Source: an uncultured Gammaproteobacteria bacterium
GTDB lineage: Bacteria; Patescibacteriota; Patescibacteriia; UBA9934; GWF2-40-263
Assembly (NCBI GenBank): GCA_964402425.1
Contig: CAYOCD010000003.1
Span: 4,608-68,607 of the forward strand
DNA length: 64,000 nucleotides
Direction: 5' to 3'
The notes beneath the pieces are model-generated. The model had not been told where the DNA came from. It did not search any database and was given only the letters and a program-made list of their open reading frames with translations. Positions 1 to 64,000 of the stretch are shown piece by piece (positions within the stretch are counted from its first letter, which is position 1; every line of letters starts with the position of its first letter). Both the position numbers and the translations under genes were made by a program.

Positions 1-743
<743 letters not shown>

Positions 744-797
744 TTAGATTATAGCATGCACAAACAAAAAAACCGACAAAGTCGGTCAGGAGAATAG

Positions 798-1061
798 TTA
801 TGCGGCGATCGAAGAAGCAGAGGAATTGCCAAAGAACGTGCGACGGGGTTTGGGAGCTTCAGAGACCTCGTAGCCAAGCGTGCGTTCAATCAGTTGAATC
901 CGTTCCATGCTGGGCTGCAACTTACCGCTGCACCACTTATTCACGATCCGCTTGGGATCTACGTCATATCCGTGAACTTTGAGTTCGCGAGCAAGGTCTT
1001 CATTTGACCAACCACGCAATCGCATGGCTTGAACCAACAGCACTCCGCTAAGTCTGCGCAT
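798..1061 (-). CDS. XRE-family helix-turn-helix transcriptional regulator; start taken at the internal ATG (MRRLSG...) preceded by AAGGAA
   Basis: ORF 798..1100 contains an HTH-like segment LLVQAMRLRGWSNEDLARELKVHGYDVDPKRIVNKWCSG. It lies downstream of a TTGACA-17-TATAAA promoter on the same strand. Confidence 0.5.
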   Translation of the reverse strand: MRRLSGVLLVQAMRLRGWSNEDLARELKVHGYDVDPKRIVNKWCSGKLQPSMERIQLIERTLGYEVSEAPKPRRTFFGNSSASSIAA

Positions 1062-1116
1062 CGAGCATTCCTTTGTAAAGAGAACAAAAGCGCCAACCAC
1101 TATGATTGACGCTTGG

Positions 1117-1145
1117 TTTATACGTGATTTTTAAACGCATGTCAA
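1117..1145 (-). promoter_or_regulatory. sigma70-like promoter: TTGACA, 17-nt spacer, TATAAA
   Basis: The reverse complement of 1117-1145 reads TTGACAtgcgtttaaaaatcacgTATAAA. It sits immediately upstream of the HTH gene. Confidence 0.5.
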
Positions 1146-1154
1146 TGGATTTCC

Positions 1155-1655
1155 CTATTCACACACGCCAGCCGCCATTTTTCCAGGGACTGCACAATTA
1201 ATCCCTTTTTGAAGTCCGGCACCAGGCAAACTATTTTCTAATTCAAATTGAATAGCATATGCATCACCTTGATTTAAGGCAGAATAACAAAACGCTTTAC
1301 GTGCCGGAGTTCCGCACGCAACTTTTCCAGGCAACCCCGCTTCATACGTACGAGGAACAATTCTGATAATCGTGGCCGTTTCTGTAGAACAGTCCGCATG
1401 AAAACCCGTAACACTCAAACAGGCACTTTGTGCTGAATCACCAAGTGGCATCAATTCACCATCGGGATAGGTGTTATTTTCATTAAAATAATCTTCGAGA
1501 GCCGTTTGAATTTGTCGCACATTAGATAAACGTGTTGCATCGCGTTGTTTTGATCTTGCGGATGTCACCGCAACAGACGCAAGTACGCCAACAAGCGCAA
1601 TAATAGCAACAACAACGAGAATTTCTACAAGCGACACTTTTGGTTGAAGATCCAT
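1155..1655 (-). CDS. Type IV pilin-like protein with a prepilin-type N-terminal hydrophobic domain
   Basis: The N-terminus KVSLVEILVVVAIIALVGVLA resembles the class III signal/N-methylation segment, with Glu at +5 of the hydrophobic block. The C-terminal part has paired Cys residues (CLSVTGFHADC, CGTPARKAFC), as in pilin D-regions. There is no Gly before the hydrophobic segment, which is atypical. Confidence 0.55.
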   Translation of the reverse strand: MDLQPKVSLVEILVVVAIIALVGVLASVAVTSARSKQRDATRLSNVRQIQTALEDYFNENNTYPDGELMPLGDSAQSACLSVTGFHADCSTETATIIRIVPRTYEAGLPGKVACGTPARKAFCYSALNQGDAYAIQFELENSLPGAGLQKGINCAVPGKMAAGVCE

Positions 1656-1656
1656 A

Positions 1657-2040
1657 CTACTTGCTACTTACTACTTTTTTAATACGTTTAACAATTTCCG
1701 TGACAGAATGTTCTCCTTTGCGGAACATAGCACTTCTTGAAACACGTTTCCAGACACCGACAGTTTTGCGTGTAAGGTCAGCCGTATGCAAAATGAGCGT
1801 TCGGGTTCCCTCAGCTGTTTTATCGACAAGTTTTACAAGGACTTCTTCTGGTTGAAGTTCTTTTACAGGATCAATCAGCACAACATCACTCGGCTTTCGA
1901 CCAAGCAACTTCTCTGCCTGATCCACATTTTTTACAGACCGAACCGTCCAGCCGTCTTTTTCAAAACGCTTCGACAAAATATCCGCAAGATGCGTATCTG
2001 GATCAACAATAAGAAGTGAGGGTTTCTTTTTTGGAGGCAT
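1657..2040 (-). CDS. Response-regulator receiver (CheY-like) domain protein
   Basis: KPSLLIVDPDTHLADIL...SDVVLIDP shows the acidic pocket and a phospho-acceptor Asp-like pattern. The start is taken at MPPKKK inside ORF 1657..2103. Confidence 0.6.
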   Translation of the reverse strand: MPPKKKPSLLIVDPDTHLADILSKRFEKDGWTVRSVKNVDQAEKLLGRKPSDVVLIDPVKELQPEEVLVKLVDKTAEGTRTLILHTADLTRKTVGVWKRVSRSAMFRKGEHSVTEIVKRIKKVVSSK

Positions 2041-2041
2041 A

Positions 2042-3130
2042 TTAATCCATTTCTCGCATCGCAAGCCCAACAGCAACGGCCATACGAGGACCAATTTCTT
2101 CAAGGACCACTGCTAAATCTTTTGGATACACAACGCGCGCCCAAGGATCGCCGCGATACACATTCATATTTAATGTTTCCGATAAATATTCAGGAACATG
2201 TGAAAGATACGAAGATCCACCCGTGAGAATAATTTTCTCCACACGCTTCAATTCCGTCAATTCCATGTTTGCGTATAATTGAAACGCAAATCGGATTTCA
2301 TTCACAATCGGTTGCATGATCGGCTCTAAAATTTTTGGCAATGTACCATTTCCTCCAGCAATGCCCAAATCACGCTTTGCGCGTTCAGCATCATCTTCTG
2401 TGATCTGCATCTGTTCCATCATGCGCTTTGTTACGGAATCACCACCCAAATTAATACTTCGTGAGACAAACGGAATTCCCTTTTCTACAATAAAAACATT
2501 CGTGCGTTTTGAACCCATGTCTAAAATCATGATCGCTCCTTTATCTTTTCCAATAAGAGCACGAATAAGCGCAAAGGATTCCGTATCAATCGCTTGTAAA
2601 TTTATTTTTGCTGTTTTAAAAATTTCAATATACTTTGAAACAAGTGTCTTTGCAGCACCCGTCACAAGCACACGTGTATATTTATCTTTCTCCTCTTTTG
2701 CTTTTCCGGATTCTCGAACCTCTCCAAGCTTCCCTTCTCCATCAATGGTTGTAGAATAGGTGATCATTTCTGAAACAGGAATAGGTGCGAGTTTTCCGAG
2801 CTCTGCGTCAATCAATGTTTTGACCATTTTTGGATCTTTTGACTTTGGCAAAGAAAGGATGGTGGAAAAAACGGACGATGTCTGAAGAGCTGTCATGGCC
2901 TGTAATGCCTTAACATCTGCCTCTTTACACACGCGCGCCAAAAACTCACCTGATTTTTTGGGTTGGTCAAAAAGTCCATCACCTCCATTTTGTGGAGGTA
3001 ATTCTAAGTATCCATACGTCATGAGACGCGCACGCCCTTTTTCATTTGCAAGCTCGACAACCTTAATACTGCTTCCCCCAATATCAACCCCAAGAAATGT
3101 TTTTGATTTTGATGATCCAAAGAGTGACAT
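2042..3130 (-). CDS. pilM: Type IV pilus assembly protein PilM (actin-like ATPase fold)
   Basis: The 362-aa product begins FLGVDIGGSSIKVVEL... and ends ILTGGSSYL, an FtsA/PilM-like architecture. It neighbours the pilin and receiver genes. Confidence 0.8.
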   Translation of the reverse strand: MSLFGSSKSKTFLGVDIGGSSIKVVELANEKGRARLMTYGYLELPPQNGGDGLFDQPKKSGEFLARVCKEADVKALQAMTALQTSSVFSTILSLPKSKDPKMVKTLIDAELGKLAPIPVSEMITYSTTIDGEGKLGEVRESGKAKEEKDKYTRVLVTGAAKTLVSKYIEIFKTAKINLQAIDTESFALIRALIGKDKGAIMILDMGSKRTNVFIVEKGIPFVSRSINLGGDSVTKRMMEQMQITEDDAERAKRDLGIAGGNGTLPKILEPIMQPIVNEIRFAFQLYANMELTELKRVEKIILTGGSSYLSHVPEYLSETLNMNVYRGDPWARVVYPKDLAVVLEEIGPRMAVAVGLAMREMD

Positions 3131-3139
3131 AGTACACGC

Positions 3140-3148
3140 ATTATAACA
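3140..3148 (-). promoter_or_regulatory. Extended -10 element (TGtTATAAT) about 9 nt upstream of the pilM ATG, giving a near-leaderless transcript
   Basis: The reverse complement of 3131-3150 reads cgtgTTATAATgcgtgtactATG. There is no SD. Confidence 0.4.
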
Positions 3149-3180
3149 CGAGTATTTCGTCTGTGGTATACGGGAGTTAA

Positions 3181-3210
3181 AAAAGAAAAAATCGCCCTAA
3201 GTGGAGCGAT
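3181..3210 (-). terminator. Rho-independent terminator after the 3212..4147 gene
   Basis: Hairpin atcgccctaagtggagcgat followed by a T-run on the minus strand. Confidence 0.5.
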
Positions 3211-3211
3211 G

Positions 3212-4147
3212 CTAGCAAGACTGTGTCCTTCGATTCCCATCCAAAATGAGCAACGTGGGATATTTTGTTTCGACAAATTTACCCGTCTTTGGATCTTGTC
3301 GATGATAAATCATCCCTTTTTCTGCATTCATTTCATCTATTCGAATTGCCAATTCTTTTGCGGAAGAAAAATCCGATTCTAACTGAGACCAGAGAAAAAG
3401 GTGTGCCCACACACGGAAACGAAACTCCAACGTGACAATTTCTTGTACAAAACCTCTTGCCTCAGAATAATCAAGACCATAATCCTTGTCGCGATTAACC
3501 AAACACGCAACAAACGAACTTAGTTGATAGTCACGCGACCGATCAGATTCAATTTCCAAGATCCATTGACGCCACTTAAGGTAGTCGATATCACGAAGAT
3601 CTGGAAAACCAAGACGACTTATCGATGGAAATAGCTTGTTGATCATTTCACATCTTGCATGATCTCTGTTCCTTTGATCTAAAATATTTCCTACGCACAT
3701 CCACGCCTCGTCACCCTTCTTTTTTCTGGCCAAATAAAGGACAACATCCAACCAAGCTGTATCGCGCACATGTTCGGCCCTGATCTGCTCAATCCAGATC
3801 TTTGCCTCTTCAATGCGATCCATTTCAAGCAATGTCCTTATGATTTTATCCACAGCCGAATCACGAGAAAAACGATCAGGAATTTCATTTGCGACCTCAA
3901 GCGCCTTATTCAAATCATTTAGGTGGACCAGAATTTGAATTCGCTTTTCTGCCACCTTTAGGGCGGGGAGATTATTAAGAAACTCTTGAACATGCTCTTC
4001 ACGACGAACCTCGCGTCGAAAGACAGACAAAAAGAAACGTGTAGTCCTTGAACGAAGTTGTGCAAAAAACTTCATGACCACTCCTAAAAAGAACAAGGTC
4101 CCGTGATTGGGACCTTGAAACATAATAGAAATTCTGAAATTCGTCAA
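3212..4147 (-). CDS. Hypothetical protein
   Basis: 311-aa ORF separated by only 5 nt from the rnhA stop. No motif recognised. Confidence 0.45.
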   Translation of the reverse strand: MTNFRISIMFQGPNHGTLFFLGVVMKFFAQLRSRTTRFFLSVFRREVRREEHVQEFLNNLPALKVAEKRIQILVHLNDLNKALEVANEIPDRFSRDSAVDKIIRTLLEMDRIEEAKIWIEQIRAEHVRDTAWLDVVLYLARKKKGDEAWMCVGNILDQRNRDHARCEMINKLFPSISRLGFPDLRDIDYLKWRQWILEIESDRSRDYQLSSFVACLVNRDKDYGLDYSEARGFVQEIVTLEFRFRVWAHLFLWSQLESDFSSAKELAIRIDEMNAEKGMIYHRQDPKTGKFVETKYPTLLILDGNRRTQSC

Positions 4148-4152
4148 GGTAT

Positions 4153-4587
4153 TTACCTCCCCTGTTTATCCAACACTTCATTCACGAGCGCATCCGCAGC
4201 CTTGTTGAACTCTCTGCGTACATGTTTGATTTTGACATGATCAAACTGTGCGATCAGATTTTTCACTTCCAGAAATCGTTTTGCAATCTCTGGATTTTTC
4301 ACTTTATATTCCCCTTTTAATTGTTTCACTGCGAGCTCAGAATCCATACACAACTCAATGGTTTCTGCACCGAGTGACTTTGCCTTCTCAAGTCCAATCA
4401 CAATCGCCGTATATTCTGCTTGATTGTTTGTATCTTTGCCAAGGTGCTTTGATGCCGTAGCAACAACCTCACCGTCTTCAGAATACAAAACCGCACCACT
4501 TGCCGCAGGCCCAGGATTTCCGCGCGATCCACCGTCTGTAAAGATTTTAAGATGGGAATGTTTGGACATAATATTATCAAGCACCAT
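4153..4587 (-). CDS. rnhA: Ribonuclease HI
   Basis: IFTDGGSRGNPGPAASGAVL...NNQAEYTAIVIGLEKA...REFNKAADALVNEV match the RNase H catalytic DEDD pattern. Confidence 0.85.
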   Translation of the reverse strand: MVLDNIMSKHSHLKIFTDGGSRGNPGPAASGAVLYSEDGEVVATASKHLGKDTNNQAEYTAIVIGLEKAKSLGAETIELCMDSELAVKQLKGEYKVKNPEIAKRFLEVKNLIAQFDHVKIKHVRREFNKAADALVNEVLDKQGR

Positions 4588-4608
4588 TTGGCACCTATCC
4601 TTAATCCG

Positions 4609-5664
4609 TTATTGATTAATCAAATCTCCTTCTTCAAATTGATCTAAAAATCGTGCAGAAACTTCATGGACATTTTTATACTGCCATCCATGTGTCATCA
4701 TGACTCCATGTGAACCAATGTGCCGTTTTTCTTTCCGTTCAATGCGATAAATTTTTTGTGAACCGCGAATCCTGACGAGTGCAGGTAACACGATCGAAGA
4801 TTCAGCTGTTATGGGACTGTAACCAGAGGAAACTTCCATGCCATCAAGAAATCCATCCTGATCAGTATCAGGCACATAAAGATTCGTTCCCTGTTCTTGT
4901 TCTTGTGTCTTTGATAACCCATCCTGATCTGCGTCACTCTGAGCGGACGTTGTCAGAACGGAAGAGGTAAATAACATATTCTTTGCTCTGTGTCCCGTTG
5001 CGTTTGGATAATCTAAGTTGGATGCGAGAAGTGATTGCACACGAAACACAATTCTCTCTCCAAATTTTGTTCCGGGATCATTTGCGTAAAATTCCATTCT
5101 GTCACGATCATATCCAACAAGAACAATCACATGATACTCCGGTGCGGGACTCTGATAATTTGCGTTTGCAAGCAATCGACCATTCACAGGAACAACCACT
5201 GGGCGATGTGCATCCAATTCTTTCACGATCGATTCAAAATCTGGATTCTCAACAACATGAGCTTCATAGGACAAATACCCATTGACCAATCGCATCATTA
5301 ATTCTGTACTTGTATCTTTATTAAATCCAAAAATTTGATCTTCTAATGCAACCATCTTTTCAATACGCTGCTGAATCATCTTTTTATCTGAAAAATCCTG
5401 TTTTTGATAATACGCTTCAACCATGAGCAAAACCGTTTCTTCGCATGCATCTTTAAACGGCTGCACCCAGGATCCATTTGGAATTTGAATGGAAAACGGA
5501 ACGGCTAATTTTATTTTGCCATACGCTGTTGTAAAGAGGGCAAAATAAAGAATGCTGGAGATCGCAATTCCCCATCGAAAAAGATGTTTCTTGTGTTCTC
5601 TTATGTTGTGCACAAAAAAACGAATCAATTTTCTCAAGTTCAAGAAGACACGTATGGATATCAA
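4609..5664 (-). CDS. Membrane-anchored peptidase C39-like domain protein with acidic Ca-binding-like DxDxDG repeats
   Basis: N-terminal TM segment. A Cys (FKDACEET) and a His (EYHVIVLVGYD) are arranged as in C39-like/BtrH-type peptidases. The C-terminus carries DADQDGL...DTDQDGFLDG motifs. The ATG overlaps the recJ stop (ATGA). Confidence 0.5.
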   Translation of the reverse strand: MISIRVFLNLRKLIRFFVHNIREHKKHLFRWGIAISSILYFALFTTAYGKIKLAVPFSIQIPNGSWVQPFKDACEETVLLMVEAYYQKQDFSDKKMIQQRIEKMVALEDQIFGFNKDTSTELMMRLVNGYLSYEAHVVENPDFESIVKELDAHRPVVVPVNGRLLANANYQSPAPEYHVIVLVGYDRDRMEFYANDPGTKFGERIVFRVQSLLASNLDYPNATGHRAKNMLFTSSVLTTSAQSDADQDGLSKTQEQEQGTNLYVPDTDQDGFLDGMEVSSGYSPITAESSIVLPALVRIRGSQKIYRIERKEKRHIGSHGVMMTHGWQYKNVHEVSARFLDQFEEGDLINQ

Positions 5665-7403
5665 CTCTGTTTTGTTTTCAGATCAACAATTCTTCCTTGC
5701 AGTTCTCTGTTTCCATTCCATTCATTGATCGACACCTCAAACGCCACATCAATCATATCACCCAATCGAAGATTCTCCATATGGAACCCAAACGAGAACC
5801 CGATCATCTTCATCGTCTTTCCGCTTGGTGACTGAATAGTGAGGCGCAAATGTTTTCCGTCCGCGCCGACTGTAGAAAGACCAACAATCGTGACCGAACG
5901 TGCGGCAAAAACGGGTGGAGGATTTCCCATGCCGAATGGTTTACATTTTTCAATTCCATCAACAAGTTCCCAATTCACATCTTCGAGTCGCATCTCTGCG
6001 TCAATAACAAGCGTTGCGACCGCATCATCATCAACCATACTTGTAGCAAGGGTCTCTCGCATGATCTTTGTTGCCGCTTCGAATGCCTCTGAACCACAAA
6101 TAGAGAGGCCACATGCTTGAGGGTGTCCGCCATATTTTTCGAGGTGCACAGATGCGGCATGAAGAGCAGGCATGAGATCAACTCGGTCAGGACTGCGGCC
6201 CGAACCCACAAAATGATCTCCTTCTTTTCCAAAGACAAATGTTGGAAGATTAAATTCATTTAATAATTTTCCAGCAACAAGCCCAACAAGCCCTGCTTGC
6301 CATCCATCTTGAAACAAAATAATACAACCTGTTGGCGTTTCAACGAGTTGCTTTTTTGCTTCTTTATACATTTCATCCGAGCGCGCTTGCCGCGCTTTGT
6401 TTGTTGCTTGTAATTTTATTGCTTTCTCTACGGCAACAGATTCATCTTCCTCGATCATGAGTTCAAGTGCATCGTACGCATGTGCCATGCGCCCAGCCGC
6501 GTTCAAACGTGGACCGATTTGAAATCCGATCGACGTAGTATCAAGTTCTCCAATTTTTCCTCCCGCAATTTCAATAAGCGCCCTGAGTCCTGGTCTTTTC
6601 GTTTTATTAAGAACAAGAAGTCCAAAAATCTCAAGCACACGATTCTCTCCTGTGAGTGGAACCATGTCTGTGACAGTTGCGATCGCGACCAAATCGAGAA
6701 GCCATTTTTCATGACCTTGCGGAAATGAAGCACCGCGAGATCGAGCTTCGTCAATGAGGGCACTTGCAAGTTTGAACGCAACTCCTGTGCCACACAACTG
6801 TTTATTTAAAAATGTCTCACCTGGAACGAGTGGATGAATCAAGATCGCAGAATCCGGCAATTCTTTTGGCATGGTGTGATGATCGCACACAATCGTATCG
6901 ATTCCATAAGACTTCGCAAGATCAATTGCAGGCTTATTTGAAATTCCACAATCAACCGTGATGATCAAATTTGTCTTCTCTCGAAGCTGTTCTGCTGTAT
7001 CTAGCGAAAAACCATACCCCTCGAGTTCACGATGTGGAATATAATAATCAATCTTTGACGCATCAAAATTCAGCGCGCGAGAAATATCGCGCAACGTTGA
7101 AACAAGAACAGTTGAACCACACACACCATCTGCGTCGTAATCGCCATGAACCGTAATGACCTCCCCCTTTAAGAAGGCGTCGAACACACGAGCAACAGCC
7201 GCGGGCATGTTTTGAAAAGTAAATGGAGAACATGTATCACGACTCCAGTCAGGCCCCAAAAATACATCCATCTCTTCTTGTGTTTTTATTCCTCGATTAT
7301 GGAGCAATTGTAAAAGCACCGGATGTTGTTCCGGAAACTGCGCAAAAAATTCTGGCCGAGCAGGCGCGGACGCGAGCCAACGTTTTGACATGTTAAAAAG
7401 CAA
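5661..7403 (-). CDS. recJ: Single-stranded-DNA-specific exonuclease RecJ
   Basis: DHH motifs (HGDYDADGV, DHH) and a DHHA1 C-terminal domain in a 580-aa product. Confidence 0.9.
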   Translation of the reverse strand: MLFNMSKRWLASAPARPEFFAQFPEQHPVLLQLLHNRGIKTQEEMDVFLGPDWSRDTCSPFTFQNMPAAVARVFDAFLKGEVITVHGDYDADGVCGSTVLVSTLRDISRALNFDASKIDYYIPHRELEGYGFSLDTAEQLREKTNLIITVDCGISNKPAIDLAKSYGIDTIVCDHHTMPKELPDSAILIHPLVPGETFLNKQLCGTGVAFKLASALIDEARSRGASFPQGHEKWLLDLVAIATVTDMVPLTGENRVLEIFGLLVLNKTKRPGLRALIEIAGGKIGELDTTSIGFQIGPRLNAAGRMAHAYDALELMIEEDESVAVEKAIKLQATNKARQARSDEMYKEAKKQLVETPTGCIILFQDGWQAGLVGLVAGKLLNEFNLPTFVFGKEGDHFVGSGRSPDRVDLMPALHAASVHLEKYGGHPQACGLSICGSEAFEAATKIMRETLATSMVDDDAVATLVIDAEMRLEDVNWELVDGIEKCKPFGMGNPPPVFAARSVTIVGLSTVGADGKHLRLTIQSPSGKTMKMIGFSFGFHMENLRLGDMIDVAFEVSINEWNGNRELQGRIVDLKTKQS

Positions 7404-7486
7404 ACATGAGTGAAGACATCACCATACTCACAATAACCACCACAGATACAATAGACCAAAAGATACGAATCGTTTTGCGTTTCATA

Positions 7487-9277
7487 TTAATCTCGTTTTA
7501 GAACTTTCAAATAAGCATCTGTTGGAATCGTTACGCGTCCTCGACCCATTTCTGCCATGCGCGCTTTTCCTTTTTTCTGTTTTTCGAGCAACTTGCGTTT
7601 ACGCGTAACGTCTCCTCCGTACAATCCTGATGTAACGTCTTTGCGTACGGCGGAAATTTGTTCACTTGCGATAATCTTTCCACCGATCGCTGCCTGAAGC
7701 TTGATCACAAAGTTTTCACGAGGAATAGATTCTTTGAGAGATTTCACAATTCGACGACCAGAACGTTCCGCTTCATTGCGATACACAAGTGTCGCAAACG
7801 CTTCAACAGGTTCTTCTGCAACAAGAATATCCATCTTCACAACATCCGCTTCACGATAATCTTTCAAATCATAGTTAAGCGACGCGTATCCAGCTGTCAC
7901 ACTTTTCAACTTATCGTAAAAGTCGACAATAATCATGGAAAGCGGTATTTCGTAATGCAAAATGGCACGGTTCTCTGAAAGATATTCTGTGTTTTTATAA
8001 ATACCTCGTCGGTCTTGAACGAGTTGCATGACACCACCAACATAATCCGTTGGGGTCACAATATCCGCTGTTACCCAAGGTTCATCGATTTTTTCAACAT
8101 GAGATACATCTGGAAGCTCCAATGGACTTTTGATCATGAACGATTCGCCATTTCGCTTAAACACATTGTATGCAACAGACGGAACCGTCACAACAAGTTC
8201 AATGTTAAACTCACGCTCCAAACGTTCTTTCAAAATTTCAAGATGAAGCATTCCAAGCAGTCCACAACGAAATCCATACCCGAGTGCAGGTGAATGTTCT
8301 GGTTCATAAACAAGAGCAGAATCATTCAATTTCAAACGCTCCATTGCATCACGAAGGCGCCCAAAATTATCTCCCTCTGCCGGAAAGACGCCAGCAAACA
8401 CCATTGGTTTTACTTCACGATACCCTCCAAGTGATTCAATCTTTGCGTCTGCAAGGGTAATAGTGTCTCCGACACGACAATGGGCGATCGTTTTGAGTCC
8501 TGTTACCACATATCCAATCTGACCCGTCTCAAGCTCACGCACAGGAATGCGACCATTCGGTGTTACCGCACCAACTTCAAGAATTTCAACTTCTGCACCG
8601 GTCGCCAAAAATTTAATCTTCTCACCCGTCTTAAATGAACCATCAACAACACGAACATAAGCCATCACTCCACGATAGTCGTCATAAAACGAATCAAAAA
8701 TAAGTGCGCGAAGTGGCTTTTCAACATCTCCCTTTGGGGATGGAACCTTTTCAATAATCTGATCAAGAAGCGCGAGTACACCCTCCCCCGTCTTTCCGCT
8801 CACAGCCAAAATCTCTGATGGGTCACAACCGATCAGTTTAATAATTTCCTGTGTTCGACGCGGGACATCTGATGCAGGAAGATCGATCTTATTCAAAACA
8901 GGAATAATTGTGAGACCTTCTTCAATCGCAAGATACAAATTTCCGATCGTTTGCGCCTGCACCCCTTGTGTAGAGTCCACAAGAAGCACGGCGCCTTCCA
9001 CAGCAGCGAGCGAACGAGACACTTCATAATTGAAGTCCACATGCCCCGGAGTATCGATCAAATTCAAAATCAACCCTTTATATTCCATTTGAGCTGGCGC
9101 GAGTTTAATGGTGATTCCACGTTCACGTTCAATGTCCATGGAATCAAGGATTTGTGCCTTCATGTTTCTGTGTTCCACCGTCCCGGTCAATTCCAAAAGT
9201 CGATCCGAGAGGGTCGACTTTCCGTGGTCAATATGGGCAATAATACAGAAGTTCCGGATGTGCGAGAGATCTTTCAT
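7487..9277 (-). CDS. lepA: Elongation factor 4 (LepA)
   Basis: NFCIIAHIDHGKSTLSDRL...DTPGHVDF and the LepA-specific C-terminus. Confidence 0.95.
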   Translation of the reverse strand: MKDLSHIRNFCIIAHIDHGKSTLSDRLLELTGTVEHRNMKAQILDSMDIERERGITIKLAPAQMEYKGLILNLIDTPGHVDFNYEVSRSLAAVEGAVLLVDSTQGVQAQTIGNLYLAIEEGLTIIPVLNKIDLPASDVPRRTQEIIKLIGCDPSEILAVSGKTGEGVLALLDQIIEKVPSPKGDVEKPLRALIFDSFYDDYRGVMAYVRVVDGSFKTGEKIKFLATGAEVEILEVGAVTPNGRIPVRELETGQIGYVVTGLKTIAHCRVGDTITLADAKIESLGGYREVKPMVFAGVFPAEGDNFGRLRDAMERLKLNDSALVYEPEHSPALGYGFRCGLLGMLHLEILKERLEREFNIELVVTVPSVAYNVFKRNGESFMIKSPLELPDVSHVEKIDEPWVTADIVTPTDYVGGVMQLVQDRRGIYKNTEYLSENRAILHYEIPLSMIIVDFYDKLKSVTAGYASLNYDLKDYREADVVKMDILVAEEPVEAFATLVYRNEAERSGRRIVKSLKESIPRENFVIKLQAAIGGKIIASEQISAVRKDVTSGLYGGDVTRKRKLLEKQKKGKARMAEMGRGRVTIPTDAYLKVLKRD

Positions 9278-9389
9278 AACGAGTTGTATCGTAGCGGAAA
9301 TACGACGGTTCGTCGAGACGTGTTCTTCCCATTGACTTTTCTCATTTTTTCTGAAAAAGTGCGGTCGGCATCAACAACAGGAGACAATC

Positions 9390-9827
9390 ATGCCAAAGAA
9401 GCGCCCAGGACAAAAGATCGGAGTCGAATGCCCCGTATGCCATGAAGGTAAACTACTCGTACGCATCAAGCACACAGAATATGATGATGGTGCAATCGGC
9501 GGCCGTGGCACCCCTGATACCAACGTCGTCCATGAACTCGTTTGCTCCAACTGTTGTCTCAAGTTTGCGGCAGCAGATGAAGGGCAAAGCATTTGGCCAA
9601 TCATTGAAAATAAGTTGGGTGGTTTCACCCAACCAGACACAAAACCAACCACGTGTCCTGTGTGCGAAAATGATTCTTTGAAAGAAGGTCGGACTCATCA
9701 TGCCTCTGCTGAAGATGAATGGAGACCGTTTGGTGGTCGCGATTCACAGCATCACAAGCGAACGATCTTCCTGTACTGTAACGACTGCCTCACACCCGTA
9801 TACGTTACGAAAGAGCCAAGCATCTAA
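9390..9827 (+). CDS. Hypothetical protein with duplicated CxxC...CxxC zinc-ribbon modules
   Basis: CPVCHEG..CSNCC and CPVCEND..CNDC. Preceded by AGGAGA 5 nt upstream and followed by a terminator. Confidence 0.5.
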   Translation: MPKKRPGQKIGVECPVCHEGKLLVRIKHTEYDDGAIGGRGTPDTNVVHELVCSNCCLKFAAADEGQSIWPIIENKLGGFTQPDTKPTTCPVCENDSLKEGRTHHASAEDEWRPFGGRDSQHHKRTIFLYCNDCLTPVYVTKEPSI

Positions 9828-9850
9828 CGTCCCTCACGGACGTTTTTTCT
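9826..9850 (+). terminator. Rho-independent terminator
   Basis: acgtccctcacggacgt followed by tttttt. Confidence 0.6.
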
Positions 9851-9967
9851 TTTGCTAAACACTTCTCACTCACTTATTGTTTGAGCTTGTCGAAAACCTG
9901 CACGTGTCAGTCTCTCGACAAGCTCGAGAAAGGTTCTAAAAAACGTTTTCCAAAACCTCACTACCCG

Positions 9968-12607
9968 CTACCCTTCCCCAAACAATCCCTGAACATCCTC
10001 CCATGTCAGATCTTTAAATCCTTCTGCCGCATCAGAAACAACCGCATCAAAAACAGCTTTCTTTTTTTCTTGAAGTGATAAAACACGCTCTTCAATCGTT
10101 CCCTTTGTTACAAGTTTGTGTACGTTTACAGATTTTGTTTGCCCAATACGATGCGCGCGATCCATTGCCTGACGTTCCACCATTGGATTCCACCACGGAT
10201 CATACAAAATAACCGTATCCGCCTCTGTAAGGGTGAGTCCTGTTCCGGCCGCTTTGAGCGACATAAGAAAGACGGATGTATTTGAATCTGTTTTAAATTT
10301 TTCAATAGACTCTGCACGATTGCGTGTCTTTCCTTCGATGGTGACATGTCCGATGGACATCCGATCGAGCTCGGGACGAATCAAATCAAGCATGGAAGTA
10401 AACTGACTGAATAGCAAAATTTTATGCCCACCATCCGCAGCCTCGCGAACCAACTCGAGCGCATAGGCAAGCTTTCCAGAAACATCCTCACCTTTTGATA
10501 ATCGTTTATCAACGAGGGCGGGATGATTACAAACTTGGCGCAATTTTGTGAGCGCCGCAAGAATTTCAATGCGGGAGCGCGCAAACCCTTTTTTCTCTAC
10601 AGCTTCAATGACATCTGCACGAACAGATGCAAGAACATCAGCATACAGCGCCGCTTGTGTTTTTGTGAGTTCACACCAATCTGTCTGCTCAACACGCGGA
10701 GGAAGTTCTGGTGCAACCGATTCTTTTGTGCGTCGAAGCAGAAATGGTTTCACGCGACGCTTTAAATTCTGAAGGGCGTTCGCATCCGCCTTTTCGCGAA
10801 TCGGCCGTTCGAACTCGAAACGAAATGACGTGTGATTTCCCAACAATCCAGGCATGAGAAAATCAAACAACGACCACAACTCATGCACACCGTTTTCAAG
10901 CGGCGTTCCTGTGAGTGCGAGTCTGTGTTTTGCCTGAAGCAACTTCACAGCAAGAGCTGTTGCTGTCTTACTATTTTTTACATACTGAGCTTCATCCAAA
11001 ATCGCATAATACAAAGGAATGGATTGATACTCTTTTACATCTCTTTGAAACAAAGAATACGATGTCACGAGCACGTCTTTCGATTTCGCCTTTTTCAAAA
11101 TTTGTTCTCGTTCTTTTGCTGTTCCTTCAACCGCCACAATAGAAAGTTCTGGAGTAAATTTTTTTGCTTCCGCAATCCAGATGGAAATAAGTGTTTTAGG
11201 ACAAATTACAAGCGACGTCCCCACACCCACAGATCTATCTGTTGAAATAACAGCAAGTGCTTGAAGGGTTTTTCCAAGCCCCATATCGTCCGCCAGAACC
11301 CCACCAAATTTGTATTTGCGCAAAAACAGAGCCCACGCAACCCCATCTTTTTGATAGGGACGCAATTCATTGGCGATTTTTTTTGGAATATTTGGTACTT
11401 CTGAAAGCTTTCCTTCTTTTGCATCCCGCAAAAAGGATGAGATAGATTCAGATGTGTCCGATAATCGAACGAGTTGATTCTCACTTGCACGCAATGCAAG
11501 TTCAATTGCACGCGCACGCGAAAGTTTATGCGTTCCGTTTTTTGACAAAGAACCTTCTTCTGTTAATTGGATCATTCCATGAAGATCTGCACGATTTTTA
11601 ATTTCAATAAAGGAACCATCTGCTGCGCGCACAAATTGTTCATATCCATTTGCGAGACGTTCGATTTCTACAGATGACAACGGACGGTCCGCGCATGCCC
11701 AATTCACAGAAAACGACAACCAATCTTCTCCGGACCCTTCCTGAAAATTCCACTCGGAAGAAATTTCCTGTTCTTGAATATGAGCGATCTGATCAAAGGC
11801 ATCATCTGCACGAATATGATACGACTTTGAAAGATCCAGAAGTCCGAGACGCAAAAAAGTAAACGCCTGTTCTGCAGATATTTCAAAAATTCCTTTTTTT
11901 GATTGTCTAAATCCATTTGCCTCCAGATCCATGCGAGCCTGATGTTCTTCTCTCCAGTCTCTGAGGGCTGTATGCAAAGAATCTTCTGCACCACGCAACA
12001 CACTCTCCTGTTCGATCGGATAAATAATCGGACCGTACACAGCCGACGCTTCAACACAAATCAGATCAAGATCATGATGATAGGTAAATGCAAGTTCAAT
12101 GCGATCAAGAAGATGTTCCTCTCGCCGAACGCGCGGCACGTGTTTTAGTCCAGATATACCACGACCAACCTGTAATTTTTCTAAATGCAAGGCTGTATGT
12201 TCCAGAGATTCAGAATCTGCGTACGTTCCGCGGTTTGTTGCATAGGCATACAATGTTTTTTGCAGATCTGATTCCGCAGAACTTTTCTTCTTTTGATATT
12301 TCTTTAATGAGACAACGGATCTGCGCGCAGCCACAAGCCCCAGCGCCACAACATGTTTACAAACAACATTCTCACGAAACGGACAATCACATTCATAAGA
12401 CAACACCTCTGAACCGTTTTCCGAGACTGTAAACGTTGGATGATACGCATAACTCCCATACACCGTTCCGGTCACCCGAATCGATCCGGATGGTAAGCGC
12501 TCGAGTTCTGTCTGAAGCACAGAACCATCATCCACATAATGTTTTCCACGCCGAAAAGCCTCTGGCGAGGAAACGTTCCGTAATATTTTGGCATCAAAAA
12601 GCGACAT
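9968..12607 (-). CDS. SNF2-family DNA/RNA helicase with an N-terminal SWIM zinc finger
   Basis: SWIM-like CDCPF...CKHVVAL; SNF2_N motifs LRPYQKDGV, DDMGLGKT, DEAQYVKN; a helicase C domain (LLFSQFTSMLD...DPWWNP...QAMDRAHRIGQ). Confidence 0.85.
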   Translation of the reverse strand: MSLFDAKILRNVSSPEAFRRGKHYVDDGSVLQTELERLPSGSIRVTGTVYGSYAYHPTFTVSENGSEVLSYECDCPFRENVVCKHVVALGLVAARRSVVSLKKYQKKKSSAESDLQKTLYAYATNRGTYADSESLEHTALHLEKLQVGRGISGLKHVPRVRREEHLLDRIELAFTYHHDLDLICVEASAVYGPIIYPIEQESVLRGAEDSLHTALRDWREEHQARMDLEANGFRQSKKGIFEISAEQAFTFLRLGLLDLSKSYHIRADDAFDQIAHIQEQEISSEWNFQEGSGEDWLSFSVNWACADRPLSSVEIERLANGYEQFVRAADGSFIEIKNRADLHGMIQLTEEGSLSKNGTHKLSRARAIELALRASENQLVRLSDTSESISSFLRDAKEGKLSEVPNIPKKIANELRPYQKDGVAWALFLRKYKFGGVLADDMGLGKTLQALAVISTDRSVGVGTSLVICPKTLISIWIAEAKKFTPELSIVAVEGTAKEREQILKKAKSKDVLVTSYSLFQRDVKEYQSIPLYYAILDEAQYVKNSKTATALAVKLLQAKHRLALTGTPLENGVHELWSLFDFLMPGLLGNHTSFRFEFERPIREKADANALQNLKRRVKPFLLRRTKESVAPELPPRVEQTDWCELTKTQAALYADVLASVRADVIEAVEKKGFARSRIEILAALTKLRQVCNHPALVDKRLSKGEDVSGKLAYALELVREAADGGHKILLFSQFTSMLDLIRPELDRMSIGHVTIEGKTRNRAESIEKFKTDSNTSVFLMSLKAAGTGLTLTEADTVILYDPWWNPMVERQAMDRAHRIGQTKSVNVHKLVTKGTIEERVLSLQEKKKAVFDAVVSDAAEGFKDLTWEDVQGLFGEG

Positions 12608-12655
12608 ATCCGTGGAAGTGTAGCGGAGATCGATAAGAATGAACAGGGGGAAAAG

Positions 12656-12690
12656 AAAACCGCTCGTATGAGCGGTTTTATTTTTTTGCT
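12656..12690 (-). terminator. Hairpin plus T-run terminator (usable from either strand) at the 3' end of the 12678..13670 gene
   Basis: accgctcgtatgagcggt flanked by A/T runs. Confidence 0.5.
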
Positions 12691-13670
12691 CGATCTGTAA
12701 GCACCTCTGCTGTGAGGTGTTTCAACTCTTTACGCAACCTCCATGCTCGTTCAATCATTTTTTCTGGATGCTCATACAAATCCATGCGTTCTAAATTTTT
12801 TTCCAAATGCTTACGATCTTCAGAGAAATTAAATTTTTTAATGTTTTCTTGTAGGTCGTTGGTAATATTTTGAACAAGAGGAATAATTTTTTCGATGTGT
12901 TCATTTGAGATTGTACCGCTCAACAGCGTCTCATCAGGCAATTCTAAAACCCCTGCCATCCCAAGTTCTTGCAACCAAGGAATGATTTGGCGATCTTCGT
13001 TTATTCCAGAAGACTCCCCATCATTTTTTGGGTAATGAAACTGTCGAGAATAAAAAAGAGATGTTGCTTCCCACTTCCTTGCATCTGGAAACGCAAGTGT
13101 GAAAAATCCAAGTGCAGCCATCTGAGATTTTCCAGATGCTCCCATTTCATCCACGATCAAAACAGATTTTCCATCAAACGATTTCTGAAAAATTTTTTGA
13201 AGCTCTTCACTCACTTCCATGTGTTCAACCATGGAATTTTGCCATTCTCTTGGAATTTGATTTGTCTGAAACCAGACATCTTTTTCTTCCGCATCAATCA
13301 CTGTATGACGAAGAAGATCTGATGTAGAACCGACCGTTCCATGATCATACGAACCCCAATATCGAGAACGCAATAAATGCGCAACACCATCATGTACATG
13401 TGATGACGTACCAATATTCACATACTTTACATCTGGTTTCTTTTCTTCTTGATACATTCCATTCCACAAATCCTGAAACATCCACGACAAAGGTCGTGCG
13501 CTTCGATCAAGAAAAACAAGAGCATCAACTTTGCGATCATGAACAACCTCCACAAATCGTTCCATACGCTCTTTCAATCGCTCACGCGTTTCTGGATTTG
13601 AAAGAATTTCATAGGTTGGTTGTTTTTCTAATTCTGGAACATAACCAAATTCCATTCCCATTCGTTTCAT
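12678..13670 (-). CDS. Hypothetical protein, possibly a phosphoribosyltransferase-like fold
   Basis: 330 aa. KSVLIVDEMGASGKS resembles a PRTase PRPP-binding loop. This is a weak call. Confidence 0.45.
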   Translation of the reverse strand: MKRMGMEFGYVPELEKQPTYEILSNPETRERLKERMERFVEVVHDRKVDALVFLDRSARPLSWMFQDLWNGMYQEEKKPDVKYVNIGTSSHVHDGVAHLLRSRYWGSYDHGTVGSTSDLLRHTVIDAEEKDVWFQTNQIPREWQNSMVEHMEVSEELQKIFQKSFDGKSVLIVDEMGASGKSQMAALGFFTLAFPDARKWEATSLFYSRQFHYPKNDGESSGINEDRQIIPWLQELGMAGVLELPDETLLSGTISNEHIEKIIPLVQNITNDLQENIKKFNFSEDRKHLEKNLERMDLYEHPEKMIERAWRLRKELKHLTAEVLTDRAKK

Positions 13671-13675
13671 ATCTT

Positions 13676-15043
13676 TTACGACAAATCAACCGTCATTCCC
13701 TCTTTTGGAATCAAGACTTCCGTTTTTAACTCTTTACGAAGATGCTCCGCGAACTCAACTTTTGCATCCTCGTCTCCATGTACAAGGAAAATCTTTTTTG
13801 GCATCACACCATCTTCCGGTTTCATCCAACGCGTTAATTTGTTCTGGTCACCATGCGCAGAGAATGCACCGATTCCCTTAATCTTTGCACGTACAACTAC
13901 TGGTTGACCATAAATGCGCACTGTCTTTGCTCCTTCAAAAATCTGACGACCAATCGTTCCTACCGCTTGATAACCAATCACAAGAATCATCGTTGTTTCA
14001 AGCGGAAGATAGCGCTGAAGATGATGCATAATGCGACCACCATTCATCATTCCAGAACCAGCAATGATGATTTTTGGTGATGGAGCGTCGTTGATTGCTT
14101 TTGATGCGTCTACTGAAAGAGTTTCGTGTAAATTTGGAAATGAAAAGAAATCACGATCCGGTTCATCCAAAATCGGTGACTGAAATCGCAAATAAGCTTT
14201 AAAATCTCGATACAACTGCGTTGCTTTAATAGCCATGGGGCTATCAAGATAAATCGGTGCTTTTGTTTTTAAATCACGTAAAATCAAATCCATTTCATAC
14301 AACACCTCTTGTGTACGTTCGATCGAAAATGCGGGGATCAACAAAACACCATTATGTTGAAGCGTTTCAATCATTGCTTCTTTCAATAAACTTGAACGTG
14401 TTACTGGATCTTCGTGCACCTTATGCCCATACGTTGATTCGCATACGACAACATCCGCATGTGAAATTGGATCTGTAGATGGAAGAATTGGCACATCATC
14501 ATTTCCAATATCCCCAGAAAACACGACTCGTTTTCCTTCTGCTTCAACGGAAATATATGCGGAACCAAGCACGTGCCCTGCATCATGAAACATAACGATT
14601 ATTCCAGGTGCTACCGTAATTGCTTCGTGGTAGGCAACTTGTTTGGTCTGATCAAACACTCCATGCAAATCTTCCAGATCATACAGAGTGGAACTTCCGC
14701 ATTTTTTTGCATCCTCCTCCATGATGTGATGTGCATCCTCTAACACTAATCGTGAAAGACTCAGACAAGGTTCAGTCATGTGAATCTTTCCCGCAAACCC
14801 CGCTTTTACAAGCACAGGTAATCGTCCAGTGTGATCTGCGTGTGGATGTGTGACAAACACGGCATCAATACTCGACACATCAAAAACAAACGGTTTAACA
14901 TTTTTTGTTGAACAAAGTTGTTCACCTTGAAACATACCGCAATCGATCAACAAGCGATGTTCATGACCATTGGCGTCGTTTACCGTAAGTAAATGACACG
15001 ATCCTGTTACTTCTTCTGCTGCTCCGTAAAAAGAAATTTTCAT
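13676..15043 (-). CDS. MBL-fold metallo-hydrolase, beta-CASP family (RNA-metabolising RNase J/CPSF-like)
   Basis: HxHxDH (THPHADHTG), further His/Asp motifs, and a beta-CASP plus RNA-specificity C-terminal region (455 aa). Confidence 0.8.
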   Translation of the reverse strand: MKISFYGAAEEVTGSCHLLTVNDANGHEHRLLIDCGMFQGEQLCSTKNVKPFVFDVSSIDAVFVTHPHADHTGRLPVLVKAGFAGKIHMTEPCLSLSRLVLEDAHHIMEEDAKKCGSSTLYDLEDLHGVFDQTKQVAYHEAITVAPGIIVMFHDAGHVLGSAYISVEAEGKRVVFSGDIGNDDVPILPSTDPISHADVVVCESTYGHKVHEDPVTRSSLLKEAMIETLQHNGVLLIPAFSIERTQEVLYEMDLILRDLKTKAPIYLDSPMAIKATQLYRDFKAYLRFQSPILDEPDRDFFSFPNLHETLSVDASKAINDAPSPKIIIAGSGMMNGGRIMHHLQRYLPLETTMILVIGYQAVGTIGRQIFEGAKTVRIYGQPVVVRAKIKGIGAFSAHGDQNKLTRWMKPEDGVMPKKIFLVHGDEDAKVEFAEHLRKELKTEVLIPKEGMTVDLS

Positions 15044-15052
15044 AGACGCACA

Positions 15053-15529
15053 TTAACGAAAAAACGATTTGATCCGAGAAAAAACTGAATGAAAATGATT
15101 TTCTTTATGAGCAAGCAACATAGTCGCTGTAATAAAACCAAGCATGGAAAGTTGCGATAAAACACAAACAACACACCATGCGTGCAAAATAAACGCCTCA
15201 ACAGATGTTAAATACAAACTAAATCCAAACCCTCCACAGGCAAGGGCAAGCAAAAAGAGCGTAAGAGAACGGTCGTCTGGTGTTTTTAATTTTAAAAGAG
15301 AACCGATCAGCAAAAACGTATAACCAATCAATCCAATCAATGCAACAGAAACACCAAAAAATTCTGAAAACGGACCTTTGTTTACAACATCACAGTTGAT
15401 TGTGCTATTAATATTACAAATTGCACCGGATGCAAATCCGCGATTATGTAAAAATGCGTACGTAGACAACGAAACCCCTACGATCGAAAATCCAATCATG
15501 AAATAGAGAAGTTTTTTCATAGAGTACAC
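15053..15529 (-). CDS. Vitamin K epoxide reductase (VKOR) family membrane protein
   Basis: Loop cysteine pair (CNINSTINC) and CVVC active-site motif in a TM helix. 4-5 predicted TM segments. Confidence 0.7.
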   Translation of the reverse strand: MYSMKKLLYFMIGFSIVGVSLSTYAFLHNRGFASGAICNINSTINCDVVNKGPFSEFFGVSVALIGLIGYTFLLIGSLLKLKTPDDRSLTLFLLALACGGFGFSLYLTSVEAFILHAWCVVCVLSQLSMLGFITATMLLAHKENHFHSVFSRIKSFFR

Positions 15530-15897
15530 TCAGCTTTTTTTCCCAAATCCTCCAATGTTTGTTCTCCACTGACACGCGTACCGTCTTTAAACTCCCATGT
15601 TGGATATCCCTCAATTTTTGCCTCCTGACAAATTTGATTCATGGCATTTGATCCGGCACTTGAACACTCAACAGAGTTGATTTTGGAAAACGATTTTCCG
15701 AACAATTCTTTTTGTGATTTACAATGCGGACACCACCAGGCGCCGTACATTTTTACCCCCTTATCTGTAAGACACTGCGCAAATGCATCCATTTTCGGAT
15801 CAATAGGGACAAACTGCTTAGTAAGAATAAACGCAAAAAGACCGATCACAACAAAAACGGCAGCGCCATAAAGATACCACGAGGAGGATTTATTTTT
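15517..15897 (-). CDS. Membrane-anchored thioredoxin-like protein (WCPHC active site)
   Basis: N-terminal TM anchor, then AWWCPHCKSQKELF, a thioredoxin fold. It overlaps the VKOR gene by ~13 nt. Start taken at MKNKSSS. Confidence 0.65.
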   Translation of the reverse strand, partial: KNKSSSWYLYGAAVFVVIGLFAFILTKQFVPIDPKMDAFAQCLTDKGVKMYGAWWCPHCKSQKELFGKSFSKINSVECSSAGSNAMNQICQEAKIEGYPTWEFKDGTRVSGEQTLEDLGKKAECTL

Positions 15898-15962
15898 CAT
15901 ACGAGCCCAGTATACACGAATTCGACCTGAGTTAGAACACAAGTTTCAAAGTATCAAACAAC

Positions 15963-16592
15963 CTACTTAGACGGCGCATTCTGACGAATAAAAAGACGAA
16001 TGGGTAATAAAAACAATGCACCAATCACCCCAACGAAGACAACCATCATAATTAATGTCCTAAATCCAAAACTTACTGCCATCACTCCTCCAATTACCGC
16101 GGCCCCAGCAGCACACAAGTCCGTAAGTGTGTAATAAATTCCCCACTCGCTTCCTTCTTTGTGTTTATCAATATGTTTTGTGAATAATGCCATGAAGGGC
16201 GGAAATGCTGCCGCAGCGGAAATTCCACAAATAAATTGTACAACGTACAGCTGCATAGGTGTATGAATAATCAAATAGGCAAGAGGAAGCAATGCGCTTA
16301 TAAGCGTTCCGATGAACATGAACCAAAAATCTACCTGTTCTCCCCGGATACGATCCATAATGGTTGCAAACGGAACTTGAAAAATACTTTTCGTAAACAA
16401 ATAAATAGACATAGCCACACCAACGACCTCTACCGTCCCACCCTCAATAAACCCTGAGATAAACAAAGCAAAGATCGGTCCAATGAATCCAACGCTTCCA
16501 CGCCAAATAATATCAGACATAATAAGAGAACGAATGACAGGGTTCATTCCTTGTAAAAAATATTGCCTCCAAAAAATAGCGCGTTGTTTCAT
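15963..16592 (-). CDS. Half-size (6-TM) MFS-like membrane protein, paralog 1
   Basis: Six hydrophobic segments. MDRIRGE resembles MFS motif A. About 50% identical to the adjacent gene. Confidence 0.55.
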   Translation of the reverse strand: MKQRAIFWRQYFLQGMNPVIRSLIMSDIIWRGSVGFIGPIFALFISGFIEGGTVEVVGVAMSIYLFTKSIFQVPFATIMDRIRGEQVDFWFMFIGTLISALLPLAYLIIHTPMQLYVVQFICGISAAAAFPPFMALFTKHIDKHKEGSEWGIYYTLTDLCAAGAAVIGGVMAVSFGFRTLIMMVVFVGVIGALFLLPIRLFIRQNAPSK

Positions 16593-16601
16593 AAGAAAAC
16601 A

Positions 16602-17214
16602 TTATTTCAAACGCATGTATGGACGAATCGGAATCAGAAACAGATTTCCAACAACACTGATCACGACCACAATCATAATCAATGAATGAAAACCAGAACT
16701 TGCCGCCATCACCCCTCCGATCGATGCGGCAATCGCGGAACTGAAATCTGTAAGCGTAAAATAAGTTCCCCATTCGCTACATTCTTTATCACGATCCATG
16801 TGACGCGAAATAATCGCCATGAATGAAGGAAATGTAGCCGCGACTGTTAAACCGTACACAAATTGCACGAAATACAATTGCATAGGAGTATGAATAAATA
16901 AATACAAAATCGGAGTTGTTGCAGCTAAAATAGATCCGATAAATAAAATCCAAAAATCATCTTTTTCGCCACGAATACGATCAATGATCGATGCAAACGG
17001 AATCTGAAAAACACTTTTTGTTAAAAGATAAATCGTTGCAGCAATACCCGCCACTTTTGCATCCCCACCCTGAATATAATCCACAATAAACAAAGAAAAA
17101 ATAGGGCCCAAAAATCCCCACGCCCCAATCCAAATCACATCAGACATAATCATGAACCGAACAACCGTATTCATGTCCAACAAGAAATATTCACGCAAAA
17201 AATAATTTTTTTTC
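16602..17214 (-). CDS. Half-size (6-TM) MFS-like membrane protein, paralog 2
   Basis: Collinear with paralog 1 (MKKNYFLREYFLLDMNTVVRFMIMSDVIW vs MKQRAIFWRQYFLQGMNPVIRSLIMSDIIW; IIDRIRGEKDDFW vs IMDRIRGEQVDFW). Confidence 0.55.
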
Positions 17215-17303
17215 ATACACAAAAGAAAGTATATCAAAAAAGAAGATTCTTCGCCGTTCAATCGGTTGACAAACACGATCTTTTTGCGTATTCTTCCACA
17301 GTT

Positions 17304-18359
17304 ATGAACCTCGACTGGTCAAAACTTCCACGCCCAATCATTGCGCTTTCCCCGATGGCCGACATGACCGACTCGGCGTTTTGTCGTACGGTGAAATATG
17401 TGATGGAAAAATCTGGGATGCAAAATGAGTATTTCATCATGTTCCGAGAGATGGTTTCCGCAGAAGCGGTTGTCCGCGGCAACAACAAAACATTGGACAT
17501 GACCAGCATTCACGCAGATGAACGTCCGCTTGTGCAACAAATCTTTGGAAGCGATCCAGATGTCATGGCAGAAGCTACGCGTATTATTGATCATGAACAC
17601 AACCCAGAAGGATTCGATATCAACATGGGTTGCCCCGTTTACAAACTCGTTTGCAACTTTAATGGCGCGTCGCTCATGAAAGAACCAGAACGAGCTGCAG
17701 CGATTATAAAGGCCATGAAAGCAGTCACATCAAAACCCATCTCGGTAAAGATCCGGCTCGGCTGGGGAGACCCAACAGAATGTTTCTCATTTGCAAAAGC
17801 GCTTGAAGATGCTGGAGCAGATCTTCTTACCGTTCACGGTCGCACGCGTATGCAGGGATATTCTGGCGAATCAGATTGGGAGATGATCCGCAAACTTAAA
17901 GAAGCGGTCTCGATTCCCATTCTCGCGAACGGAGACATCTTTACAGCCCCACTTGCAATACAGGCCTTAGAACAAACAAAATGCGATGGTATTCTTATCG
18001 CGCGCGGTTCGCTTGGAAATCCATGGATCTTTTCACAAATTTTTGAACTCCTCGCAGGAAAAACCCCTCAAGCGATTTCGATCGAAGAACGTGTTGATAC
18101 CATCAAGTTTCATCTTGGACTCCATATTGAGCAGTATGGCGAGAAAGCAGTCACAACGTTCCGAAAACACCTGACTTGGTATTTAAAGGGATTGGACGGA
18201 GCAAAGAAATACAAAGAACGATTGCATACCGCCGTATCCCAAGAAGAAGTTGAGTCGATTCTGGGCGAGATGCGCGTGGATCCAGATATGAAAGACGCGA
18301 TCGCACACAGAGATGCCACACATCCAGATGCAGGCGAGCGCATGAAATTGACAAAATAA
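17304..18359 (+). CDS. dusB: tRNA-dihydrouridine synthase
   Basis: ALSPMADMTDSAFCR...DINMGCPV...KIRLGW, Dus family TIM-barrel motifs. Confidence 0.9.
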   Translation: MNLDWSKLPRPIIALSPMADMTDSAFCRTVKYVMEKSGMQNEYFIMFREMVSAEAVVRGNNKTLDMTSIHADERPLVQQIFGSDPDVMAEATRIIDHEHNPEGFDINMGCPVYKLVCNFNGASLMKEPERAAAIIKAMKAVTSKPISVKIRLGWGDPTECFSFAKALEDAGADLLTVHGRTRMQGYSGESDWEMIRKLKEAVSIPILANGDIFTAPLAIQALEQTKCDGILIARGSLGNPWIFSQIFELLAGKTPQAISIEERVDTIKFHLGLHIEQYGEKAVTTFRKHLTWYLKGLDGAKKYKERLHTAVSQEEVESILGEMRVDPDMKDAIAHRDATHPDAGERMKLTK

Positions 18360-18360
18360 A

Positions 18361-18388
18361 AAAACCGCTCACTCGAGCGGTTTTATTG
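18361..18388 (+). terminator. Rho-independent terminator of dusB
   Basis: ccgctcactcgagcgg followed by ttttatt. Confidence 0.7.
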
Positions 18389-18429
18389 CAAAAAGAAAAC
18401 CCGATCTTGTTAGGATCGAGTTAGAGTCG

Positions 18430-18812
18430 TTCGGCCTGGCGAGCAGAGAGGAGGTTCCACTCGCTCAGGCGACCACGATCAACACGACGCCGTACAGCAA
18501 CTCAAAGTTGCGAGGCGAAGTGGATCTGCGGTTAGTTGAGCATTGGTATGCTCGTGAAAATTCGGAAGCGTACGGCACTTTGCACACACGCCCCCGAACC
18601 TGGTTTGAGTGTTTCCACTCTCGTTTGTCCCCGTATCGCCGACGTATTGACGTCTACGAACCGGGGGGGGAGGCTGTGTCCGTGACCCACACGGAAGAAC
18701 AGCCACCTACAAGACAGAGTGTCGATCAACGACGCAATACTGCTTGTGGGTTACAATCACGCTCCGGCATTGACCTTCGCGTGGGGTATCGGCTGTCGCT
18801 CGCGTCAGGCTT
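18430..18812. ncRNA. Candidate structured RNA or degraded foreign DNA: GC-rich (55-65%) stretch with no credible ORF; strand and identity unresolved
   Basis: Compositional outlier against the ~40% GC background. The ends can pair (GCCUGGCG at 18434-18441 with CGUCAGGC at ~18803-18810, including a G-U pair if read on the plus strand). Internal hairpins such as gacgt-attg-acgtc. I could not match RNase P, tmRNA or SRP consensus blocks by eye. Confidence 0.2.
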
Positions 18813-18843
18813 AAACCTCGAACGCGTGCGATGCCGAAAAAAA

Positions 18844-18990
18844 CTACTTGGCAGCCTTCTTCTTGACGACAGTCTTGATGTGACCACGGAATTCTTTGGT
18901 CTGCTTGAGCATTCCGCAGCTCCGCTCATGCCTGTCGACGGCCTTTCCACCCTTCTGGGTGGAGTAGCCGCACCTGCAAGTGTAAGCCAT
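18844..18990 (-). CDS. Candidate 48-aa basic Cys/His-containing protein (MAYTCRCGYSTQKGGKAVDRHERSCGMLKQTKEFRGHIKTVVKKKAAK)
   Basis: My own translation; below the ORF-track size cutoff. GGAGA lies 7 nt upstream of the ATG. A TTGACA-17-TATTCT promoter sits ~90 nt upstream on the same strand. Codon third positions are GC-rich, like the surrounding island. Confidence 0.25.
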   Translation of the reverse strand: MAYTCRCGYSTQKGGKAVDRHERSCGMLKQTKEFRGHIKTVVKKKAAK

Positions 18991-19074
18991 GCACATTCTC
19001 CATTGGTGTTTTCACACCATATCTCGCCCTTCAGAACGATCGCACTCGCGAATCGATCTTCAGACGAACGAAAG

Positions 19075-19103
19075 AGAATATCAGAAAAAATGATTTTTGT
19101 CAA
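19075..19103 (-). promoter_or_regulatory. sigma70-like promoter: TTGACA, 17-nt spacer, TATTCT
   Basis: The reverse complement reads TTGACAaaaatcattttttctgaTATTCT, pointing towards the 48-aa ORF and GC-rich region. Confidence 0.45.
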
Positions 19104-19121
19104 TGGCTCGTCATTCGACAA

Positions 19122-19157
19122 CAAAAAAAGTTGTCAGATTCTGACAACTTTTTTTTG
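19122..19157. terminator. Bidirectional terminator (8-bp stem gttgtcag/ctgacaac flanked by an A-run and a T-run)
   Basis: It follows the stop of the 19160..19513 minus-strand gene. Confidence 0.6.
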
Positions 19158-19159
19158 AT

Positions 19160-26138: not shown

Positions 26139-27484
26139 ACGGATTGCAATCGTTTATGTAAAGCGATTCTTGCAGCGACACGATCGTCCCATGGAATTTT
26201 TTTTCCGTCCGCAACAGCCATGACAGGCTCACACCCTTTTCCTGTAATCAAGACAAGATCCCCTGGTAAAGCAAGGCAAATGGCTTTTTCGATCGCCTCC
26301 CCCCGATCCAAAACACGGAACAAATTCATCCCCTCTTTCTTCCCCGCTTCCAAGGCAGCGTCTGCCACCTGATCGATAATCATTTGCGGATCATCATCAT
26401 ATGGATCTTCGTTTGTGACAATAACAATATCATCCATGTCCGCACACATCTGCCCAAGTATGGGACGACGAGCAATATCCCTCCCTCCACCAGCGGAACC
26501 GACGACATGGATAATTTTTTTATGAGCAAACAGTTTAATGGTGTCATAAATCGCATGAAGCGCCGCTGGCTCATACGCATAATCCACCACCACAGAAAAT
26601 GATTGACCTTCCTCAATACGCTCAAAACGTCCAGGTATGGTTTCTAGGTATGACACAGCATCCCGAAGGGCTTCCCAATCCAATCCAAGCGCTCGACACA
26701 CAGAAATCGCCGCAAGCGCATTCTCCAAATAAAATCGTCCAACAAGAGGAAGATGAAAATGCGCTCGATTTAACATGAAGCCTGTTGAGTTTGGTGCATA
26801 CACAACATCTTGCGCAATCACAGGAACAATCGACACCGGACGATCTTCCGTTGTTTTCATTATGAAGGCATCGATGCCAAATCCAAAAGAACGATCAAGT
26901 CCGACAGAAAGAAATTCTGATGCATACGGGCTCATCAAATTTACAACAGCAGTCTTTTCAAAAACCTGTCCTTGAATTTTTTTACGACGAGAATGTTTTG
27001 TGTACGTAAATAATTGTTTCTTTGCATGTTTGTAATTTTCAAATCCCCCGTGGGCCTCAATGTGTTCAGGTGTAAGGTTTGTGAATACGACAACGTCGTA
27101 ATTAATTCCAATATGACGAGATTGAACAATACCTTGCGAAGATGTTTCAATGACGGCGTAAGTACATCCAGCATCAACCATGGCTCGCAACATTTTTTGT
27201 GTTGCAAACCTGCCAAGCATGGTCATTTTTTGATCATTCACAAACTCTCGTTCCGCAATCTTAAAACTTGCCGTTCCGGTCCATCCAACGCGAGCACCCG
27301 CATGTTCAAGCATGCGACCGATAAATTCCGTTGTGGATGACTTTCCATTTGTTCCGGTCACCCCAATCACAACAAGTTCATTTGAAGGGTGGCGATACAA
27401 AGCCGCCGCAACTCGAGCGAGTGCGTAGTGATATCTATTCATCAGCGATTCTGGAATCATTTTTCGAACCAATCGTTTCAACAT
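26135..27484 (-). CDS. murE: UDP-N-acetylmuramoyl-tripeptide synthetase (Mur ligase, MurE-type)
   Basis: Mur ligase P-loop GVTGTNGKSST, a central domain, and the C-terminal DNxR/GSAGGGRD motif. Confidence 0.8.
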   Translation of the reverse strand: MLKRLVRKMIPESLMNRYHYALARVAAALYRHPSNELVVIGVTGTNGKSSTTEFIGRMLEHAGARVGWTGTASFKIAEREFVNDQKMTMLGRFATQKMLRAMVDAGCTYAVIETSSQGIVQSRHIGINYDVVVFTNLTPEHIEAHGGFENYKHAKKQLFTYTKHSRRKKIQGQVFEKTAVVNLMSPYASEFLSVGLDRSFGFGIDAFIMKTTEDRPVSIVPVIAQDVVYAPNSTGFMLNRAHFHLPLVGRFYLENALAAISVCRALGLDWEALRDAVSYLETIPGRFERIEEGQSFSVVVDYAYEPAALHAIYDTIKLFAHKKIIHVVGSAGGGRDIARRPILGQMCADMDDIVIVTNEDPYDDDPQMIIDQVADAALEAGKKEGMNLFRVLDRGEAIEKAICLALPGDLVLITGKGCEPVMAVADGKKIPWDDRVAARIALHKRLQSV

Positions 27485-27505
27485 AACAAGCTTATTCTAT
27501 CATGT

Positions 27506-28615
27506 TTATTCTTCCGCTTCTGCATGTCTTTCCGCACGCTCGGCGAGATCATCAAGTGCGAGCGGATAGGTGATGGAATGTGGAACATCTCCTCCTTTTG
27601 CTTTTTCGTGTTCATACAACGCAAGCGCCGTCACACCGGCGTCTGCAAGCGTTTTTGGGAGATTGTCACGTTTTTCTTTCCATGCTTTTTTTGCTTTTGT
27701 GTAAGCAGCTCCCGCCGCCTCAAACAATCCGACCACTTTACGCAACTCCTTACGATCTGCATCAGATACTCGTCCGCCTTTCATGCGCATAAAAATAGCG
27801 TCACGTTGTTTTTGTGCACAGCGCTCTGCAAGATGATGACGCTCCATATCCTTCCAATCTTTTGCTCCTAAATCTATATCTGGAAACGCCTCTTTGATTT
27901 TTTTTTCAAGAGAAACTCGCCCTCCCGCATATCCAATTATCGCAAGACCAAGCTGGCCATATTCTTTCTCACGATGACGAAGATCAAGCGCCGCAAGACG
28001 CACAGCCGTCTTTGTGTCTTTTAAATCCTCTACGGAATTCACCTCAATCGGAAATCCAAAACACGCTTCTGCGTCTTTTGCCGCATCTTTCGCTGTGGAG
28101 AGCGTCATTTGGTATGGACCGTAAACTTCTGTATCTGAACGAGATGCATTTTCACGAAACTGACTTTCCATGAGTCCCATCGCAAGCAAAACACGTTCCG
28201 GAACTCCTGTTTTTTCAGAGGCAAAGTGAGCACTTTTTTGAATGTGAGACCATCGATCTTTATCTCTGCACGCAGCAAAATATTTTTCTTCATTCACCGA
28301 ATCCCCGTAGCGATGTGATCGGATCAGTTCTGCCGCATCATCAAGAGCGGCTTGCATTTTATCGTGAGAAACGTTGTGTGCACGTAATTCCGCTTCAACA
28401 GGATGCTCTACACGAAATTGTGGATCTTGTTCTATTCTTACTTCTTTTACCACCATCGGCACCTTTTTTTCAGGAATTTTTTCTGGTACTGATGCTGTTT
28501 CTACGGGTTTTGTTGCTCCTTGTTCCGCAAGTATTGCAACCCCGCTCATTGCAAGAATACCTGCAACAATCTCTGAGAAAAAATGGTGTTTCTTCATACT
28601 TCCCCATGCTAACAA
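27506..28615 (-). CDS. Lytic transglycosylase (SLT-domain) protein with a signal peptide
   Basis: SLT catalytic motif LLAMGLMESQFRENASRSDTEVYGPYQMT (E-S...GLMQ-like). Secretory N-terminus. Confidence 0.7.
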   Translation of the reverse strand: MLAWGSMKKHHFFSEIVAGILAMSGVAILAEQGATKPVETASVPEKIPEKKVPMVVKEVRIEQDPQFRVEHPVEAELRAHNVSHDKMQAALDDAAELIRSHRYGDSVNEEKYFAACRDKDRWSHIQKSAHFASEKTGVPERVLLAMGLMESQFRENASRSDTEVYGPYQMTLSTAKDAAKDAEACFGFPIEVNSVEDLKDTKTAVRLAALDLRHREKEYGQLGLAIIGYAGGRVSLEKKIKEAFPDIDLGAKDWKDMERHHLAERCAQKQRDAIFMRMKGGRVSDADRKELRKVVGLFEAAGAAYTKAKKAWKEKRDNLPKTLADAGVTALALYEHEKAKGGDVPHSITYPLALDDLAERAERHAEAEE

Positions 28616-28682
28616 AAATTCGTCTGTTCGACGAGTTGTTACGAGTTTGTTAAACTGTTTTCATTCTTAATCTCCTTGCTAT

Positions 28683-28931
28683 ATGGCACCACGCGAATGG
28701 CAACCAATCCCTCTCCCTGTCTCAGATCTTCCACAAACACCACCCCCAGGTCGATATCCAGAAAAAAAAGATCGTGAAATCAATGAACCAGAAGAGGACG
28801 GAGACAAAGAACCAACCACAGACAGAGACACAGGGGAACCAACAACCCCAAGACGCGGGTCAATCATCATCGGTGGAGATGAAGTTGATCCAAGAGCATG
28901 GAGCCCGTTCAAAGGACCAGATGAACTATAA
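28683..28931 (+). CDS. Possible small acidic Pro/Glu/Asp-rich protein (82 aa)
   Basis: The ORF is immediately followed by a strong bidirectional terminator. Low-complexity composition and no SD. Confidence 0.3.
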   Translation: MAPREWQPIPLPVSDLPQTPPPGRYPEKKDREINEPEEDGDKEPTTDRDTGEPTTPRRGSIIIGGDEVDPRAWSPFKGPDEL

Positions 28932-28934
28932 AGA

Positions 28935-28970
28935 AAAGCAGACTCAATCATACGAGTCTGCTTTTTTAAA
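28935..28970. terminator. Bidirectional terminator (aagcagactc...gagtctgctt plus a T-run)
   Basis: It lies between the 28683 ORF (plus) and the murD stop (minus). Confidence 0.6.
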
Positions 28971-28971
28971 T

Positions 28972-30468
28972 TTATGTCACTGTCGGTGCAAGTTCTCCGC
29001 TTCCGGTCTTTTTAATGAGGGCTCCAACCATTTTTTCAAATTGATCTCCACGATCAAACTCATTTTTAAACACACCAAAACTTGCCGTTCCAGGAGAAAG
29101 CAAGACGGTATCACCGAGTGTTGCAACAGATGCAGCAGCAGCAAACGCTTTTTCCATAGAATCCACACGGACATGTGGAACATCCCCAATCGCTTTTTCA
29201 ACATCGTTTGTTGCCGTACCCTCAAAGAGCACAACATATTTACATTCCTTCTGCACAGAAGCACCCATTTGTTCAAAGGTAAATCCTTTTGTGGATCCAC
29301 CTGCAAGAAGAATGATGTTTCCACCGTTTCCAAAACGTGCAAGCGCAGCCATGGTTCCTTCTGGATTTGTTGCGGTTGTGTCATTTACATACATCACCCC
29401 TTCAACCTCCCCAATCACTTGCTGTCGTCCAGGAAGACCGGCAAAAGACTTGAGTGTTTCACGAATATCTTCATCGCTCACCCCAACCAAATGTGCAGCG
29501 AGCGAGGCATAAAGCACATTATAAACGTTATGTTCACCCATGAGTGCGATATCTTTTGTATTTCCAAAAGTTACAGGCATATCTGAAGAACCAAACTTCA
29601 GTTCCTCACCGTCTCTAAATGCCCCACCCTTTCCTTCTGAAAGTGGCGAAAGTGAAACCCAAAATTTCTTTTGTGATTTTGAGTGATCTGCAATTTCTTT
29701 TGTGATTTCTTGATCTGCATTAAAAATAGCAACTTGATCTGGACGTTGCACTTCAAAAATAATCTCCTTTGCTTTTACATAGGCTTCAAACGACGCATAA
29801 CGATCCAAGTGATCTTTGTAAGCATTTGTGAGAATAGCAATATCTGGTCCTTTTCCGAGGTCTTGAATGCTCTCAAGAAGCCAAGATGAAAGCTCAAGCA
29901 CAACCGGAACAGGTTCTTTTTCCTCCAACAACCAATCCAAATCTTCAAGCGGAGAACGTGTAATATTTCCGGCAATCACGGTTTTTGGATTTTTTCGTTT
30001 TAAAATTTCTCCAAGCAATGCCGTTGTTGTAGATTTCCCGCGTGTTCCTGTAATCGAGTAAATAGGAAATGGGCAGTATCGAAAAAACAATGAAATATCT
30101 GACTCCACGTGAATTCCCTCTTTTTTCGCAAGCTCTACAAATTTTGACTCACGCGCAACCCCGGGATTTTGCATGACAAGATCAACGTTTGTAAAATCAT
30201 CTTCGTGATGTTCTCCTAAAACAAAAACTGGTGGATAGACATGCCCTGTTGGATGTGCTTTTCTGTAAGTGTCATACCACGTCATGATTTCATCAACAGA
30301 TTCTTTCAGTTCTGTTTCAGATTTCAAATCTGTAATAACAATTTGTGCTCCATGACGCATGAGCCATTTTGCCGCACCAACACCACTCCCATGTTTAAAC
30401 CGACCAAGACCCATCACCGTTACCATAGCATCCTGGAAGTTTTCGATTTTCGAGAGATCAAGAGACAT
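28972..30468 (-). CDS. murD: UDP-N-acetylmuramoylalanine--D-glutamate ligase
   Basis: VMGLGRFKHGSGVGAAKWL (Rossmann-like N-domain), Mur ligase P-loop ITGTRGKSTTT, and a C-terminal domain. Start taken at MSLDLSK, which abuts the upstream gene's stop. Confidence 0.85.
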   Translation of the reverse strand: MSLDLSKIENFQDAMVTVMGLGRFKHGSGVGAAKWLMRHGAQIVITDLKSETELKESVDEIMTWYDTYRKAHPTGHVYPPVFVLGEHHEDDFTNVDLVMQNPGVARESKFVELAKKEGIHVESDISLFFRYCPFPIYSITGTRGKSTTTALLGEILKRKNPKTVIAGNITRSPLEDLDWLLEEKEPVPVVLELSSWLLESIQDLGKGPDIAILTNAYKDHLDRYASFEAYVKAKEIIFEVQRPDQVAIFNADQEITKEIADHSKSQKKFWVSLSPLSEGKGGAFRDGEELKFGSSDMPVTFGNTKDIALMGEHNVYNVLYASLAAHLVGVSDEDIRETLKSFAGLPGRQQVIGEVEGVMYVNDTTATNPEGTMAALARFGNGGNIILLAGGSTKGFTFEQMGASVQKECKYVVLFEGTATNDVEKAIGDVPHVRVDSMEKAFAAAASVATLGDTVLLSPGTASFGVFKNEFDRGDQFEKMVGALIKKTGSGELAPTVT

Positions 30469-30473
30469 ATAAT

Positions 30474-31136
30474 TTAAAAAGTTCCAATGAATTTTGCAAA
30501 ACGCACCTTTAGAATCGCCCAGATAATCTGGACTATCATCAGGCTGTATTGTACCACAGCTTTCGGCCATCCAACTTTTTGATACTTCCGACGGATTGAA
30601 AGACCATGCAAATCAACAAGACCTCGTTTCAATCTGTGTGTGCGACAATGATAATTTAACGCAACCTCAATCATGAATCCTTGATAAAATTGCGCGGGAA
30701 TATGCTCCAAAATTTCACGCCGCAACGCACGCTCACCACTAATGATGGGTAAATAATGAGCAAGAGCTGTCCAAAATACCCCGCGGTCACGAATTCCCAC
30801 TTGCATCATGGCCGTTTGATCCAAAACGGGACGGATGAGCTTTGCGAGATGTTCACCAGTAAATCCAATCAAGTCTGCATCCAAAAAAACAATCACGGAT
30901 GCTTGTGTTTGTTCAAACCCTTTTCGCATCGCTCCCCCTTTTCCGATATTTTTTTTCAAATCGATCGTTCTTGCTCCCGCTTCCTGTGCCGTACGCACCG
31001 TTTCATCTGTTGAACCATCTGAGACAACAATCACCTCATTTACAAACGAACTCGATAACGCGACACGTACCACCGTTCCGATTGTAGTCGCTTCATTGTA
31101 TGCCGGAATAATAACCGCAATGGATTCTTTATTCAT
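30474..31136 (-). CDS. Glycosyltransferase family 2
   Basis: AVIIPAYNE...VVSDGSTDET...DADL, a GT-A DxD pattern. Confidence 0.75.
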   Translation of the reverse strand: MNKESIAVIIPAYNEATTIGTVVRVALSSSFVNEVIVVSDGSTDETVRTAQEAGARTIDLKKNIGKGGAMRKGFEQTQASVIVFLDADLIGFTGEHLAKLIRPVLDQTAMMQVGIRDRGVFWTALAHYLPIISGERALRREILEHIPAQFYQGFMIEVALNYHCRTHRLKRGLVDLHGLSIRRKYQKVGWPKAVVQYSLMIVQIIWAILKVRFAKFIGTF

Positions 31137-31836
31137 ACAAATTCAAACCACCTCGACGATGATTAAGGAGTCGAGTGAGATATTGTTGTAAAATCTGTTT
31201 CATTTTTGTTCCAGGTGCAAGAAAAGTTTGAGCACGTTCATCTCCTGCCGCAGCCATAAACGCAAAGGAAAGAAGGACTCGATCCAAATAGACGATTGCG
31301 AGGGTAAACTCTTTCCTTGCAAGCGCAAGCGACATGGGATCTGCGTGTAATTCCTCTGAAAACGCGATCGCACATTTAATGGGAACCATTTTAACATTTA
31401 TGCGAATACGAAAGGCATTCTCCGCATCATTGTTCTTTCGAGCATAGACTTCACTCGCATAAACAAATGCGTCATCAGCAAATCGAAACACTTGCTCATA
31501 AAACGGAGATCGTTGCACATCACACACCAAATCGTCTTCTTCACGCATTTTTTCTGCACGCACTTCCCAAACAGATTTTTCCGAAGAGAATCTTGTTCCA
31601 TTTCTCATATCTATTTGCATGGCAAATTCTGCTTCCGCCTGTTCTTCTGTATCGAGTTGTTCAGAAATAATCGCTTGCTCCATGGTTTGAATACGACCTT
31701 GCCCAGATTGATGCAAATCATAAATATCATCGATATCTTCTTCAAGTAAATCGACTTCATCGCGACGAAATATCCATGGGGATTGAGGGTCGGAAATCAT
31801 TGAGCGCATTGTACGCAGAGGAACGGTTGCGGGCAA
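31129..31836 (-). CDS. Hypothetical protein (acidic N-terminal half)
   Basis: 235-aa ORF, operonic with the GT2 gene (8-nt overlap). Confidence 0.45.
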   Translation of the reverse strand: MPATVPLRTMRSMISDPQSPWIFRRDEVDLLEEDIDDIYDLHQSGQGRIQTMEQAIISEQLDTEEQAEAEFAMQIDMRNGTRFSSEKSVWEVRAEKMREEDDLVCDVQRSPFYEQVFRFADDAFVYASEVYARKNNDAENAFRIRINVKMVPIKCAIAFSEELHADPMSLALARKEFTLAIVYLDRVLLSFAFMAAAGDERAQTFLAPGTKMKQILQQYLTRLLNHRRGGLNLYE

Positions 31837-31900
31837 GGGTTTAGAAAAGAGAGAGAAAATGATATCATTTATACAATCCTATAACTTTCCTTTTCTGTTT

Positions 31901-32980
31901 ATGAAAAAATCTTTGATGATTCTTTTGTTGATTATTGTGATTCTTGGTATTTCCTCGCAGATCTCACGTGCAGATGATACACAAAGTCATATTTCAGCAA
32001 CACCAGATATTTTTGATCAAGGAACATTTCATCTTGCTCGTTATAAGAGTGACATGATCATTCAGAGACTCGGAATCGTAAACGGAAACCTTCTTGCGAG
32101 CTTCTCTGTTTCAGAACATGCCTGGTTTTTTAAAGACGCATTCGTCCCAGTAACCGGATCAGATCCCGCAAAATCCCTTGGCTATTCACCAATGCAAACA
32201 TCAGATTCATTACGCAATATCCCCGCAAAAAGTCCGTGCGAAAAATTCAAAGACGCCATCTCCGCTGTTGCCCTCACAGATAAAAAAACACTCTGTCTCA
32301 CTTCGAGTGCTGGTGGAGACTTTACCTTGCACATTCTTCCATCCACAAAAGATAAACCGATCCCGATCGGATTTGGTAAAGAACCGATTCTTGAAAAGAC
32401 GCGCGTAAGTTGGATTGGATATGACGGTCATTTGTATATAGCTTATTTGCATCCATCTTTATTTGCTGATGAAGTAGCCGCACATAAAACCAAAACAAAT
32501 CCAACGGTTTTTCTCCTCAGAAATGGCATCCGATACAGTGTGCCGAATGAACAAACGTATTACTCATGGTTTGACTCATTTGCCCCGGTCACCATCCTTG
32601 CGGACAAAAAAATGATTACATACCCGCTTCAAGCAAAAGCAACATATCGAGCAAATAGCCTCATTCAGTTCGCTGGATCCCCGGAAGTATATGTTTATCA
32701 GCCCGCAAATGACCCCCATCTTCTTTACGGAAAAGATACCAAGATCGCAGAAGATAAAAATGATAAATGGGTTCTTCAAGACCCAAAAAAGAAGGGGGCA
32801 ACAATCGATCTTCACAAGCGTCCGGAGCTGCTTCGTCACATAACATCAGAAACATACGCTATAAACACATTTGGTCCTTCATGGAATAAGCGCATTCTCG
32901 TTTTAGATCCAGAGCTTAAAAAGAAATTTCTTATCTCAGATAAAGCCTTTGTTTCTGAAACAGATATTACATATGAATAA
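31901..32980 (+). CDS. Secreted hypothetical protein
   Basis: Signal peptide MKKSLMILLLIIVILGISSQISRA. Start taken at the internal ATG of ORF 31859..32980. Confidence 0.55.
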   Translation: MKKSLMILLLIIVILGISSQISRADDTQSHISATPDIFDQGTFHLARYKSDMIIQRLGIVNGNLLASFSVSEHAWFFKDAFVPVTGSDPAKSLGYSPMQTSDSLRNIPAKSPCEKFKDAISAVALTDKKTLCLTSSAGGDFTLHILPSTKDKPIPIGFGKEPILEKTRVSWIGYDGHLYIAYLHPSLFADEVAAHKTKTNPTVFLLRNGIRYSVPNEQTYYSWFDSFAPVTILADKKMITYPLQAKATYRANSLIQFAGSPEVYVYQPANDPHLLYGKDTKIAEDKNDKWVLQDPKKKGATIDLHKRPELLRHITSETYAINTFGPSWNKRILVLDPELKKKFLISDKAFVSETDITYE

Positions 32981-32982
32981 AA

Positions 32983-33022
32983 AATAAAATCACCTCGCTA
33001 CGGCAAGGTGATTTTATTTTGA
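32983..33022. terminator. Bidirectional terminator (aatcacct...aggtgatt with flanking A-run and T-run)
   Basis: Seen directly, between convergent ORFs. Confidence 0.55.
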
Positions 33023-33028
33023 CACATA

Positions 33029-33184
33029 TTACATCTCATCTTCTTCCAATCCCATATCTAATGGATTTTCATCTTCTCCCTTAAAATCAACACCTTCATT
33101 TTTTGCACAATCAGAACACATTTCGTCCTCATTGATGTCAATTTCCTCTGCTCCACAGACAGAGCATGTTCCTGTGTCTTCCAT
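33029..33184 (-). CDS. Candidate 51-aa acidic zinc-ribbon protein (MEDTGTCSVCGAEEIDINEDEMCSDCAKNEGVDFKGEDENPLDMGLEEDEM)
   Basis: My own translation; below the ORF-track cutoff. It has a CxxC-x17-CxxC pattern and ends right at the bidirectional terminator. The longer 33058..33567 ORF in another frame overlaps the tRNA and is rejected. Confidence 0.3.
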   Translation of the reverse strand: MEDTGTCSVCGAEEIDINEDEMCSDCAKNEGVDFKGEDENPLDMGLEEDEM

Positions 33185-33317
33185 AAAAAAAATAGATTAC
33201 GCATTAATGAAACAATCTTAATATAAACAAAGATGCGTTGCAACGACGTGTCAAGGTATAGAAGACAACCCTCTAAATGAAAACAAAAACATCGAACTCT
33301 AGGTTCGATGTTTTTGT

Positions 33318-33392
33318 TGGTGCGCCGGGCGGGGATCGGACCCGCGACCTTGGGCTTAAAAGGCCCCTGCTCTACCACTGAGCTACCAGCGC
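33318..33392 (-). tRNA. tRNA-Lys (anticodon UUU)
   Basis: Minus-strand sequence GCGCUGGUAGCUCAGUGGUAGAGCAGGGGCCUUUUAAGCCCAAGGUCGCGGGUCCGAUCCCCGCCCGGCGCACCA. The anticodon loop CUUUUAA is identical to E. coli tRNA-Lys, and CCA is encoded. Confidence 0.85.
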
Positions 33393-33516
33393 ATAAACTT
33401 TCAAAATTTGCGCCCAGCCAGCTTAACCCTGCGCTCCGCGTTCGAAGGGGTTTTGGCCCCATCTCACTTGCAGTGCTCGGTCTGCGCCGACTGTGCATCA
33501 AATTTTGAAAGTTTAT
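33391..33516. repeat. 126-nt palindromic element abutting the tRNA-Lys 5' end: perfect 20-bp AT-rich inverted repeats (gcataaactttcaaaatttg / caaattttgaaagtttatgc) around an 86-nt GC-rich core
   Basis: Seen directly. The core contains the ggggccaaaacccc hairpin. The element lies in the tRNA leader, downstream of a TTGCCA-17-TATATT promoter. Confidence 0.5.
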
Positions 33517-33548
33517 GCACGCAACACACCTCGTCTTTAACGAGCGGA

Positions 33549-33577
33549 AATATATCAGACGAATCATAAAATGGCAA
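33549..33577 (-). promoter_or_regulatory. Promoter (TTGCCA, 17-nt spacer, TATATT) for the tRNA-Lys transcript
   Basis: The reverse complement reads TTGCCAttttatgattcgtctgaTATATT. The gagggg...cccctc hairpin just upstream follows the murG stop. Confidence 0.45.
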
Positions 33578-33588
33578 GAGGGGGTTAA

Positions 33589-34635
33589 TTATCCCCTCAA
33601 CATCTGCACAATCTTTTCCGCACAATCGGTCTCAAGTGCAATACCAAGGCGTTGCCCCATACCAAGACGTATGAGGGGGTCGTTGAGTAATCGGCGAATA
33701 TGGTTCAAAAGTTCTTGAGGGGTCGTTGTTTGCTGATGTAAGACGAGAGCGTCACAATGAATCGCTTTCGCATTGTCTTCCTGCGGCGAGTTTGGCAGCG
33801 GAAGAATGATTGAGGCTTTTTTCAGTGCCGCAAGCTCTGAGATGGCACCGGCTCCCGCACGGGAGACAACAACATCCGCAATCGCGTATGCATCCGGCAT
33901 CTCATCCATCATGGATTCGATCACAAAATATCCCGGTTTCGATAGAGCTCCACCGAGTTTTCCCTTCCCTGTTACATGAATCACATTTGTGATCGCGAGC
34001 AGTTCATCAAGTATCTCCCCCACACTCTCATTAATCCATTGCGACCCTGTTCCGCCACCAAAGACAAATACGGTTGGTTTCTTTGGATCACATCCAAAGC
34101 GTATTTCTGCACGCTCTTTGATTCCTTGTTTCACTCCTTCACGAACTGGATTTCCCACCACAATTGTTTTAGACACAGGAAACGCACGACGCGTTTTTTC
34201 CCATGCAACCGTGATCCATGTTGCAAACGGCGCAAGCAAACGATTCGTCATGATTGGGTGAACATCTGACTGATGAATCCAAGACGGAACCCCCATCATA
34301 AATCCAACCACCACGATAGGGACACTTGTGTATCCACCCGCTGCTGCGATCAAATTTGGTTTTTCGTTCACAAGAATCACAAATGACTGCACACACGCAA
34401 TCAAAAAACGAAATGGAGCTGTCATCCACTCTGTCGAAACATGCCGCACAAGACGCGCTGTCATGATGAACCGAAATCGAACCCCTTCTTTCTTAATAAA
34501 TTCCCGCTCTGGCCCGTTCTTTGTTCCAACCCAAACAAATTCGATCTCAGGATCGCGCTTCTTCCAAGACTCAGCAACAGCAAGAAGTGGCGTCACAGGA
34601 CCAAGCGTTCCACCACCAGTGAATAATATTTTCAT
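33589..34635 (-). CDS. murG: Undecaprenyldiphospho-muramoylpentapeptide beta-N-acetylglucosaminyltransferase
   Basis: MKILFTGGGTLGPVTPLLAV... is a GT28 N-terminus, with the C-terminal G-loop FVFGGGTGS. Confidence 0.85.
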   Translation of the reverse strand: MKILFTGGGTLGPVTPLLAVAESWKKRDPEIEFVWVGTKNGPEREFIKKEGVRFRFIMTARLVRHVSTEWMTAPFRFLIACVQSFVILVNEKPNLIAAAGGYTSVPIVVVGFMMGVPSWIHQSDVHPIMTNRLLAPFATWITVAWEKTRRAFPVSKTIVVGNPVREGVKQGIKERAEIRFGCDPKKPTVFVFGGGTGSQWINESVGEILDELLAITNVIHVTGKGKLGGALSKPGYFVIESMMDEMPDAYAIADVVVSRAGAGAISELAALKKASIILPLPNSPQEDNAKAIHCDALVLHQQTTTPQELLNHIRRLLNDPLIRLGMGQRLGIALETDCAEKIVQMLRG

Positions 34636-34636
34636 A

Positions 34637-35749
34637 TTATTTGAGATGTTTTGAAATATTGAGTACCACTCCAATCGCACACATCAAAATAGCAAGGGAT
34701 GTTCCCCCATAACTAATAAAAGGCAGCGGAACTCCTGTAATTGGCATGAGCGCAACCATAGAGGCGATATTTTCAAATGCTTGCACCACAATCCAGGACC
34801 CAATTCCTATCACAACGTATTTAGAAAATTTATCTGGAGCGCGTTTTGCGATTTCAAATAATTTCCAAAGGAGGACTAAAAACATGGCCACCACAAGCGT
34901 TGCCCCAAAAAAACCCATCTCCTCCCCAATCACCGCAAAAATGGAATCTCCTGCAACCTCTGGTAGATATTGAAATTTTTGACGTGAATGTCCGTATCCA
35001 AATCCAAAAAACCCACCAGATCCAAGAGCAAGCATGGCTTGATTGATGTGATATCCGATCCCTTGCGGATCTAATTCCGGATGTAGAAACGTTGTAAAAC
35101 GTGCAGCACGATACGGACTCACAGTGATTAAAAACCAAATCCCCGCAAGTCCTGTAGCAATAAGTCCTACGATATATTTAACGGGCGCTCCTGCAACAAA
35201 ATAAACAATCAGTGCCATGGATGCGAGAATGGTCATACTTCCCGTATCTGGCTGAAGAATCATAAGAAGCGCAATAATTCCAAGAACTGCTAAAAATGGA
35301 ATGAGTCCTGTTTGAACATCTTGAACCCCACGCTCATCACGTGCACCAAGCCATCCGGCAAGATAAAACAAAAATGTAAGCTTCACGATTTCCGACGGCT
35401 GGACAGAAAATAATCCACCGACAGAAACCCAGCTATGCGCTGTTCCAAATCCTCCAGAAAATCCTGGAATAAAAACGAGGACAAGCAACCCGATTGAAAC
35501 GAGCAATAAGTTCCATGCGTGTTTTTTCCAAAACGTATACGGAATGCGTGAAAAAATAATAAGACCCGCGATCCCGGGAATCAATCCAAAAATGAGTTGA
35601 TGTTTTAAAAAGTAATAACTATCTCCAAACTGTTTGTACGCGTTTGGCGACGAGGCGGAAAGCAACACAATAAGCCCAAACAAAATCATGGCGGAAACAA
35701 TTCCGATTAATCCGTAATCTATTGTTCCGCGATCATGAGAAGGGGCCAT
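34637..35749 (-). CDS. ftsW: FtsW/RodA/SpoVE-family peptidoglycan glycosyltransferase
   Basis: 10-TM SEDS protein with conserved PEVAGDSIFA...GEEMGFFG motifs. Confidence 0.85.
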   Translation of the reverse strand: MAPSHDRGTIDYGLIGIVSAMILFGLIVLLSASSPNAYKQFGDSYYFLKHQLIFGLIPGIAGLIIFSRIPYTFWKKHAWNLLLVSIGLLVLVFIPGFSGGFGTAHSWVSVGGLFSVQPSEIVKLTFLFYLAGWLGARDERGVQDVQTGLIPFLAVLGIIALLMILQPDTGSMTILASMALIVYFVAGAPVKYIVGLIATGLAGIWFLITVSPYRAARFTTFLHPELDPQGIGYHINQAMLALGSGGFFGFGYGHSRQKFQYLPEVAGDSIFAVIGEEMGFFGATLVVAMFLVLLWKLFEIAKRAPDKFSKYVVIGIGSWIVVQAFENIASMVALMPITGVPLPFISYGGTSLAILMCAIGVVLNISKHLK

Positions 35750-35829
35750 AAAAGCAATAAAGGCAAAAGGTGCTGTAAAAGCCGTGATGGACGCACACCA
35801 AAAGCCTTTATGGCCCTTGGTGTCGTTCC

Positions 35830-36885
35830 TTACATCAATGCATCAAGCAAAATCACCGCCACACCAAGAGCTGCGGAGACCATCGAAACAACCCAAAGTC
35901 GCATAACGATTTGTGGTTCTGGCCAATCAATCGCCTCCAAATGATGGTGAAATGGCGCGGATCGTAAGATCTTTTTATGAAAAACGCGTTTCCAAAAAAT
36001 CTGAATAATGACAGAAAGTGACTCAAGGACAAATACGAGCCCAATGATTGGGAGAACAAACGCTGTGTTGGTTAACATCGCCACAATTCCAAGTGTAACG
36101 CCTAGCGACATCGCTCCCGTATCTCCCATAAAAAACGCAGCTGGATGAATATTGAACCAAAGAAATGCAAGAAGTGCACCAAGAATAACTCCACAAAAAA
36201 CAGCAAGATCATAACGCCCTTGAGAAAAAGCAATGATGGCGTACGCAGCAAACGACGTCATAAGCGTTCCGCCCGCAAGGCCATCAAGACCATCTGTTTC
36301 ATTTACAGAAAATGCCGTAGCGACAATCACTAAAATAAAAAACGGGACGTACCACATTCCGATGTTAAAATCCCCAATAAATGGAATGTGCAAAAGATCC
36401 CAATCAAGTTTAACGCGAAACCACCAAGCTCCCACCGTAGCAATTGCTGTGTAAATCAATATGCGATATCGCATGCGAAGCCCTCCCCCCTTTGGGCCGA
36501 TTCCCTTTACGTTATAATAATCATCCAAAAATCCAACGAGGGCAGAAGCAACAAGGGCCCCAAGCGGCAAAAGCGTTTGTGAACGAGACAAAAAATTCAA
36601 ATGTCCTAAAAGGGAGTCTGCACTTACACGCGGAGCAATAAAGGCAAAAACAACAGCAAGAAAAAGAACCGTTCCCCAAATAAGCATTCCTCCCATGGTT
36701 GGAGTTCCTTGTTTTTTTGCATGCATTTTTGCAAACACAGGCGCGTCCGCTGCTGCACGAATAGATTTACCCATTTTCCATTGTTTCAGTTGACGAACTA
36801 GTAGTGGTGCCCATGCAAACGCAAACAAAAAAGCAATAGAACTCAATACTAAAATACGAACAATTTCAAACGATTTAAGCGGCAT
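35830..36885 (-). CDS. mraY: Phospho-N-acetylmuramoyl-pentapeptide transferase
   Basis: KQGTPTMGG and NxxNxxDGxDGL, the polyprenyl-phosphate GlcNAc-1-P transferase family. Start taken at MPLKSF to limit overlap with the upstream gene. Confidence 0.85.
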   Translation of the reverse strand: MPLKSFEIVRILVLSSIAFLFAFAWAPLLVRQLKQWKMGKSIRAAADAPVFAKMHAKKQGTPTMGGMLIWGTVLFLAVVFAFIAPRVSADSLLGHLNFLSRSQTLLPLGALVASALVGFLDDYYNVKGIGPKGGGLRMRYRILIYTAIATVGAWWFRVKLDWDLLHIPFIGDFNIGMWYVPFFILVIVATAFSVNETDGLDGLAGGTLMTSFAAYAIIAFSQGRYDLAVFCGVILGALLAFLWFNIHPAAFFMGDTGAMSLGVTLGIVAMLTNTAFVLPIIGLVFVLESLSVIIQIFWKRVFHKKILRSAPFHHHLEAIDWPEPQIVMRLWVVSMVSAALGVAVILLDALM

Positions 36886-37276
36886 AGGATAAATTAAGAA
36901 GAACAATAAGAGCCATAGCAACCAACAAAAGAAACTCGAGAACAACAGTCGCAATAGCAACCATCACAGCAAGTAATTTTTCTTTTCGAAACGCAATGGT
37001 TTGTAAAACCAAATGAAACAAAAACAACCCTAGTCCAATTGCTGGGATGACAAAAATTTGATACCAAGATCCCAATCGATCAACACCGAGATAAATATTA
37101 TAGTGGAGAGGAATATACGGACGAGATTCTGCAAGCGGAACAATACGCCAAATAGGAAGAGCAATATCAAGTGCCAAAAAAAAGAACGCTAACACAAAAC
37201 ACCAAGCTCCGATTTTTGTTCGGAACCACTCTTTGGCATCAGTGAAAAAAAATTGAACGCGTTTTGAAAATTTCAT
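36875..37276 (-). CDS. Hypothetical membrane protein
   Basis: Three predicted TM helices; 133 aa. Confidence 0.4.
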   Translation of the reverse strand: MKFSKRVQFFFTDAKEWFRTKIGAWCFVLAFFFLALDIALPIWRIVPLAESRPYIPLHYNIYLGVDRLGSWYQIFVIPAIGLGLFLFHLVLQTIAFRKEKLLAVMVAIATVVLEFLLLVAMALIVLLNLSYAA

Positions 37277-37279
37277 GCA

Positions 37280-37516
37280 CTAAACAGAGACAACTTCCGT
37301 AATGGACGGAATAGCATCTTTAAGAGCAGCCTCAACACCCATCTTTAATGTAATTTGTGACATGGGACACCCAACACAAGCTCCTTGCATTTTTACACTC
37401 ACAATACCCGTTTTGTCATCATATCCTGCAAACTCAATCCCTCCACCATCCATGCGGAGTGCGGGACGGATCGTTGTTAAAACTTCTTCAATCTTTGTTT
37501 GAATTTGTGAATCCAT
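37280..37516 (-). CDS. NifU-like Fe-S cluster assembly domain protein (Nfu C-terminal domain)
   Basis: IRPALRMDGGGIEF...GACVGCPMSQITLKMGVE carries the CxxC NifU/Nfu signature. Confidence 0.6.
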   Translation of the reverse strand: MDSQIQTKIEEVLTTIRPALRMDGGGIEFAGYDDKTGIVSVKMQGACVGCPMSQITLKMGVEAALKDAIPSITEVVSV

Positions 37517-37555
37517 ATCAACGCTAGTATATAACAAAATAACGTGCATTGCACG

Positions 37556-37837
37556 TTATCTTTTTTCTTGAATGCTTGCGAATCGACGTGTTGCAAGGAC
37601 TCCGTGGAAATTCTTCATTTTCTTCTGAGTGAATTTTACGAAACCGTCCATTGCTGCATACAGCGTGTCATCTTTTCCTTTTTTGACATTCAATCCTGGG
37701 TGAATTTTTGTTCCGCGTTGGCGAACCAAAATTTGTCCAGCTTTGATAATTTGTCCATCGGAGATCTTTACCCCAAGGCGCTTTGACACGGAATCGCGTC
37801 CAAGCGAGGTAGACCCTCCGGCTTTCTTATGTGCCAT
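37556..37837 (-). CDS. rpmA: 50S ribosomal protein L27
   Basis: [24 protein letters not shown]... is the canonical L27 N-terminus. No rplU lies upstream of it. Confidence 0.9.
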
Positions 37838-37859
37838 AGAAAATAGTAAATAGTTGATT

Positions 37860-37895
37860 CGTCCGAAAGTATAAAGAAAAAGGCTATTTCCGTCA
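37860..37895 (-). promoter_or_regulatory. Promoter (TTGACG, 17-nt spacer, TATACT) for a monocistronic rpmA transcript
   Basis: The reverse complement reads TTGACGgaaatagcctttttcttTATACT, ~35 nt upstream of the L27 ATG. Confidence 0.4.
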
Positions 37896-37944
37896 AGTTA
37901 TTTCCGTCTGTTATCCCCATTTCTGGTATTTAAAGCTTTTCGAG

Positions 37945-37985
37945 CTTTTTTCAAAGAAAATACCCGAGCTTTTTCCAGAAGCTCG
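37945..37985 (-). terminator. Terminator of the GC-rich island (cccgagctt...agctcggg followed by tattttcttt)
   Basis: Seen on the minus strand directly after the 38001 gene's stop. Confidence 0.5.
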
Positions 37986-38000
37986 GGTAAGAAAGGGTGG

Positions 38001-38525
38001 TTATTGGACTCCGGGGCATCCCATGTCCTTTTGCCATTCGTACGAGACGTTTGGGCAATCAGCCATGTCGAACACCTGCGGAACGTGACGCGAACGACCC
38101 GGAGCCGGAGCAGCAGGAGCTGAAGCCGGCGTCGTCGGGGCGGAAGCCACGGGCGAAGGAGCAGTCGGGATCGACGGCGTGATCGAGCTTGGTCCTGCGA
38201 CGAAGATCGGCCAGCAGAACAGGAGGATAAGCAAGCCACATGCAGCCACGATTGCGATCGCCACGCGATTGTCTGCGCCCCAACGTCGATATGCCCAATT
38301 GGCGGCGATCACGACACCAAACACAGAGAATGCAATGATGAGAGGATTGAAATTGGGCAAACCCCATTGGCCACCGAGCGGACGATTCCAAAGGGCGAAC
38401 ATGAAGAACGCACCGAAGAAATACGCCGCAACCTTGTAACCGATCGGCCAACCCTGGCGAAACACCAGACGACCAGCCCAGATCAGGAATACAGTCGTAA
38501 AGACGATCTCGAAGAATGAAACCAT
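38001..38525 (-). CDS. Hypothetical membrane protein in a high-GC island (4 TM, Pro/Ala/Ser/Thr-rich linker, C-terminal CPNVSYEWQKDMGCPGVQ)
   Basis: Strong SD (cGAGGAGGcaATG). Local GC is 58-75% against a ~40% background. No family recognised. Confidence 0.55.
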   Translation of the reverse strand: MVSFFEIVFTTVFLIWAGRLVFRQGWPIGYKVAAYFFGAFFMFALWNRPLGGQWGLPNFNPLIIAFSVFGVVIAANWAYRRWGADNRVAIAIVAACGLLILLFCWPIFVAGPSSITPSIPTAPSPVASAPTTPASAPAAPAPGRSRHVPQVFDMADCPNVSYEWQKDMGCPGVQ

Positions 38526-38552
38526 TGTGCCTCCTCGTCGCAGCGCGACGGG

Positions 38553-39011
38553 TTAGATGATGTGGTACAAGCCGTACAGACCCGCACCAATGAGCAGCTG
38601 TTGCGCGACCAAGACCGAAATGGTCTTATTCAGCGCCACTGGCATACTCCGAAGAGACATGAACATCCAATAGATGATCAAAACCGCAAACATGACGCTG
38701 AAAAAATCTGGCGGCTTACCTTTCAGAACAGCCTCGCTGTTAGCGGCGTAGAAACTAATCAGCACGAGATTTCCGTTGAAGACAAAACGCAATGGGTCAG
38801 GCTCTTTCGAGACAAACCCGCTCATAAGAGAAGCGCCTACAACGATCATGACGCCCGCACCAATAACGCTTACAAAATTTTTGGCAATGAGGAACTTGAG
38901 CCCGACAGCAATCGTCGAGAGTGTCAGAACAGTGATGAACATCGCACCTATCAAAAAGGCGCGCATTGTCACCCCTTCTTTTGAAGGAACTTCCTTCGCA
39001 TTTGTCTCCAT
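38553..39011 (-). CDS. Hypothetical membrane protein in a high-GC island (4-5 TM)
   Basis: GGAGGT lies 4 nt upstream of the internal ATG (METNAK...). The ORF track starts 4 codons earlier at a GTG. Confidence 0.5.
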   Translation of the reverse strand: METNAKEVPSKEGVTMRAFLIGAMFITVLTLSTIAVGLKFLIAKNFVSVIGAGVMIVVGASLMSGFVSKEPDPLRFVFNGNLVLISFYAANSEAVLKGKPPDFFSVMFAVLIIYWMFMSLRSMPVALNKTISVLVAQQLLIGAGLYGLYHII

Positions 39012-39125
39012 CAATACCTCCACAAATGGGAAAAACTATTTTGAGACAGATAAATATACCATAAAATGGGCATTTTGTCAATGTTTCCATACAAAAATCG
39101 CCCGTTTCGGGGCGATTTTGATTTG

Positions 39126-40751
39126 TTATTTTTTGATAGCCGCCTTCACAAAGGCTTTAAACAGCGGATGTGGACTCAGTGGTCTTGATTGAAACTCTGG
39201 GTGGAACTGGGCTCCAACAAAGAACGGATGATTCTTTAGCTCAACAATCTCCACCAAATCTTGTTCTGGGTTTACTCCCGAGATCACAAACCCAGCTTTC
39301 TCAAGCGCCTCGCGATATTCATTATTGAATTCATAACGATGACGATGACGTTCATCTACAAGCGCGGCGCCATAAGCCTTTCGAGCTGTTGTGTTCGACG
39401 CAAGCTTGCATGGATAAGAGCCAAGACGCAACGTTCCACCATAACTTCCCTCTTTGATCTTTTCATCTTGCCCAGGCAACAAATGAATCACGGGATGTTT
39501 TGTTTTTGGATCAATCTCTGTTGTGTTTGCATCTTTCAGCTTCAAGACATTTCGTGCATATTCAATCACCGCGCATTGCATCCCGTAACAAAGTCCAAGA
39601 TACGGAATCTTATTTTCACGACAATAGCGAATCGCTTTAATCTTTCCTTCAATTCCACGCGATCCGAATCCTCCCGGAATCACAACACCGTCCAAATCAT
39701 CAAGCTCTTTCAACTTCGCCGGTGACTTCTCATAGGCTTCCGAGTTGAGCCACACAAGCTTTGGTGTGCGACCATTCGCCCACGACGCATGCTTAATCGC
39801 TTCGATCACGGAAATATATGCGTCCGAAAGTGTGAAATCACCGGTCGAAAAATATTTCCCAATCACCCCAATCTTCACTTCGCCTTTTGTGTTTGCAATC
39901 GATGCAAGAAGTTTTTTCCATTTCACCACTTTTTTCAGTGGCAATTCTTTCATGCCAAACGATTTCAAAATTTTATCGCCAAACCCTTGTTTTTCAAAAA
40001 CGATTGGAATTTCGTAAATAGATTTTACATCTGGAGAACCAATGACTTGATCTGCATGAACATTTGAGAACATGGCGAGTTTCTTTTTGCGGGGTTCGTC
40101 GATGGAGAGCGTTGAACGTGCAATCACAAAATCCGGATACAGCCCTGCGGCCATCATGGTACGTACGGCTTGTTGCGTTGGTTTTGTTTTCATTTCTCCA
40201 AGCGAACCTGGAACGGGCATATAGCTCACAAGGATGTTCCGCACTTGATCCGGATACTTCATGCGCATGAGACGTGCTGCTTCCAAAAACAAAATATTTT
40301 CGTACTCACCAACGGTTCCACCAATTTCGATCAATGTAAAATCCGCATTCGCACGCTCAGTTGCATGTTCAATACGCTCGATTACCTCATTTGGAACGTC
40401 TGGAACAACTTGAACGGTTCGACCGCCATAACCGAGATTGCGCTCGCGTTGAATCACAGACTGATACACACGCCCCGTTGTCATGTAGTTGATCGATAAA
40501 ATCGATGTTTCCAAAAAACGCTCGTAGTTTCCAACATCTTGATCACATTCATCCCCATCAACCGTCACAAAAACCTCCCCGTGTTCAACTGGGTTCATGG
40601 TACCTGCATCCACGTTAATATATGGATCGATTTTAATCGCCGTAACCTTATAGCCTTTTTCTTGCAACACACGCCCTAGCGATGCAGTTGCAGCACCCTT
40701 TCCAACACCGGACATAACACCACCAACAACGAAAATAAATTTGTGAGACAT
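39126..40751 (-). CDS. pyrG: CTP synthase
   Basis: MSHKFIFVVGGVMSGVGKG is the PyrG N-terminal synthetase domain, followed by a GATase1 domain (GLCYGMQ...HPEF). The ORF track extends upstream to 40940, but the conserved N-terminus fixes the start near 40751. Confidence 0.9.
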   Translation of the reverse strand: MSHKFIFVVGGVMSGVGKGAATASLGRVLQEKGYKVTAIKIDPYINVDAGTMNPVEHGEVFVTVDGDECDQDVGNYERFLETSILSINYMTTGRVYQSVIQRERNLGYGGRTVQVVPDVPNEVIERIEHATERANADFTLIEIGGTVGEYENILFLEAARLMRMKYPDQVRNILVSYMPVPGSLGEMKTKPTQQAVRTMMAAGLYPDFVIARSTLSIDEPRKKKLAMFSNVHADQVIGSPDVKSIYEIPIVFEKQGFGDKILKSFGMKELPLKKVVKWKKLLASIANTKGEVKIGVIGKYFSTGDFTLSDAYISVIEAIKHASWANGRTPKLVWLNSEAYEKSPAKLKELDDLDGVVIPGGFGSRGIEGKIKAIRYCRENKIPYLGLCYGMQCAVIEYARNVLKLKDANTTEIDPKTKHPVIHLLPGQDEKIKEGSYGGTLRLGSYPCKLASNTTARKAYGAALVDERHRHRYEFNNEYREALEKAGFVISGVNPEQDLVEIVELKNHPFFVGAQFHPEFQSRPLSPHPLFKAFVKAAIKK

Positions 40752-40973
40752 AGGGGGAAAAATAGAAAAAAGAAAGTAGAGAGCAGAAAGGGAAAAAACA
40801 GAACTGGGGAGCGAGGGGTTGTTCAAATGCATTGGCGAGGACGCTTGCGGAGAGCTCGTCTGCAGTAGTTTGCCGAAGAGCGGACTACTCCCGCAGCCAA
40901 TGTTTTTGAACTGCCCCGAGCGAATACACAATAAGTACAAACCAAAACAGAGTTAAAAAACTCTGTTTTGGTC

Positions 40974-41417
40974 TTAAGCACCTTCGACGGTTAATCGAAT
41001 TTCTGCTCCGAAATCATGTGGAAGTTCAATTGCGACAGTCTTTGTACAAGGACTCTTAATAGGTTCTGCAAGATCTACCATTTCTTCATCGACATCAAAA
41101 CCTGCTTTCTTTAAAGCTTTTGCAATCATCTTTTTTGTAACAGCTGCGTAGAGTACACCATCCTCGTTTACTTTTTCTTCAATCGTAATTTCATACCCAT
41201 CCAACTTTTCTGCCATTTTCCCTGTTGCTACAATTGCCTTTTGCGATTGTTTCTTTGCGATTGTTTCGCGTTCTTTCATTTTACGCAAGGCTTCTTCTGT
41301 TGCGGGAACAGCCAAATTCTGGGGAAACAAAAAATTCTGAGCATGTCCGTCTGAGACCTCAACAACGGATCCCTCTTTTCCTAATGTTTGAACTGTTTCA
41401 AGAAGAATAACTTTCAT
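40974..41417 (-). CDS. rplI: 50S ribosomal protein L9
   Basis: MKVILLETVQTLGKEGSVVEVSDGHAQNFLFPQNLAV is the L9 N-domain. Confidence 0.85.
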   Translation of the reverse strand: MKVILLETVQTLGKEGSVVEVSDGHAQNFLFPQNLAVPATEEALRKMKERETIAKKQSQKAIVATGKMAEKLDGYEITIEEKVNEDGVLYAAVTKKMIAKALKKAGFDVDEEMVDLAEPIKSPCTKTVAIELPHDFGAEIRLTVEGA

Positions 41418-41432
41418 ATGCGCGTTAGTATA

Positions 41433-41906
41433 TCACAAGAGTGTTTTCAAATCCGCAAGAACTTCATCTACATGCTTCTCTGGTTTCACATCTTCATAAA
41501 TCTTTACAATTTTTCCCTTTGGGTCAATGAGAAATGACCAGCGTTTGATTCCCATGTATTCGCGACCCATGAACTTTTTCTTTCCCCAGACGCCGTAATC
41601 TTCAACGAGTGTCTTATTCTCATCCGCAAGAAGCGTAAATGGAAGCTCGTGCTTATCAGCGAATTTTGCATGACTTTTTGACGAATCAACACTCGCCCCA
41701 AACACAACGAGTCCAAGTTTCTTAAACGCTGGAAAATTATCGCGAATTGAACACGCTTCTTTTGTGCATCCTGGAGTGTTATCCTTTGGATAAAAATAGA
41801 GCAAAACCCATTTCCCTTTTTCATCTTTCAGAGAATGAAGTTTTCCAACCTGATCTGGTAACAAAAAATCTGGAGCTTGATCACCAACATTGAGTTTCAT
41901 ATTCAT
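41433..41906 (-). CDS. bcp: Peroxiredoxin (Bcp-type thiol peroxidase)
   Basis: GDQAPDFLLPDQ...YFYPKDNTPGCTKEA matches the Bcp peroxidatic Cys motif. Start taken at MNMKLNVG. Confidence 0.8.
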   Translation of the reverse strand: MNMKLNVGDQAPDFLLPDQVGKLHSLKDEKGKWVLLYFYPKDNTPGCTKEACSIRDNFPAFKKLGLVVFGASVDSSKSHAKFADKHELPFTLLADENKTLVEDYGVWGKKKFMGREYMGIKRWSFLIDPKGKIVKIYEDVKPEKHVDEVLADLKTLL

Positions 41907-41920
41907 CAAGTTTAGCACAA

Positions 41921-41965
41921 AACAAAAAATCCCAATCTTACCTATGAAAAGAGGGATTTTTTTAA
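41921..41965 (-). terminator. Terminator after the DUF378 gene (aaaaatccc...gggattttt)
   Basis: Hairpin plus T-run. Confidence 0.5.
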
Positions 41966-41973
41966 ATGTTCGT

Positions 41974-42162
41974 TTACTTACACGACTTGCATGATTTCTT
42001 TGCAAGCAAGGAAACCGTTGAAAGACCTACCAAAATATAAATTATCTTTACAAGCATTGGCCATCCGCCAAAAAGAGCTTCTACGAGATTCCAATTAAAA
42101 AGACCAACAAGACCCCAGTTGAGTCCACCAATGATTACGAGACTCCATGTAAAGCAATGCAT
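41974..42162 (-). CDS. DUF378-family small membrane protein
   Basis: LVIIGGLNWGLVGLFNWNLVEALFG carries the DUF378 signature. Start taken at the internal ATG with an AGGTGA SD. Confidence 0.5.
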   Translation of the reverse strand: MHCFTWSLVIIGGLNWGLVGLFNWNLVEALFGGWPMLVKIIYILVGLSTVSLLAKKSCKSCK

Positions 42163-42349
42163 GCTGCACTTTTCACCTTTCATCATCATAGAAAAAAATT
42201 ATGGGATAAATCGTAAAACTAAAGATATTTTATCAAAAAACAAGAAAGTCGTCGCCTACTGTGGATAACACCGGAAAGCGAAAGAGATAAAAAGAGGTGC
42301 TCGCGAAAAGCAAATAAAAACGGTAAGATATCACAAAACACTATTTTCT

Positions 42350-43627
42350 ATGAATATTTCTACAAAAAACTCAGGAATCAACACTAGTCTTCAAAAGACT
42401 ATAATAAAACAATTGGAGTCATACCGTAATCACCTGAAAGAAGTTCAAGAACATGGTGGATTCGATGCGCTCGAAAGTTCCATTAATCTCCCATTTTCAA
42501 AACATCTCGAACCAATCATTGAAAAAGCCAAAAGCTATCAAGGTAAATCTTTGCGCACGGTTGTTATCGTTGGAATTGGAGGGTCGAATCTTGGAACACA
42601 GGCGATTTATGAGGCTCTTCCAAAAAAAGATGTAGAGCTTATATTTCTCGACACAGTATCGAGTAGTCATTTCTTGTCGGTCGTCGAGAAACTAACAAAA
42701 CGGTTGAAAAACAAAAAACAATTCCTGATCGTAACCATTAGTAAATCCGGCGGAACGTCAGAAACACTCGCAAATACAGAAACCCTTTTGTCCGCACTCA
42801 AAAAACCGTATGGCGATGTGCGCGATCGAATGGTTGTTATTACAGACGAAGGCTCAAAATTTCATGATGTTGCCATAAAACAAAAAATCGATTCACTCAC
42901 CATGCCAAAAATGGTCGGAGGAAGATTTAGTGTTTTTTCAGCCGTCGGACTCTTCCCGCTCGCCGTCGCTGGATATGACGTACGCGCACTTTGTCGTGGA
43001 GCAAAAGCTACTGTAGAAGCAAGTCTTTCTTCAAAATTGGACGAGAACATTGCCACAACACTTGCAATCACAACACATCTCCAACAAAAAAATGGATACA
43101 ATATTCACAATTCATTTTTCTTCGCCCCCGAACTTGAAAGCCTTGGAAAATGGGAACGTCAGCTCATAGGAGAGAGTCTTGGAAAAGAATTTGATCTAAA
43201 TGGCAAGCGTGTAAACGCAGGAATCACGCCGATTGTTTCGATTGGCTCAACGGATCTGCACTCAATGGCACAACTCTACTTTGGTGGACCTCGTGACAAA
43301 TTTACAACCATTGTATCTGTAAAGGATACGCATCGCGTATTCATTCCGCACAAACTTGTTTTTCCAAACCTTGTCGATCACCTTGCTGGAAAAACCCTCA
43401 CAGAACTTATGAACGCTATTGTTGGTGGTGTTGTTGCGAGTTATCAAAAGGCCAAGCTTCCCTTTGTAGAATGTGTGTTTGAAAAACTTGATGAAGTTTC
43501 GCTAGGGATGTTTTTACAAATGCGCATGATGGAAATGATGTACCTCGCGCAACTAATGAACGTAAACGCATTTGATCAACCGAATGTGGAGATGTATAAG
43601 ATGGAAACAAAGAAACGACTGGAGTAA
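42350..43627 (+). CDS. pgi: Glucose-6-phosphate isomerase
   Basis: VIVGIGGSNLG, TISKSGGTSET, GGRFSVFSAVG are PGI signature motifs. Confidence 0.85.
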   Translation: MNISTKNSGINTSLQKTIIKQLESYRNHLKEVQEHGGFDALESSINLPFSKHLEPIIEKAKSYQGKSLRTVVIVGIGGSNLGTQAIYEALPKKDVELIFLDTVSSSHFLSVVEKLTKRLKNKKQFLIVTISKSGGTSETLANTETLLSALKKPYGDVRDRMVVITDEGSKFHDVAIKQKIDSLTMPKMVGGRFSVFSAVGLFPLAVAGYDVRALCRGAKATVEASLSSKLDENIATTLAITTHLQQKNGYNIHNSFFFAPELESLGKWERQLIGESLGKEFDLNGKRVNAGITPIVSIGSTDLHSMAQLYFGGPRDKFTTIVSVKDTHRVFIPHKLVFPNLVDHLAGKTLTELMNAIVGGVVASYQKAKLPFVECVFEKLDEVSLGMFLQMRMMEMMYLAQLMNVNAFDQPNVEMYKMETKKRLE

Positions 43628-43631
43628 TTTT

Positions 43632-45800
43632 ATGAAACGAGAAACACACCTCCGTATTTTTGAAACAATCGTAGGAGCCCTCTTTTTGCTCCCTCTTGTT
43701 TTTTATTCTGGGTTTTTTTCACCTTTTGGAACAACACAAACAATTCTCTTTATCACCCTCATAGAATTCGCTCTACCGTATTATCTTTTTTTATTACACA
43801 AATTTCCTGAACATAAACCATCTTTTCGAAACCCATTCATTCTTGCTTGGATCGGATTTTTATCTACCCTCACTATCTCTGCAATCATTGGTGTTGATCC
43901 GTGGAACAGTTTTTTTGGAAATGTAAGCAGAACAGATGGTCTCATTTTACATTATCATCTTTTTGCGTTTTTTTTCTATCTCCAATTCTTGTTCCAAACA
44001 AAAAAACAAATCGCCAGTCAATACACTCTTTATCTTATCTGGATCACAACCGCGGTCGCCATCATTGGCATCTTACAATATTTCAATATAATTTCATTAT
44101 TCTCGGGTGACATACATACAGGTCGCGTTTCATCAACTCTTGGAAATCCTAATTTTTTTGCCGCTTCACTCATCATTCCATTCTTTTTTTCAATCAATCA
44201 GTTTTTTTCAAACTCATCACGCAATCATCGACTTATCTACGCAGGCATCATCAGTATTCTCTTTTTAGGAGTCATTGCATCAGGTACACGCGGAGCATTA
44301 CTCGGAATCATAAGTGGTCTTTTATTTGCGGGTGTCTTATGGGTCTTTAAACAATCATCAATACACACTCGTAAGCGTATTACGACCCTTCTTATTCTTT
44401 CACTTCTTGTAAGTGGTAGTATTTTTTTAAGCATACGTACTTTCTCATCAGAGAACACTGCCCTATATAGACTTACGCATTTTGCAGATGAAAGTACCGG
44501 CACTCGTCTCGTCTACTGGAATCTTGCGATAAAAGGATGGCTTGATCGTCCACTGTCTGGTGTTGGTCATCAAAATTTTTATCATATAGCAGACAAACAT
44601 TACGAGAAAGAATTATATGACAAAAGCGGATCGTGGCCAGACAAAGTGCATAATACCCCTCTTGAAATCCTTGCAACAGGAGGAATATTTGCCTTTCTCT
44701 TTTATGGCTTCATGCTCATATCACTATGCAGACAACTCTGGCAAAACCCAAAACAATCAATAAACAATAAAATATTTTTCATCTCTGCCCTCACTGCTTA
44801 TTTTATTCAAAACTGTTTTGGTTTTGATACAATCATTCCACTTGTTCAGATATCATTTCTGTTTGCAATAATGACCTTATTACAAACAAGCAATGAAAAA
44901 AAACCCTTTCCTCTTATTTGGTCAGGTAGTGCATTTGTAATTATCATCGTCATCATGGGAGGATTTCTCATTCCTACTGTACGTGAACTCAACCTTCTTC
45001 ATTCAGCCGATATCAAAACGGGTTACAACAACAAAGCCGCCCTTGAGGACTTAGAACGTGCAAAAAAACTTTCGTTCATCTTTGATATTGAACGTATCGG
45101 AAAACTTCTTTATTTACTTCAAAAATCAGAAGTAAGTACTAATACATCACAAGAAATAACAAATAAACGCATAGCCGATCTCTCTATTGAGATAAATAAA
45201 CAAGTTGTAAAACGTCATCCTCAAAAAGCTTTTGTTTGGTTTGTTTATGCAAATGCACTCAATCTACATACCTATGTCTATCAAGGAATAAATAAGGAAG
45301 AATCCTTTAACGCCGCTGAACGGATCCTTGAACTCGCACCAACACGCGCGGAAGGATTCGTTGTTTTATCTAATCTTCATGATATAAACAACGAACCCAC
45401 ACAAGCATTATTTTATGCACAAAAATCAGTTGAAATCGCTCAAAATGATCCAGAAATTCTTTGGAATCTTGCGTATATATATTTAAAGCAAGAACAAAAA
45501 GATTTGGCGGCTGAAATTGGTTTAAAAAGCATGAAAGCTGGATTAATTCCAACAAACGTTGATTCTCTCAATTGGCTGATTGATTATTTTGTAGAGAAAC
45601 AAAATACAGAAAACGTTGTTTTTCTTTATGAAAGATCCGTCTACTTTGCCCCTGAAAAGATCGCATTGCTCCCCAAACTCGCCGCTGCGTATGCTTTAAA
45701 CAATCAAAAAAATAATGCAATAGATACAGCCCTTCTTCTCAAACAAAAAGATCCTTCGAGCGGACCTGAAGTAGATGCTTTCATTCAATCTCTCCGCTGA
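43632..45800 (+). CDS. O-antigen ligase (Wzy_C) family membrane protein fused to C-terminal TPR repeats
   Basis: About 10 TM helices; a Wzy_C-like loop (GTRGALLGII...RPLSGVGHQNFYHIADK...HNTPLEILATGG); the C-terminal ~250 aa have TPR-like repeats. GGAG SD. Confidence 0.7.
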   Translation: MKRETHLRIFETIVGALFLLPLVFYSGFFSPFGTTQTILFITLIEFALPYYLFLLHKFPEHKPSFRNPFILAWIGFLSTLTISAIIGVDPWNSFFGNVSRTDGLILHYHLFAFFFYLQFLFQTKKQIASQYTLYLIWITTAVAIIGILQYFNIISLFSGDIHTGRVSSTLGNPNFFAASLIIPFFFSINQFFSNSSRNHRLIYAGIISILFLGVIASGTRGALLGIISGLLFAGVLWVFKQSSIHTRKRITTLLILSLLVSGSIFLSIRTFSSENTALYRLTHFADESTGTRLVYWNLAIKGWLDRPLSGVGHQNFYHIADKHYEKELYDKSGSWPDKVHNTPLEILATGGIFAFLFYGFMLISLCRQLWQNPKQSINNKIFFISALTAYFIQNCFGFDTIIPLVQISFLFAIMTLLQTSNEKKPFPLIWSGSAFVIIIVIMGGFLIPTVRELNLLHSADIKTGYNNKAALEDLERAKKLSFIFDIERIGKLLYLLQKSEVSTNTSQEITNKRIADLSIEINKQVVKRHPQKAFVWFVYANALNLHTYVYQGINKEESFNAAERILELAPTRAEGFVVLSNLHDINNEPTQALFYAQKSVEIAQNDPEILWNLAYIYLKQEQKDLAAEIGLKSMKAGLIPTNVDSLNWLIDYFVEKQNTENVVFLYERSVYFAPEKIALLPKLAAAYALNNQKNNAIDTALLLKQKDPSSGPEVDAFIQSLR

Positions 45801-45816
45801 TAATCCGTATGCATAT

Positions 45817-46710
45817 ATGAATCAATCGATTGTTTCGATCATCATTCCAACCCGCTTTAGATCAGAAGCCTTAAAAAATGTTTTACTTGATATCGCGGCA
45901 CAAACCATAGATCAGCAAACAATTGAGGTATTAATTTTTAATGATGGAAACGATGCGGAAACGACTCAGCTCGTAAAACAACCTTGGCCGTTTCGTCTTC
46001 AGTATTTTTATTCATCTGAAAAAACAAATTCGTGTCGTAGTCGCAACGTCTGTCTTGATCACGCACAAGGCGAATGGATTATTTTCCTTGATGACGATGT
46101 ACGTTTTGAAAAAACATTTCTTACATGGGTACAACAACAATCAAAAACCTATTCCCTTTTTTCATGTCGTATAACAAAACCTCCGCACAACCAAAAGAAA
46201 CGCGGGGTCATTAAATTTCTTTCACAGATGTTTTTACGCGGAAAAACCCTTCCATTACTCGGATTTTCTATTGAAGGATACGAAGATAAACTTAAACACC
46301 CCATACACGTTGATCACCTTGTTGGTGCGGTCATGGTCGTTAAACACGATCTTGTGCGTACAATCCGATTTGATGAGTGGATTGGGGAAGGAACAGGATT
46401 CCTTGACGATTTAGAATTCATAAAAAAAATTCGTCTTACACATCATATTCCTGCCTGGTATATATCCTCATTTGATGTTCTGCATTTACAAGCACCCTCT
46501 GGCGGAAACAGAGAACATGATCACAAACGATGGTTCTATTATTACCAAGCACACAAAATTTATTTTTTCAGAAAATATTTTCATTCCTATCTTCCAACAA
46601 TTCTCATCATAAGCTTTATCGAGGCACTGTTACGCTCTATTCAAAAACGAACAAATCTAATTCCAACCTATGTCCGAGCAACACAATACGGACTGGCTCA
46701 AACAATCTAA
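45817..46710 (+). CDS. Glycosyltransferase family 2
   Basis: VSIIIPTRFRSEAL...IFNDGNDAE...FLDDDV. Confidence 0.75.
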   Translation: MNQSIVSIIIPTRFRSEALKNVLLDIAAQTIDQQTIEVLIFNDGNDAETTQLVKQPWPFRLQYFYSSEKTNSCRSRNVCLDHAQGEWIIFLDDDVRFEKTFLTWVQQQSKTYSLFSCRITKPPHNQKKRGVIKFLSQMFLRGKTLPLLGFSIEGYEDKLKHPIHVDHLVGAVMVVKHDLVRTIRFDEWIGEGTGFLDDLEFIKKIRLTHHIPAWYISSFDVLHLQAPSGGNREHDHKRWFYYYQAHKIYFFRKYFHSYLPTILIISFIEALLRSIQKRTNLIPTYVRATQYGLAQTI

Positions 46711-47779
46711 GATATTTATTTGGCAAGGTGGATGGAACGGCGGTGCCGAAACTGTTATGTTTGAGATGGCCAAGTTTTTACATGACACCTATCAAATCAC
46801 GCCAACCCTAGGTGTTTTCAAGGAAAACGTTGATGAACAAAAACCATTCCCACAAATCACCATTGAGACACCATTCCCTAAATTGGTCGCCTATAAAAAT
46901 CTAATCGCATCATGGAAGCTACGCAAACAACTGCAAACATTTGATCTTGTCATCACACACTCCGGCGGATTTTGGAAAACAAAACAGAATCATTTTGCAT
47001 ATCATGAACCTGGCGATCTTTTTCGTTTATTTGCAGCACTCCCTCTCAAATCTAAAATAGGATATACGATTCCGCTTCTGTTCTCGATCTATGGACTCCG
47101 TACGGCAGATCTCCCGATTGCGGCTTCCAAAAAAGCCGAACATTTTTTTGATCAAGTGGGTGTGAAGTCGTTTCTTTCAAGTTCAAACTTTATTGATATT
47201 TCCCAACTTCCCAACTCAATTCAACATACCCACGATTCTTCACAGCCATTCCAACTCGTTTTTATTGGTCGAGATGATAAGATAAAAAATCTTCCGTGGC
47301 TTGAACGCACCTGTACTCGAATTGCAAAAACATCGAACATTCATTTACATGTGTTTGGAATCAAAAAACCGGATACAGAACACATCACGTATCACGGTTG
47401 GGTACAAGAAAAAACGATTTTCGATTTTTTAACACATCGGGCACACGCGTTTATTCTTGCCTCCCTTTTTGAAGCAAGTCCGCTCGTACTGCTTCAAGCA
47501 CTTGCCTGTGGAACTCCATCCCTCGTCAAAACATCTGCCCTTCCAACAGAACTCACATCTTTTGTATCCTCTTTTGAAGATGAGACAACCCTCGAGCAAA
47601 AAATTACAATGTTAATCACAACATATACAAGGGCATCGGAAATCGCAGCAAAAAACGCATCCATTATTCGACGTACATATGACAAACAATTCATTCTTAA
47701 ACGTGAGTTCGAAGCCATTGCGTCACGGATTTTGGCAACACATCTAGAATCCCAAAAAATACCGCCGGAAAATCTTTAA
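46670..47779 (+). CDS. Glycosyltransferase (GT-B, GT4-like)
   Basis: C-terminal FEASPLVLLQALACGTPSL is an EX7E-like motif. Confidence 0.65.
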   Translation: MSEQHNTDWLKQSKIFIWQGGWNGGAETVMFEMAKFLHDTYQITPTLGVFKENVDEQKPFPQITIETPFPKLVAYKNLIASWKLRKQLQTFDLVITHSGGFWKTKQNHFAYHEPGDLFRLFAALPLKSKIGYTIPLLFSIYGLRTADLPIAASKKAEHFFDQVGVKSFLSSSNFIDISQLPNSIQHTHDSSQPFQLVFIGRDDKIKNLPWLERTCTRIAKTSNIHLHVFGIKKPDTEHITYHGWVQEKTIFDFLTHRAHAFILASLFEASPLVLLQALACGTPSLVKTSALPTELTSFVSSFEDETTLEQKITMLITTYTRASEIAAKNASIIRRTYDKQFILKREFEAIASRILATHLESQKIPPENL

Positions 47780-48503
47780 GCGGATAGCGTAATTCCCGAA
47801 ACACGAACCAACGAGCGCGTGTAACATTCCAAACTCGTTTCCAGACACTTCGGGTCCGCGTTAAACTGTTTGCATGAATGCGATACCACACCAAAACATC
47901 CGGCATGTTTGCCACATGAGAAATTTTCATCACACGTACATACATCTCCCACTCAAATCCAGGAAGAAAGGTATCATGATACGGTCCAGCTGCCGCTAAA
48001 ATCTCTCTGCGATACATCACAGTACTATGCACAAACGGATTGAATCGAATAAGCACGCGATGAATATCTTCGTGCGCGAGCGGAGCAGATATAAGCTCAC
48101 CCGTCTTTGTTCCATCCTCTTTCATAATCTCTGCAAACGACCCAACCATTCCAACTTCTGGATGCTGTTCCAAAAAATGTCGCTGTACTTCTAATCGGTT
48201 AGGCTCTGAAACATCATCTGCATCATTAATTGCAATATACACACCACGCGCAAGAGAAATTGCCTCATTTAATGCCGAAATTCGCCCCTGACGCACGCGA
48301 TGATAAACACGAAATCTTCCGTCCATGGAATGATAGCGATCAAGACATGCAGCTGTACCGTCTGTTGAGCCATCGTCAATAATTACCGCTTCCCAATCAG
48401 ACTCGGTCTGATGTAGAAATGACAAAAGCGTTTCTTCAAGAAACGCTGCTCCGTTAAAGACGGTCACAATAAAACTAAAACGTGGTTGCGTGAAGGATTC
48501 CAT
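47697..48503 (-). CDS. Glycosyltransferase family 2
   Basis: FSFIVTVFNGAAFLEETLLS...IIDDGSTDGT...DADD. Confidence 0.7.
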   Translation of the reverse strand: MESFTQPRFSFIVTVFNGAAFLEETLLSFLHQTESDWEAVIIDDGSTDGTAACLDRYHSMDGRFRVYHRVRQGRISALNEAISLARGVYIAINDADDVSEPNRLEVQRHFLEQHPEVGMVGSFAEIMKEDGTKTGELISAPLAHEDIHRVLIRFNPFVHSTVMYRREILAAAGPYHDTFLPGFEWEMYVRVMKISHVANMPDVLVWYRIHANSLTRTRSVWKRVWNVTRARWFVFRELRYPLKDFPAVFFGILDVLPKSVTQWLRTHV

Positions 48504-48514
48504 AAATTCCCAAT

Positions 48515-49429
48515 ATGTTGCATGAAGAATTGAAACAATCTGCAGACCGCTTAATGTACTATTTGCGTACACAACTCACACCAAACGGCTTTGAAGCCAG
48601 AACATTTTACGGTGAGATTTTTACCCTTCTTGGATGTGAGTATTCTGATTCAGAATGCACATTTACACAAGATCTTGTAAAAGGACATGTGGAAAAACTC
48701 AAAACACTCGAGGAAGCACGTCAGCATCAAGAATTTCATCTCTATGCATACTCTCTGCTCTCCCCCGCTTATCAAGCATTCTTTGATGCACCAAATTTGC
48801 ATTTCAAACACACAATTCGCGCAAAACCCACAAACTGGATTCTTCTCAGAGGAATCGCCAAGATACGTTTTGGTTCCATCTTCGAAAAACAATTCTGGAA
48901 ATGGATTCTTCTAATCGTCATTCAATACAACACACGAGATGGATTCATTTTAGATCGTGGAATTGGTGCCATGATTCGCAAAGAAGAAAAAGATGTCTAT
49001 CTTTCAGATCAATATCAAGCATTTATGCTTGTGCTCCTCACAGACTTATTCGATCTCACAAAAAATCCATTGTATTTAACATCATTTGAAAAAGGACTAA
49101 CTGCATTACTCTCTCATCAAACAGAAACGGGTGAGATCATTCGTTTTGGTCGAGGGCGTAAACAAATTTTTGGTTACGGATCTATTTTATACGCACTTTC
49201 ATGGAGTATTATAAAACAACACAAAGACGAACATGTTTCATCACTTCGACAAATTTTTATGCATGTTCGCTCATTTCAAAACACAGATGGATCCTTCCCG
49301 CTTGTTTTAACCAAAGGAGACGATCCATCTATGTGGGAGCGATACAATAATTTATTTGACTACCTACCGTTTCTTGCAACAATGCTCTACCGATCTGCAC
49401 ATCTACTTAAGAAAGATTCTGTTTCTTAA
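48515..49429 (+). CDS. Hypothetical protein
   Basis: 304 aa, inside the glycan locus. No motif recognised. Confidence 0.45.
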   Translation: MLHEELKQSADRLMYYLRTQLTPNGFEARTFYGEIFTLLGCEYSDSECTFTQDLVKGHVEKLKTLEEARQHQEFHLYAYSLLSPAYQAFFDAPNLHFKHTIRAKPTNWILLRGIAKIRFGSIFEKQFWKWILLIVIQYNTRDGFILDRGIGAMIRKEEKDVYLSDQYQAFMLVLLTDLFDLTKNPLYLTSFEKGLTALLSHQTETGEIIRFGRGRKQIFGYGSILYALSWSIIKQHKDEHVSSLRQIFMHVRSFQNTDGSFPLVLTKGDDPSMWERYNNLFDYLPFLATMLYRSAHLLKKDSVS

Positions 49430-50096
49430 CGTGTTTTTTTGCAAAGAAAATCACGTGATACGACAACCAACCGAATTCACGTGCATATTCCCATTGGGAA
49501 ACATGACGCTGTGTGCGAATTAAATAATCTCGAAAAAACGGTCGAAGAATGTACGTTGTTAAAAAAAAGAATTGTGACAATCCGACACCACGACGTTCAT
49601 ATTGAACCAGAGGAAAATCTTGTTTCAACAACGCGTGTAATTCGCGCAGAGTGTAATGATGATGTGTTGGTTTTTTCCAACGTAAACATGCAAGAATATT
49701 TTCTGGATCTACAATACGCGAAAGTCCCGCATAAGGTGTCGACCCAATAAACAATCCACCATCTACCAAAATCCGTGCAATTTCTTTCACGGTTTTTTGA
49801 TCATCATCCACATGCTCAAGTACATCTAAATTAAGAGCAGCATCAAATGAAGCGTTTGAAAACGGCATGTGTTCCACATTTCCAGATACAACATGTATTT
49901 CTGTTTTTTGCAGAATTTGTTGCGTATGAGCGACAGCCTTTGGATCTCCGTCAATTCCTGTGAGATTGGTAAACCCATGTTCCGAAAGCGATACGAGCGT
50001 TTCACCAAAACCACATCCAACATCAAGAATCACAGATTTTTTTGGTTCTGATAAATTTTCCAATAAACCTTGTCTTGCGCGATCTGATCGATTCAT
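49407..50096 (-). CDS. Class I SAM-dependent methyltransferase
   Basis: VLDVGCGFGE is SAM-binding motif I, with motif II/III spacing consistent. Confidence 0.75.
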   Translation of the reverse strand: MNRSDRARQGLLENLSEPKKSVILDVGCGFGETLVSLSEHGFTNLTGIDGDPKAVAHTQQILQKTEIHVVSGNVEHMPFSNASFDAALNLDVLEHVDDDQKTVKEIARILVDGGLFIGSTPYAGLSRIVDPENILACLRWKKPTHHHYTLRELHALLKQDFPLVQYERRGVGLSQFFFLTTYILRPFFRDYLIRTQRHVSQWEYAREFGWLSYHVIFFAKKHVKKQNLS

Positions 50097-50178
50097 ACAT
50101 CAATGTTTACAGTAAAAAAGATTCTCACCATCGGTGATGGGATGTTACAAAAAAATTTAAATCCAACATTTATCTGAC

Positions 50179-50982
50179 TCAGAGTGAGATGTTTTTTACC
50201 AAAGCACAAGAAGATACAAGACGAATTTTTTCTCCTTTTTCGAGCCGACCGAGTCGATAGGATGTTAGAGGTAATAATCTATAACTTTGTTTTTTTAACC
50301 AAGTCCATGAATGTTTTTTCTCTCCGCGATACAAGAGCCTTCGTTTGAGTCCACAAATAGACAAAAAATGATTCCACACAGCAGGAATGGCTTTATTATA
50401 AAATGAGTAATTCAATTTTGTTACAATAGATGTATCTGATGTTGGAAGATAACGAATGTGAGCGATCCAAAAACCAGGCTCGTCTCGGACGTACAAAAAG
50501 GGAACAAACGATGCGGGAGCCTCGTGTTGTAAAACACGAATACATATTCCACCCGAGAGTCCCTCAAATCGAATTGTGTTATGTTCTGGATCAACCGGAA
50601 ATTGATGATAAATATTTTCGTCTTTGTGCAAAATAATTTTTTCATGAATAACCGCGGAGTCAAACCATGCTTTTGGAAACACATAACGAGATACAAAATC
50701 AAGAAGCTCAGTTTGTTCTGTCGCTTCAAATGTGTGCATGCGAAAAATTTCCCCATTCGATTCAGACTCATCAATTGAAAGCACACCTTTCCCATCCGTC
50801 ATCTGAATACGTCGTTTTGAATTACAAGACGATTCAGTACACACCTCAACAAATTTCTCTTGTGATATATACTGTCCTGTTCCCTTTAATGAAAAAAAAG
50901 AACGTGAGTCTGCAAATTCAATCCCCCAAAATTCTTGCCCGAATAAAAACAGATTCGGTTGTCGAAAATCGATTTTAGACAT
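50179..50982 (-). CDS. Hypothetical protein
   Basis: 267 aa. No motif recognised. Confidence 0.45.
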   Translation of the reverse strand: MSKIDFRQPNLFLFGQEFWGIEFADSRSFFSLKGTGQYISQEKFVEVCTESSCNSKRRIQMTDGKGVLSIDESESNGEIFRMHTFEATEQTELLDFVSRYVFPKAWFDSAVIHEKIILHKDENIYHQFPVDPEHNTIRFEGLSGGICIRVLQHEAPASFVPFLYVRDEPGFWIAHIRYLPTSDTSIVTKLNYSFYNKAIPAVWNHFLSICGLKRRLLYRGEKKHSWTWLKKQSYRLLPLTSYRLGRLEKGEKIRLVSSCALVKNISL

Positions 50983-50998
50983 ATTCTATGAAAAACCT

Positions 50999-52111
50999 AT
51001 GAACATCCTCCACATCAATAAATTTTACCCACCCTGGATCGGAGGGATTGAAACAATAGTATCCGAAATCTCTGAAATGTTACAGCACACCGGGCATGTA
51101 AATACTGTTTTGGTTTGTCAAAGCCAAATTGATTCAAATCAAAGTGAAGTCCTGAATGAAGTGAAGATTGAACGTGCCAAAACCCTTGGTTCCTTTTTTG
51201 GCATGCCCATCTCCCTTGATTTTTTCTTTGCGTTTAAACGTGCATCACGCAACACAGACGTTATCTTGCTTCATCACCCGTTCCCTCTCGGTTTTCTTGC
51301 AGCGCTTCTTTTTGCAAGAAAAAAACGGCTTGTTATTTTTTATCATGCAGACATTGTGCGTCAAAAAAACGTCGCACTTCTTCTTTCTCCTCTTTTTCAC
51401 ACCGTTCTTTCTCGCGCGTCTGACATTCTTGTCACAAGCGATCAACTTACACAATCTTCCCCACTTTTGCATCGCTATCAAAAAAAATGTACAACCATTC
51501 CACTTTGGATCGATGAAATAAAATTAAAACAAACCAGCGAGACAGAACAATCATCCAAAAACATCAAACAAACATTTGGACAACCTCTTCTGTTAAGTGT
51601 CGGTCGTTTAGTTTCCTACAAAGGTTACGAATTTCTCATTGATGCACTTCAATCCGTTTCTGCACATGCGCTGATTATCGGAACAGGTCCACTCAAACAA
51701 ACCCTTCTTGAACGCATCCATCGAAATAACCTTGACGATCGTGTCATGATTATCGATCCCGTAGAAGATCTTGCACCCTATTATTATGCCGCGTCTGTTT
51801 TTGTGTTACCATCGATCACAAATGCGGAAGCATTCGGTATCGTGCAACTAGAAGCGATGTTTTGTGGCTGCCCCGTGATCAATACATCCCTTCCGACTGG
51901 CGTTCCGGAAGTGAGTCTTCACAATCAAACAGGACTTACTGTTGAACCAAAAAATACACAGCAACTTGCGCAAGCAATCAACACACTTCTCAACAATGAA
52001 ACGTTAAGGAAACAATTTGCCGAACAAGCACATCATCGCGCCGTCACCCATTTTTCAAAAAAACGATCTCTTCAAGTCCTTGAATCCGTCTTGTTGAAAA
52101 CCACCTTATGA
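50999..52111 (+). CDS. Glycosyltransferase family 4
   Basis: GT-B with the EX7E motif (AEAFGIVQLEAMFCGCPVI). Confidence 0.8.
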   Translation: MNILHINKFYPPWIGGIETIVSEISEMLQHTGHVNTVLVCQSQIDSNQSEVLNEVKIERAKTLGSFFGMPISLDFFFAFKRASRNTDVILLHHPFPLGFLAALLFARKKRLVIFYHADIVRQKNVALLLSPLFHTVLSRASDILVTSDQLTQSSPLLHRYQKKCTTIPLWIDEIKLKQTSETEQSSKNIKQTFGQPLLLSVGRLVSYKGYEFLIDALQSVSAHALIIGTGPLKQTLLERIHRNNLDDRVMIIDPVEDLAPYYYAASVFVLPSITNAEAFGIVQLEAMFCGCPVINTSLPTGVPEVSLHNQTGLTVEPKNTQQLAQAINTLLNNETLRKQFAEQAHHRAVTHFSKKRSLQVLESVLLKTTL

Positions 52112-53424
52112 TCTTCCGACACAAATTCGCCATTCTCCCCTTCTTTCTTTTGGCGATTCCAACATTCTGCATCTTTGGAGTCAGTTTATGGCTGACACTT
52201 TCTTGGCGCTATCCCACAGGACTTACCGAAGAACAACTACAAACACACATCGTTCTTTTCAGCACCATTGGTTTCATCTGGCTCATCCTCTTCTACGCCT
52301 TTGGTCTCTTTGATCTCAAGACACGAAAACATCCGATGGATCTTATTTCTGCCCTCCTTGGCGCAAATGTTCTTGGTCTTGTTGTAGCTGTTGTTTTTTT
52401 CTATTTCCAACCAAACTTGATTATTACCCCTCGACGATTCTTGCTCGTTGATACGTTTTTTGTTCTTGTCTTTTCAACGATGTGGCAATTTTTTGTTCGA
52501 TCCATGGCGCGCAAACTGGTTCGACAAACGGTGTATTTTGTAAACCTGAAAGCAGAATATGAGGCGTGTCAAAAAGAACTCACCTCGCTTGAACACACCA
52601 TACAGGTTCATTCTATTCAAGATTCTGATCTCCTCACCCTGACAAAAAAAACAGACCAAGCACGCATATTTATCGTGCCAATGAATCCACAATTCTCTGC
52701 AGACATCCTTGAACAGTTCGCTCATCTCCACGCACACGGCGCAACCTTTATTCGATTCAATGATTTTTACGAAGAACTCTTCCGACGTGTTTATACGACA
52801 ACCTTAAATAGCTGGTGGATCTTGGAAAACACACACAAAACCTCTGTTGGCTTTTACCCGATCATTAAACGTTTTCTCGACATCATCTTCGCCATACTCA
52901 TTGCATTCGTCTTTCTCTTCACCTTCCCCTTCATCGCTCTTCTCATCAAACTCTCAGATGGGGGAAAAATCTTTTTTACCCAAATACGATTGTCCGTAAA
53001 TGGCACTCCATTCACGATCTACAAATACCGCACCATGCGTGCCGGAACACCAAATAACACATGGACGGCGGATCATGATCCACGAGTCACAGCTATCGGA
53101 CGATTCTTGCGCACAACACGACTCGATGAACTACCACAATGGATCAATATCCTTCGTGGGGACATGAGTCTCATTGGGCCGCGCCCAGAACAAGCTGGTA
53201 TTGTCGAAAAACTCAAAGAAGAAATTCCTTTTTTTGAATCACGTCACGCGATTCGTCCCGGTCTCATTGGATGGGCACAATTACACGTCTACGCAGGCAA
53301 TGCCGCAGAATCAAAACAAAAATTACAATACGATCTTTATTACCTAAAACACAGATCATTCTTGTTCGATCTAGAAATTCTTCTAAAGACAATCGCACAT
53401 GTCTTTTTTCTTCAAGGGAAATAA
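52108..53424 (+). CDS. Polyprenyl-phosphate sugar phosphotransferase (bacterial sugar transferase, WbaP/EpsB-like)
   Basis: C-terminal catalytic domain KRFLDIIFAILIA...DGGKIFFTQIRLSVNGTPFTIYKYRTM...DELPQWINILRGDMSLIGPRP. Confidence 0.85.
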   Translation: MIFRHKFAILPFFLLAIPTFCIFGVSLWLTLSWRYPTGLTEEQLQTHIVLFSTIGFIWLILFYAFGLFDLKTRKHPMDLISALLGANVLGLVVAVVFFYFQPNLIITPRRFLLVDTFFVLVFSTMWQFFVRSMARKLVRQTVYFVNLKAEYEACQKELTSLEHTIQVHSIQDSDLLTLTKKTDQARIFIVPMNPQFSADILEQFAHLHAHGATFIRFNDFYEELFRRVYTTTLNSWWILENTHKTSVGFYPIIKRFLDIIFAILIAFVFLFTFPFIALLIKLSDGGKIFFTQIRLSVNGTPFTIYKYRTMRAGTPNNTWTADHDPRVTAIGRFLRTTRLDELPQWINILRGDMSLIGPRPEQAGIVEKLKEEIPFFESRHAIRPGLIGWAQLHVYAGNAAESKQKLQYDLYYLKHRSFLFDLEILLKTIAHVFFLQGK

Positions 53425-53492
53425 ACAAGGTCGTTACAAAATAAATACAAAAAACTCCTTCGGGAGTTTTTTGTTTGATGAAGTCAACATGA

Positions 53493-54782
53493 TTATCGTG
53501 CACGTATAGTAAGCATAAGATCCGAAACGTTCATTCCTGTTACACCTGTTTCGAGATATGATCTTGTTTTCTGAAAAAAAGCAAAAGAATCGTTCTTTGC
53601 TAAATAAGATTCTGGTTTAAGTCCAAGAGTTTTTGCTTTTTGTTTTACAAGATCATCAACAAATGCACCCGCAACAGATGAATGATCGATTCCGTCGGAT
53701 GCACAAGAGAGCACAAGTGAATCTTCATGTAACGAAGATAGCGCCCCAAGCGCAAACTCTTGATTACGTCCGCCAATCCCCGATCCACGAATTTGAACGG
53801 TTGTTTCTCCGCCCGCAATAAGAACCTCTCCGGGTTTCACCAGTTCCACAAACATTTTTCCTTTCTCTCGCGCTTCACCTTGAAGATTATTTGAATAGAG
53901 AACAGGTTTATATCCGAGTCTTTTTGCTTCTTTCATCATTGCCGTTGTCGCAATAGCGTTTGAGACGACACAAAAGTTTGAAACACGTTCAAACAAATAC
54001 GGATCCTTTGGTGTCTCAATCAAATGACACTGTGGTAATTTACACACGGTCAGCACCTGATATTTTTCTAAAATACGCTTTGCATCTTTTGCGGTTGTTG
54101 TATCAAGGAATGTAGGTCCGCTTGCGACCATGCTGAGATCATCTCCCGGAACATCCGAAAAAATTAATCCAACAACGGTTGCAGGAAATGCCAATCGAAC
54201 AAATTGTCCACCCTGAATTTCTGAGATGTGTTTCCGTACGGTATTCATCTCTTGAATGGTTGCCCCTTTTTGCATGAGCACTTTTGTGATTGCCGTGATG
54301 TCATAACATTCCAATTGATACGGCCAACACAAAAGGGCAGATCCACCTCCGGATACAATCGTGATCACAAGATCTTGTGAATCAACCGCTTTGAGCAGCC
54401 CAACAATTTCTCCCGTTGCACGAATGTTCTCATAGCTCGGAAACGGATGCGTTCCTACAATACTCTTCATGTGCTTCAGTGTTCCTTTTTTCACATCAAG
54501 AATAATGCCGTCCGTGATTTTGTCTCCCAAAATCTTTTCAAGAGCTTTCGCGGCTTCAAGCGATGCCTTCCCAATTCCAATCACAAATACACGTCGAAAT
54601 GATTTTAGACGATATGTTTTTTTGCCAATCAAAAGAATATCTTGTTTAAGCGAAACGATTTGCTGTACCGCATTTTGCGTTTCAATCGCTCGTAATCCCG
54701 CTTCCAAAACAGAACACGCATCACGGCGCAAACCTGTTGTTGCAATCGCTGTATAATTTTTAAGGAGATGCTTGGCGGACAT
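53493..54782 (-). CDS. Glycerate kinase (MOFRL family, glycerate 2-kinase-like)
   Basis: VIGIGKASLEAAKAL...TIVSGGGSALL...GGETTVQIRGSGIGGRNQEFAL. Confidence 0.8.
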   Translation of the reverse strand: MSAKHLLKNYTAIATTGLRRDACSVLEAGLRAIETQNAVQQIVSLKQDILLIGKKTYRLKSFRRVFVIGIGKASLEAAKALEKILGDKITDGIILDVKKGTLKHMKSIVGTHPFPSYENIRATGEIVGLLKAVDSQDLVITIVSGGGSALLCWPYQLECYDITAITKVLMQKGATIQEMNTVRKHISEIQGGQFVRLAFPATVVGLIFSDVPGDDLSMVASGPTFLDTTTAKDAKRILEKYQVLTVCKLPQCHLIETPKDPYLFERVSNFCVVSNAIATTAMMKEAKRLGYKPVLYSNNLQGEAREKGKMFVELVKPGEVLIAGGETTVQIRGSGIGGRNQEFALGALSSLHEDSLVLSCASDGIDHSSVAGAFVDDLVKQKAKTLGLKPESYLAKNDSFAFFQKTRSYLETGVTGMNVSDLMLTIRAR

Positions 54783-54784
54783 AG

Positions 54785-55342
54785 TTATGGAGCGAGAAAA
54801 ATCGGCAAGATGAATTGATCATCAAATGTTGATTCCCCAGATGGATTATCTTTTTGAAAAATCAACGAATACATTCCCACCATGTCCAACCGTTGATCCC
54901 CTGCGACTTCAAATGTGATCTCCCCGTTGAATGGAACAAAATCTGTTGTCATCCAATCACCGTCTGCCTGCATGATCTCTGTTGCAATGAGTTCTCCTGC
55001 TGGATTTAAAAGCTTCACCGGAAAACTCGCCTCAAAAAACCATGTTCCGCGCGCACGACCCGCAATCTTACAGGTCGTCTTTGGAGACTGAAGATAACAA
55101 ACGGGAACAGATGAATTTTCATCTGTACGCGGCAATGTTATTTCAAGAAGATCTTTGTAAGACATTGGGGGTGTTTCTTGTGTAGGTGTTGGGGTTTCCG
55201 CTCGCAATGCCGTTTCATCCGTTACGGGTCTTATTTGTGCAAAACGCGTTACATTCATACGATAGACAAACAACCCAACGGGGACTAAACTCAACATGAT
55301 CAAAATGAAAATATATACACGTTGTTTGTGATTCATATACAA
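54785..55342 (-). CDS. Membrane-anchored hypothetical protein, possibly a Gmad2-type Ig-like domain
   Basis: N-terminal TM; a beta-rich C-terminal domain (WFFEASFPVKLLNPAGELIA...GEITFEV). The family assignment is tentative. Confidence 0.4.
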   Translation of the reverse strand: MYMNHKQRVYIFILIMLSLVPVGLFVYRMNVTRFAQIRPVTDETALRAETPTPTQETPPMSYKDLLEITLPRTDENSSVPVCYLQSPKTTCKIAGRARGTWFFEASFPVKLLNPAGELIATEIMQADGDWMTTDFVPFNGEITFEVAGDQRLDMVGMYSLIFQKDNPSGESTFDDQFILPIFLAP

Positions 55343-55372
55343 ACATCATACAATATCCATACTCAATCGCCT

Positions 55373-56503
55373 ATGTCATCCCCTATCAAAACACGTGCCA
55401 TCTCCTTTTTATATCGTTTTGTCCTCAAGCCAATCTTGTTTCGTTTTGATGCACAAGATGTTCATGATTCTATGACGTTTTTTGGTGCACAACTTGGCAA
55501 ACAAAAATGTTTCCGAACCCTCACATCCCTCTCATTCAATTTCAAAAACGCATCACTGCATCAAACAATTCTTGGAATCGATTTCAAAAATCCCATCGGT
55601 CTTTCTGCAGGTTTTGATTATCGCGCACAACTCACAGAAATTCTTCCGTCCATCGGAATGGGATATGGCACTGTCGGAACCATCTCAAACAAACCCTATA
55701 ACGGAAATCCAAAACCTATGCTCGGACGTCTCCCAAAATCAAAATCACTTTTGGTGAACAAAGGATTTAAAAATGACGGAATCGACGCACTCATAAAACA
55801 GCACCAAGGAAAAACGTTTTCTATTCCCATTGGTCTCTCTCTCGGAAAAACAAATCAAAAAGAACCCATGACACAAGAAGAAGCCGTTCAAGATGTTGTT
55901 AACGCATTTAAAAAAGCCGTAAACGCAAATCTTTCCTTTTCGTATTTCGAACTCAATATCTCTTGCCCAAACTTGATCGGAAACATTTCTTTTTATCCCA
56001 CAGAAAATCTCAAACAATTATTAACCGCTCTCGCAACCATACAGATCCATAAACCCATCTTCATCAAAATGCCCATCACGGAAACAGATGAAGCAACAAG
56101 ATCCATGCTCAAGACCATCGAACCATTCCCTTTCATCAAAGGGGTCATTTTCGGAAATCTTTGGAAAGACCGCTCGAGTTCTGATTTTGATACGGAAGAA
56201 ATCACCAAAGCAACCAAAGGAAACTTTTCCGGAAAGCCAACATTTACTCGATCAAATGAACTCATTGCCCTTGCCTACAAAGAATTCGGTCATCGATTTG
56301 TTGTTATCGGATGTGGGGGTGTCTTCAGCGCAGAAGATGCATATAAAAAAATTCGCCTTGGTGCATCCCTTGTTCAAATGATTACAGGCATGATTTATGA
56401 AGGTCCACAAGTTGTGGGAGAGATCAATCGTGGACTTGTTGCGTTTTTGAAACGAGATGGGTTTGTGGCTATTTCAGATGCGATTGGAGTTGATGTGAAA
56501 TAA
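55373..56503 (+). CDS. pyrD: Dihydroorotate dehydrogenase (class 2-like)
   Basis: GLSAGFD, LNISCPN, GNLWKD...GKP, VIGCGGV are DHOD family motifs. Start taken at MSSPIKTR. Confidence 0.8.
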   Translation: MSSPIKTRAISFLYRFVLKPILFRFDAQDVHDSMTFFGAQLGKQKCFRTLTSLSFNFKNASLHQTILGIDFKNPIGLSAGFDYRAQLTEILPSIGMGYGTVGTISNKPYNGNPKPMLGRLPKSKSLLVNKGFKNDGIDALIKQHQGKTFSIPIGLSLGKTNQKEPMTQEEAVQDVVNAFKKAVNANLSFSYFELNISCPNLIGNISFYPTENLKQLLTALATIQIHKPIFIKMPITETDEATRSMLKTIEPFPFIKGVIFGNLWKDRSSSDFDTEEITKATKGNFSGKPTFTRSNELIALAYKEFGHRFVVIGCGGVFSAEDAYKKIRLGASLVQMITGMIYEGPQVVGEINRGLVAFLKRDGFVAISDAIGVDVK

Positions 56504-56526
56504 AAAAAGACCTCACAAGAGGTCAG
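56504..56526 (-). terminator. Terminator after tdk (gacctcttgtgaggtc plus a T-run on the minus strand)
   Basis: Seen directly. Confidence 0.5.
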
Positions 56527-57116
56527 GAAGAGAGAGGATCGATTCTCATCGAATCGCTGGAATGAACAACGCCATTTGGCGGAACGAAGCACCGAAAACA
56601 GCGCGGTTCGTATTTGTCTTCGCCACCAACTTCTTCTACAGTCTGATTGTCTGTAAGACGTTGTGAGCGCGTCCCCTCAAGACTTCTGCATTGTGCGCAG
56701 ACAGCCTTAAGTTTATGGACATCATTTGCAAGACTCATCATCTTTGCCACAACAACAAACGGCTCTTCACGAAAATCAAGGTCAAGTCCTGCGACTAAAA
56801 CACGTTTTTCCATTCGCAAGAGCTGTTTGATCACATCGATCAGATCTTCTTCAAAGAACTGCGCTTCATCAAAACCAATCCATTCATATGCATCAAGCAC
56901 ATGATCAAAAATCGCCGATGCACCTGAAATGAAAATAGTGTCCCCCGTAAACTCACTTCCAGAACGAACCTTACGCGTGTCTTTTGTGGGTCGAACAAGA
57001 AGAACTTGAATGTGCGCAATACGCCCGAGTTCCAATTGCCCAATCAAGGCACGTGATTTACCGGACCACATGGAACCGGTATACACGATCAATTCCGGAA
57101 TCTGTGGACTTCTCAT
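56523..57116 (-). CDS. tdk: Thymidine kinase
   Basis: P-loop YTGSMWSGKS, IGFDEAQFF, and the C-terminal Zn ribbon CAQC...CFRC. Confidence 0.85.
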   Translation of the reverse strand: MRSPQIPELIVYTGSMWSGKSRALIGQLELGRIAHIQVLLVRPTKDTRKVRSGSEFTGDTIFISGASAIFDHVLDAYEWIGFDEAQFFEEDLIDVIKQLLRMEKRVLVAGLDLDFREEPFVVVAKMMSLANDVHKLKAVCAQCRSLEGTRSQRLTDNQTVEEVGGEDKYEPRCFRCFVPPNGVVHSSDSMRIDPLSS

Positions 57117-57307
57117 TTGGATCCTCCAGCACATAGCCGCGATCATTATAACGCATCAAGTTCAAAACACCTGTGGACAAAAATCCTTCACGCCCCTCCG
57201 ATTTTTTAGACCTTGCACCTCTTTACAACTTATGGCATTCTATTCTCTAGCCAGCCCTGTTCGTCGTAATAGGACGGTGTCATTAATTATTGTGTCTTGT
57301 TTCTATT

Positions 57308-57571
57308 ATGAACAACAAGCTTTTCGTAGGCAGCATTCCTTGGAAAACAACGGAAGATGACCTTCGCGCCGCATTCGGCGAATTCGGAACAGTCGTTTCA
57401 GCTCGTATTATCACAGATAAATTCACAGGCAAGAGTCGCGGATTTGGCTTTGTGGAAATGTCGAATGATGAAGAAGCGCAAGCGGTTATTGCAGGTCTTG
57501 ATGGAAAAGATTTTCAAGGACGCCCAATTGCTATTTCCGTTGCACGTCCAATGGAAAACAAAGCAGCATAA
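57308..57571 (+). CDS. RRM-type RNA-binding protein
   Basis: RNP-2 LFVGSI and RNP-1 SRGFGFVEM. Confidence 0.8.
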   Translation: MNNKLFVGSIPWKTTEDDLRAAFGEFGTVVSARIITDKFTGKSRGFGFVEMSNDEEAQAVIAGLDGKDFQGRPIAISVARPMENKAA

Positions 57572-57581
57572 TAGTACACCA

Positions 57582-57615
57582 AAAAAAACACTCCGCCTTG
57601 GCGGAGTGTTTTTAT
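57582..57615 (+). terminator. Rho-independent terminator (cactccgccttggcggagtg plus a T-run)
   Basis: Seen directly. Confidence 0.65.
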
Positions 57616-57616
57616 A

Positions 57617-57645
57617 TTGACATCTTCTAAAAATCATTTTATGCT
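57617..57645 (+). promoter_or_regulatory. Promoter (TTGACA, 17-nt spacer, TATGCT)
   Basis: TTGACAtcttctaaaaatcatttTATGCT. Confidence 0.45.
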
Positions 57646-57675
57646 TTCGTCTTCGTTCTTTTCAAAGAGGTGCAA

Positions 57676-58321
57676 TTTGGAACTAAAACAACTGTTTATG
57701 TACCCAGTTGGGGCCTATCTTCTTGCGCATGATGCCACAACACAACAATGGGTAGGAGCGTTTTGTTGGAGCGGTGAACAAATCTTTCGTGTCATGAGCA
57801 AATGGAATATCTCCACTGATCAAAGCATGGAAATAACCACCAGACTTAATAAACCTGAGTTTGCTCTTGTTCCAAAAACAAACGTGCGTCAACCTATCTA
57901 TATCGATGGAATGATCGCTATGCGTATTGCACAACAGTTTGATCATGTTAACACCCTTTATCAGATAGGGGTCGGAAAGCAACTCGCTGCATTCCCTCCT
58001 ATTCCACCAGAACAAATCATCGTCTGTGTTGTTGACATGGACACACAGACAGATCGAGCTGCCGCTCTTTTCTACACAGATCCCGCAGGAACGCCAAACA
58101 TGGTGATTATCCGCAATCAACTTCAAAGTCTCACAGTCCTCTCGTTTGATTGGATGGATGAAGAGCAAAAAGCTTCTTGTCAAAACCATTTGAAACATCT
58201 TCCTGTAATGGGAGATGATGATCTCGAAGTTCCCATCCTTGTTCAAGGAGAAATCGTCAAACTCTTGATTGCCAGCTTTGTCACTCACAACACAATAGCG
58301 TCCGTCAATCAACACAGCTAA
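57676..58321 (+). CDS. Hypothetical protein, paralog A of the 60663 gene
   Basis: Shared blocks: YPVGAYLLAHD...GAFCWSGEQI vs YPTGTFLLGRD...GVFCWSAEQI; AAALFYTDPAGTP vs EAALLFYITPKGE. The start is ambiguous (TTG after AGAGGT, or the ATG at 57697). A terminator follows. Confidence 0.5.
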
Positions 58322-58350
58322 CGCAACAGCCGCAACGGCTGTTTTTTATT
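58322..58350 (+). terminator. Rho-independent terminator (acagccgcaacggctgt plus a T-run)
   Basis: Seen directly. Confidence 0.6.
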
Positions 58351-58411
58351 GACGTAATATGGTTCTTCTGTTTAAATCCATCGTCGATCAACACGACAAG
58401 AGGACATCAAC

Positions 58412-59155
58412 ATGCATCGCATCTTGGATCTCGGCAAACAAAAGCCATACGATAAAGAACCACCAAACGCATGGGTGTTTCGCGTCCTTGATCTGGATCC
58501 GAAAGACTCCTCCGGAAAAGAACTTCGATCGTACGGTGGCCGATTGTATTATGGATTTCCACACGCATCCATCCAATCCTTTACTTGTCTGCGCAATTGT
58601 TCGTATGAGGTTCAATTAGCCATTGAATCATGGATGGAGTTTACATCTGTTCCAGATGATCATTCCCGCGCCGCACTCATCGTCATTTTGGATCAAGATG
58701 AAAGAGCAATCTTGCTACAACGGAAGGATCTGAGGCACCCAAATCCTGCGTGCCGTGGACGCTATTCCCTTTTTGGCGGCTCGCCACACATTGGAGAAAC
58801 GATTCATCACGCCGCTCTTCGCGAACTTCTAGAAGAAATTCGCGAACCAGAATTGGAACGGTATTTAGATCAAATGAAACATGTCGATGATCTGATTCTA
58901 GATTCTGTTCAATGGCCAGGAGAATTTGTTGCTTCGATCTTTTTCTTACCCCTCCCAAACACGATATTCATGAAGCTTGCGATTCGAGTCGCCTTTCAAA
59001 ACAATGTATCCGAATCTGTCGGTGCACTAATCACCCGAACAGAGTTCAATCAAATTCTTTGGTCACAAGAAATTCACGAACCCGGACATCACTTTGTTGC
59101 CTCACATCATCTGGCAATTGAGCGAGTGCTCGTCTCACTCTCACATGATTCGTAA
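58412..59155 (+). CDS. Nudix-hydrolase domain protein with an N-terminal extension
   Basis: Nudix box GSPHIGETIHHAALRELLEEI (Gx5Ex7REuxEE, with the last Gly replaced). TTGACG-17-TTAAAT promoter, AGAGGA SD, and its own terminator. Confidence 0.55.
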   Translation: MHRILDLGKQKPYDKEPPNAWVFRVLDLDPKDSSGKELRSYGGRLYYGFPHASIQSFTCLRNCSYEVQLAIESWMEFTSVPDDHSRAALIVILDQDERAILLQRKDLRHPNPACRGRYSLFGGSPHIGETIHHAALRELLEEIREPELERYLDQMKHVDDLILDSVQWPGEFVASIFFLPLPNTIFMKLAIRVAFQNNVSESVGALITRTEFNQILWSQEIHEPGHHFVASHHLAIERVLVSLSHDS

Positions 59156-59210
59156 ATCCCATACACTCACCACTGTTTCAAAAGAAACGGTGTTTTTTTA
59201 TTTTATTTGA
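59156..59210 (+). terminator. Rho-independent terminator (caccactgtttc aaaa gaaacggtg plus a T-run)
   Basis: Seen directly. Confidence 0.55.
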
Positions 59211-59321
59211 CCATGTAAGCAACAGAGAATCCTTCCGACCTCCATTGACAAAAACAAGTTCTCGTCTTATTGTGTTGCGTCGCTTGTTCTTTCTCTTTCA
59301 AACAACCTTACAGGAGGTTTT

Positions 59322-59909
59322 GTGAGCACACCCCAAAATATTTTGCTTGTTGTTCAAACACCAGATCATGAAGGTACTGGCCATGAATTCCTTGTAGGAA
59401 GGATGGACTTCGCCAAGTTTGATCGAAACGTGTGGGAAAAAGGAAAATCAGACGAACTGATTCTTGCTCTTGCCCTCATGAAACAACAAGGGGTCGGTCA
59501 CTGCCGCGCTGAAATTGACGTAGGAACATTTGTTCAATCCATGCAAGAAAGAAACGATGACGTTGAGCGAGTTAAGCTTGATTTCGCCCTTCCCACTCCA
59601 GATGAAGTTGCAAATGCAGCCTTGCGCAGGGACAGAGCGATTATTGCGAAACAAATCACTAATTTCGAAATGCGCATTGATGGGTGCAATAAATTCATTG
59701 CCTCCACAGAAGCCAAATTGGAAGCATATCGTACGCACCTCAAGCAACCGAACCTCCTCGTCGGAATTCGCCTTCATTACGAACACGTATTGATTGCAGA
59801 CAAAATAACAGATCTCCATGTCGTGCGAAACGAACAGAAACAAACCTATCAGAATCTGAAACGAGCACTCGCTTTGCAAAAGCGACTAAATGACAAAAAA
59901 GAGACCTGA
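59322..59909 (+). CDS. Hypothetical protein (GTG start after a perfect AGGAGG)
   Basis: TTGACA-17-TATTGT promoter at ~59244-59272; SD AGGAGGtttt then GTG; a terminator follows. Confidence 0.5.
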   Translation: MSTPQNILLVVQTPDHEGTGHEFLVGRMDFAKFDRNVWEKGKSDELILALALMKQQGVGHCRAEIDVGTFVQSMQERNDDVERVKLDFALPTPDEVANAALRRDRAIIAKQITNFEMRIDGCNKFIASTEAKLEAYRTHLKQPNLLVGIRLHYEHVLIADKITDLHVVRNEQKQTYQNLKRALALQKRLNDKKET

Positions 59910-60029
59910 CAAATTCAAATCTTTCGTTCTTCATCACTCATACATTGAGTGATTTTTCTTTTTACTGTTCTTTGACACAAACAAAAAACATCGATACTGT
60001 CATCCCAGAGAAACAACACGAGGTGTCGT

Positions 60030-60566
60030 ATGATTTCGCCCTGGATCTCTCTTCTGTATTTGTGTCTCGCGATTATTGGTTCCATCTTTCTTGCTCGTTA
60101 TCTATCAAGAAAGTCCTTTCCAAAATTACGAAACACAGAAAATTCAAAGAAGGCATTTATCAATTACAACTGGAATGGGCTCATAGTGCAATTTAACGCA
60201 ACACATAAAGATCTCAACGCAGATCGTCTTGATCGTGCCTATAAGGTCTATCACCGCATCATGGTTCTCGCCTACCACAGAAACCTCCTCAGAGAAGAAG
60301 GAGATCCTCATGTACATCGCATCGCACCATTCGATAAAGATGTAGACATGTTCTGGCGACTTCACGCTTCTCAACCAGACTACGATGCGTGGTGCGAAGC
60401 GTGCTTTGGTGGTCAGATGCGTCCTCGTGTCGAAACCTATGAAGAACCTTTGTGGCAAACACTCGAAGAACGTCAAGCAACAAAACTTGCCTATAAAAAG
60501 AAATACGGTCTCCTCTCAAACACAAATTCAGATGACGGTTTCATTCCACCTGTCATCGTTGTATAA
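60030..60566 (+). CDS. Hypothetical membrane-anchored protein
   Basis: N-terminal TM; GAGGTG SD; TTGACA-17-TACTGT promoter; its own terminator (cacgtccatcgggacgtg plus a T-run). Confidence 0.5.
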   Translation: MISPWISLLYLCLAIIGSIFLARYLSRKSFPKLRNTENSKKAFINYNWNGLIVQFNATHKDLNADRLDRAYKVYHRIMVLAYHRNLLREEGDPHVHRIAPFDKDVDMFWRLHASQPDYDAWCEACFGGQMRPRVETYEEPLWQTLEERQATKLAYKKKYGLLSNTNSDDGFIPPVIVV

Positions 60567-60662
60567 ACTCTTCACGTCCATCGGGACGTGTTTTTTTATC
60601 CATCACTTTGACAGGACAAACAGATCTGATAACGTCTCTGCTACACATCTCGAGGTCTTCTC

Positions 60663-61292
60663 ATGCAACTCGTGAATGCGCACATTTACCCAACGGGAAC
60701 TTTTTTGCTGGGCCGCGATCGTAAAAATACTCCACACGGAGTCTTTTGCTGGAGCGCGGAGCAAATTGCCCTCATTGCAAGTGACTGGCGACTCACACAA
60801 AAAGACGAAAGACGTCTTGGAGAAATTCTCTTAAAAGAAGAGATTTCGATAACAGCAAATCAAGAGCCGCAGCTGATACACGGAATTGGTGCCGCGCTTA
60901 TCGATGAGCAATTCAAAACCCTGCAAAACATACGCGATATAACAAAGCCAGGAACAACCATTCCTCTTACACGGGCCCAAATCTACCACCAAGTCCTTTC
61001 GCATAAACCGCAAGAACAAGAAGCAGCTCTTCTGTTCTACATCACCCCAAAAGGTGAAGCCACACTTGCTCACATACGAACACAAGACCAAGCTGCTGAA
61101 TTGTTCATGTGGGAAGATTGGATGCAAGAAAGTGGAGTCGAGATCATTCACAGCGCGATGTGCATTCTTCCTGAAAACGATCGATTCAATCAACACATTA
61201 CATTCGTATGTGGGGATCTGATTCAACAGCTCATTACGGCACAGGTCATTTACCGACAATTCTTTCCCGAGGACTCAACCGCCAAAAACTAG
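60663..61292 (+). CDS. Hypothetical protein, paralog B of the 57676 gene
   Basis: See paralog A. GAGGT SD 5 nt upstream; TTGACA-16-TAACGT promoter; a terminator follows. Confidence 0.5.
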   Translation: MQLVNAHIYPTGTFLLGRDRKNTPHGVFCWSAEQIALIASDWRLTQKDERRLGEILLKEEISITANQEPQLIHGIGAALIDEQFKTLQNIRDITKPGTTIPLTRAQIYHQVLSHKPQEQEAALLFYITPKGEATLAHIRTQDQAAELFMWEDWMQESGVEIIHSAMCILPENDRFNQHITFVCGDLIQQLITAQVIYRQFFPEDSTAKN

Positions 61293-61365
61293 GCGGTTTT
61301 TTCTTTATTCAATCCCCCATGGAATCATTGACGAATCTCGTTTTACCTGTTATCCTTCGCCCATT

Positions 61366-63165
61366 ATGAAAGACTTTCGAAATATTGCGATTATCGCTCA
61401 CGTTGACCATGGAAAGACCACGCTTGTGGACGCCATGCTCAAACAGTCCGGAACGTTCAACGAACGTGACGTTATTGAGGTTTGTGTCATGGATTCAAAC
61501 GAACTTGAAAAAGAACGTGGAATTACCATTTACGCAAAAAACACTGCCATTCAAATTGGCGACACAAAAATCAACATTGTTGATACTCCGGGTCACGCAG
61601 ACTTTGGTTCAGAGGTAGAACGCGTTCTCCGTATGGTGGACTCTGTTTTGTTGCTTGTGGACGCCTATGAAGGCCCAATGCCACAAACCAAATTCGTGCT
61701 TCGTAAGTCACTCGCTCTTGGGTTGAAACCGATTGTTGTGATCAACAAAATCGATAAACCATCCGCTCGTCCAGACGTTGTGCTCAACATGATTTTTGAC
61801 TTGTTCGTAGAACTTGGCGCAACAGATGAACAACTCGATTTCAAACATATTTACGCCATTGCGCGTGAAGGTGTTGCAAAAATGGAACTTACAGATGATT
61901 CTAAAGATCTTCAACCACTTTTTGATCTTATCCTCAAAACCGTTCCGCCAGCACAAAACAACACAAACGTCCCAATGCGCATGCAGCCTGCAAACCTTGC
62001 GTATGATTCTTACATCGGACGTCTTGCGGTTGGACGCATTTATGAAGGAACTGTTCGTGCTGGAATGACCGTCACGGTCATTACCCCAGACGGAACACGC
62101 AAAACAAATAAAATTACAAAACTTCTCACAAACAAAGGATTAAACAAGATTGAAGTAGAAGAAGCAGAAGCAGGAGACATCGTTCAGATTGCGGGAATCC
62201 CAGATATTTATGTGGGAGACACCATTGCAGAAAACGCAACCGCAGAACCATTACCAAGTATCGCCATTGACGCTCCAACCTTGAAGATGGACTTCATGGT
62301 GAACAACTCCCCTTTTGCTGGACGTGAAGGAAAACTTGTGACCTCTCGTCAAATTCGCGAACGTTTACTCAAAGAACTTGAAGTCAACGTTGGAATGAAG
62401 ATTGAATTTTCAGATTCCGCAGATGTCTTCACAGTGAGTGGTCGCGGAGAAATGCACTTGTCCATTCTTATTGAACAAATGCGCCGCGAAGGTTTTGAGC
62501 TTCAGGTTTCTCAACCGCGCGTTATCTTCCATGAAGAAAACGGTGTAAAACAAGAACCGATTGAAATCGTTGTTGTAGATGTTCCAGATGCCCTTGCCGG
62601 AATCGTGATCGAACAACTCGGAAAACGCCGTGGAGAAATGCTTAACATGCAATCAGAAAACGGAAGCACACGTTTGGAATATCATGTTCCAACACGCGGA
62701 CTCCTTGGATACTCTTCTGAATTCGTGACAAGTACAAAGGGTGAAGGAACCCTCTCCCACCAATTCGCCCACTATGGCGACTTCAAAGGAGATATTGAAC
62801 GCCGCTCAACCGGATCCATTATCAATGGATTTGACGGTGTGACAACTCCATACGCCCTTGAGGGCCTTGAAGCTCGTGGTGTTCTCTTTGTTGGTGCGGG
62901 TGTAGAAGTTTATGAAGGAATGGTAATTGGAATGTCCATGAAGGACAACATGGTGGTAAACGCCATCCGTGAAAAGAAACTCACCAACATGCGTTCCGCC
63001 GGTGCAGACATGGCCGTAAAACTCACACCAGCTTTGGACATGACTCTTGAACGCGCGCTTGAATACATTGATCATGACGAACTCGTTGAAGTCACACCAA
63101 AAAATGTACGTATTCGCAAAAAATATTTGAAAGAATTTGAACGCAAGAAACACGGCGTTGCGTAA
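61366..63165 (+). CDS. typA: Translational GTPase TypA/BipA
   Basis: NIAIIAHVDHGKTTLVD...DTPGHADF and the BipA-specific C-terminal domain (599 aa). Confidence 0.95.
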   Translation: MKDFRNIAIIAHVDHGKTTLVDAMLKQSGTFNERDVIEVCVMDSNELEKERGITIYAKNTAIQIGDTKINIVDTPGHADFGSEVERVLRMVDSVLLLVDAYEGPMPQTKFVLRKSLALGLKPIVVINKIDKPSARPDVVLNMIFDLFVELGATDEQLDFKHIYAIAREGVAKMELTDDSKDLQPLFDLILKTVPPAQNNTNVPMRMQPANLAYDSYIGRLAVGRIYEGTVRAGMTVTVITPDGTRKTNKITKLLTNKGLNKIEVEEAEAGDIVQIAGIPDIYVGDTIAENATAEPLPSIAIDAPTLKMDFMVNNSPFAGREGKLVTSRQIRERLLKELEVNVGMKIEFSDSADVFTVSGRGEMHLSILIEQMRREGFELQVSQPRVIFHEENGVKQEPIEIVVVDVPDALAGIVIEQLGKRRGEMLNMQSENGSTRLEYHVPTRGLLGYSSEFVTSTKGEGTLSHQFAHYGDFKGDIERRSTGSIINGFDGVTTPYALEGLEARGVLFVGAGVEVYEGMVIGMSMKDNMVVNAIREKKLTNMRSAGADMAVKLTPALDMTLERALEYIDHDELVEVTPKNVRIRKKYLKEFERKKHGVA

Positions 63166-63237
63166 AACAAAACATCCAGTGCATTGAATGCGCTGGATGT
63201 TTTTTTATAAAAAAACAGCGTATACGCTGTTAAGAAC
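63166..63237. terminator. Two back-to-back convergent terminators (catccagtgcattgaatgcgctggatg plus T7 for typA; the palindrome acagcgtatacgctgt plus a T-run on the minus strand for the phosphatase gene)
   Basis: Seen directly. Confidence 0.6.
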
Positions 63238-63837
63238 CTAAAGCTGACCAATGAGCCAATCGCATACTTGAAAATCGCCTTGTGTATGCAATTTACGGAA
63301 GGCACGAAGCCGATCAACAAAAACCGTACGAAGAGCTGTTCCATGTCCGACAAGAACAATCGTGGGGTACTCGTCGCAACATTGTTGCTGTAAACGAAAT
63401 GCTTCATTGTCGATCGTTCGCATGACACGAAATGCAACATCATCTGCGCACTCTCCACCAATGTCTTGATAATCATAATGTGCATGACTGGATCGATGCC
63501 GACGTTCTGGAAATGAAACAAGCGCGTCCGCTTTCGTCATGCCTGTCATGCGACCCATATAGACCTCCCGCAATTCTTCCGAGGACACAATCAACGGAAG
63601 CTCTTTGCAGGCACGAGCAATCTCATGTGCAACCGAACAAGAACGTAATAAATCTGAACTCAGAATCTGTTTCACAATAAACAATGAGGCGATCTTTTGC
63701 GCGAGCTGACGCGCTTGTTCTAAACCGACTTCATTCAACAACACATCGTTCTGTCCAGAATAGATGTTCTGAACATTATCGTCTGTTTGCGTATGACGAC
63801 AAATCACTAAACGAACTCGAGCTTCACGTCCAGGCAT
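63238..63837 (-). CDS. Histidine phosphatase family protein (phosphoglycerate-mutase-like)
   Basis: LVICRHTQTDDN is an RHG-type catalytic motif, with a second His in LVGHGTALR. Confidence 0.7.
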   Translation of the reverse strand: MPGREARVRLVICRHTQTDDNVQNIYSGQNDVLLNEVGLEQARQLAQKIASLFIVKQILSSDLLRSCSVAHEIARACKELPLIVSSEELREVYMGRMTGMTKADALVSFPERRHRSSHAHYDYQDIGGECADDVAFRVMRTIDNEAFRLQQQCCDEYPTIVLVGHGTALRTVFVDRLRAFRKLHTQGDFQVCDWLIGQL

Positions 63838-63950
63838 GGAACCCTCCTTTTTGGTTGCCGCCGCATCTTAGCAAACTGCACAAAAAGTGCAAAACAAAAA
63901 ACTCCCAACACAGAAGGGCTGAGAGCAGAAGAGATGTGTAAAACACATCC

Positions 63951-64000
63951 TTAGCTGAGATCTTTTTCATCCGGATCCTTGAGCGTTTCTTCGTCCTCAG
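63951..64000 (-). CDS. 3' end of an unidentified gene that continues beyond the window (acidic C-terminus ...EDEETLKDPDEKDLS)
   Basis: Open frame running off the window end, with a stop at ~63951. Only 16 codons are visible. Confidence 0.2.
   Translation of the reverse strand, partial: EDEETLKDPDEKDLS

What the first reader, a model, noticed from the sequence alone, without database searches (positions are those of the whole stretch)
33391..33590. 126-nt palindromic element (perfect 20-bp AT-rich inverted repeats around an 86-nt GC-rich core) abuts the 5' end of tRNA-Lys, inside a split cell-wall gene cluster
The element gcataaactttcaaaatttg...caaattttgaaagtttatgc overlaps the tRNA-Lys 5' end by 2 nt. 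It lies between the tRNA and its TTGCCA-17-TATATT promoter, so it is transcribed as the tRNA leader. Perfect terminal inverted repeats around a compositionally distinct core are the hallmark of a MITE-like insertion.

Alternatively, this is another instance of the GC-rich structured tRNA leaders seen at tRNA-Gln and tRNA-Thr. All three tRNA genes in this window share the pattern: a consensus-like promoter, then a 100-190-nt hairpin-rich GC-rich leader, then the tRNA.

The tRNA plus element also separates murG-ftsW-mraY from the rest of the cell-wall genes.
Basis: partly seen in the sequence, partly recalled or inferred. Interest (0 to 1): 0.5.

Follow-up and report, generated by a model that had tools for sequence, protein, structure and literature searches.

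The report
Dispersed hairpin repeat abutting tRNA genes
The palindrome in front of tRNA-Lys is real and is one copy of an apparently undescribed 128-nt hairpin repeat family of ultra-small (CPR/Patescibacteria) bacteria that sits exactly against the 5' end of many different tRNA genes and is copied, swapped, duplicated and deleted between close relatives.

Summary
A perfect 20-nt inverted repeat (33391-33410 / 33499-33518) encloses an 88-nt GC-rich core, so the element is 128 nt, not 126. It overlaps tRNA-Lys(UUU) by 2 nt and lies downstream of a TTGCCA-17-TATATT promoter.

The whole element folds as one long hairpin. The window is from Candidatus Uhrbacteria.

The element is neither a one-off nor a locus-specific leader. 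Related copies abut the +1 position of six tRNA species (Lys-UUU, Lys-CUU, Glu, Ile, Leu-UAA, Met), all in sense orientation, and also the start codon of rpmA. Shorter-armed relatives sit in operon spacers of Saccharibacteria.

Thirteen distinct copies support a 44-bp hairpin. Thirty of those pairs show compensatory changes, and G-U pairs fall almost only on the tRNA-sense strand.

At the tRNA-Lys locus the element is ancestral but unstable. It has been replaced by other subtypes, duplicated in tandem with a truncated upstream copy, or deleted leaving a 3'-arm stub.

I found no target-site duplication, no transposase in the window, no Rfam family and no paper describing it.

Best reading: a mobile or gene-converting palindromic repeat of the ERIC/Correia kind, transcribed in the pre-tRNA leader and removed by RNase P. 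How it spreads and whether it has a function are unknown.

The parts
33549..33577 (-). Promoter of the tRNA-Lys transcription unit: -35 TTGCCA (33577-33572), 17-nt spacer with TG, -10 TATATT (33554-33549). The inferred start is near 33542.
   Evidence: Consensus scan. The same promoter and the following TTCGCTCGTTA motif are conserved in all orthologous loci. The start site is inferred, not mapped.
33519..33542 (-). 5' part of the leader upstream of the hairpin. Its last ~9 nt (GTGTTGCGT, 33527-33519) are a flank that travels with the element (consensus ACGUYGCGU).
   Evidence: A flank ending in GT precedes the 5' arm of the tRNA- and rpmA-linked copies (Met is ambiguous by 1 nt, depending on where the arm is taken to start), including copies at other tRNAs and the junction between tandem copies. 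Nothing matches it on the 3' side.
33499..33518 (-). 5' arm of the hairpin (RNA sense GCAUAAACUUUCAAAAUUUG), stem P1.
   Evidence: Covariation in P1 across 13 copies.
33479..33498 (-). Lower core, 5' strand (AUGCACAGUCGGCGCAGACC). It pairs with 33411-33429. This is the subtype-specific part (type A).
   Evidence: Compensatory replacement CAGUCGGC/GCUGGCUG versus AAAUUGAU/AUCAAUUU between subtypes.
33463..33478 (-). Conserved central motif, 5' strand: GAGCACUGCAAGUGAG.
   Evidence: Nearly invariant in copies from Uhrbacteria and Saccharibacteria. Most of these copies were found with a pattern that requires this motif, so its invariance is partly ascertainment.
33444..33462 (-). Variable apical hairpin (AUGGGGCCAAAACCCCUUC).
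   Evidence: Replaced by other hairpins with full compensation (CCGUAC.., GGGCA.., UGUAGG..).
33430..33443 (-). Conserved central motif, 3' strand: GAACGCGGAGCGCA. With the 5' motif it forms a helix holding an A-A mismatch, an AA bulge and tandem G-A/A-G.
   Evidence: The non-canonical pairs were read off the alignment by eye.
33411..33429 (-). Lower core, 3' strand (GGGUUAAGCUGGCUGGGCG).
33391..33410 (-). 3' arm of the hairpin (CAAAUUUUGAAAGUUUAUGC). Its last two bases are tRNA positions 1-2.
   Evidence: In other copies the 3' arm ends 0-1 nt from tRNA +1.
33318..33392 (-). tRNA-Lys(UUU) with encoded CCA.
   Evidence: ARAGORN; Rfam tRNA, 67.4 bits.
33282..33318 (-). Intrinsic terminator of the tRNA unit (16-bp stem plus T run).
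   Evidence: Conserved in relatives.

Best explanation
The element is one copy of a dispersed family of ~128-nt imperfect-palindrome repeats in Patescibacteria (CPR bacteria). The window itself is from Candidatus Uhrbacteria.

Shown:
- A copy is a ~9-nt 5' flank followed by one long hairpin. The hairpin has a 19-20-bp AU-rich basal stem, a subtype-specific lower stem, a conserved central internal-loop motif and a variable apical hairpin.
- In Uhrbacteria the copies sit in the 5' leader of tRNA genes, always in the tRNA's orientation. The 3' foot of the hairpin lies exactly at tRNA +1, with 0-2 nt shared.
- The fold is maintained by compensatory changes, with G-U pairs on the tRNA-sense strand.
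- Copies are exchanged between loci, duplicated in tandem and deleted.

Inferred:
- The window copy is transcribed from the TTGCCA-17-TATATT promoter as part of pre-tRNA-Lys. It folds as a hairpin and is cut off in one piece when RNase P cleaves at +1.
- The family spreads by copy-and-paste recombination. Candidates are gene conversion between copies, or illegitimate joining with 0-2 nt of microhomology at the tRNA end. It does not use cut-and-paste transposition with target duplication.
- It persists in tRNA leaders because RNase P removes it, so it does little harm there.
- The conserved central motif is most likely a protein-binding site, for whatever copies or processes the element.

In short, it works like the ERIC/Correia class of transcribed palindromic repeats. 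What sets it apart is the fixed junction with the mature tRNA 5' end.
For: Fold: -67.1 kcal/mol, z = -9.

Family: a core-pattern scan of metagenomes gave 16 loci, 11 of them distinct. The hairpin ends 0-2 nt from +1 of Lys-UUU, Lys-CUU, Glu-CUC, Ile-UAU, Leu-UAA and Met-CAU, and directly before the ATG of rpmA.

Structure: 44 consensus pairs, 30 with compensatory changes. Cells paired: 96.7%, against 81% in shuffles (0 of 500 reach the observed value) and 31-45% in slid controls.

Strand: 30 G-U cells against 4 A-C cells, p = 6e-6. The sense strand folds better in every copy.

Copying between loci:
- L040 (tRNA-Lys-CUU) and L047 (tRNA-Glu), from one metagenome, are 98% identical.
- The window copy is 89% identical to the tRNA-Glu copy but only 69-70% to the copies at the orthologous site in two of its closest relatives (L024/L026).
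- Two full copies lie at different genes on one contig (L045).

Turnover at the tRNA-Lys locus:
- Subtype A in the window, L023 and L031; subtype B in L024 and L026.
- A half of A followed by a full C in L016/L030.
- A truncated copy followed by a full one in L031.
- A 3'-arm stub only in L028, L029 and L032.
- The MurG tree puts the element in an outgroup and in two ingroup clades, so it is ancestral and was lost at least twice.

The default tRNA leader in these genomes is short and unstructured. The promoter is conserved upstream of every copy at this locus.
Against: - No transcript data exist. Co-transcription and RNase P release follow from gene order and general tRNA biology and are not shown.
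- There is no TSD, no TA termini, no transposase among the window ORFs scanned and no whole genome to count copies in. 'Mobile' therefore rests on the sequence relationships between copies.
- A passive-passenger model does not explain why the hairpin foot is exactly at +1 in six of six tRNA species. That points to a targeting mechanism or to selection on function.
- Four copies are antisense to the flanking genes and have no evident promoter of their own (three in Saccharibacteria-type contigs, one in L028). Yet their 'sense' strand still folds better. This fits a single-stranded-DNA stage as well as, or better than, an RNA role.
- Most copies were found with a pattern that demands the core. 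Copies found in other ways (L016b, L045-Lys, L028) have more diverged cores.
Confidence: 0.6

Rival explanations
1. A dedicated cis-acting leader module. The hairpin is kept because it controls pre-tRNA maturation. For example, its 20-bp perfect basal stem could be an RNase III entry site that trims the leader before RNase P acts. Or, stacked on the acceptor stem, it could slow or set RNase P cleavage. At rpmA, cleavage at the hairpin foot would create a leaderless mRNA.
For: - Exact abutment to +1 in six tRNA species and to the rpmA ATG, always in sense orientation.
- The basal stem is held at a constant 19-20 contiguous base pairs by compensatory changes, and G-U pairs occur on the sense strand only.
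- In tandem arrays only the tRNA-proximal copy is intact. Upstream copies lose their 3' part.
- The element has been retained at the tRNA-Lys leader from an outgroup with 55% MurG identity through to the window.
Against: - It is dispensable. Three related lineages have reduced it to a 3'-arm stub of about 7-14 nt, and most tRNAs in the same contigs have plain short leaders.
- Subtypes are swapped between sister lineages (L023 versus L024, 89% MurG identity).
- Copies lie antisense inside Saccharibacteria-type operons.
- No nuclease data are available.
Confidence: 0.2
2. A trans-acting small RNA that borrows the tRNA gene. The tRNA promoter drives its expression and RNase P cleavage creates its flush 3' end. 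The released hairpin, through its conserved internal-loop motif and 5' tail, then binds or sequesters a protein.
For: - The conserved central motif holds non-canonical pairs, and the 5' flank is conserved.
- The 3' end is precisely defined by the tRNA.
- The same RNA occurs behind several strong promoters in one genome (L045; L040/L047).
- RNase P or RNase Z release of tRNA-linked RNAs is established elsewhere, for example MALAT1-mascRNA and the MHV68 tRNA-pre-miRNA units (my own knowledge).
Against: - Copies within operon spacers, and antisense copies, have no tRNA to define an end.
- The element has been lost in several lineages.
- No expression data and no candidate partner protein are available.
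Confidence: 0.1
3. A DNA-level element that moves through a folded single strand, in the manner of IS200/IS605-derived palindromic elements or REP/RAYT. A trans-acting HUH or tyrosine transposase would recognise the imperfect hairpin and insert it next to a short flank motif without target duplication.
For: - No TSD in 16 copies.
- A conserved 5' flank ending in GT and conserved mismatches and bulges in the hairpin.
- One strand always folds better, even where that strand is antisense to the surrounding operon and has no promoter.
Against: - No Y1, HUH or other transposase was found in the window ORFs or in the Pfam-annotated genes of 12 related loci.
- The build differs: one 128-nt hairpin with terminal repeats, not two subterminal hairpins.
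- This model does not explain the junction at tRNA +1.
Confidence: 0.1

Closest known systems
ERIC / IRU elements of enterobacteria (127-bp imperfect palindromes)
   Same: Almost the same size. They are non-coding, dispersed in transcribed intergenic regions, and co-transcribed with the flanking genes as a long stem-loop. Orientation matters for their effect on the RNA (PMC2229807).
   Different: The review's table lists a TSD, TA termini and a 7-bp TIR for ERIC. This family has 19-20-bp arms, no TSD and a fixed junction with tRNA +1, and it occurs in a different phylum.
Correia / NEMIS elements of Neisseria
   Same: A MITE-like repeat of 100-155 bp with long terminal inverted repeats (~24 bp). 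The transcript forms a hairpin that has been proposed as an RNase III substrate affecting neighbouring genes (PMC2229807).
   Different: Correia elements have a TA duplication and often an IHF site. They are not tied to tRNA 5' ends. RNase III cleavage of the present hairpin is only conjecture.
Rickettsia palindromic elements (RPE) and YPAL
   Same: Palindromic repeats. The review notes fusions of repeat elements with RNA genes in general. YPAL lacks TA termini and inserts at or next to dyad symmetries (PMC2229807). That RPEs sit within genes is my own knowledge.
   Different: RPEs insert within coding or RNA sequence and YPAL makes 3-26-bp TSDs. Here there is no TSD and the tRNA itself is untouched.
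tRNA-linked non-coding RNAs released by tRNA-processing enzymes (MALAT1-mascRNA via RNase P; MHV68 tRNA-pre-miRNA via RNase Z; E. coli 3'ETS-leuZ)
   Same: A structured RNA is physically fused to a tRNA or tRNA-like unit, so that a tRNA-end nuclease defines its terminus (my own knowledge).
   Different: Those are single, conserved loci with demonstrated products. Here there is a multi-copy, exchangeable element with no expression data.

Membership tests
Classical bacterial MITE | Short (<200-300 bp), non-coding | tested here: met
   128 nt. The ATG-started frame in the window copy hits a stop after 3 codons in subtype B (sequence read).
Classical bacterial MITE | Terminal inverted repeats shared among copies | tested here: met
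   The arms are 19-20 bp and homologous across copies, with consensus GCAUAAACUUUCNAAAUUKG.
Classical bacterial MITE | Target-site duplication flanking the element (often TA) | tested here: not met
   None in 16 copies. The flanks share at most 1 nt at the junction, and the termini are not TA.
Classical bacterial MITE | Several dispersed, similar copies within one genome | tested here: inconclusive
   Two full copies lie on one contig (L045). A 98%-identical pair sits at two tRNAs in one metagenome (L040/L047). There is only one copy in the 64-kb window, and no whole genome could be searched.
Classical bacterial MITE | A cognate transposase or parent IS with the same terminal repeats | tested here: inconclusive
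   No transposase, integrase or RT was found among about 48 window ORFs or in the Pfam-annotated genes of related loci. The rest of the genome was not available.
Classical bacterial MITE | Clean filled and empty sites in relatives | tested here: not met
   The element-less tRNA-Lys leaders (L028, L029, L032) keep a 3'-arm stub (for example GAGAAGTTTATGC), so they are deletions rather than empty sites.
REP/BIME (RAYT-mobilised) | An imperfect palindrome of ~20-40 nt with a conserved 5' tetranucleotide (GTAG), many copies, and a RAYT gene | tested here: not met
   The hairpin is 128 nt, the 5' flank is ACGUYGCGU rather than GTAG, and no RAYT or Y1 transposase was seen. The defining features are from my own knowledge.
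IS200/IS605-derived palindromic element | Two subterminal hairpins, no terminal repeats, insertion 3' of a fixed tetra- or pentanucleotide, no TSD | tested here: inconclusive
   No TSD and a conserved flank ending in GT are compatible. A single terminal-repeat hairpin is not. TnpA was not found but is not testable genome-wide. The defining features are from my own knowledge.
Any curated Rfam family (release 15) | A match to a covariance model | tested here: not met
   Only tRNA matched at gathering score in the window and in 13 related loci. Nothing overlaps the element even at E <= 10.
Structured tRNA 5' leader (5' external transcribed spacer) | Lies between the promoter and tRNA +1 on the tRNA strand | tested here: met
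   The same arrangement occurs in 7 lineages at this locus.
Structured tRNA 5' leader (5' external transcribed spacer) | Co-transcribed and removed by RNase P | not testable with these tools
   Needs RNA-end mapping or in vitro cleavage.
Integron attC site | RYYYAAC / GTTRRRY core sites, cassette array, nearby IntI | tested here: not met
   The arm ends CATAAAC/GTTTATG do not fit the core-site consensus (sequence). There is no integrase or cassette array. The defining features are from my own knowledge.

The most novel reading that the evidence does not exclude
The hairpin is a new kind of tRNA-coupled mobile RNA cassette whose copying passes through processed RNA ends. The right-hand junction always falls on the mature tRNA 5' end, which is a boundary that exists only in RNA. 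The junction shares 0-2 nt of microhomology, the orientation is always sense, and the 5' boundary is fixed ~9 nt upstream of the hairpin. A template switch or ligation between the RNase P-released hairpin and a mature tRNA (or a leaderless mRNA such as rpmA), followed by recombination of the copy into the gene, would produce exactly this pattern. A related possibility is that a dedicated nuclease cuts at the hairpin foot and so defines 5' ends independently of RNase P.
Probability: 0.1. Interest if true: 0.85.

Novelty: new variant of a known kind. Interest (0 to 1): 0.6.

Why it matters
CPR/Patescibacteria have tiny genomes (about 1 Mb) with very little intergenic DNA and few recognised mobile elements. 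A covarying 128-nt hairpin shared between Uhrbacteria and Saccharibacteria is therefore unexpected.

If it is a passenger, it shows that tRNA leaders act as safe harbours for selfish palindromes, because RNase P erases them from the product. It would also explain assembly breaks in MAGs at these sites.

If it is functional, it is a candidate new RNA motif in pre-tRNA maturation or a new tRNA-linked small RNA.

Either way, the fixed junction at the mature tRNA 5' end is a concrete and testable oddity. The covariance model built here gives a handle for annotating the family across CPR genomes.

Tried and rejected
- **Chance palindrome.** Rejected by shuffles.
- **Known RNA family.** Rfam at gathering score and at E <= 10 gives only tRNA.
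- **Multi-copy test with the exact 20-mer** across 185,579 species genomes. The only relevant hit is the orthologous leader of Uhrbacteria 47_17, and it is single-copy there. The other 21 hits are single matches in unrelated taxa. One of them, in a Gracilibacteria contig, has no inverted partner.
- **Viral origin.** The core pattern has no match in IMG/VR.
- **TSDs.** None were found, whether immediate or within 20 nt of each flank.
- **Peptide-coding core.** The ATG after the 5' arm opens a frame in the window copy, but subtype B reads ATG CAA AAT TGA.
- **The 5' flank pairing with the tRNA 3' acceptor strand.** RNAfold predicts this for the window copy. However, the same flank precedes copies at tRNAs with unrelated acceptor stems, so there is no covariation (by eye).
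- **The 5' flank pairing with CGCAA of the core as a pseudoknot.** The flank varies while the core does not, so this is unsupported (by eye).
- **Resemblance of GAGCCGUAC..GUACGGU to group II intron domain V.** That stretch is the variable apical hairpin and is absent from the window copy.
- **K-turn or sarcin-ricin readings of the central loop.** The registers do not fit the consensus (by eye, my own knowledge).
- **attC site.** Rejected; see the membership test.
- **The tRNA-Gln and tRNA-Thr leaders as members of the same family.** The covariance model gives no hit and their architectures differ.
- **Literature.** Five full-text searches found nothing on such an element in CPR bacteria.
- **The exact window MurG protein.** It is not on record, so orthologous loci were reached through homologues instead.
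Full report
**1. The observation**

The window holds a perfect 20-nt inverted repeat, 33391-33410 / 33499-33518, separated by 88 nt. The element is therefore 128 nt long, not 126.

The 20-mer, allowing three mismatches, occurs nowhere else in the 64 kb. Shuffles expect 0.04 matches.

The arms are 25% GC and the core is 63.6% GC.

tRNA-Lys(UUU) occupies 33318-33392 on the minus strand, so the last GC of the 3' arm is tRNA positions 1-2.

A TTGCCA-17-TATATT promoter-like site with a TG extension lies at 33577->33549. A 16-bp terminator lies at 33318->33282.

mraY, ftsW and murG lie upstream.

One correction: the whole 128 nt folds as a single long imperfect hairpin (-67.1 kcal/mol, z = -9). It is not a pair of arms around an unrelated core.

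**2. Organism and the orthologous locus**

The window MurG has homologues at about 70-80% identity that carry Candidatus Uhrbacteria names.

I read the murG-tRNA-Lys region in ten further lineages. The promoter and the following TTCGCTCGTTA motif are conserved in all of them. What lies between that motif and the tRNA is not:

| Locus | Content of the tRNA-Lys leader |
|---|---|
| window, L023, L031 | Full element of one subtype (A) |
| L024/L025, L026/L027 | Full element of subtype B. Arms and lower stem differ with full compensation. The middle is conserved |
| L016/L030 | Left half of an A copy (1 mismatch to the window over ~66 nt, although MurG is only 67-69% identical), then GGAATGCGT, then a complete third subtype (C) abutting the tRNA |
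| L031 | A 3'-truncated copy, then TGCGT, then a full copy |
| L045/L046 (outgroup, 55% MurG identity) | A fourth subtype (D) plus an upstream remnant |
| L028, L029, L032 | No element |

The short leaders of L028, L029 and L032 still end with the last bases of the 3' arm. For example, L028 reads ttcgctcgtta-GAGAAGTTTATGC-tRNA.

On a MurG neighbour-joining tree the element is present in the outgroup and in two ingroup clades. It is absent from one clade (L028 + L029) and from L032. L023 (subtype A) and L024 (subtype B) are sisters at 89% MurG identity.

The element is therefore ancestral at this site. It has been lost at least twice by deletion, and subtypes have been replaced recently.

**3. 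It is a family, and it sits at many tRNAs**

I scanned JGI metagenomes with the conserved middle, GCACYGCAAGTGAG-N10-30-GAACGCGGAGC. This returned 16 loci, 11 of them distinct. IMG/VR returned none.

In the Uhrbacteria-like contigs the same ~128-nt hairpin precedes:
- tRNA-Leu(UAA)
- tRNA-Met(CAU), where it fills the Leu(CAA)-Met spacer
- tRNA-Glu(CUC)
- tRNA-Ile(UAU)
- tRNA-Lys(CUU)

It also lies directly before the ATG of rpmA.

In every tRNA case the element is in the tRNA's orientation. The 3' arm ends 42 nt after the conserved GGAGC (40 nt at tRNA-Ile), at tRNA +1. The overlap is 0 nt for Leu, Met, Glu and Lys-CUU, 1 nt for Ile and 2 nt for Lys-UUU.

Other tRNAs on the same contigs (Gly, Leu-CAA, Val, Arg) have short plain leaders. 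The hairpin is therefore an addition and not the norm.

Tandem arrangements recur at Glu and Ile. The upstream copy is partial and the tRNA-proximal copy is intact.

A shorter-armed subfamily with an almost identical middle occurs in four other contigs, lying in operon spacers:
- L033: atpE|atpF
- L038: rpmH|rnpA
- L044: rpsH|rplF
- L036: rpsJ|rplC

Three of the four are antisense to the operon. L038 is assigned to Saccharibacteria from YidC homologues; the other three are assumed to be similar.

A diverged stand-alone copy overlaps the stop codon of a DUF378 gene in L028, again antisense.

**4. Structure**

Thirteen distinct full copies align to a 44-bp consensus hairpin, and 30 pairs show compensatory changes.

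| Measure | Observed | Control |
|---|---|---|
| Cells forming standard pairs | 96.7% | 81% in column shuffles (0 of 500 reach the observed value); 31-45% with slid partners |
| Covariation score | 0.47 | 0.175 in shuffles |

G-U pairs number 30 on the tRNA-sense strand, against 4 A-C cells (p = 6e-6). Without one nearly invariant pair the count is 18 against 4.

The sense strand folds 1-17 kcal/mol better than its complement in every copy. This includes the copies that are antisense to their operon.

The invariant middle forms a helix with an A-A mismatch, an AA bulge and tandem G-A/A-G pairs (read by eye). That is the kind of irregular helix that proteins recognise.

Caveat: most copies were found with a pattern that requires this middle. 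Copies found by other routes (L016b, L045-Lys, L028) are more diverged there.

**5. Evidence for copying between loci**

The window copy has these identities to other copies:

| Compared with | Identity |
|---|---|
| L031 (Lys-UUU) | 91% |
| L047 (tRNA-Glu) | 89% |
| L040 (tRNA-Lys-CUU) | 88% |
| L024/L026 (orthologous site in two of the closest relatives) | 69-70% |
| L016b | 59% |
| L045-Lys | 57% |

L040 and L047 come from the same metagenome and sit at two different tRNAs, yet they are 98% identical.

L045 carries a subtype-B copy at rpmA and a subtype-D copy at tRNA-Lys, 4.7 kb apart.

A ~9-nt flank ending in GT (consensus ACGUYGCGU) travels with the 5' side of the hairpin, even into tandem junctions. 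Nothing corresponds to it on the 3' side.

None of 16 copies has a target-site duplication.

No transposase, integrase or reverse transcriptase was found among about 48 window ORFs or in the Pfam-annotated genes of the related loci.

The covariance model finds only one copy in the 64-kb window.

**6. Interpretation**

Shown:
- a covarying hairpin repeat family
- a fixed junction with tRNA +1
- sense orientation at all six tRNA species
- turnover at the tRNA-Lys locus and near-identical copies at different loci
- no TSD

Inferred:
- transcription from the tRNA promoter
- release by RNase P
- spread by recombination or gene conversion (0-2 nt are shared at the tRNA junction)
- tolerance in leaders because RNase P removes the element

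The behaviour is closest to ERIC and Correia elements. These are transcribed palindromic repeats whose hairpins interact with RNase E or RNase III (PMC2229807).

The element nevertheless fails the TSD, TA-terminus and empty-site criteria of a classical MITE.

The exact junction at a boundary that exists only in RNA is not explained by a passive-passenger model. That keeps three rivals alive:
- a cis-acting processing module
- an RNase P-released small RNA
- a single-stranded-DNA transposon

The antisense copies in operon spacers, which have no promoter of their own, argue that an RNA role in cis is not universal for the family.

**7.

Both leaders are strongly structured (-69.5 and -58.9 kcal/mol over the last 160 nt). 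They are unrelated to this family.

The tRNA-Thr leader is a copy of tRNA positions 1-15 and ~16-25, with two CCCCGAC..GTCGGGG-type hairpins between them, followed by 12 nt and then the real tRNA. The same design is found in L050 and L051 but not in L049.

The tRNA-Gln(CUG) leader is a ~124-nt nested hairpin that ends 11 nt before the tRNA. Relatives have a tRNA-Gln(UUG) on the other strand at that place. In L051 that leader contains a tandem duplicate of the leader plus the first 10 nt of the tRNA.

tRNA 5' regions in this clade are thus general hot spots for hairpin insertion and partial duplication. The three window leaders are, however, three different things.

**8. Novelty and verdict**

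No Rfam family matches and no paper was found.

I class the element as a new variant of a known kind: transcribed palindromic intergenic repeats. Its unusual feature is a precise coupling to tRNA 5' ends, in a phylum where such repeats have not, to my knowledge, been described.

Interest is 0.6. The most novel reading not excluded is RNA-end-mediated copying, or a nuclease that defines 5' ends at the hairpin foot. I put this at about 0.1 probability.

Noticed in passing
window 22730-22813 (minus strand), upstream of tRNA-Thr(CGU) 22654-22729; also L050:~2430-2567 and L051:~2455-2569: The tRNA-Thr leader carries a pseudo 5' half of the tRNA: GCCGATGTAGCTCAG, then two CCCCGAC..GTCGGGG-type hairpins, then TTGGTAGAGC, then ~12 nt before the real tRNA. 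The design is conserved in two other Uhrbacteria lineages and absent from L049, which has a 13-nt plain leader. Homology of the pseudo-copy starts exactly at tRNA +1.
   Followed up: partly
window 20243-20366 (minus strand), upstream of tRNA-Gln(CUG) 20158-20231: A ~124-nt nested hairpin (ggaatgacc...ggtcattcc, with an inner 20-bp stem) ends 11 nt before the tRNA. It is unrelated in sequence to the tRNA-Lys element. Relatives have a tRNA-Gln(UUG) on the opposite strand after ftsX instead. In L051 that leader contains a tandem duplicate of ~35 nt (leader plus the first 10 nt of the tRNA).
   Followed up: partly
L031:~6720-6812 (rpmA leader) and L050:~2455-2555 (tRNA-Thr leader), both from GCA_964558785.1: Runs of ~100 N sit exactly where relatives carry hairpin insertions (the rpmA leader in L045; the tRNA-Thr leader in the window and L051). 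These are probably scaffold gaps caused by the repeats or palindromes, and they may hide further copies.
   Followed up: no
L016:5193-5258 / L030:11140-11205 versus window 33453-33518: The left half of the window element, together with the promoter and leader, is nearly identical to Uhrbacteria 47_17/47_44 (1 mismatch in ~66 nt). MurG next door is only 67-69% identical, while FtsX is 89% identical. This suggests recombination or very uneven divergence across the genome.
   Followed up: partly
L029, L031, L032 versus the window: The whole tRNA-Lys cassette (promoter, leader, tRNA, terminator) is inverted relative to murG in three lineages. It is convergent there and co-directional in the window.
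   Followed up: no
L035:2758-2960: Rfam group I intron hit (66 bits) about 0.5 kb downstream of the tRNA-Leu/tRNA-Met pair that carries a hairpin copy. It may lie in an unannotated tRNA, as has been reported for Patescibacteria (PMC13011429, abstract only).
   Followed up: no
window 33058-33192 (minus strand); also L024:4446-4601 and L032:2076-2237: A small conserved Cys-rich ORF (MEDTGTCSVCGAEEIDINEDEMCSDCAK...) lies just downstream of the tRNA-Lys unit and has its own promoter-like region. It has no Pfam hit.
   Followed up: no
window 15963-16592 and 16602-17276 (minus strand): Two adjacent ORFs both match the N-terminal half of MFS_1. This could be a split or duplicated transporter gene, or a frameshift.
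   Followed up: no
window 33540-33548; L045:2163-2175; all tRNA-Lys loci: The sequence just after the -10 box (TTTCGCTCG / TTCCGCTCG) is shared by the tRNA-Lys promoters and by the rpmA promoter of L045. The window rpmA has TTTCGGACG. This may be a conserved start-site or discriminator motif of strong promoters in this clade.
   Followed up: no

Follow-up and report, generated by a model that had tools for sequence, protein, structure and literature searches.

A resident, fast-evolving membrane-protein operon of raised GC content between pyrG and rpmA in a Candidatus Uhrbacteria lineage

Analysis of a 64,000-nucleotide stretch of DNA, hereafter the window, showed that the gene pair at positions 37840-39125 (genes A and B, both on the minus strand) forms a self-contained operon, long resident in a Candidatus Uhrbacteria (Patescibacteria/CPR) lineage. 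B, the core conserved gene of the locus, was already in place between pyrG and rpmA when the sampled lineages split, and A is a later accessory gene, restricted to closer relatives, that can be lost. The original prediction had described a recent horizontal acquisition from a high-GC donor; this was overturned by the finding of equally GC-rich homologues in the corresponding position of every related locus recovered. On balance, we lean towards a resident, recombining membrane-protein operon that evolves rapidly, in which B would act as a surface determinant and GC3 would be raised by a process tied to the locus.

The signals flanking the pair support an independent transcription unit with strong expression signals. 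Upstream transcription ends at a hairpin terminator at 39094..39119, adjacent to the pyrG stop codon (39126-39128); the scan lists this hairpin on the plus strand, and in our own reading a hairpin followed by T-rich sequence is present on the minus strand too. The operon promoter (39053..39081, minus strand) consists of TTGACA, a 17-nt spacer and TATATT with a TG extension, matching the consensus at 11 of 12 positions. All related loci retain its sequence (ttgacaaaa.g...tatggtatatt), among them the A-less L019 and L034 and the distant L033. The A-B unit is closed by an intrinsic terminator at 37961..37989 (minus strand), an 11-bp stem followed by the T-run TTTTCTTT, which is kept, or replaced by another hairpin, in all loci. 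Downstream, rpmA (ribosomal protein L27; 37556..37837, minus strand), a conserved neighbour with no Shine-Dalgarno (SD) sequence, is served by a separate promoter (TTGACG, 17-nt spacer, TATACT; 37868..37896, minus strand), conserved in all loci. Both the terminator of the pair and the promoter of rpmA had been correctly predicted.

Translation signals are equally well defined. Gene A (38553..39011, 152 aa) starts at the ATG at 39011 rather than at the upstream GTG at 39023, which overlaps its SD sequence (GGAGG, 39017..39021, 5 nt 5′ of the ATG). Gene B (38001..38525, 174 aa) carries GGAGG at 38530..38534, 4 nt 5′ of its ATG. Directly 5′ of this site lies a small hairpin (CGTCGC-nnn-GCGACG, 38536..38550, minus strand), the stem of which is invariant across loci as the loop varies; in L033 a hairpin with another stem (GGCCG-att-CGGCC) takes the equivalent spot. 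In agreement with the predicted rarity of such sites in the host, GGAGG precedes the longest-ORF start in 4 of 74 crude genes, B included, and the 4-mer core in 6 more; in this count the SD sequence of A is masked by the crude start assigned to it (GTG 39023).

The base composition of the pair is extreme. Window GC content is 42.4%, against 57.1% for B and 48.1% for A. The GC maximum, 74% over 50 nt at 38091-38140, falls within the coding region of the B stalk (described below) and bears out the predicted peak of up to ~75%; at 71% per 100 nt and 65.5% per 200 nt, it is the highest in the whole 64-kb window at each scale. GC3 values of 0.60 (A) and 0.62 (B) are the top two among the 74 crude genes (mean 0.375, sd 0.071). 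The excess persists after control for amino-acid content and window codon usage (z = 5.5 for A, 6.9 for B), with A and B again ranking first and second, so that the predicted departure from neighbouring genes in GC and codon usage holds. Codons of B prefer NNC over NNT (0.72) and, where they end in a purine, G over A (0.64-0.68), compared with only 0.18-0.39 for G over A in the ribosomal-protein genes checked (rpmA, L9) and in other NNC-rich genes. Translational selection was rejected as the source of the bias, since B alone among these genes favours G-ending purine codons. The preference points instead to a general GC3 enrichment.

Comparison of related loci placed this composition in context. 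The order pyrG-[A]-B-rpmA-nifU-m133-mraY-ftsW-murG recurs in L001-L007, L013-L015, L018-L020 and L022-L032, always with the locus ~1 kb upstream of mraY; relatives were recovered via B or via identical neighbours, an approach that may have passed over lineages without B. Remote B homologues in L033 and L034 share the pyrG-rpmA placement, even though the pyrG of L033 is only 60% identical to that of the window and the B of L034 only 34%. In every locus B has 57-61% GC and GC3 of 0.57-0.76, compared with backgrounds of 42-47% GC. As GC-rich homologues lie between pyrG and rpmA in every recovered relative, the pair is not a recent foreign insertion.

The absence of an L21 gene (rplU) from the window had also been predicted, and tblastn with Escherichia coli and Bacillus subtilis L21 queries found none, whether in the window or among 34 related loci; the L27 positive control scored 1e-25. 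The rplU-rpmA layout, with L21 immediately upstream and co-transcribed, does not occur here: there is no L21, and rpmA has its own, conserved promoter. Adjacency of B to an rpmA gene so controlled is ancestral to the whole sampled clade. A literature search on L21 in CPR bacteria returned nothing relevant.

Divergence of the pair far exceeds that of its surroundings. Identity to relatives is 35-46% for A and 51-83% for B, compared with 78-100% for the flanking proteins; pyrG, L27 and MraY are unusually conserved comparators, and m133, a fairer one, is 78-94% identical. The dN/dS ratios are 0.17-0.35 for A and B (0.18-0.34 for A) and 0-0.16 for the flanks. These data show that A and B are under purifying selection yet change far faster than their neighbours. 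With dN/dS below 1 throughout, there is no direct signal of diversifying selection, and part of the rapid change could reflect relaxed constraint on lipid-facing residues.

The distribution of divergence within the locus was not uniform. Residues 1-112 of the window's B are nearest to L019 (89%), a member of a different flank clade, and the remainder is nearest to L018 and L022 (90-92%). The sliding-identity profile breaks abruptly at approximately residue 92, near 38250 (38221..38277, minus strand). On the 3′ side, DNA identity to the nearest relatives, L018 and L022, is 95-100%; on the 5′ side, comprising the rest of B and all of A (about 38250-39000), it drops to 40-80%, so that this part is sharply unlike its closest relatives. 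Synonymous divergence also differs between the two sides of residue 92. Between L018 and L022, dS is 0.024 in the flank and 0.55 in B 1-92; between L022 and L005, it is 0.41 in the flank, 0.12 in B 1-92 and 1.87 in B 93-end. Such segment-wise disagreement with the flanks is a sign that homologous recombination exchanges alleles and modules. Related lineages have thus shuffled divergent alleles and sub-gene modules (A, the B membrane domain, and the B stalk with its tail), and the horizontal element at this locus is replacement of alleles or modules inside a gene family among related Uhrbacteria. A diversity-generating retroelement target was also considered and was rejected, as the 64-kb window held no trace of a template repeat.

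The original prediction of two small membrane proteins was supported, with five predicted helices in A and four in B. In B, the helices, placed from a low-confidence AF2 model (residues 4-23, 28-47, 61-82 and 86-109), lie within residues 1-109 (38199..38525). Family-wide K+R counts average 2.6 and 2.9 in loops 1-2 and 3-4, compared with 0.13 at the N-terminus and 0.8 in loop 2-3. These positive-inside counts support a predicted topology with both termini outside. Because the AF2 models of both proteins are poor (pLDDT 52.6 for B and 50.9 for A, from small alignments), topology and exposed loop are drawn from helix prediction and charge counts only. The membrane domain is followed by a predicted-disordered Pro/Ala/Ser/Thr-rich stalk, AGPSSITPSIPTAPSPVASAPT..., at residues 110-152 (38070..38198), which ends in a basic patch. 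The first 22 residues of this linker are nearly invariant within the genus, a degree of conservation that simple spacers seldom show and that hints at a site of recognition or modification.

Residues 153-174 (38004..38069) form the tail, DMADCPNVSYEWQKDMGCPGVQ, with Cys157 and Cys170 separated by 12 residues and the second in a G-C-P motif. The Pro/Ala/Ser/Thr linker and the Cys-containing tail (DCPNVSYEWQKDMGCPGVQ) had been anticipated, and both are present. This C-x12-GCP tail is the hallmark of the B family. Of the 39 members aligned, 38 carry two or more cysteines in the tail; the remaining one lacks them altogether, and a single tail Cys never occurs. A spacing of 12 residues is the most frequent, and among the 38 the last Cys has Pro directly after it in 27 and Gly directly before it in 25. 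The C-terminus is hydrophilic, ending 1-4 residues past the second Cys in most members, and three different tail types were found among the homologues. No C-terminal sorting signal (LPXTG, PEP-CTERM, MYXO-CTERM or similar) is present in B. Taken with the predicted topology, this arrangement suggests that B may display a disulfide-closed loop outside the cell. Many CPR bacteria inhabit anoxic groundwater. The disulfide is an assumption, and the two cysteines could bind metal instead.

The window's B shows every feature of what we define here as the CPR '4TM - Pro-rich stalk - C-x12-GCP' family: a length of 160-190 aa, four N-terminal transmembrane helices, a Pro/Ala/Ser/Thr linker, a basic patch and a Cys pair 9-17 residues apart, with the second Cys usually in G-C-P near the C-terminus. 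P0001, the 99%-identical cluster representative of the window's B, matched the family profile with an E-value of 8.7e-90. A word-index search of 5.8 billion clusters returned 12 clusters for B and 8 for A. An exhaustive search of 1.84 billion cluster representatives with the B profile gave 35 matches, one of them spurious (P0048, a LysM-repeat protein) and three short or partial; the rest share a length of 160-197 aa and the architecture. B occurs in 3 of 185,579 GTDB species genomes, all three named Candidatus Uhrbacteria, and the sole named remote member is a Patescibacteria MAG. MAGs with the locus include GCA_001791305.1, GCA_001791715.1, GCA_001790985.1 and the LacPavin MAG to which contig JAPLZK010000003.1 belongs, and the contigs come from metagenomes of groundwater and lakes. 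A metagenome scan with the B alignment found two loci, apparently L013 and L014, as judged by equal identity and coverage values. On the sequences recovered so far, the family is small and seen in CPR bacteria only. Novel transmembrane proteins are abundant in Patescibacteria (PMC10849945); a literature search on Uhrbacteria membrane proteins found nothing relevant. As predicted, neither product belongs to a recognised family, and searches with single sequences and family members gave no consistent match in Pfam, NCBIfam, PHROG, PADLOC or PDB.

Gene A is the accessory partner. Its family is conserved at both ends (N-terminal METNAKEVPS, C-terminal QQLxxGAGLYGLY) and is unrelated to B (hhalign probability 0.4%). 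It is absent from L019, L033 and L034, having been lost in at least two lineages.

These observations can be combined in a single working model. Four membrane helices would anchor B and leave both of its ends outside, and its proline-rich stalk would hold a Cys-closed loop (two Cys 12 residues apart, ending in G-C-P) off the membrane. It may thus be an exposed envelope or surface determinant that contacts an external partner, for instance the wall, a host, a phage or kin. A, with its five helices, would be a membrane partner but not an obligatory one. Crossovers could plausibly fall in the conserved non-coding and linker segments. For a GC3 excess that recurs in every lineage, a locus-linked process would be a better explanation than foreign origin. 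Bacterial genes that recombine tend towards higher GC (PMC4450053), and GC-biased gene conversion at a recombination hotspot would be the most economical cause of the excess. We infer this cause from the pattern, and a shared, GC-richer flexible gene pool would look alike.

A more specific version of this model may be offered tentatively. B might be a polymorphic cell-surface identity or attachment determinant of Uhrbacteria, the alleles and modules of which are kept diverse by balancing selection (host, phage or kin) and shuffled at crossover points, with GC-biased gene conversion producing the GC3 excess. Crossovers would then fall at the promoter, the hairpin before the SD sequence of B, the terminator and the invariant first part of the linker. 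If this were true, the GC3 excess seen across the clade would provide a clean, naturally occurring case of GC-biased gene conversion at a bacterial recombination hotspot.

Among the alternatives, an older arrival survives best, although we regard it as unlikely. On this account the pair was acquired at the base of the clade, and its high GC is either a retained donor signature or is kept up via a GC-richer flexible gene pool. The narrowness of the family and the GC3 excess common to all lineages are compatible with it, as are the Rnl accessory genes found in the same slot in relatives, the GC3 of which is also raised (0.55-0.59). Synonymous sites between lineages are, however, at or near saturation (dS 0.6 to above 2), so that a passive donor signature should be gone, having decayed to the 37% GC3 background. 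Nor was a GC-richer source lineage found, the sampled backgrounds all being 42-47% GC.

A conflict module is a quite improbable alternative. In this case the genes would be a toxin-immunity, bacteriocin-immunity, holin-like or phage-defence pair, and hypervariability would reflect an arms race. Small polytopic membrane proteins, high allelic diversity, module shuffling and the three B tail types would all be expected of such a system. No model in PADLOC matched A, B or the neighbouring variable genes, however, and PHROG gave nothing beyond noise. For holin and LrgA/CidA models in particular, there was no Pfam match, and PHROG matches had E of at least 0.014, to families of unknown function. 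Neither phage relatives nor an enzyme or toxin domain was found. The two genes also reassort independently: L018 and L022 have A proteins 95% identical and B membrane domains 75% identical, and for L015 and L023 the values are 82% for A and 54% for B 1-112. This argues against a tightly co-adapted cognate pair, as does the persistence of B without A in several lineages.

A housekeeping role in the envelope, tied to mraY-ftsW-murG, is highly doubtful. Here A would resemble a polyprenyl-phosphate translocase (DUF368/PopT-like) and B would be a wall-associated factor, a reading prompted by the constant position ~1 kb upstream of mraY and by sub-threshold alignments of 3 of 10 A-family members to PF04018 (DUF368). 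The best of these reached 20.6 bits (E = 3.7e-4, profile positions 40-123), below the Pfam gathering cutoff of 26 bits, and all fell within positions 40-136 of 246, covering less than half of the profile. The three matching members belong to a single allele group, with L015 and L023 sharing 82% identity; neither the window's own A nor any of six other members gave a match. The loss of A from three loci and its low identity between close relatives are unlike an essential lipid-carrier transporter. Transcription of A-B is, moreover, insulated from mraY by the terminator, rpmA, nifU and m133.

That a high-GC donor recently contributed the pair as a membrane module, possibly displacing rplU, has in our view a very low probability. 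The pair comprises the strongest composition and codon-usage outliers of the window, has strong SD sites unlike most host genes, and lies where rplU is missing. Against this stand the same-site homologues with equal GC excess, deep relatives included, and the promoter, hairpin and terminator conserved across relatives. The locus has no meaningful flanking direct repeats, and no repeats of 37840-39125 occur elsewhere in the 64-kb window. The nearest tRNA lies 4.5 kb away. The pair has no phage, plasmid or viral-contig relatives, and no relative was assigned to a group other than the Uhrbacteria of GTDB and the remote Patescibacteria MAG.

An artefact, whether an assembly chimera or a GC-rich structured RNA or antisense gene misread as a gene pair, is barely conceivable: RNA genes can appear as high GC in an AT-rich genome, but no Rfam family matches the locus, the annotated frames have dN/dS well below 1 with conserved starts, SD sites and protein motifs, the long alternative-frame ORFs that exist are not kept open in orthologues, and both junctions are spanned by eight contigs, assembled independently across seven sample accessions, that match the window at 99.4-100% identity, which disposes of the chimera raised in the original prediction.

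CPR/Patescibacteria are mostly uncultured and are thought to live attached to other cells, and the chief gap in understanding this attachment lies in their many lineage-specific membrane proteins. The present locus is a compact and well-delimited candidate, with a strongly signalled operon, a fixed chromosomal address and a product of simple, recognisable architecture, and allele exchange among lineages is the pattern expected for proteins that face the outside world. The locus is also a cautionary case, in that a stretch standing out sharply in GC and codon usage is resident and recombining, not a foreign insertion. It may also lend itself to tests of GC-biased gene conversion in bacteria.

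Several known systems resemble the locus in part. PF04018 proteins (DUF368, VCA0040/PopT-like undecaprenyl-phosphate translocase) are, like A, polytopic and near lipid II genes, and three A alleles align weakly to them; unlike them, A is dispensable and hypervariable, and the matches are partial, sub-threshold and missing for the window's A. Genomic islands share atypical GC and codon usage with an autonomous promoter and terminator, but A-B occupies the same site in all relatives recovered, is without mobility genes, a tRNA junction or flanking repeats, and has no relatives attributed outside Uhrbacteria/Patescibacteria. Surface and signalling proteins of Gram-positive bacteria have Pro/Ala/Ser/Thr-rich wall-spanning linkers. 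Residues 110-152 of B similarly form a predicted-disordered Pro-rich stretch past a membrane anchor that could cross a wall, although the near-invariance of its first 22 residues within the genus sets it apart.

The C-terminal disulfide loop (D-region) of type IV pilins is an exposed receptor-binding element. The B tail is similar in that its two Cys, ~12 residues apart, lie at the very C-terminus and the second follows a Gly. Unlike type IV pilins, B lacks a Gly-ending leader, the F-T-L-I-E motif and the pilin globular domain, and is anchored by four helices with a Pro-rich stalk. No pilin Pfam match or sequence homology to pilins was detected for B, and in a test for a class III pilin signal across the family, N-terminal length varied and the Gly-leader was absent. 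Polymorphic surface loci such as Neisseria porB/tbpB and pneumococcal pspA-type genes are diversified by recombination between conserved flanks. The A-B locus differs from these in that dN/dS is below 1 throughout, exposure and partner are putative, B varies most in its membrane domain rather than in the exposed tail, and the host is an uncultured CPR bacterium. It resembles them in its conserved housekeeping flanks around a sharply more divergent interior, in its mosaic alleles with intragenic breakpoints and dS at odds with the flanks, and in the exposure outside the membrane that is predicted for B.

Genes A (38553-39011, minus strand, 152 aa) and B (38001-38525, minus strand, 174 aa), both encoding membrane proteins, are bracketed by the pyrG stop codon at 39126 and rpmA (37556-37837), and together form a resident, hypervariable, recombining operon. 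A starts at ATG 39011, preceded by GGAGG plus 5 nt; a longer GTG-initiated reading frame overlaps A's own Shine-Dalgarno (SD) sequence. The longest pyrG ORF in the window (39126-40940, 604 aa, TTG start) is over-extended, as relatives begin MSHKFIFVVGG, equivalent to window ~40763.

GC content was 57.1% for B and 48.1% for A, against a window average of 42.4%, and B contained the highest-GC stretch of the window at scales of 50, 100, 200 and 500 nt (74% over 50 nt at 38091-38140). GC at the third codon position (GC3) was 0.60 for A and 0.62 for B, the two highest values of 74 crude genes (mean 0.375, sd 0.071). When synonymous codons were re-drawn from the window's own usage, with each protein sequence held fixed, the expected GC3 was only 0.38-0.39 (z = 5.5 for A and 6.9 for B, again the top two), which places the excess at synonymous sites. 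The difference in codon usage first noticed for the pair therefore survives control for amino-acid content. Codon choice and an Ala/Pro/Gly-rich composition contributed about equally to B's total GC excess. A tRNA gene (33321-33392; Rfam, 67 bits) makes up the window's second-highest 50-nt GC peak, so that the overlapping 169-aa ORF at 33058-33567 is probably spurious.

The operon is autonomous and strongly signalled. It has a near-consensus promoter (39081..39053, minus strand; TTGACA-17-TATATT with a TG extension) and, as originally predicted, its own terminator (37989..37961, minus strand; hairpin and T-run) and a separate promoter for rpmA (37896..37868, minus strand). The hairpin at 39094-39119 belongs to the 3' end of pyrG. 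Both A and B carry GGAGG at ideal spacing. The view that such SDs are mostly missing from host genes agreed with the counts: GGAGG preceded the longest-ORF start in 4 of 74 crude genes, B included, with a 4-mer core in 6 more, and no SD sequence was found before rpmA, L9, nifU or mraY. The majority of window genes had no SD, and a TATACT hexamer resembling a -10 element stands only ~8 nt ahead of the ATG of the L9 gene (41418-41440 region); leaderless or very short-leader mRNAs are suggested for this organism.

Across the related loci recovered for comparison, the non-coding segments (promoter, hairpin abutting B's SD, and terminator) were far better conserved than the coding sequence. The hairpin (38536-38550, CGTCGC-nnn-GCGACG) lies directly 5' of the SD in all loci, with a stem that is invariant within the genus; L033, which carries a remote relative of B, has a hairpin at the same position (~5975-5990) with another stem sequence, GGCCG-att-CGGCC. 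The hairpin may act at the RNA level, on mRNA stability or on translation. Folding energies were unexceptional relative to shuffles. In nearly all related loci, a further conserved non-coding block (37897-37960; gaaaaaagc.cgaaaagc...aaatggggataac) separates the B terminator from the rpmA promoter; it is a possible regulatory or UP-like element of rpmA. The rpmA leader of L023 (~2560-2680; rpmA start 2682) contains an insert of considerably more than 100 nt that is missing from the other loci.

The original prediction held that A and B were a recent horizontal acquisition, possibly at the expense of the L21 gene. A chimeric assembly, which it had proposed to check, was ruled out, since eight contigs, assembled independently and drawn from seven sample accessions, were 99.4-100% identical to the window across both junctions. 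L21 was indeed undetectable in the window, and likewise in every related locus; the L27 control was found at 1e-25. Every detail of the initial sequence-level observation was borne out. In a collection of 5.8 billion clusters, B had 12 homologous clusters (48-99% identity; one named Candidatus Uhrbacteria) and A had 8. The gene order in every recovered context was AhpC, L9, pyrG, [A], B, rpmA, nifU, a 133-aa membrane protein, mraY, ftsW and murG. B occurred in only 3 of 185,579 GTDB species genomes, all three Uhrbacteria. When 1.84 billion cluster representatives were searched exhaustively with a profile, B had 35 matches, of which one (P0048, a LysM-repeat protein) was spurious and three were short or partial; the others were 160-197 aa with a common architecture, and one cluster member carries the annotation Patescibacteria MAG. 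Two remote members could be placed on contigs, and both lie between pyrG and rpmA without A (identity to the window: L033, pyrG 60% and B 31%; L034, pyrG 95% and B 34%). B was in every case 57-61% GC, with GC3 of 0.57-0.76, against backgrounds of 42-47%. Homologues of similar GC at the same position in related genomes were thus sought and found, at all loci recovered, and the foreign-island reading is wrong; the position is ancient and fixed. No flanking repeats were found around A-B, no further copies elsewhere in the window, and no relatives in phage, plasmid or viral collections.

In eight related loci, flanking proteins were 78-100% identical to those of the window, while A was 35-46% and B 51-83% identical. 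Values of dN/dS were 0.17-0.35 for A and B and 0-0.16 for the flanks. A and B are genuine coding genes that are under purifying selection and change at a high rate. Synonymous divergence conflicted with that of the flanks in both directions, so the excess divergence is more than faster amino-acid change. Flank dS, B residues 1-92 and B from residue 93 to the end gave 0.024, 0.55 and 0.19 for L018 vs L022; 0.41, 0.12 and 1.87 for L022 vs L005; and 0.75, 0.48 and 1.6 for the window vs L019.

Modules have been exchanged repeatedly by recombination. Flank DNA defined three clades: the window with L018, L022, L020 and L005; L013 with L019; and L015 with L023. By the membrane domain of B the window grouped with L019 (89%), by the stalk and tail with L018 and L022 (90-92%), and its A was unlike every other A (46% or less). 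When identity to L018 and L022 was scanned along the locus, it was 95-100% from rpmA up to and including the terminator and B's 3' part, then fell abruptly near 38250 to 40-80% over the remainder of B and all of A, with partial recovery at the promoter. Compared with its nearest relatives, the window has therefore had ~750 bp replaced: one allele of the family took the place of another, with no new island inserted. Alleles of A and B reassort independently: L018 and L022 share 95% identity in A and 75% in the B membrane domain, and L015 and L023 share 82% in A and 54% in B residues 1-112. A was missing from L019, L034 and L033, where promoter, pre-SD hairpin and B were retained (447-581, 5806-6001 and 5877-6001, respectively), and L034 keeps a short remnant like the 5' coding end of A (…KGVPSKRE…). 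At least L019 and L034 have thus lost A by deletion. Crossovers would fall in the conserved non-coding segments and at the invariant start of the B linker (AGPSSITPSIPTAPSPVASAPT).

The pyrG-rpmA interval looks like a general accessory-gene hotspot. Several relatives carry a T4 Rnl1-family RNA ligase gene (PF09511; ORFs of 414-444 aa) between the pyrG terminator and the A-B promoter, where the window has no gene. ORFs in this slot lie at L005 4041-5369, L014 4543-5877, L018 4134-5390, and L015 6103-7347 and 5298-5999, L015 having an extra 233-aa ORF. The ligase GC3 was likewise raised (0.55-0.59; L005, L014 and L015 checked). Between B and rpmA, L033 has a thymidine kinase gene (6559-7167) and L034 a 151-aa reverse-strand ORF of unassigned function (6578-7033). 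Farther out, L018 has a 23S rRNA intervening-sequence protein gene (PF05635; 9874-10242) between ftsW and murG, and L033 a Y1 transposase gene downstream of murG (12184-12516).

A low-confidence model of B gave helices at 4-23, 28-47, 61-82 and 86-109, disorder at 110-160, and a short helix at 162-167. Lys+Arg were concentrated in loops 1-2 and 3-4 (family means 2.6 and 2.9) and sparse at the N-terminus (0.13) and in loop 2-3 (0.8), which predicts an N-out, C-out topology. The tail was the most conserved feature of the family, with three types within the genus that are swapped among alleles. Both tail Cys were present in 38 of 39 members, neither in one and a single Cys in none, as would be expected if the two acted as a pair. 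Their spacing is 12 residues in 21 of 39 members and mostly 13-15 in the remainder; the second is usually preceded by Gly and followed by Pro, and most proteins end 1-4 residues on. A has five predicted helices and conserved ends, and is unrelated to B.

As first supposed, neither product belongs to a recognised family: no consistent match was found in Pfam, NCBIfam, PHROG, PADLOC or PDB, and membership failed for every named family tested. Sub-threshold, partial matches to PF04018 (DUF368/PopT-like) were obtained for three related A alleles (L015 7515-7973, L023 1355-1813 and the profile-search match P0018; best score 20.6 bits vs a cutoff of 26), and none for the window's A. A role for A as a DUF368/PopT-like undecaprenyl-phosphate translocase is unproven; the lead is of interest given the nearby mraY-ftsW-murG. 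Both families are uncharacterised and have so far turned up in CPR bacteria alone, in line with the wealth of novel transmembrane proteins reported for Patescibacteria (PMC10849945).

The GC3 excess is bound to the locus. GC-biased gene conversion is a candidate cause, as is a shared, flexible gene pool of higher GC from which alleles would keep being imported. Translational selection is unlikely, because enrichment extends to G-ending purine codons, unlike in the ribosomal-protein genes checked and other NNC-rich genes. An unerased donor signature is, we infer, impossible, as synonymous sites are near saturation yet every lineage keeps the excess.

For the resident operon, B would be a membrane-anchored stalk displaying a Cys-closed loop outside the cell, probably an envelope or surface determinant that interacts with wall, host cell, phage or kin, and A a dispensable membrane partner. 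The persistence of the GC3 anomaly at a syntenic site that recombines, together with this simple, putatively loop-displaying architecture, merits specialist follow-up. The B stalk is similar to the linkers that span the wall in Gram-positive proteins, and its tail, by analogy only, to the C-terminal disulfide loop of type IV pilins. In evolutionary behaviour, A-B is like polymorphic surface-protein loci maintained by recombination.
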